Below, in pieces: positions 1-12,555 of a DNA stretch of 12,555 nt (position 1 is the first letter of the stretch; every line of letters starts with the position of its first letter). The notes beneath the pieces were generated by a model. It had not been told where the DNA came from and ran no database searches. It worked only from the letters and a program-made list of their open reading frames with translations. The stretch is from a virus (Duplodnaviria > Heunggongvirae > Uroviricota > Caudoviricetes), in the IMG/VR virus record IMGVR_UViG_3300006141_000002; one strand, given 5' to 3'. The position numbers and the translations under genes are program-made.

Positions 1-1
1 C

Positions 2-133
2 AACATCTACTTGAGTGGATTCAAAGGAGTTTTCAACTCAGTTCATTTCGAATTTTTCGAGGATGGCAACCCGCTCGACATATTTAGAGACAGGCGCTTC
101 AACCCGTACATAGGTGGTGGCCGCTGTGGATAG
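2..133 (+). CDS. 3' end of a hypothetical protein (5'-truncated by window edge)
   Basis: Frame open from base 2 (NIYLSGFKGVFNSVHFEFFEDGNPLDIFRDRRFNPYIGGGRCG) to TAG 131-133, overlapping the next GTG start as is typical for coupled phage genes. Confidence 0.45.
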   Translation, partial: NIYLSGFKGVFNSVHFEFFEDGNPLDIFRDRRFNPYIGGGRCG

Positions 134-473
134 CGACAATGAAATCATTGTGACGAAACATGCGGAGCGGCGTATCAGGCAGCGGCTGGGTATCAATAAG
201 AAATCTACTGAAAAGGCGGCGGAGAAGGCTCTCCAGTTCGGAATCGCCCATTCTGAGGCAAAAGGGAAACTCTCCAGACACATGGATGGAATTTTTCTCT
301 TAAACTACAGACCGACGAATATGCGGGTTTACAACCACGCTGTGTATTTGTTCAGGGACACAAAGCTGATTACAGTTTTGCCGCTTCCTAAGAATCTTTG
401 GACTTGCGCTGATAAACTGCAGCGTCAAAAGAAAGAGGTACAAAATGGAGATTTTCAAAGTGAAAGACTATAA
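126..473 (+). CDS. Hypothetical phage protein with N-terminal T-x-HA-x-x-R-x-x-QR motif (DUF4258-like)
   Basis: ORF 114..473; GTG at 126 chosen because GGTGGT SD-like sequence lies upstream; motif VTKHAERRIRQR. Confidence 0.6.
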   Translation: MDSDNEIIVTKHAERRIRQRLGINKKSTEKAAEKALQFGIAHSEAKGKLSRHMDGIFLLNYRPTNMRVYNHAVYLFRDTKLITVLPLPKNLWTCADKLQRQKKEVQNGDFQSERL

Positions 474-738
474 GCGTTTCGCTGACAGTCTTGAGGATAA
501 TACCGGATGTGTGGTCACTATCCGGCTGATAGGGAAGAATCATACTCATTACCAACTGGATAAGCGTGGTCTCTCCCTCGGCGTTCTGTGCGTTGATAAG
601 GGGGAGCTGTCGTTTGCGCCGTTTGTCACGCTTGATAGCGCTCAGAACGACCAATATATCAACGCAAAATATATCCCTCTGTTCGATGATTTTATCGGGC
701 TTTTAGGTGTGCTCCGCGAGATGTTCGTGGAGGATTAA
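445..738 (+). CDS. Hypothetical protein
   Basis: 97-aa ORF, SD GAGG upstream of ATG 445, overlaps previous gene. Confidence 0.65.
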   Translation: MEIFKVKDYKRFADSLEDNTGCVVTIRLIGKNHTHYQLDKRGLSLGVLCVDKGELSFAPFVTLDSAQNDQYINAKYIPLFDDFIGLLGVLREMFVED

Positions 739-758
739 GCAAAGGATGTGATTTTTTA

Positions 759-1109
759 ATGAGATGTACTCTGTGCGATAGGTGTAAGAAGATCGTGGAG
801 AACGAGCGCAAGATTAAGGTCGTAACCTATGCGAGACCTCTGGAGTCAAAACCTGGCGTCAGGTGCCCAGCCCCTGCGAATGACCGGCAAATGAACGACC
901 ATATCTGGACGAAGGAACTGTGTCCGGAATGCGCTCTGGCGTTTGAGAGCTTCATGGATATGGAAGATAACTCTGGAACTGGCGGAGGAACTACCGGCGG
1001 AGATACTCCCGGCGACAACACAGGAGATGTGACCGACGGAGATACCGGTGATGGTGGTAACACTGGCGGCAGTGGCGATACTGGCGGCACAGGCGAAACA
1101 ACTGAATAA
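759..1109 (+). CDS. Small Zn-binding phage protein (CDRC...CPEC) with acidic Gly/Thr/Asp low-complexity C-terminal tail
   Basis: Two CxxC pairs in first 60 aa; tail GTGGGTTGGDTPGDNTGDVTDGDTGDGGNTGGSGDTGGTGETTE. Confidence 0.7.
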   Translation: MRCTLCDRCKKIVENERKIKVVTYARPLESKPGVRCPAPANDRQMNDHIWTKELCPECALAFESFMDMEDNSGTGGGTTGGDTPGDNTGDVTDGDTGDGGNTGGSGDTGGTGETTE

Positions 1110-1123
1110 AATGTCAGTTTGAT
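1106..1123 (+). repeat. Junction motif copy 1 ATAAAA-TGTCAG-TTTGAT
   Basis: Full match to ATRAAA-N6-TTTKRT; includes TAA stop of 759..1109. Confidence 0.75.
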
Positions 1124-1132
1124 GGGTGAAAA

Positions 1133-1561
1133 ATGAATACAGAGCTTATGTTCAGCAGCAAGACGGATCAGTGGTCAACGCCGCAAAATTTCTTTGATTC
1201 GTTGAATGAAGAGTTCTCTTTTACGCTCGACCCATGCGCAGATTCATCAAATCATAAATGTGAAAGATATTTCACCAGAGAAGACGATGGCCTGCGCCAG
1301 CCGTGGGGGGGGGAGACAGTCTTCTGTAATCCACCATATGGCCGGGCAATAAAAGACTGGGTGAAGAAATGCTATGAAGAAGCACAGCAGCCGAATACGA
1401 CTGTTGTGCTTCTTATTCCTGCCAGAACGGATACGGCATATTTTCACGACTACATATACCAGAAAGAAAACGTGGAGACCAGATTTCTTCGTGGCCGCCT
1501 GAAATTTGGGGACGGAAAGAATTCGGCTCCATTCCCGAGTATGGTAGTGATTTTCCGATAA
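1133..1561 (+). CDS. Phage DNA N6-adenine methyltransferase (phage Dam family)
   Basis: SSKTDQWSTPQ N-terminus, FTLDPCA SAM-binding motif, catalytic FCNPPY, LLIPARTDT, FLRGRLKF, APFPS - characteristic of the short phage Dam family. Confidence 0.92.
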   Translation: MNTELMFSSKTDQWSTPQNFFDSLNEEFSFTLDPCADSSNHKCERYFTREDDGLRQPWGGETVFCNPPYGRAIKDWVKKCYEEAQQPNTTVVLLIPARTDTAYFHDYIYQKENVETRFLRGRLKFGDGKNSAPFPSMVVIFR

Positions 1562-1575
1562 CAGAACGATTTGAG
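1558..1575 (+). repeat. Junction motif copy 2 ATAACA-GAACGA-TTTGAG
   Basis: 2 mismatches; includes TAA stop of adenine methylase. Confidence 0.5.
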
Positions 1576-1590
1576 AAGCGGAGGTACGTG

Positions 1591-2088
1591 ATGATTGATG
1601 TTGGTGGAGCGCAATGCTTTGCGTGTGATGAATGTCCTATCGTAGAGCAGCTTGAGCAGCGGCTTTCAATAGCGGCTAAGTATCCGGAATACGGTGGGTT
1701 CCAATTTGATCACTGTGGCTGCGATAAAGTCGATAACGAATTTTGGAACGGCGGTTACTGTGAAGACGCATGGACACCTATGCCGGCACATCACAATGCC
1801 GGGCAAAGGATGACTGGTCGTGCCTACAGACGCAAAATGCACCAGAAAACCATCAAGAAGTACCGCGACAGAGATAATTGGGGCGGATGGCGAAATGCAC
1901 CGTGTATTTGCGGTCGCTGGTCAGATGGAGAATATGTGCCCGGCACTTACATCAGGTATCCTAAAAGTTCCGCAAACAAGGTGTTCTTTAAGCGTGTATC
2001 AAATAAGAAAGTAAGACGCACCATGGAAATTCCTCCCAAAGGGAATATGTACCGCAGAATCTTTGATTACTGGTGGACGATTGATTAA
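1591..2088 (+). CDS. Conserved hypothetical phage protein, Cys-rich N-terminus and basic C-terminus (paralog A of 11497..11988)
   Basis: SD GGAGG at 1580-1584; CFACDEC/DHCGCD/GYCED; C-terminal KRVSNKKVRR...KGN.YRR.FDYWW; about 60% identical to 11497..11988 by manual alignment. Confidence 0.8.
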   Translation: MIDVGGAQCFACDECPIVEQLEQRLSIAAKYPEYGGFQFDHCGCDKVDNEFWNGGYCEDAWTPMPAHHNAGQRMTGRAYRRKMHQKTIKKYRDRDNWGGWRNAPCICGRWSDGEYVPGTYIRYPKSSANKVFFKRVSNKKVRRTMEIPPKGNMYRRIFDYWWTID

Positions 2089-2199
2089 ATCAAATCCACC
2101 TTCAGCCCAATCAATTCGGTGGGCTGAAATTTCAGTGCAACATATGCTCTGAAATTTGAACCCATCGGAACAATGCCAGTAACTGATGGCATACTCTGG

Positions 2200-2217
2200 A
2201 TGAAAGTGTGGTTTTAT
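2200..2217 (+). repeat. Junction motif copy 3 ATGAAA-GTGTGG-TTTTAT
   Basis: Full match; 1 nt before ATG 2219. Confidence 0.72.
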
Positions 2218-2218
2218 C

Positions 2219-2545
2219 ATGGAAATAAAGCTGAAGACTTGTCCGTTCTGTGGAGGGAAAGCGATAATGGAGGCATGGGATATGGTTCCATTCGAAAAGA
2301 TTCATCTCGGTGGTGATGGAAAATGGTACGGAGTATCCTGCAGTGAATGTGAGTGTAGCGGACCGGATAGATTGAGTATAGATGAAGCAGCGCAAGCGTG
2401 GAATAAACGCATGGAGTCAAAAGATGCGATTCAGATTATACAATGCAAGGATTGTAGATTCAGAGAAGGTGCCCCAGGGCAGCCAAACATCATGTGTGGA
2501 AATATGAAAGATGATGATTTTTGCAGCTACGGGGAAAGACGATGA
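2219..2545 (+). CDS. Lar-family restriction alleviation protein fused to a second small Cys domain
   Basis: LKTCPFCGGKA...VSCSECEC...EAAQAWNKR (Lar signature) followed by IQCKDCRF...DDFCSYGERR. Confidence 0.78.
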   Translation: MEIKLKTCPFCGGKAIMEAWDMVPFEKIHLGGDGKWYGVSCSECECSGPDRLSIDEAAQAWNKRMESKDAIQIIQCKDCRFREGAPGQPNIMCGNMKDDDFCSYGERR

Positions 2546-2559
2546 AAGGTAACTGTTAT
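2542..2559 (+). repeat. Junction motif copy 4 ATGAAA-GGTAAC-TGTTAT
   Basis: 1 mismatch; spans TGA stop 2543-2545 and overlaps ATG 2558. Confidence 0.65.
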
Positions 2560-2824
2560 GCGTAAGAAAATTGCTATGCGCTGGAGGAGACAGGCGTTGC
2601 GGCAGGGAGCAGTCATTAAAGAAGAGGGTGCAATTCTAAACAGATCTGATCGGGCCCTTTGTAATATCAGAAAGAAAGACATCGGATTTGGTATTACTGC
2701 TATACATAATGGATGGACGTATCATATTGTAGCGAATGATGCTCTTAATGCGTATAAGTTGTTTGTTCGGTCAATAAGCGGCGAGAACGTTGTTTATGAA
2801 TGCAAAAACGGAGAAGTATTTTAA
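2558..2824 (+). CDS. Hypothetical protein
   Basis: 88-aa ORF filling the gap between neighbours; ATG overlaps junction motif at 2542-2559. Confidence 0.6.
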   Translation: MRKKIAMRWRRQALRQGAVIKEEGAILNRSDRALCNIRKKDIGFGITAIHNGWTYHIVANDALNAYKLFVRSISGENVVYECKNGEVF

Positions 2825-2846
2825 TCATAAAAATGGGGGTTATTTT

Positions 2847-3206
2847 ATGGCAATTATAGAGGAAATGAATGACCTATTGTCACAGGTTCAAGAAAAGTAC
2901 GATCAAGTGTGTATGCAGCGAGATCATCTCCAGAAACGTCTTATGGAGTTTAACGCAGAAGAAGAGATTCAAAAAGCAAAGGAGCGTGTAAACAGCGCAT
3001 ATCGGCATAGTCTCCATGTAATGTCTGACAAGGAGATGGATGCGAGAGACAGGTTTGTTCAAAGGCATTATGAAACGTGTTCCTGCGGCAAAGCTGGAAT
3101 TACTTTTGAGTATGGGCTGACCGGAACTGGAATTGGTACGGCAATATACATTCGCTGTACGAAGTGCGGGGAGCAAGAGGATATAACCGATTTTGACAAC
3201 TGGTAA
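2847..3206 (+). CDS. Hypothetical phage protein, N-terminal coiled coil and C-terminal CxxC Zn ribbon
   Basis: ORF 2790..3206; ATG 2847 after GGGGG SD-like run; EEMNDLLSQVQEKYDQV heptads; RCTKCGEQEDITDFDNW. Confidence 0.68.
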   Translation: MAIIEEMNDLLSQVQEKYDQVCMQRDHLQKRLMEFNAEEEIQKAKERVNSAYRHSLHVMSDKEMDARDRFVQRHYETCSCGKAGITFEYGLTGTGIGTAIYIRCTKCGEQEDITDFDNW

Positions 3207-3247
3207 AAGCGGCTGCCATGGGAATGATGGGAATGATGGATGGTTTT

Positions 3248-3472
3248 ATGGCAGATATAAAATTAAAGCCTTGCCCATTCTGCGGCGGAGAGGCAAAAAT
3301 GAAACATGGATATCCGGGCCAACAGCGTGCAGGAATGCGCCAAGCAGTTGTTCAGTGTAAAAGTTGTGGATGCCGAACAGTAACGTACCGGCAGTTGCCC
3401 TACCAGCCTTGGAAAGAGGTAGATGAGCAGGCAATATTTGTATGGAACCGTCGGATAGTGAGTGAGGGCTGA
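3248..3472 (+). CDS. Lar-family restriction alleviation protein
   Basis: IKLKPCPFCGGEA...VVQCKSCGC...AIFVWNRR; ORF track start 3218, ATG 3248 preferred. Confidence 0.8.
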   Translation: MADIKLKPCPFCGGEAKMKHGYPGQQRAGMRQAVVQCKSCGCRTVTYRQLPYQPWKEVDEQAIFVWNRRIVSEG

Positions 3473-3479
3473 TTTTATA

Positions 3480-4142
3480 GTGAAAGAATTAGACGACATC
3501 GTTTTAATCAATGCTATATCTCGTGAGACAATAAAAGAGAATGAGGTATACACCTTTGCCCTGCGGCTGTGTGACAACGACATTGACCGAGACTTTGAGC
3601 GGTTCGGCGATAGCACTTTAGAGGAGCTGTCCCCCATGTTCGTGGGTAAGGCCGGTATCTTTGACCACCGGTGGTCGGCGAAGGGGCGGGTGGCACACAT
3701 CTATCGAACCGAGGTGGTTGATGATGGTGGTGCCATCACCAGTGATGGACGCCCTCGTCGCTTTCTCAAGGGTTGGGCTTACATGATGAGAACGCCAGAA
3801 AATGCCGCAATCATAGATAAGATTAAAAGAGGCATTAAACGGGAGGTTAGCGTTGGCTGCGCCGTGGAACAGGTGCTGTGTTCTATTTGCGGGAGGCCCA
3901 TAGATGAGTGTCAGCACAAAAAGGGCACTGAGTATAACGGTAAAATGTGCTGTGGATTGTTAGTTGGAGCAAAAGACGCTTATGAATGGGCTTTTGTAAC
4001 AAATCCAACTGTGGCTGATGTGCTAATTCCGGTAGACAGCGAAATGCTCAAATGGCTCGATATGAAGCAGTTTCCAGAGGATTCACAAGAACTCGTTGAT
4101 GCAATCAGGGAAGCTGTGTATCTCGCTTATAAACGAGCATGA
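3480..4142 (+). CDS. HK97-type prohead-protease-like protein (orphan, no scaffold extension)
   Basis: LCDNDIDRDFERF, GIFDH (His), KREVSVGC (Ser), CSICG...CQH Zn insert, DAYEWAFV.NP; resembles (from recall) protease-like genes found beside capsid genes in Oscillospiraceae; GTG 3480 follows GAGGG. Confidence 0.7.
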   Translation: MKELDDIVLINAISRETIKENEVYTFALRLCDNDIDRDFERFGDSTLEELSPMFVGKAGIFDHRWSAKGRVAHIYRTEVVDDGGAITSDGRPRRFLKGWAYMMRTPENAAIIDKIKRGIKREVSVGCAVEQVLCSICGRPIDECQHKKGTEYNGKMCCGLLVGAKDAYEWAFVTNPTVADVLIPVDSEMLKWLDMKQFPEDSQELVDAIREAVYLAYKRA

Positions 4143-4156
4143 AAGGTTAATTTTAT
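4139..4156 (+). repeat. Junction motif copy 5 ATGAAA-GGTTAA-TTTTAT
   Basis: Full match; includes TGA stop of protease-like gene. Confidence 0.75.
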
Positions 4157-4179
4157 TTACATATGAGAGGATGTAAATA

Positions 4180-5334
4180 ATGAGAATCGGAATAATTGAT
4201 GCAGACTTAATCGGGAGGAAGAAACACAGATTTCCAAACCTTGCGTCAATGAAAATAAGCGCATATCACAAAAACGCCGGAGACGCTGTTTTCCTTCTTC
4301 TGAACTATGATACGGTAGGAGAATACGACAAGGTTTATATCTCAAAGGCGTTTACTGACACCATAGTACCAGAAGCTGTTGTTAGCGCAGAGAACGTGAC
4401 GTGTGGAGGGACGGGGTTCTTTTACGAAAATGCCCCTCCCCTTCCGGCAGAGATAGAGCACATCATGCCGGACTATCATCTGTACGATGAGTGGGTAAAC
4501 AGCCAAATCCAGAGCGGCGCAAACAGGACTAATTTCGTCTATTACCTTGACTACTCGATTGGTTTTCTGACAAGGGGCTGCTTCAGACAGTGCGATTTTT
4601 GTGTGAACAAGAACCATACGCAGTGTGTCCAGCATTCCCCTGTTTACGAGTTTATGGATGAGAGCAGGCCAAAGCTATGCCTGCTGGACGATAACTTTTT
4701 TGCCTGTCCTCAATGGAGAGAAATTATAACGGAAGTAAAAAAGACTGGCAAACGGTTTCAATTCAAGCAGGGGCTTGATGAGAGGTTGTTGACTGACGAA
4801 AAGATTGATGACCTTATGGCCTGGAATTATGATGGTGATTATATATTTGCGTTTGATAATATCGCTGATAGAGAAATCATCGAGAGCAAACTAAGGCGGA
4901 TAAAGGAAAAGTATCCAGATACAAAAAAGCACTTCAAATTCTATGTTCTTTGCGGGTTTGATAGAGACGGGAAATGGGATGAGAGGTTTTGGTTAAACGA
5001 CATTCGAGACACGTTTGAGAGAATCAGGATACTTATACGCTACGGAGCAATCCCGTATATCATGCGATATGAGAAGTGCTATTCTTCAGCTTATCATGGT
5101 ATGTATTCTTGCCTTGCCGGATGGTGTAATCAGCCAAGTATCTTCAAAAAGTTTACGTTTCGAGAATACTGTATGTGCAAAGGTATGGGTGATAAGCGAT
5201 ATTCCATTTATAAGCGAGATGTCGCATCATACTTGAATGGCGGATGGCCCAAGGGTTCTTCATGGCGTTACATGGAAGAGTTTGAGCAGGGGAATAACGA
5301 AATTGCTGCTGCTTACTTTGATATGGCGGCATAA
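4180..5334 (+). CDS. Radical SAM domain protein (phage-associated)
   Basis: CxxxCxxC motif TRGCFRQCDFC (4579-4602), LLDDNFF, QGLDERL, FAFD, YVLCGF; N-terminal FPNLASMKISAYHK..GD.V domain; SD GAGAGG. Confidence 0.9.
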   Translation: MRIGIIDADLIGRKKHRFPNLASMKISAYHKNAGDAVFLLLNYDTVGEYDKVYISKAFTDTIVPEAVVSAENVTCGGTGFFYENAPPLPAEIEHIMPDYHLYDEWVNSQIQSGANRTNFVYYLDYSIGFLTRGCFRQCDFCVNKNHTQCVQHSPVYEFMDESRPKLCLLDDNFFACPQWREIITEVKKTGKRFQFKQGLDERLLTDEKIDDLMAWNYDGDYIFAFDNIADREIIESKLRRIKEKYPDTKKHFKFYVLCGFDRDGKWDERFWLNDIRDTFERIRILIRYGAIPYIMRYEKCYSSAYHGMYSCLAGWCNQPSIFKKFTFREYCMCKGMGDKRYSIYKRDVASYLNGGWPKGSSWRYMEEFEQGNNEIAAAYFDMAA

Positions 5335-5340
5335 ATTACG

Positions 5341-5358
5341 GTAAAAGAATAATTTGGT
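5341..5358 (+). repeat. Junction motif copy 6 GTAAAA-GAATAA-TTTGGT
   Basis: 1 mismatch (first base); between radical SAM and MazG-like genes; followed by GGTGAA SD. Confidence 0.7.
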
Positions 5359-5369
5359 GGTGAAAATTG

Positions 5370-5672
5370 ATGACAAAAAGCGAAAATTTGCTTGTAACAC
5401 TGACAGAAGAGTGTGCCGAAGTACAACAGGCAGTTTCCAAGGTGCTACGTTTTGGACGGAGCAACTACAATCCAGCAACGCCACAAGTGACCAATGAACT
5501 GGAAGTTTTAACTGAGTATTATCAGCTTATTGCAGTAATGGAGATGCTGATAGACAGCGGTGTACTTAAACAACTCGGTGACTATGAAATCGAAAAAATC
5601 AAGTCATCCAAGAAGTATAAGGTTGAACTTCACCAATCCATATCACAGGATTGTGGCTGTATAAAAGATTAG
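5370..5672 (+). CDS. MazG-like nucleotide pyrophosphohydrolase
   Basis: LTEECAEVQQAVSKVLRFG first helix motif of the all-alpha NTP-PPase superfamily; second acidic motif degenerate (TEYYQL). Confidence 0.62.
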   Translation: MTKSENLLVTLTEECAEVQQAVSKVLRFGRSNYNPATPQVTNELEVLTEYYQLIAVMEMLIDSGVLKQLGDYEIEKIKSSKKYKVELHQSISQDCGCIKD

Positions 5673-5678
5673 TTTGAT
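5661..5678 (+). repeat. Junction motif copy 7 ATAAAA-GATTAG-TTTGAT
   Basis: Full match; contains the stop codons of both convergent genes. Confidence 0.75.
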
Positions 5679-6331
5679 GAGTTAGTCAATGCAAAGAAAA
5701 AGAAAGAGAATAGAAAATTAGAAATACAGTTTGAAATAATGATTTTTTTGATTGGGAGCTGTTCCCCTAATAGAAAGACAAATCCGCTAACAACAAAAGA
5801 GAACCAGGCTGGCAAATACGAAAGTGCTGCTGCACAATTTAGGATGCACGATATTGTATTTGGAAACGTGCCAACAAAAAATGGCGTTCCAGGATTTTGG
5901 ATGCAGGTATACCATAAGGTCCATACAATAATGAATGCAAGATTGCATATAAATCCGGTTACAAAAGTGAAAAGAAATCTTCGATTGTGAAGCCTTTCTG
6001 AAAAAATCTGAGCCCCAAACATAAAAATAGAAGATGCAATAAAAAGCTGCATGAAAAAATTTGTAAGATTTGGCGGCAATCCAAAAAGATTATTAGCTGT
6101 AAGTATGAATTTTGATATTTTTTCAAAAAGCATTTCAATGATATCTGTAAAAAATATGTAAAAAGCAACAAAACACAATAGTGAACAAACACTTATTAAA
6201 AGAATAATTGGCACTCTATAAGAAATTTGTGGATTCTTAATCTTCTCAGTGATAATAGACACAAGTGGCGGTATAAAAATTCCTAAGATAGCAAGCATAG
6301 CCATAAAAAAGTCTTTGTATTCTTCAAGCAT
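5669..6331 (-). CDS. Polytopic membrane protein (about 5-6 TM helices), moron-like
   Basis: Only convincing minus-strand gene; ATG 6331 with SD GGTGAG; hydrophobic Phe/Ile-rich segments; very AT-rich (25% GC in 5701-5760, 22% in 6121-6180 by count); own promoter. Confidence 0.78.
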   Translation of the reverse strand: MLEEYKDFFMAMLAILGIFIPPLVSIITEKIKNPQISYRVPIILLISVCSLLCFVAFYIFFTDIIEMLFEKISKFILTANNLFGLPPNLTNFFMQLFIASSIFMFGAQIFSERLHNRRFLFTFVTGFICNLAFIIVWTLWYTCIQNPGTPFFVGTFPNTISCILNCAAALSYLPAWFSFVVSGFVFLLGEQLPIKKIIISNCISNFLFSFFFFALTNSSN

Positions 6332-6381
6332 TGTTATCTCACCCGGCTATCGTGAATTGGTATTGGAAATTTACAAAACAC

Positions 6382-6410
6382 ATTATATCATGAAAAAATA
6401 AAAATGTCAT
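6382..6410 (-). promoter_or_regulatory. SigA/sigma70-type promoter for the minus-strand membrane protein gene
   Basis: Minus strand: -35 ATGACA (6410-6405), 17-nt spacer, extended -10 TGA-TATAAT (TATAAT 6387-6382). Confidence 0.75.
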
Positions 6411-6428
6411 ATAAAATAAAGTTTTTAC
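6411..6428 (+). repeat. Junction motif copy 8 ATAAAA-TAAAGT-TTTTAC
   Basis: 1 mismatch; directly abuts the -35 box of the minus-strand promoter. Confidence 0.62.
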
Positions 6429-6435
6429 GGAGTTG

Positions 6436-6822
6436 ATGGCAGGTATGCTCAGTTTTGAATCTTATAAGAATTTTAGAAACTATCTTGACAACACAACAGA
6501 AACCACTGTGCTACCAGTAGGGCAATCTGCAAAAGTGTTTTGTGGAAATTGTGAGGTAATTTATAAGACAGATGACAGAGGAATTATGAGTATTGCTCGT
6601 TGTATCCCAGCTCATGGTTTTTACCTCTTTGAAATCTGCGCTACTTATGCAAAAACAATTCCACCATGTACTTACTACAGGCTGGGTAAAACAATGAATG
6701 AGGCCAAGCGGGATTTCAAAGCTGTAATGGGTGACTGGATGAAGATTATAGTTGCCAGGTTAATTCCGCCAGGCGAAGAGGCAGAATCAATACTAACCAA
6801 TCCAATACGGGTTCCATTATGA
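6436..6822 (+). CDS. Hypothetical protein
   Basis: 128-aa ORF, SD GGAG at 6429-6432 right after junction motif. Confidence 0.65.
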   Translation: MAGMLSFESYKNFRNYLDNTTETTVLPVGQSAKVFCGNCEVIYKTDDRGIMSIARCIPAHGFYLFEICATYAKTIPPCTYYRLGKTMNEAKRDFKAVMGDWMKIIVARLIPPGEEAESILTNPIRVPL

Positions 6823-6832
6823 AGCAGTGTAT

Positions 6833-6850
6833 AGCAAATAGAATTTTGGT
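6833..6850 (+). repeat. Junction motif copy 9 AGCAAA-TAGAAT-TTTGGT
   Basis: 2 mismatches in left arm; followed by GGTGAA SD as in copies 6 and 10. Confidence 0.55.
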
Positions 6851-6859
6851 GGTGAAGTG

Positions 6860-7132
6860 ATGAGAATAACAAAATCATCTGGTGAAGCGGCTTCGTTTAC
6901 TGCCATGAAGGTTGCGGCAAACGCTGGGTGCAACGTGTGCCCATGTTGTGGCGAGACAAAATCATGGGCTCAGTACATGAAAGAAGGCGTGTATAACAAA
7001 GGCGTTATGGCTGGTGCCCTCAATAAAACCTGGGTCGAGGGAGTATTCCATATGAGAAGCATGAAGTGCGACTGTTACAAATGCTACTCATGTGGGGCAG
7101 AGTGGGAGAGCGAGCCATATCAGTGGGCATAA
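6860..7132 (+). CDS. Small Cys-rich Zn-ribbon phage protein
   Basis: CNVCPCCGE...KCDCYKCYSCGAEWESEPY; SD GGTGGTGA. Confidence 0.68.
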   Translation: MRITKSSGEAASFTAMKVAANAGCNVCPCCGETKSWAQYMKEGVYNKGVMAGALNKTWVEGVFHMRSMKCDCYKCYSCGAEWESEPYQWA

Positions 7133-7146
7133 AACAGAACTTTGGT
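7129..7146 (+). repeat. Junction motif copy 10 ATAAAA-CAGAAC-TTTGGT
   Basis: Full match; includes TAA stop of 6860..7132; precedes capsid-like gene. Confidence 0.75.
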
Positions 7147-7157
7147 GGTGAATAACG

Positions 7158-8093
7158 ATGAGATACAATGGCGTTAGGTTAGAAAAAGGTATGTACCAGG
7201 AGCATGGGCGCACATTCAGTCATGTGCTGGAAAGTATTGACCCAAGCAACCAATACGTTGGCACGCCCCTGGAGGGACTGGACGCTTTTCAGCGCCAGCT
7301 CAAGCGCTTCGACATCAAGGTGAAGGGCGCTCAGTCCGATACGGTTGAAAAATTCTTTGCCACAACAGAATCAGCGGTACTTTTCCCTGAATATGTTGCA
7401 AGAGTGGTGCAGCGTGGTATGGAAGAGTCGGATATAGTTCCAATGATTACCGCCTCTGTAACGAGAGTTGATGATGAGGAACAGGTCGGGAACACTCGGG
7501 CGAATCTACGCAAGAGGGGACGGCTGTTAGTTTCCGGTTATGATGCAGTCCGCGCACAAAAGTTGGATTTGTTCTCTGTTACATTACGCCAGATTGGCTC
7601 TTACATCGCACACACTCGTTTGGAGGACGCCGTAGACGTTCTTGTTAATGGAGATTGCAATAGCAAGGCCGCCGAGGTAGCATCTCTAAACGGGCGTATC
7701 TTCGGATACAATACGCTGCTGGATTTTTGGGCCCAGTTCGACCCATACGAAATGAACATCGCCCTTGCATCCAACGATATAGCCCTCGATTTGTTGAAGA
7801 TGCCTGAGTTTCAAAACTCGTCTGCTGGATTCAGCTTTCAGCAACCGCATTGTGTCACCATGCCATTTGGGCCTATGCTGATTCGTTCTAACGCTGTGCC
7901 ACAAAACACAGTGATTGGAATCGACAAGCGCTTTGCTCTTGAGATGGGGCAAGTTGGAGATGTAACAACGGAATACGATAAGCTCATCAACCGTCAATTT
8001 GAGAGAACTGCCATCACTATTATCAGTGGATTCTCAAAAATCTATGATGAAGCAAGTCGAGTTTTAAGCACCTCATTGCAAAAGAAACGGTAA
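7158..8093 (+). CDS. HK97-fold major-capsid-like protein, apparently with internal (E-loop) deletion
   Basis: LEKGMY, LDAFQRQLKRFDIKVKG, VLFPEYV, LRKRGRLLVSGYD, LDLFSVTLRQIG, EYDKLINRQFERTAIT..SGF: matches (from recall) the capsid-like protein family of Oscillospiraceae; intact 311-aa frame. Confidence 0.75.
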   Translation: MRYNGVRLEKGMYQEHGRTFSHVLESIDPSNQYVGTPLEGLDAFQRQLKRFDIKVKGAQSDTVEKFFATTESAVLFPEYVARVVQRGMEESDIVPMITASVTRVDDEEQVGNTRANLRKRGRLLVSGYDAVRAQKLDLFSVTLRQIGSYIAHTRLEDAVDVLVNGDCNSKAAEVASLNGRIFGYNTLLDFWAQFDPYEMNIALASNDIALDLLKMPEFQNSSAGFSFQQPHCVTMPFGPMLIRSNAVPQNTVIGIDKRFALEMGQVGDVTTEYDKLINRQFERTAITIISGFSKIYDEASRVLSTSLQKKR

Positions 8094-8259
8094 CTCAGGT
8101 TGTAATGCGGAATATGGGATTGAAAGCGTCCATCATCTAAGGAGTGGGACGAAGCAGCATGGCTGTGGATAATGGGAAGGCACCCCGTAACTGGTAAGAC
8201 TGCCCTCCCTTTGGCGTAAAAACACACCATATCATTTATAAATCATACTGGAGGTACAT

Positions 8260-8610
8260 ATGAAAAAGAAGTTTACTGCTGTGGCACTTTTTATCGTTCT
8301 GCTTATGGGACTGGCGGCTTGTGCGTCCAAAGGCACAAAGGGGTACGAGTCAAACACGGGGCTGGTAGCTATCCCTGGTTTCAACGACTTGTACTACGAT
8401 AGCCAGACCAAGGTTGTGTATTTCGTGTTCAATGAGTGCTCTGGGTATCAGGGGTATGGGTATATGTCTGCCTACTACGCCCCGAATGGGCTCCCATATC
8501 TCTACGACCCATTCAATCAGGAATTGGCTGAAATTAGTTATGCACCGACCGAGCAGACCGAGAATCTCCAACCAAATTTTCTTTCAAGGGGAACGAATAG
8601 CGGATTATGA
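8260..8610 (+). CDS. Predicted lipoprotein (DUF6440-like phage lipoprotein)
   Basis: Signal peptide MKKKFTAVALFIVLLMG + lipobox LAAC; YYDSQTKVVYFV...GYMSAYYAPNGLP; SD GGAGG. Confidence 0.75.
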   Translation: MKKKFTAVALFIVLLMGLAACASKGTKGYESNTGLVAIPGFNDLYYDSQTKVVYFVFNECSGYQGYGYMSAYYAPNGLPYLYDPFNQELAEISYAPTEQTENLQPNFLSRGTNSGL

Positions 8611-8624
8611 AGCTACGCTTTGGT
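8607..8624 (+). repeat. Junction motif copy 11 ATGAAG-CTACGC-TTTGGT
   Basis: 1 mismatch; includes TGA stop of lipoprotein gene. Confidence 0.65.
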
Positions 8625-8631
8625 GATGAAA

Positions 8632-8805
8632 ATGCAATATAAGTTCGGTGATGTTCTGATATACACCTCGCCGCAAGACTCCACTCGCAAAACTCCGTGT
8701 GTGTTCATACGGGATGAGAAAGGTCGAGCAGTCGTATGTTTTCGGCGTGCGGAGTGGGCGGCAAGAGTAAACTACCAGTTTCTGTCGAAACAGGAAGCAA
8801 TATAA
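8632..8805 (+). CDS. Small hypothetical protein
   Basis: ORF 8620..8805; ATG 8632 follows GGTGA; MQYKFGDVLIY... fills gap between genes. Confidence 0.55.
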   Translation: MQYKFGDVLIYTSPQDSTRKTPCVFIRDEKGRAVVCFRRAEWAARVNYQFLSKQEAI

Positions 8806-8810
8806 TAAGT

Positions 8811-8969
8811 TATGCGGTGGCGGAATAGGTAGACGCTAATGTCAGATAGGATGGCCTATCGGTTCGATTCCGACGGCTCTTAACCACGGTGAAATAGCCG
8901 ACAGAGCAGGGGCTGATTTGGTACAAGGGAGTGGACATCCATGTAGGGTGCAAATCCTTGCCCGTATAA
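8811..8969 (+). ncRNA. tRNA-like RNA (Leu/Ser-type D-arm, T-arm, acceptor stem) with large structured insert in place of the anticodon loop
   Basis: Acceptor TATGCGG 8811-8817 / CCGTATA 8962-8968; D-arm GCG-GAATAGGTAGA-CGC; T-arm GTAGGG-TGCAAAT-CCTTGC; ATGTC 8839-8843 / GACAT 8934-8938 closes the insert; no anticodon identifiable; no encoded CCA. Confidence 0.62.
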
Positions 8970-8988
8970 CGATTCAAGGAGGCAGGCC

Positions 8989-9363
8989 ATGTTCCGTGTA
9001 ATCATCGCTGGCGGTCGAGACTTCAAGGACTACGACCTGCTTGTTAAAACCATGAACCATCTTCTGTCCAATATCAAGGACGACATCACGGTAGTCTGCG
9101 GCAAAGCACGAGGAGCCGATACGCTTGGAGAGCAGTATGCCAAGGAGCAGGGTTATGCCGTGCAGTATTTTCCTGCAGATTGGGACAGGTATGGCAAGGC
9201 CGCTGGATACCTTCGCAATACGGAGATGGCCAAAAACGCTGATGCCTTAGTCGCATTTTGGGATGGAATGAGTTTGGGGACGCGGCACATGATTGAGACC
9301 GCAAAGGCACACGGTCTAAAAGTTCGAGTGAAACGATACGATAAAGAAAGCGGGGTGCGTTGA
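8989..9363 (+). CDS. SLOG-superfamily DUF2493/YspA-like protein
   Basis: RVIIAGGRDF, VVCGKARGADTLGE, FPADWDRYGKAAGYLRN.EMA, VAFWDG.S.GT.HMI; SD GGAGG. Confidence 0.9.
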   Translation: MFRVIIAGGRDFKDYDLLVKTMNHLLSNIKDDITVVCGKARGADTLGEQYAKEQGYAVQYFPADWDRYGKAAGYLRNTEMAKNADALVAFWDGMSLGTRHMIETAKAHGLKVRVKRYDKESGVR

Positions 9364-9366
9364 TAA

Positions 9367-10179
9367 ATGGAAGGGAAATTCGTCGTTTATGATTCTCAGG
9401 GGGAACTGAACCTGCGGCAAATCGCAGACTCTGGTCAGTGTTTCCGACTGAAAGAGTATGATGCAGACAAGTTTATTGCGGTCACGGGTTCTCACGCCGT
9501 TGACATCCACCGTCGTGGCGACGTTTACATCTTCTGGTGCGATACCAATGAGTTCCAGGAAGTTTGGACTCCATACTTTGACCTGGATACAGACTACAGA
9601 ACGTTTAAGGCTCAGATGCAGGACGACCCGTTCCTGCAGGAAGCACTCAATAGCGGCGGCGGAATCCGTATCCTCCGGCAAGACCTGTGGGAAACGGCGG
9701 TTACATTCACCATCTCCCAGCGCAATAATATCCCACGCATTGCCAAGTCGGTCGAGACATTATGCAGTAATTTCGGGACTTCACTGAAGGAAATCGGCGG
9801 ACAACAGGTCTACGCCTTCCCAACCCCCGACCAGCTTCTCTGGCCGGATTTGTCAGCCGCTGCACTTGGATATCGAGAGCCATACATCAAAGAGCTGTGT
9901 CGGAAAGGTGACGACGTGTGGCAAAGTCTCCCCAACCTAAGCGATGCTCAAGCCAAGAAAACACTGATTGCCATGAAGGGTATCGGTGAGAAAGTGGCCA
10001 ACTGCATTATGCTCTTTGGGCTCCATCGGATGGACAGCTATCCTCGGGACGTGTGGGTCAACCGCCTGATTGATGACGTGTATCATGGAGACTTCGACCC
10101 TGGCAAATACGCCGGGTTCGCCGGGTATGTCCAGCAGTTACAGTTCTACCACTATCGGAATAAGACGTTCAGCTTTTAG
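9367..10179 (+). CDS. 8-oxoguanine DNA glycosylase (OGG1-like, HhH-GPD superfamily)
   Basis: LNLRQIADSGQCFR N-terminal OGG domain, ISQRNNIPRI, HhH motif MKGIGEKVANC with catalytic Lys, YPRDVW with catalytic Asp. Confidence 0.9.
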   Translation: MEGKFVVYDSQGELNLRQIADSGQCFRLKEYDADKFIAVTGSHAVDIHRRGDVYIFWCDTNEFQEVWTPYFDLDTDYRTFKAQMQDDPFLQEALNSGGGIRILRQDLWETAVTFTISQRNNIPRIAKSVETLCSNFGTSLKEIGGQQVYAFPTPDQLLWPDLSAAALGYREPYIKELCRKGDDVWQSLPNLSDAQAKKTLIAMKGIGEKVANCIMLFGLHRMDSYPRDVWVNRLIDDVYHGDFDPGKYAGFAGYVQQLQFYHYRNKTFSF

Positions 10180-10189
10180 AAGCAGATTG

Positions 10190-10218
10190 AAGCCGCCGCA
10201 AGGCGGCTTTTTTATTTT
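10190..10218 (+). terminator. Rho-independent terminator
   Basis: AAGCCGCC-GCAA-GGCGGCTT stem-loop (GNRA loop) followed by TTTTATTTT, 10 nt after glycosylase stop. Confidence 0.85.
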
Positions 10219-10240
10219 AATATTCGCCGGAGGTGAGGTC

Positions 10241-11215
10241 ATGATACAAATTCTGGAACTGTTCGGAGGCGTTGGCTCTCCACGCTGTGCCCTCCGTAAT
10301 CTTGGCATTCCGACAAAGGCAATCGACTATGTGGAGATTGATGAGAAGGCGGTCAGGACTTATAACAGTATGTTCCGTGAGGAGCTTCCATACAAGACTC
10401 AAAGCGTTGTTGGGTGGAACCTCAGACCCGATATCCTTATTCATGGAAGCCCGTGCCAGGATATGAGTATTTCGGGCCATCAGGGAAAGGCAACTGCCGT
10501 CAACGGACGAGTAAATCGCGGGCGTGGCGCAGACGAGGGAAGCGGAACTCGCTCCAGCCTAATGTGGGAAACCATCCACATCATCCAGCAAATGGGAGAC
10601 TGGAAGCCGAAATATGTCATCTGGGAGAATGTCAAGAATGTACTCACCAGATACAACCGCCACAACTTCGACCGATACATATCTGAACTTGAAAGGCTTG
10701 GGTATACGAGCAACTATGCAGTTCTCGATGCAAGGGACTTCGGTCTGCCACAGGCCAGAGAGCGTGTGTTCACCATCTCCACTTTGAACGAGGGGGTGTT
10801 TGACTTCGATAGCCTAATTCACACCCCGATGCAAGATATCCGGTCGTTCCTGCTGGATAACGCTGAGGTTCCAAGCGTTTACGATGTAACCCAGCCAAGC
10901 GTTCTGAGTGTGATTGGCGAAACGGGTATTAGGCGAGCGACAATCATTCGAGACTATGCTTTTACTGTGACAACCAGACAAGACAGAACACCGGCTCAGG
11001 TGGTGGACTGCGGAAATGGTCGTTACCGATATCTGACTGAGCTTGAATGCTGGCGTCTGCAAGGATATACCGACGAAGATTATCGAAGGGCCGAGCAGGC
11101 TCAGAAACGGGTCGGTCGTTACTATACAGCCTTGTATAAACAGGCTGGAAATTCTATTGCAGTTCCAATTTTCGAGAGCATCTTTCGCAAGATGCTACTC
11201 GGGGAAACAGCCTAA
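10241..11215 (+). CDS. DNA (cytosine-5)-methyltransferase, orphan
   Basis: Motif I ELFGGVG, IV HGSPCQ, VI WENV, VIII PQARERVF, IX LTELECWRLQG, X QAGNSI; ATG 10241 follows GGAGGTGAGG (ORF-track start 10070 runs through the terminator). Confidence 0.95.
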   Translation: MIQILELFGGVGSPRCALRNLGIPTKAIDYVEIDEKAVRTYNSMFREELPYKTQSVVGWNLRPDILIHGSPCQDMSISGHQGKATAVNGRVNRGRGADEGSGTRSSLMWETIHIIQQMGDWKPKYVIWENVKNVLTRYNRHNFDRYISELERLGYTSNYAVLDARDFGLPQARERVFTISTLNEGVFDFDSLIHTPMQDIRSFLLDNAEVPSVYDVTQPSVLSVIGETGIRRATIIRDYAFTVTTRQDRTPAQVVDCGNGRYRYLTELECWRLQGYTDEDYRRAEQAQKRVGRYYTALYKQAGNSIAVPIFESIFRKMLLGETA

Positions 11216-11222
11216 GCACAAC

Positions 11223-11475
11223 TCAGACCAGCCAGCCGCTTTGTAAATTTGTTGCAGTACATACCTCGTTTCCCTGCAACAGCTTTTCGCCCAAGGCAAA
11301 AGTAAGAATTTGGAGCTACGTTCCCATCGCCCAGCAGTCCGCTTCGCGGACGAGACTTTTCTCACTCGCATTGCCAAGCAATGCTCGTGAGTGCTGGGCT
11401 CGGGAACGACGCAATGCACATCGAGCGGCCCACTCACAATCGCCGCCCCGATGCGGAAAGCGGCTGGCTGTTTGA
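11223..11475 (+). ncRNA. Candidate structured non-coding RNA / cis-regulatory leader (unclassified)
   Basis: Perfect 14-bp closing stem CAGCCAGCCGCTTT 11229-11242 / AAAGCGGCTGGCTG 11457-11470 enclosing several nested hairpins; no credible ORF; strand assumed from neighbours. Confidence 0.6.
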
Positions 11476-11496
11476 AATAAAATCGGAGGTGCCCAT

Positions 11497-11988
11497 ATGA
11501 TTGATGTTGGAGCAAAGAGTGTGTGTTTCGCCTGCGACGAGTGCGGTATTCACGAGCAGATTGAACGCAGAATGCAGGTCGCCCGTGAGCTCGGGGAAAA
11601 TCTCCAATACGACCATTGTAGTTGCGACAAAGTCGGAGATGAGTTTTGGGCCGGAGGGTACTGCGAGGACGCTTTTGCTGAGAAACCCTCCAAAAGAAAT
11701 GAAGTCAGGCGCAAAACGGGCCGTGCGTACAGGCGCAAAATGCGCCGCAAGACCATCAAAAAGTATCGCATCCGGGATGGTCAGGGGTGGTCGTTTGGGC
11801 CACACATCAACGGGCATTGGGAGGGCGATGAATATGTCCTTGGCAATTACGTTGAATATCCCAGAAGCTCAAAAAACAAGGTGTTCTTCAAGCGTGTGTC
11901 GAACAAGGCAGTCCGCCGGAGTGAAAGCCTCCCGCTCAAGGGGAACGGATACCGTAAGGTGTTCGACTACTGGTGGACGATTACTTAG
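11497..11988 (+). CDS. Conserved hypothetical phage protein (paralog B of 1591..2088)
   Basis: SD GGAGG; MIDVG..CFACDEC, DHCSCDKV, GGYCEDA, TGRAYRRKM, NKVFFKRVSNK, FDYWWTI shared with paralog A. Confidence 0.82.
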   Translation: MIDVGAKSVCFACDECGIHEQIERRMQVARELGENLQYDHCSCDKVGDEFWAGGYCEDAFAEKPSKRNEVRRKTGRAYRRKMRRKTIKKYRIRDGQGWSFGPHINGHWEGDEYVLGNYVEYPRSSKNKVFFKRVSNKAVRRSESLPLKGNGYRKVFDYWWTIT

Positions 11989-12000
11989 GGAGGCGATTCA

Positions 12001-12231
12001 TTGACTTCGTACTACGTTACAACCACATCATCCACCGTCAATGATTGGTGGCACCGCTCTCCATACCTCTCACACTCATACTACCAGCCATTCAATGTCT
12101 GTACGCCAACAAAAGAGCGGACGGTTTGCATCCCAAAAGAGGAGATGCAGCAGATGAGTAACGAAGAGTTTGACGCTGCGTTCAAAGACCTGCTTTTTGG
12201 TGGCAGCAAACAGGAGGGAGAAAATGCCTAA
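12001..12231 (+). CDS. Hypothetical protein
   Basis: TTG start with SD GGAGG upstream; stop overlaps next gene start. Confidence 0.55.
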   Translation: MTSYYVTTTSSTVNDWWHRSPYLSHSYYQPFNVCTPTKERTVCIPKEEMQQMSNEEFDAAFKDLLFGGSKQEGENA

Positions 12232-12555
12232 TTTCTACATCTCAGACTGGCACTACAACCACAAGAATTGCTTGGCATTTGACAACAGGCCGTTCACATC
12301 TATTGAGCAAATGAACGAAGCGCTCGTAGAGCGCTGGAACAACGTGGTCAAGCCGGGCGACACAGTGTATGTGCTTGGCGATATGTTCTGGTGTGACTCA
12401 GAGATGGCAATCTCTGTGCTGGATTCTCTGTCTGGTAGGATTTTCCTGATTAAGGGGAACCACGACCGTTGTCACACTAAAAAGTTCACTGACAAGTTCG
12501 TAAAAGTCGCAGAATACATGGAGATTAAAGATAACGGACGCAATGTAGTGCTAAG
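12224..12555 (+). CDS. Calcineurin-like metallophosphoesterase (3'-truncated by window edge)
   Basis: Not in ORF track; translated manually: MPNFYISDWHYNHKN..FDNRPF...MNEALVERWNNVVKPGDTVYVLGD...IKGNHD (DxH, GD, GNHD motifs); SD GGAGGGAG. Confidence 0.9.
   Translation, partial: MPNFYISDWHYNHKNCLAFDNRPFTSIEQMNEALVERWNNVVKPGDTVYVLGDMFWCDSEMAISVLDSLSGRIFLIKGNHDRCHTKKFTDKFVKVAEYMEIKDNGRNVVL

Follow-up and report, generated by a model that had tools for sequence, protein, structure and literature searches.

Crossovers in the hyperplastic regions of T4-type phages occur at PeSLs, between the -10 box, SD and ATG (PMC2839356; PMC4122927). PeSLs are short conserved intergenic elements that flank small non-essential ORFs, and insertions, deletions and replacements between close relatives cross over inside the element, which has been proposed to act as a homology patch (Arbiol et al. 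2010; Comeau et al. 2014). The phage locus described here resembles them in these respects. However, PeSLs are cassettes of a sigma-70 promoter and a terminator stem-loop, whereas the present cores are 15-26 nt long and have neither; here the spacer is particular to each boundary, whose rank within the array is fixed, and the phage is not T4-like. A further likeness is to the short conserved boundary (linker) sequences of the modular theory (Susskind and Botstein; Clark et al.; discussed in PMC3029335), homologous exchange sites at the boundaries of otherwise unrelated modules. Here, in contrast, ∼56-72% of homology ends map to linkers, which form an ordered series of eight with one common arm-spacer-arm pattern. 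The passages of PMC3203893 on the SAS/ESAS of cluster K mycobacteriophages describe another comparable element, a conserved one-orientation repeat at the ribosome-binding-site position, a few bases ahead of starts, confined to the non-structural part of the genome and sometimes containing the upstream stop. Unlike the present cores, the SAS sequence given there, GGGATAGGAGCCC, is a single consensus with no position-specific variants, and the role discussed in those passages is translation, not gene exchange.

Integron cassettes (IntI, attI, attC) share with this array mostly promoterless, same-strand, unrelated small genes and a short element at each junction. However, the array has no attC-type hairpins and no IntI or attI beside it; attC moves with its cassette, whereas these junction elements stay while the genes change; and the order here is strictly collinear, with some contents being reverse-strand genes that have their own promoters. 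The spacer variants of lox and FRT and the Xer-site-bounded pdif modules of Acinetobacter plasmids are short sites with conserved arms of 11-13 bp and a 6-nt spacer, for which same-spacer-only exchange would keep order and orientation. Gene modules bounded by short sites are common to both. The arms here are only 6 and 3 bp, and the likeness is one of behavior rather than membership.

The window is the whole 12,555-nt stretch that was analyzed, from a mouse-gut metagenome phage. Most of it is matched at 100% identity by L006, whose parent record is 141.5 kb long, and it was compared with 45 related metagenomic contigs. Positions ∼3460 to 8630 are a hypervariable accessory-gene array of a large phage, with slots set by eight boundary cores, a to h (Table 1). 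A core is 15 nt long, consisting of ATRAAA, a boundary-specific 6-nt spacer (eight classes) and TTT; most continue into the SD GGTGGTGA, found 4-8 nt ahead of start codons.

A preliminary description had reported a palindromic 18-bp motif, ATRAAA-N6-TTTKRT, with a fully variable spacer at 11 gene junctions of the window. The motif is real, enriched and junctional; one listed copy, the strict palindromy and the free spacer did not hold up. Five exact + strand matches are present (1106, 2200, 4139, 5661 and 7129) versus 0.03 expected from 200 dinucleotide shuffles, and allowing one mismatch gives 16 strand-matches at 10 places versus 1.04 expected. The + strand rate is ∼37 times that of more distant relatives (14 + strand matches in 1.31 Mb). 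Rescanning with the 17-mer TRAAA-N6-TTTKRT returned the same six matches named originally, every listed copy lies at a gene junction, six copies carry the upstream stop codon at motif positions 2-4, and the SD strings at the right arm are as reported (TTTGGTGGTGAA at 5353, 6845 and 7141; TTTGGTGATGAA at 8619). Two listed copies need two mismatches: 6833 (AGCAAA) is upheld by relatives, which carry ATAAAATAGAATTTT at the same place, and 1558 (ATAACA...TTTGAG) has no support. An additional match with at most one mismatch, at 6303, lies within a minus-strand gene, and a degenerate twelfth copy, core a, had been overlooked. The arms are weakly palindromic: they have AAA/TTT in common but little further dyad symmetry, and TTTGGT, the usual right arm, opens the SD TTTGGTGGTGA and does not complement ATAAAA. 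The spacer differs among window copies, yet is conserved at each array position across relatives.

Table 1. Motif copies, cores and slot contents of the window, with the joints seen among relatives
Feature	Position	Strand	Description	Joints among relatives
Motif-like copy, tgtcag spacer	1106..1123	+	exact pattern match, at junction	no exchange seen
Weak motif-like junction copy	1558..1575	+	2 mismatches	no exchange seen
Motif-like copy before Lar-family gene 2219-2545	2200..2217	+	exact match	no exchange seen
Compact stop-SD-start linker	2542..2559	+	ATGAAA-ggtaac-TGTTATG; one mismatch	no exchange seen
Core a	3461..3478	+	ggctga class, degenerate AGTGAG-ggctga-TTTTAT; relatives carry ATGAAAGGCTGATTTTAT(G)	homology with L186, L190 and L191 stops at 3478; 3 different continuations
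Core b	4139..4156	+	ATGAAA-ggttaa-TTTTAT; contains stop of 3480-4142, precedes 384-aa gene	block begins exactly at 4139 in L002, X16 and X1 contigs; 8 distinct flanks on either side
384-aa protein gene, slot b-c	4180..5334	+	CxxxCxxC motif, residues 134-141	
Core c	5341..5364	+	GTAAAA-gaataa-TTT + SD GGTGGTGA; after 384-aa gene	homology stops at 5362/5363 in 7 loci; 3 different continuations; joints recur at same place in 4 sequencing runs
Core d	5661..5679	+	ATAAAA-gattag-TTTGATG; TAG stop of 5370-5672; opposite strand supplies stop of reverse gene	block starts 5660, block ends 5676/5679; 10 distinct left and 11 distinct right flanks
AT-rich membrane-protein gene, slot d-e	5669..6331	-	own promoter 6410-6382	
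Core e	6411..6428	+	ATAAAA-taaagt-TTTTAC, then GGAG and start of 6445-6822	6410/6411 is the exact joint for at least 9 different upstream sequences; 12 distinct left and 7 distinct right flanks
125-aa protein gene of unknown function, slot e-f	6445..6822	+		
Core f	6833..6856	+	AGCAAA-tagaat-TTT + SD GGTGGTGA; relatives have ATAAAATAGAATTTT	homology stops at 6847 or 6855/6856; 6 different continuations
Core g	7129..7152	+	ATAAAA-cagaac-TTT + SD GGTGGTGA; precedes capsid-like gene 7158-8093	block begins exactly at 7129, where X1 contig also begins; 7 distinct left flanks
Core h	8607..8630	+	ATGAAG-ctacgc-TTT + SD GGTGATGA	100%-identical G001 match begins at 8607, where G001 reads ATAAAA-ctacgc; block end at 8632; minor X1 variant joins 8626 to 8977
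Conserved non-coding RNA-like block	8810..8973	+	sharp left edge	

Gene-content differences between related phages, whether through replacement, loss or gain of whole genes, fall exactly at the linkers. Homology blocks (93-100% identity) stop sharply at the motif: 118 of 212 unique block ends lie within 3.5% of the sequence (binomial 7e-112), and 15 of the 18 window breakpoints are in linker zones. The expectation that gene-content breakpoints among relatives would fall at the motif was thus strongly borne out, supporting the motif as a marker of gene-content change. Blocks begin at motif position 1 in 48 of 77 cases. On the right, the final base in common falls at position 15/16 in 19 of 41 and at position 18-26 in another 19, the block edge there being either position 15/16 or directly past the SD TTTGGTGGTGA. 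As a prospective test, ten new contigs were fetched by the 6445-6822 protein; these had new neighbors on both sides, and all joints were at the same nucleotides. Contigs from four sequencing runs in three studies break or join at 4139, 5362/3, 5660, 5678/9, 6411 and 6856. Heterogeneity is also found in a single sample, as one DNA run contains the minor variants 5363 joined to 6411 and 8626 joined to 8977 alongside the main form. The remaining breakpoints are inside genes, between diverged alleles (e.g. 2074, 7116 and 8534), and together with mosaic alleles of the 6445-6822 gene they indicate that general recombination is active in the region.

The motif alone is no predictor of an exchange junction, because no exchange is seen at the copies at 1106, 1558, 2200 and 2542. 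All of the at least 20 contexts examined are collinear over 1-3206. This stretch includes the 1106 copy, which is absent beside the Dam orthologues of L003 and G003. The break closest to the 2200 copy, at 2074, is within the end of the upstream gene.

In every one of the 47 sequences, the core classes follow the order a to h, and none is found twice in one locus. Order conflicts number zero in 681 locus pairs, zero among 556 segment pairs and zero among 961 HSPs. Each spacer class has 4-12 different flanks per side, and any given gene end retains one spacer class, so exchange is between like spacers. Taken together, the fixed order, single copies and varied flanks make the cores fixed slot boundaries between which genes are exchanged. 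The cores are restricted to the hypervariable region.

The slots illustrate this combinatorial behavior. The 384-aa protein, which has no Pfam match, is present in identical form in arrays with three different predecessors and three different successors. The membrane-protein gene follows three different upstream genes as a single block, and in other loci different reverse-strand genes occupy slot d-e. The 6445-6822 gene has at least five predecessors and at least five successors. The RNA-like block, for which ARAGORN and Rfam give no match, is the only block found in different slots, joining core f directly in L001, L007, L009 and L184 and core d in L190. Even neighbors that need no SD, namely reverse-strand genes and the RNA-like block, are joined flush to the core.

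These results bear on the earlier interpretation of an integron-like array in which each gene is a mobile unit. What survives of it is that the motif coincides with gene-content breakpoints; mobile cassettes, heterologous coupling and inverted arms do not. An integron-like array does not fit the ordered, position-specific and never duplicated spacers, and the cores stay in the order a-h across the 47 sequences rather than traveling with genes. The tolerance of heterologous 6-bp coupling sequences invoked from Tn916-type integrases is at odds with gene ends that keep their spacer class. Insertion and excision of circles at a common site was considered and rejected, because no core class is ever duplicated and slots are instead replaced.

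Linkers of 15-26 bases combine a stop codon, an A/T-rich spacer and a ribosome-binding site. Two types are mixed among the window copies: a compact one, A-TGA-AAGG-N4-TTTT-ATG, with the SD in the left half, and a long one, A-TAA-AA-N6-TTTGGTGGTGA-N4-6-ATG, with the SD after the right arm. By our own count from the list, ∼26 of ∼31 junction SD contexts collected by SD only also have TTT and ATRAAA at a fixed distance. Linker RNA is unstructured at seven linkers (z-scores -1.3 to +1.0), and an eighth stretch, 4129-4185, has a hairpin just downstream of core b. Hairpins, sigma-70 promoters and terminators were not found at the cores, and promoters and terminators are neither enriched nor coincident with them. 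This anatomy suggests that the linkers function in translation: they would end the preceding ORF, often with stops in two frames, offer an A/U-rich stretch free of structure, and either contain the ribosome-binding site of the following ORF or lie next to it.

The cores are probably translation linkers of this kind at which short homology permits crossovers, as at PeSLs or lambdoid boundary sequences. Otherwise unrelated neighbor genes have no other sequence in common, and recombination between related phages or prophages would therefore cross over there. A single crossover within a core would swap everything on one side, and two crossovers, in the cores flanking a slot, would replace that slot's content. 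Since each boundary has its own spacer, exchange would be limited to equivalent boundaries, thereby keeping gene order. We infer that short homology drives exchange, through general or phage single-strand-annealing recombination or template switching, and not a dedicated enzyme. Crossovers are seen at several linker positions (before 1, after 15/16, 19, 22/23 and 26), a spread expected if exchange can take place at any point along identical sequence. Relative G002 encodes an ERF-family annealing protein. Several observations count against short-homology exchange between translation linkers: identity of 15-26 nt is little for homologous recombination to be efficient; among five relatives, RecT and RecA were not found and ERF was found in only one; stop-codon and pre-SD constraints would not obviously fix the exact 6-nt spacing in all eight cores; joints are flush where no SD is needed, with ∼1-2 nt in common at the core-f joint; and four window copies show no exchange.

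Alternatively, the 15-bp core may be the site of a dedicated enzyme (a tyrosine or other site-specific recombinase, or a nicking or homing nuclease), although this seems rather unlikely. The enzyme would bind the ATRAAA and TTT arms and require identical spacers, like heterospecific lox/FRT variants, making slot replacement a natural recombinase-mediated cassette exchange. Conserved arms, a fixed 6-nt spacer that varies between classes and is strictly kept within each, and very sharp edges at positions 1 and 15/16 all agree with such a site, and like-with-like exchange fits the needed overlap identity. Also in line with an enzyme site are the flush junctions with reverse-strand genes and with the RNA-like block, where far-side microhomology is slight at the core-f joint (∼1-2 nt in common with the sequence ahead of the block in the window, by our own reading of the alignment). 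Tyrosine recombinases are present in all five larger relatives, with a Tn916-type integrase and Xis 1.5-3 kb downstream of their core clusters, and HNH_3/AP2 endonuclease genes are directly upstream of arrays in several lineages. However, the att junction of the neighboring integrase has arms TTATCC-NNN-GGATAA, unlike the cores, and no integrase lies beside the array in the window-type contigs examined. Furthermore, the arms, with lengths of just 6 and 3 bp, are symmetric only as AAA/TTT, the sites are unrelated outside 15 bp, apparent crossover points are spread over at least five positions, and the cores also serve as stop, SD and start signals, explaining much of their conservation.

Selection for translation and termination signals could also place joints at cores if recombination were illegitimate and only joints at ORF ends survived, making the coincidence a product of selection. 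This is the favored general model of phage mosaicism, because boundary sequences are usually absent (PMC3029335), and it accommodates both the stops and SDs within cores and the core-to-RNA-block joints that appear illegitimate on one side. It is nevertheless improbable here, where a single nucleotide is shared by dozens of independent joints, with no foreign intergenic residue or few-base variation, identical 15-nt cores adjoin mutually unrelated genes, cores are kept with stop or SD unused (the stop is 7 nt upstream of core c, and a reverse gene follows core d), and the core family is missing from more distant relatives that must use similar ribosomes. Nor is there much likelihood that the motif is mainly regulatory (a repressor operator or "stoperator," a phage sigma-factor promoter, or an RNA-processing or translational-repressor site) with recombination incidental. 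The stoperators of cluster A mycobacteriophages are one-orientation sites at gene junctions that overlap stop codons, and ATAAAA loosely resembles the T4 late promoter, TATAAATA. The single orientation, junctional position and stop-codon overlap of the cores recall these stoperators and the cluster K SAS/ESAS as treated in those passages of PMC3203893, and some lineages have, directly upstream of the array, a gene for a 175-186-aa protein that has Sigma70 region 2 alone. However, the motif does not occur throughout the genome: a single class core is present in the complete 138.6-kb G003, the four of G002 cluster within 1.3 kb, and ∼10 kb of conserved downstream genes contain none. G002 to G006 carry cores without a Sigma70_r2 gene, position 3 varies only between A and G, matching the stop codons TAA and TGA, and the lack of RNA structure and of coincident sigma-70-type promoters or terminators also speaks against regulation.

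As translation linkers that double as crossover points, the cores would make this array a very clear natural example of phage mosaicism driven by short boundary sequences, and not an integron.

Relatives of this phage match the window in blocks that are 93-100% identical to it, yet differ from it in gene content; the edges of the shared blocks are sharp and lie at the motif ATRAAA-N6-TTTKRT. On the window, blocks start at 4139, 5660, 6410/6411, 7129 and 8607 and end at 5362/5363, 5676/5679, 6855/6856 and 8632, and 15 of the 18 window breakpoints lie in linker zones (the core with or without its Shine-Dalgarno (SD) sequence). As the preliminary description had proposed, gene content among relatives changes at the motif, with breakpoints concentrated on the cores: in 35 loci, 118 of 212 unique homology ends fall in the linker zone, which makes up 3.5% of the sequence (binomial, 7e-112). 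A further ~35 homology ends adjoin linkers yet escape this strict definition of the zone. A breakpoint is present at 8 of 12 window junctions with the motif, compared with 1-2 of 12 without it (Fisher p = 0.009-0.036). Every joint is resolved to a single nucleotide. Shared sequence begins at motif position 1 in 48 of 77 cases; it finishes at position 15/16 in 19 of 41, and a further 19 of 41 finish at positions 18-26, after TTTGATG, TTTGGTGGTG(A) and the like.

Sequence akin to the window is found in mouse-gut metagenomes of 14 studies and in IMG/VR viral contigs, and megablast found no match to the window in the GenBank phage collection. The record behind one related locus, L006, is 141.5 kb long and matches most of the window at 100% identity. 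Exact-protein look-ups with the 384-aa, capsid-like, 125-aa (6445-6822) and 165-aa (1591-2088) proteins gave 38 contigs; six related IMG/VR contigs were added, for a comparison set of 44 loci and the window. The 24 sequencing runs were used as assembled contigs, and uncovered parts in the RNA-library contigs are uninformative. Gene boundaries come from tool gene calls and from analyses anchored on stop codons or the motif.

A prospective test with the 6445-6822 protein brought in ten more contigs, in which three new upstream neighbors and one new downstream neighbor were all joined at known nucleotides. Assemblies of four sequencing runs, drawn from three studies, likewise have contig breaks or joints at places already seen in relatives. 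In one DNA run, minor variants join 5363 to 6411 (depth 9.8 vs ~50) and 8626 to 8977 (9.7 vs ~30) beside the main form, indicating that several array forms coexist in one sample. Intragenic breakpoints between diverged alleles also occur, at 2074, 7116 and 8534, and the 6445-6822 gene has mosaic alleles, which shows that general recombination is at work across the region. Because window 1-3206 is invariant in every context examined, the motif copies at 1106, 1558, 2200 and 2542 show no exchange; the Dam orthologs of L003 (a related locus) and G003 (a related IMG/VR contig) are without these left-part copies.

The cores form a fixed scaffold while their neighbors change. Core classes are ordered a to h in 47 of 47 sequences, and no class occurs twice in any locus. 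Segment maps give 0 order conflicts in 556 ordered segment pairs, and 0 non-collinear pairs were found in 681 locus pairs (961 HSPs). The 6445-6822 gene is preceded by at least nine different neighbors and followed by six; for the 384-aa gene there are three on either side. In slots d-e and f-g, the gene spaces between those neighboring cores, reverse-strand genes that carry promoters and terminators of their own are often found, directly abutting the cores. A spacer class stays with a given gene end, the sole cross-class case being cagaac/tagaat, 2 nt apart. Two parts of the original proposal do not survive these comparisons: that cassettes insert and excise as units, since cores keep their order without conflict while neighbors change, and that heterologous 6-bp spacers are tolerated as by Tn916-type integrases, since exchange is like-with-like. 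The only content seen in different slots is an RNA-like block at 8810-8973. This block is non-coding, has a sharp left edge and is 88-95% identical across lineages; ARAGORN and Rfam returned nothing on the window, the block included.

The full motif has five exact plus-strand copies in the window against 0.03 expected from dinucleotide shuffles, and allowing at most one mismatch raises this to 16 strand-hits at 10 places, where shuffles give 1.04. In distant relatives (1.31 Mb), 14 exact plus-strand matches were found, the majority intragenic, making the motif density in the window ~37 times greater. The motif is at background level, and mainly intragenic, in 80 more distant loci with homologs of the 384-aa gene. 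An IMG/VR pattern scan for ATAAAA-N6-TTTGGTGGTGA returned 66 stretches, most with one match and unrelated to the window by blastn; 12 are related contigs. Much of the preliminary account of the motif stands. Its 17-mer version returns all six matches named there, all eleven copies listed lie at gene junctions by the window gene calls, and the claimed overlaps with stop codons and SD sequences are present in the window sequence. Two of the eleven, at 1558 and 6833, have two mismatches each; relatives confirm the copy at 6833 and do not confirm that at 1558. A degenerate copy at 3461-3478 had been missed, and a further one-mismatch match lies at 6303, within a reverse-strand gene. The inverted arms reduce to AAA/TTT complementarity and nothing beyond, the usual right arm TTTGGT being the beginning of TTTGGTGGTGA, a Shine-Dalgarno sequence.

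The constant part of the cores is 15 nt: ATRAAA, the spacer and TTT. The spacer, once described as fully variable, falls instead into eight recurrent classes across relatives, seven of which (a-g) are well sampled and one (h) less so. When sequences are collected by the SD only (GGTG[GA]TGA), ~26 of ~31 junction contexts, by hand count, add TTT and ATRAAA at a fixed distance, so that the long linker is a coherent repeat of ~26 nt. A compact linker type, A-TGA-AAGG-N4-TTTT-ATG, has its SD within the left half. Many spacers supply one more stop codon, in a different frame (gatTAG, ggtTAA, ggcTGA, TAAagt, TAGaat, gaaTAA), and the gene at 5370-5672 terminates at such a spacer-borne stop. Sites of the sigma-70 promoter type and terminators are no more frequent than background, and none lies at a linker except the reverse gene's own promoter beside 6411. 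RNA folding against shuffles finds seven linkers unstructured (z -1.3 to +1.0). The eighth folded stretch, 4129-4185, has a hairpin (UUUACAU...AUGUAAA, 4153-4180; -7.1 kcal/mol, z = -2.1) just 3' of core b; GAGAGGAUG, the SD of the 384-aa gene, lies within this hairpin, which could be a translational control element.

Features of the array and its surroundings (window coordinates unless a related locus, L, or related IMG/VR contig, G, is named)
Feature	Position	Sequence or basis	Distinct left flanks	Distinct right flanks
Core class a	3461	ggctga	5	7
Core class b	4139	ggttaa	8	8
Core class c	5341	gaataa	4	5
Core class d	5661	gattag	10	11
Core class e	6411	taaagt	12	7
Core class f	6833	tagaat	5	7
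Core class g	7129	cagaac	7	4
Core class h	8607	ctacgc	2	1
Phage Dam methylase	1133-1561	Pfam
Lar-family protein	2219-2545	Pfam
Lar-family protein	3218-3472	Pfam
Capsid-like protein	7158-8093	weak Pfam match
YAcAr/SLOG protein		Pfam
OGG-like glycosylase		Pfam
RNA-like block	after h in window; directly after core f in L001, L007, L009, L184; after core d in L190
Prophage end by Int	L003 14700-14760; L040 (oriented) ~5218; G002 6800-6860	...CACCATAAAATTTTTATCC - ATT, TCC or TGT - GGATA(T)AA

These data agree with a slotted array in which short conserved linkers form the boundaries; judged from their sequence, the linkers would serve translation, and they are the sole homology between unrelated neighbors. 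A crossover between related genomes inside a core would re-assort its flanks, and two crossovers would replace the content of one slot. The integron-like model put forward earlier is contradicted by the fixed order, the single-copy cores, cores that persist while genes are exchanged, the absence of attC-like structure and the like-with-like exchange. An integron has an IntI-type tyrosine recombinase and attI beside the array, divergently transcribed, and its cassettes insert and excise as units, reshuffling order and content. The window, in contrast, encodes no recombinase detectable with Pfam, and the Tn916-type Int of relatives (Integrase_DNA and Phage_integrase), accompanied by Xis, is encoded 1.5-3 kb past their cores, downstream and on the same strand as the array. 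Furthermore, attC sites, at 57-141 bp, are imperfect inverted repeats; they form hairpins and move together with the cassette, whereas the cores are 15 nt, fold no better than shuffles and hold their order as neighbors change.

Exchange between heterospecific sites by a core-specific enzyme is unlikely, although several details would suit it. The arms and the exact 6-nt spacing are common to all eight cores while the spacers differ, and joints coincide exactly with positions 1 and 15/16, also where the neighbor is a reverse-strand gene or the RNA-like block. Moreover, the core-f joint to this block has ~1-2 nt in common with the window sequence preceding the block (alignment by eye). A tyrosine-recombinase core site consists of two inverted arms (~7-13 bp) around a 6-8-bp overlap, with strand exchange by a cognate recombinase at fixed positions on the overlap borders, and Tn916-type sites recombine across unrelated 6-bp coupling sequences. 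Set against such sites, the cores have a constant spacing of 6, symmetry in AAA/TTT alone and conservation that ends at positions 1 and 15/16; identity ends fall outside the spacer on both sides, which is compatible with fixed-position strand exchange. In a more specific and less probable form, the eight cores would be targets of a phage or host enzyme that reads the ATRAAA and TTT arms and needs identical 6-nt spacers, a natural multi-slot recombinase-mediated cassette exchange. Heterospecific spacers would then make slots addressable and hold gene order. A Xer/dif-like site was rejected because the conserved arms are too short, and a T4-late-like promoter is unlikely given the restricted distribution of the motif. 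Stoperator-type repressor sites need genome-wide copies; the complete 138.6-kb contig G003 has one class core and G002 has four within 1.3 kb, their other pattern matches being ATGAAA gene starts or background, so that the cores are not a genome-wide signal.

Tyrosine recombinases are encoded in five of five larger relatives. Beside the Tn916-type Int is a prophage end, ...ATAAAATTTTTATCC followed by three variable bases and GGATA(T)AA, which is probably an att core with a variable coupling sequence. Its arms differ from those of the cores, and its flanks are alike in G002 and L040 and different in L003. Searches for the RecT and RecA families in five relatives found neither, which says nothing of the window's phage, and ERF was found in one relative. 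A phage sigma-like gene lies upstream of some arrays and is absent from G002 to G006, which do carry cores. Just upstream of the array, L183 encodes a 503-aa large serine recombinase (2010-3521; Resolvase, Recombinase, Zn_ribbon_recom) and L176 a reverse transcriptase (1-128; RVT_1).

Junction linkers of this kind are already known from the PeSLs of T4-type phages, where crossovers have been mapped between the -10 box, SD and ATG (PMC2839356; PMC4122927). Like PeSLs, the linkers flank ORFans of a hyperplastic region and have indel or replacement crossovers inside them; unlike PeSLs, the cores have neither a strong sigma-70-like early promoter nor a stem-loop terminator. Adjacent PeSLs also recombine with each other to form mini-circles. 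The model of short conserved boundary sequences is old, and such sequences have usually not been found in phages (PMC3029335). In this array, as modular theory envisaged, a short conserved sequence does lie between unrelated modules at the exchange points. The linkers also resemble the SAS repeats of cluster K mycobacteriophages (PMC3203893) in position and likely translational role: the linker repeat contains an SD 3-8 nt before the starts of many non-structural genes. Linker sequence is unrelated to that of the mycobacteriophage SAS, making the likeness one of analogy, not membership. New features are the minimal 15-nt arm-spacer-arm core, the position-specific spacers in fixed order, and natural recombinants this numerous and this sharp in a group of gut phages.

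Nearly all genes of the 12,555-base window lie on the plus strand, and window proteins other than those in the table match no Pfam family. The 384-aa protein (4180-5334), without a Pfam match, contains CFRQCDFC (CxxxCxxC, residues 134-141), a radical-SAM cluster motif, and has homologs in 293 IMG/VR stretches at 31-66% identity. The Dam methylase gene has a 9-G run at 1305-1313, with a 1-nt deletion there in one DNA run; gene calls give an intact 142-aa product in some contigs, and a broken one (72 or 91 aa) or no call in others. This variation could be methylase phase variation or homopolymer sequencing or assembly error. Paralogous Cys-rich proteins are encoded at 1591-2088 and 11497-11988, each 3' of a DNA methyltransferase gene, and the homology break at 2074 falls within the 3' end of the former. 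The small protein encoded at 8260-8610 has an apparent signal peptide and a lipobox-like LAAC, as read from the DNA, and the 3' part of its gene beyond 8534 is swapped for other sequence in G001 and L024.

For decades it has been asked whether phage mosaics form at short, conserved sequences on boundaries, or whether illegitimate joints arise at random and selection then filters them. The accessory array described here offers dozens of natural recombinants around eight boundary cores in fixed order, and its nucleotide-resolved joints and coexisting variants make the question directly testable. When arrays of this type are annotated or compared in uncultured gut phages belonging to the group, a practical rule is to cut at the cores. 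The genes concerned are likely to act in anti-defense and host interaction: in the slots, Lar-family proteins, a lipoprotein and membrane-protein morons, and upstream of the array, the Dam-family methylase. The linkers may thus be a route of rapid re-assortment of these genes in this phage group.
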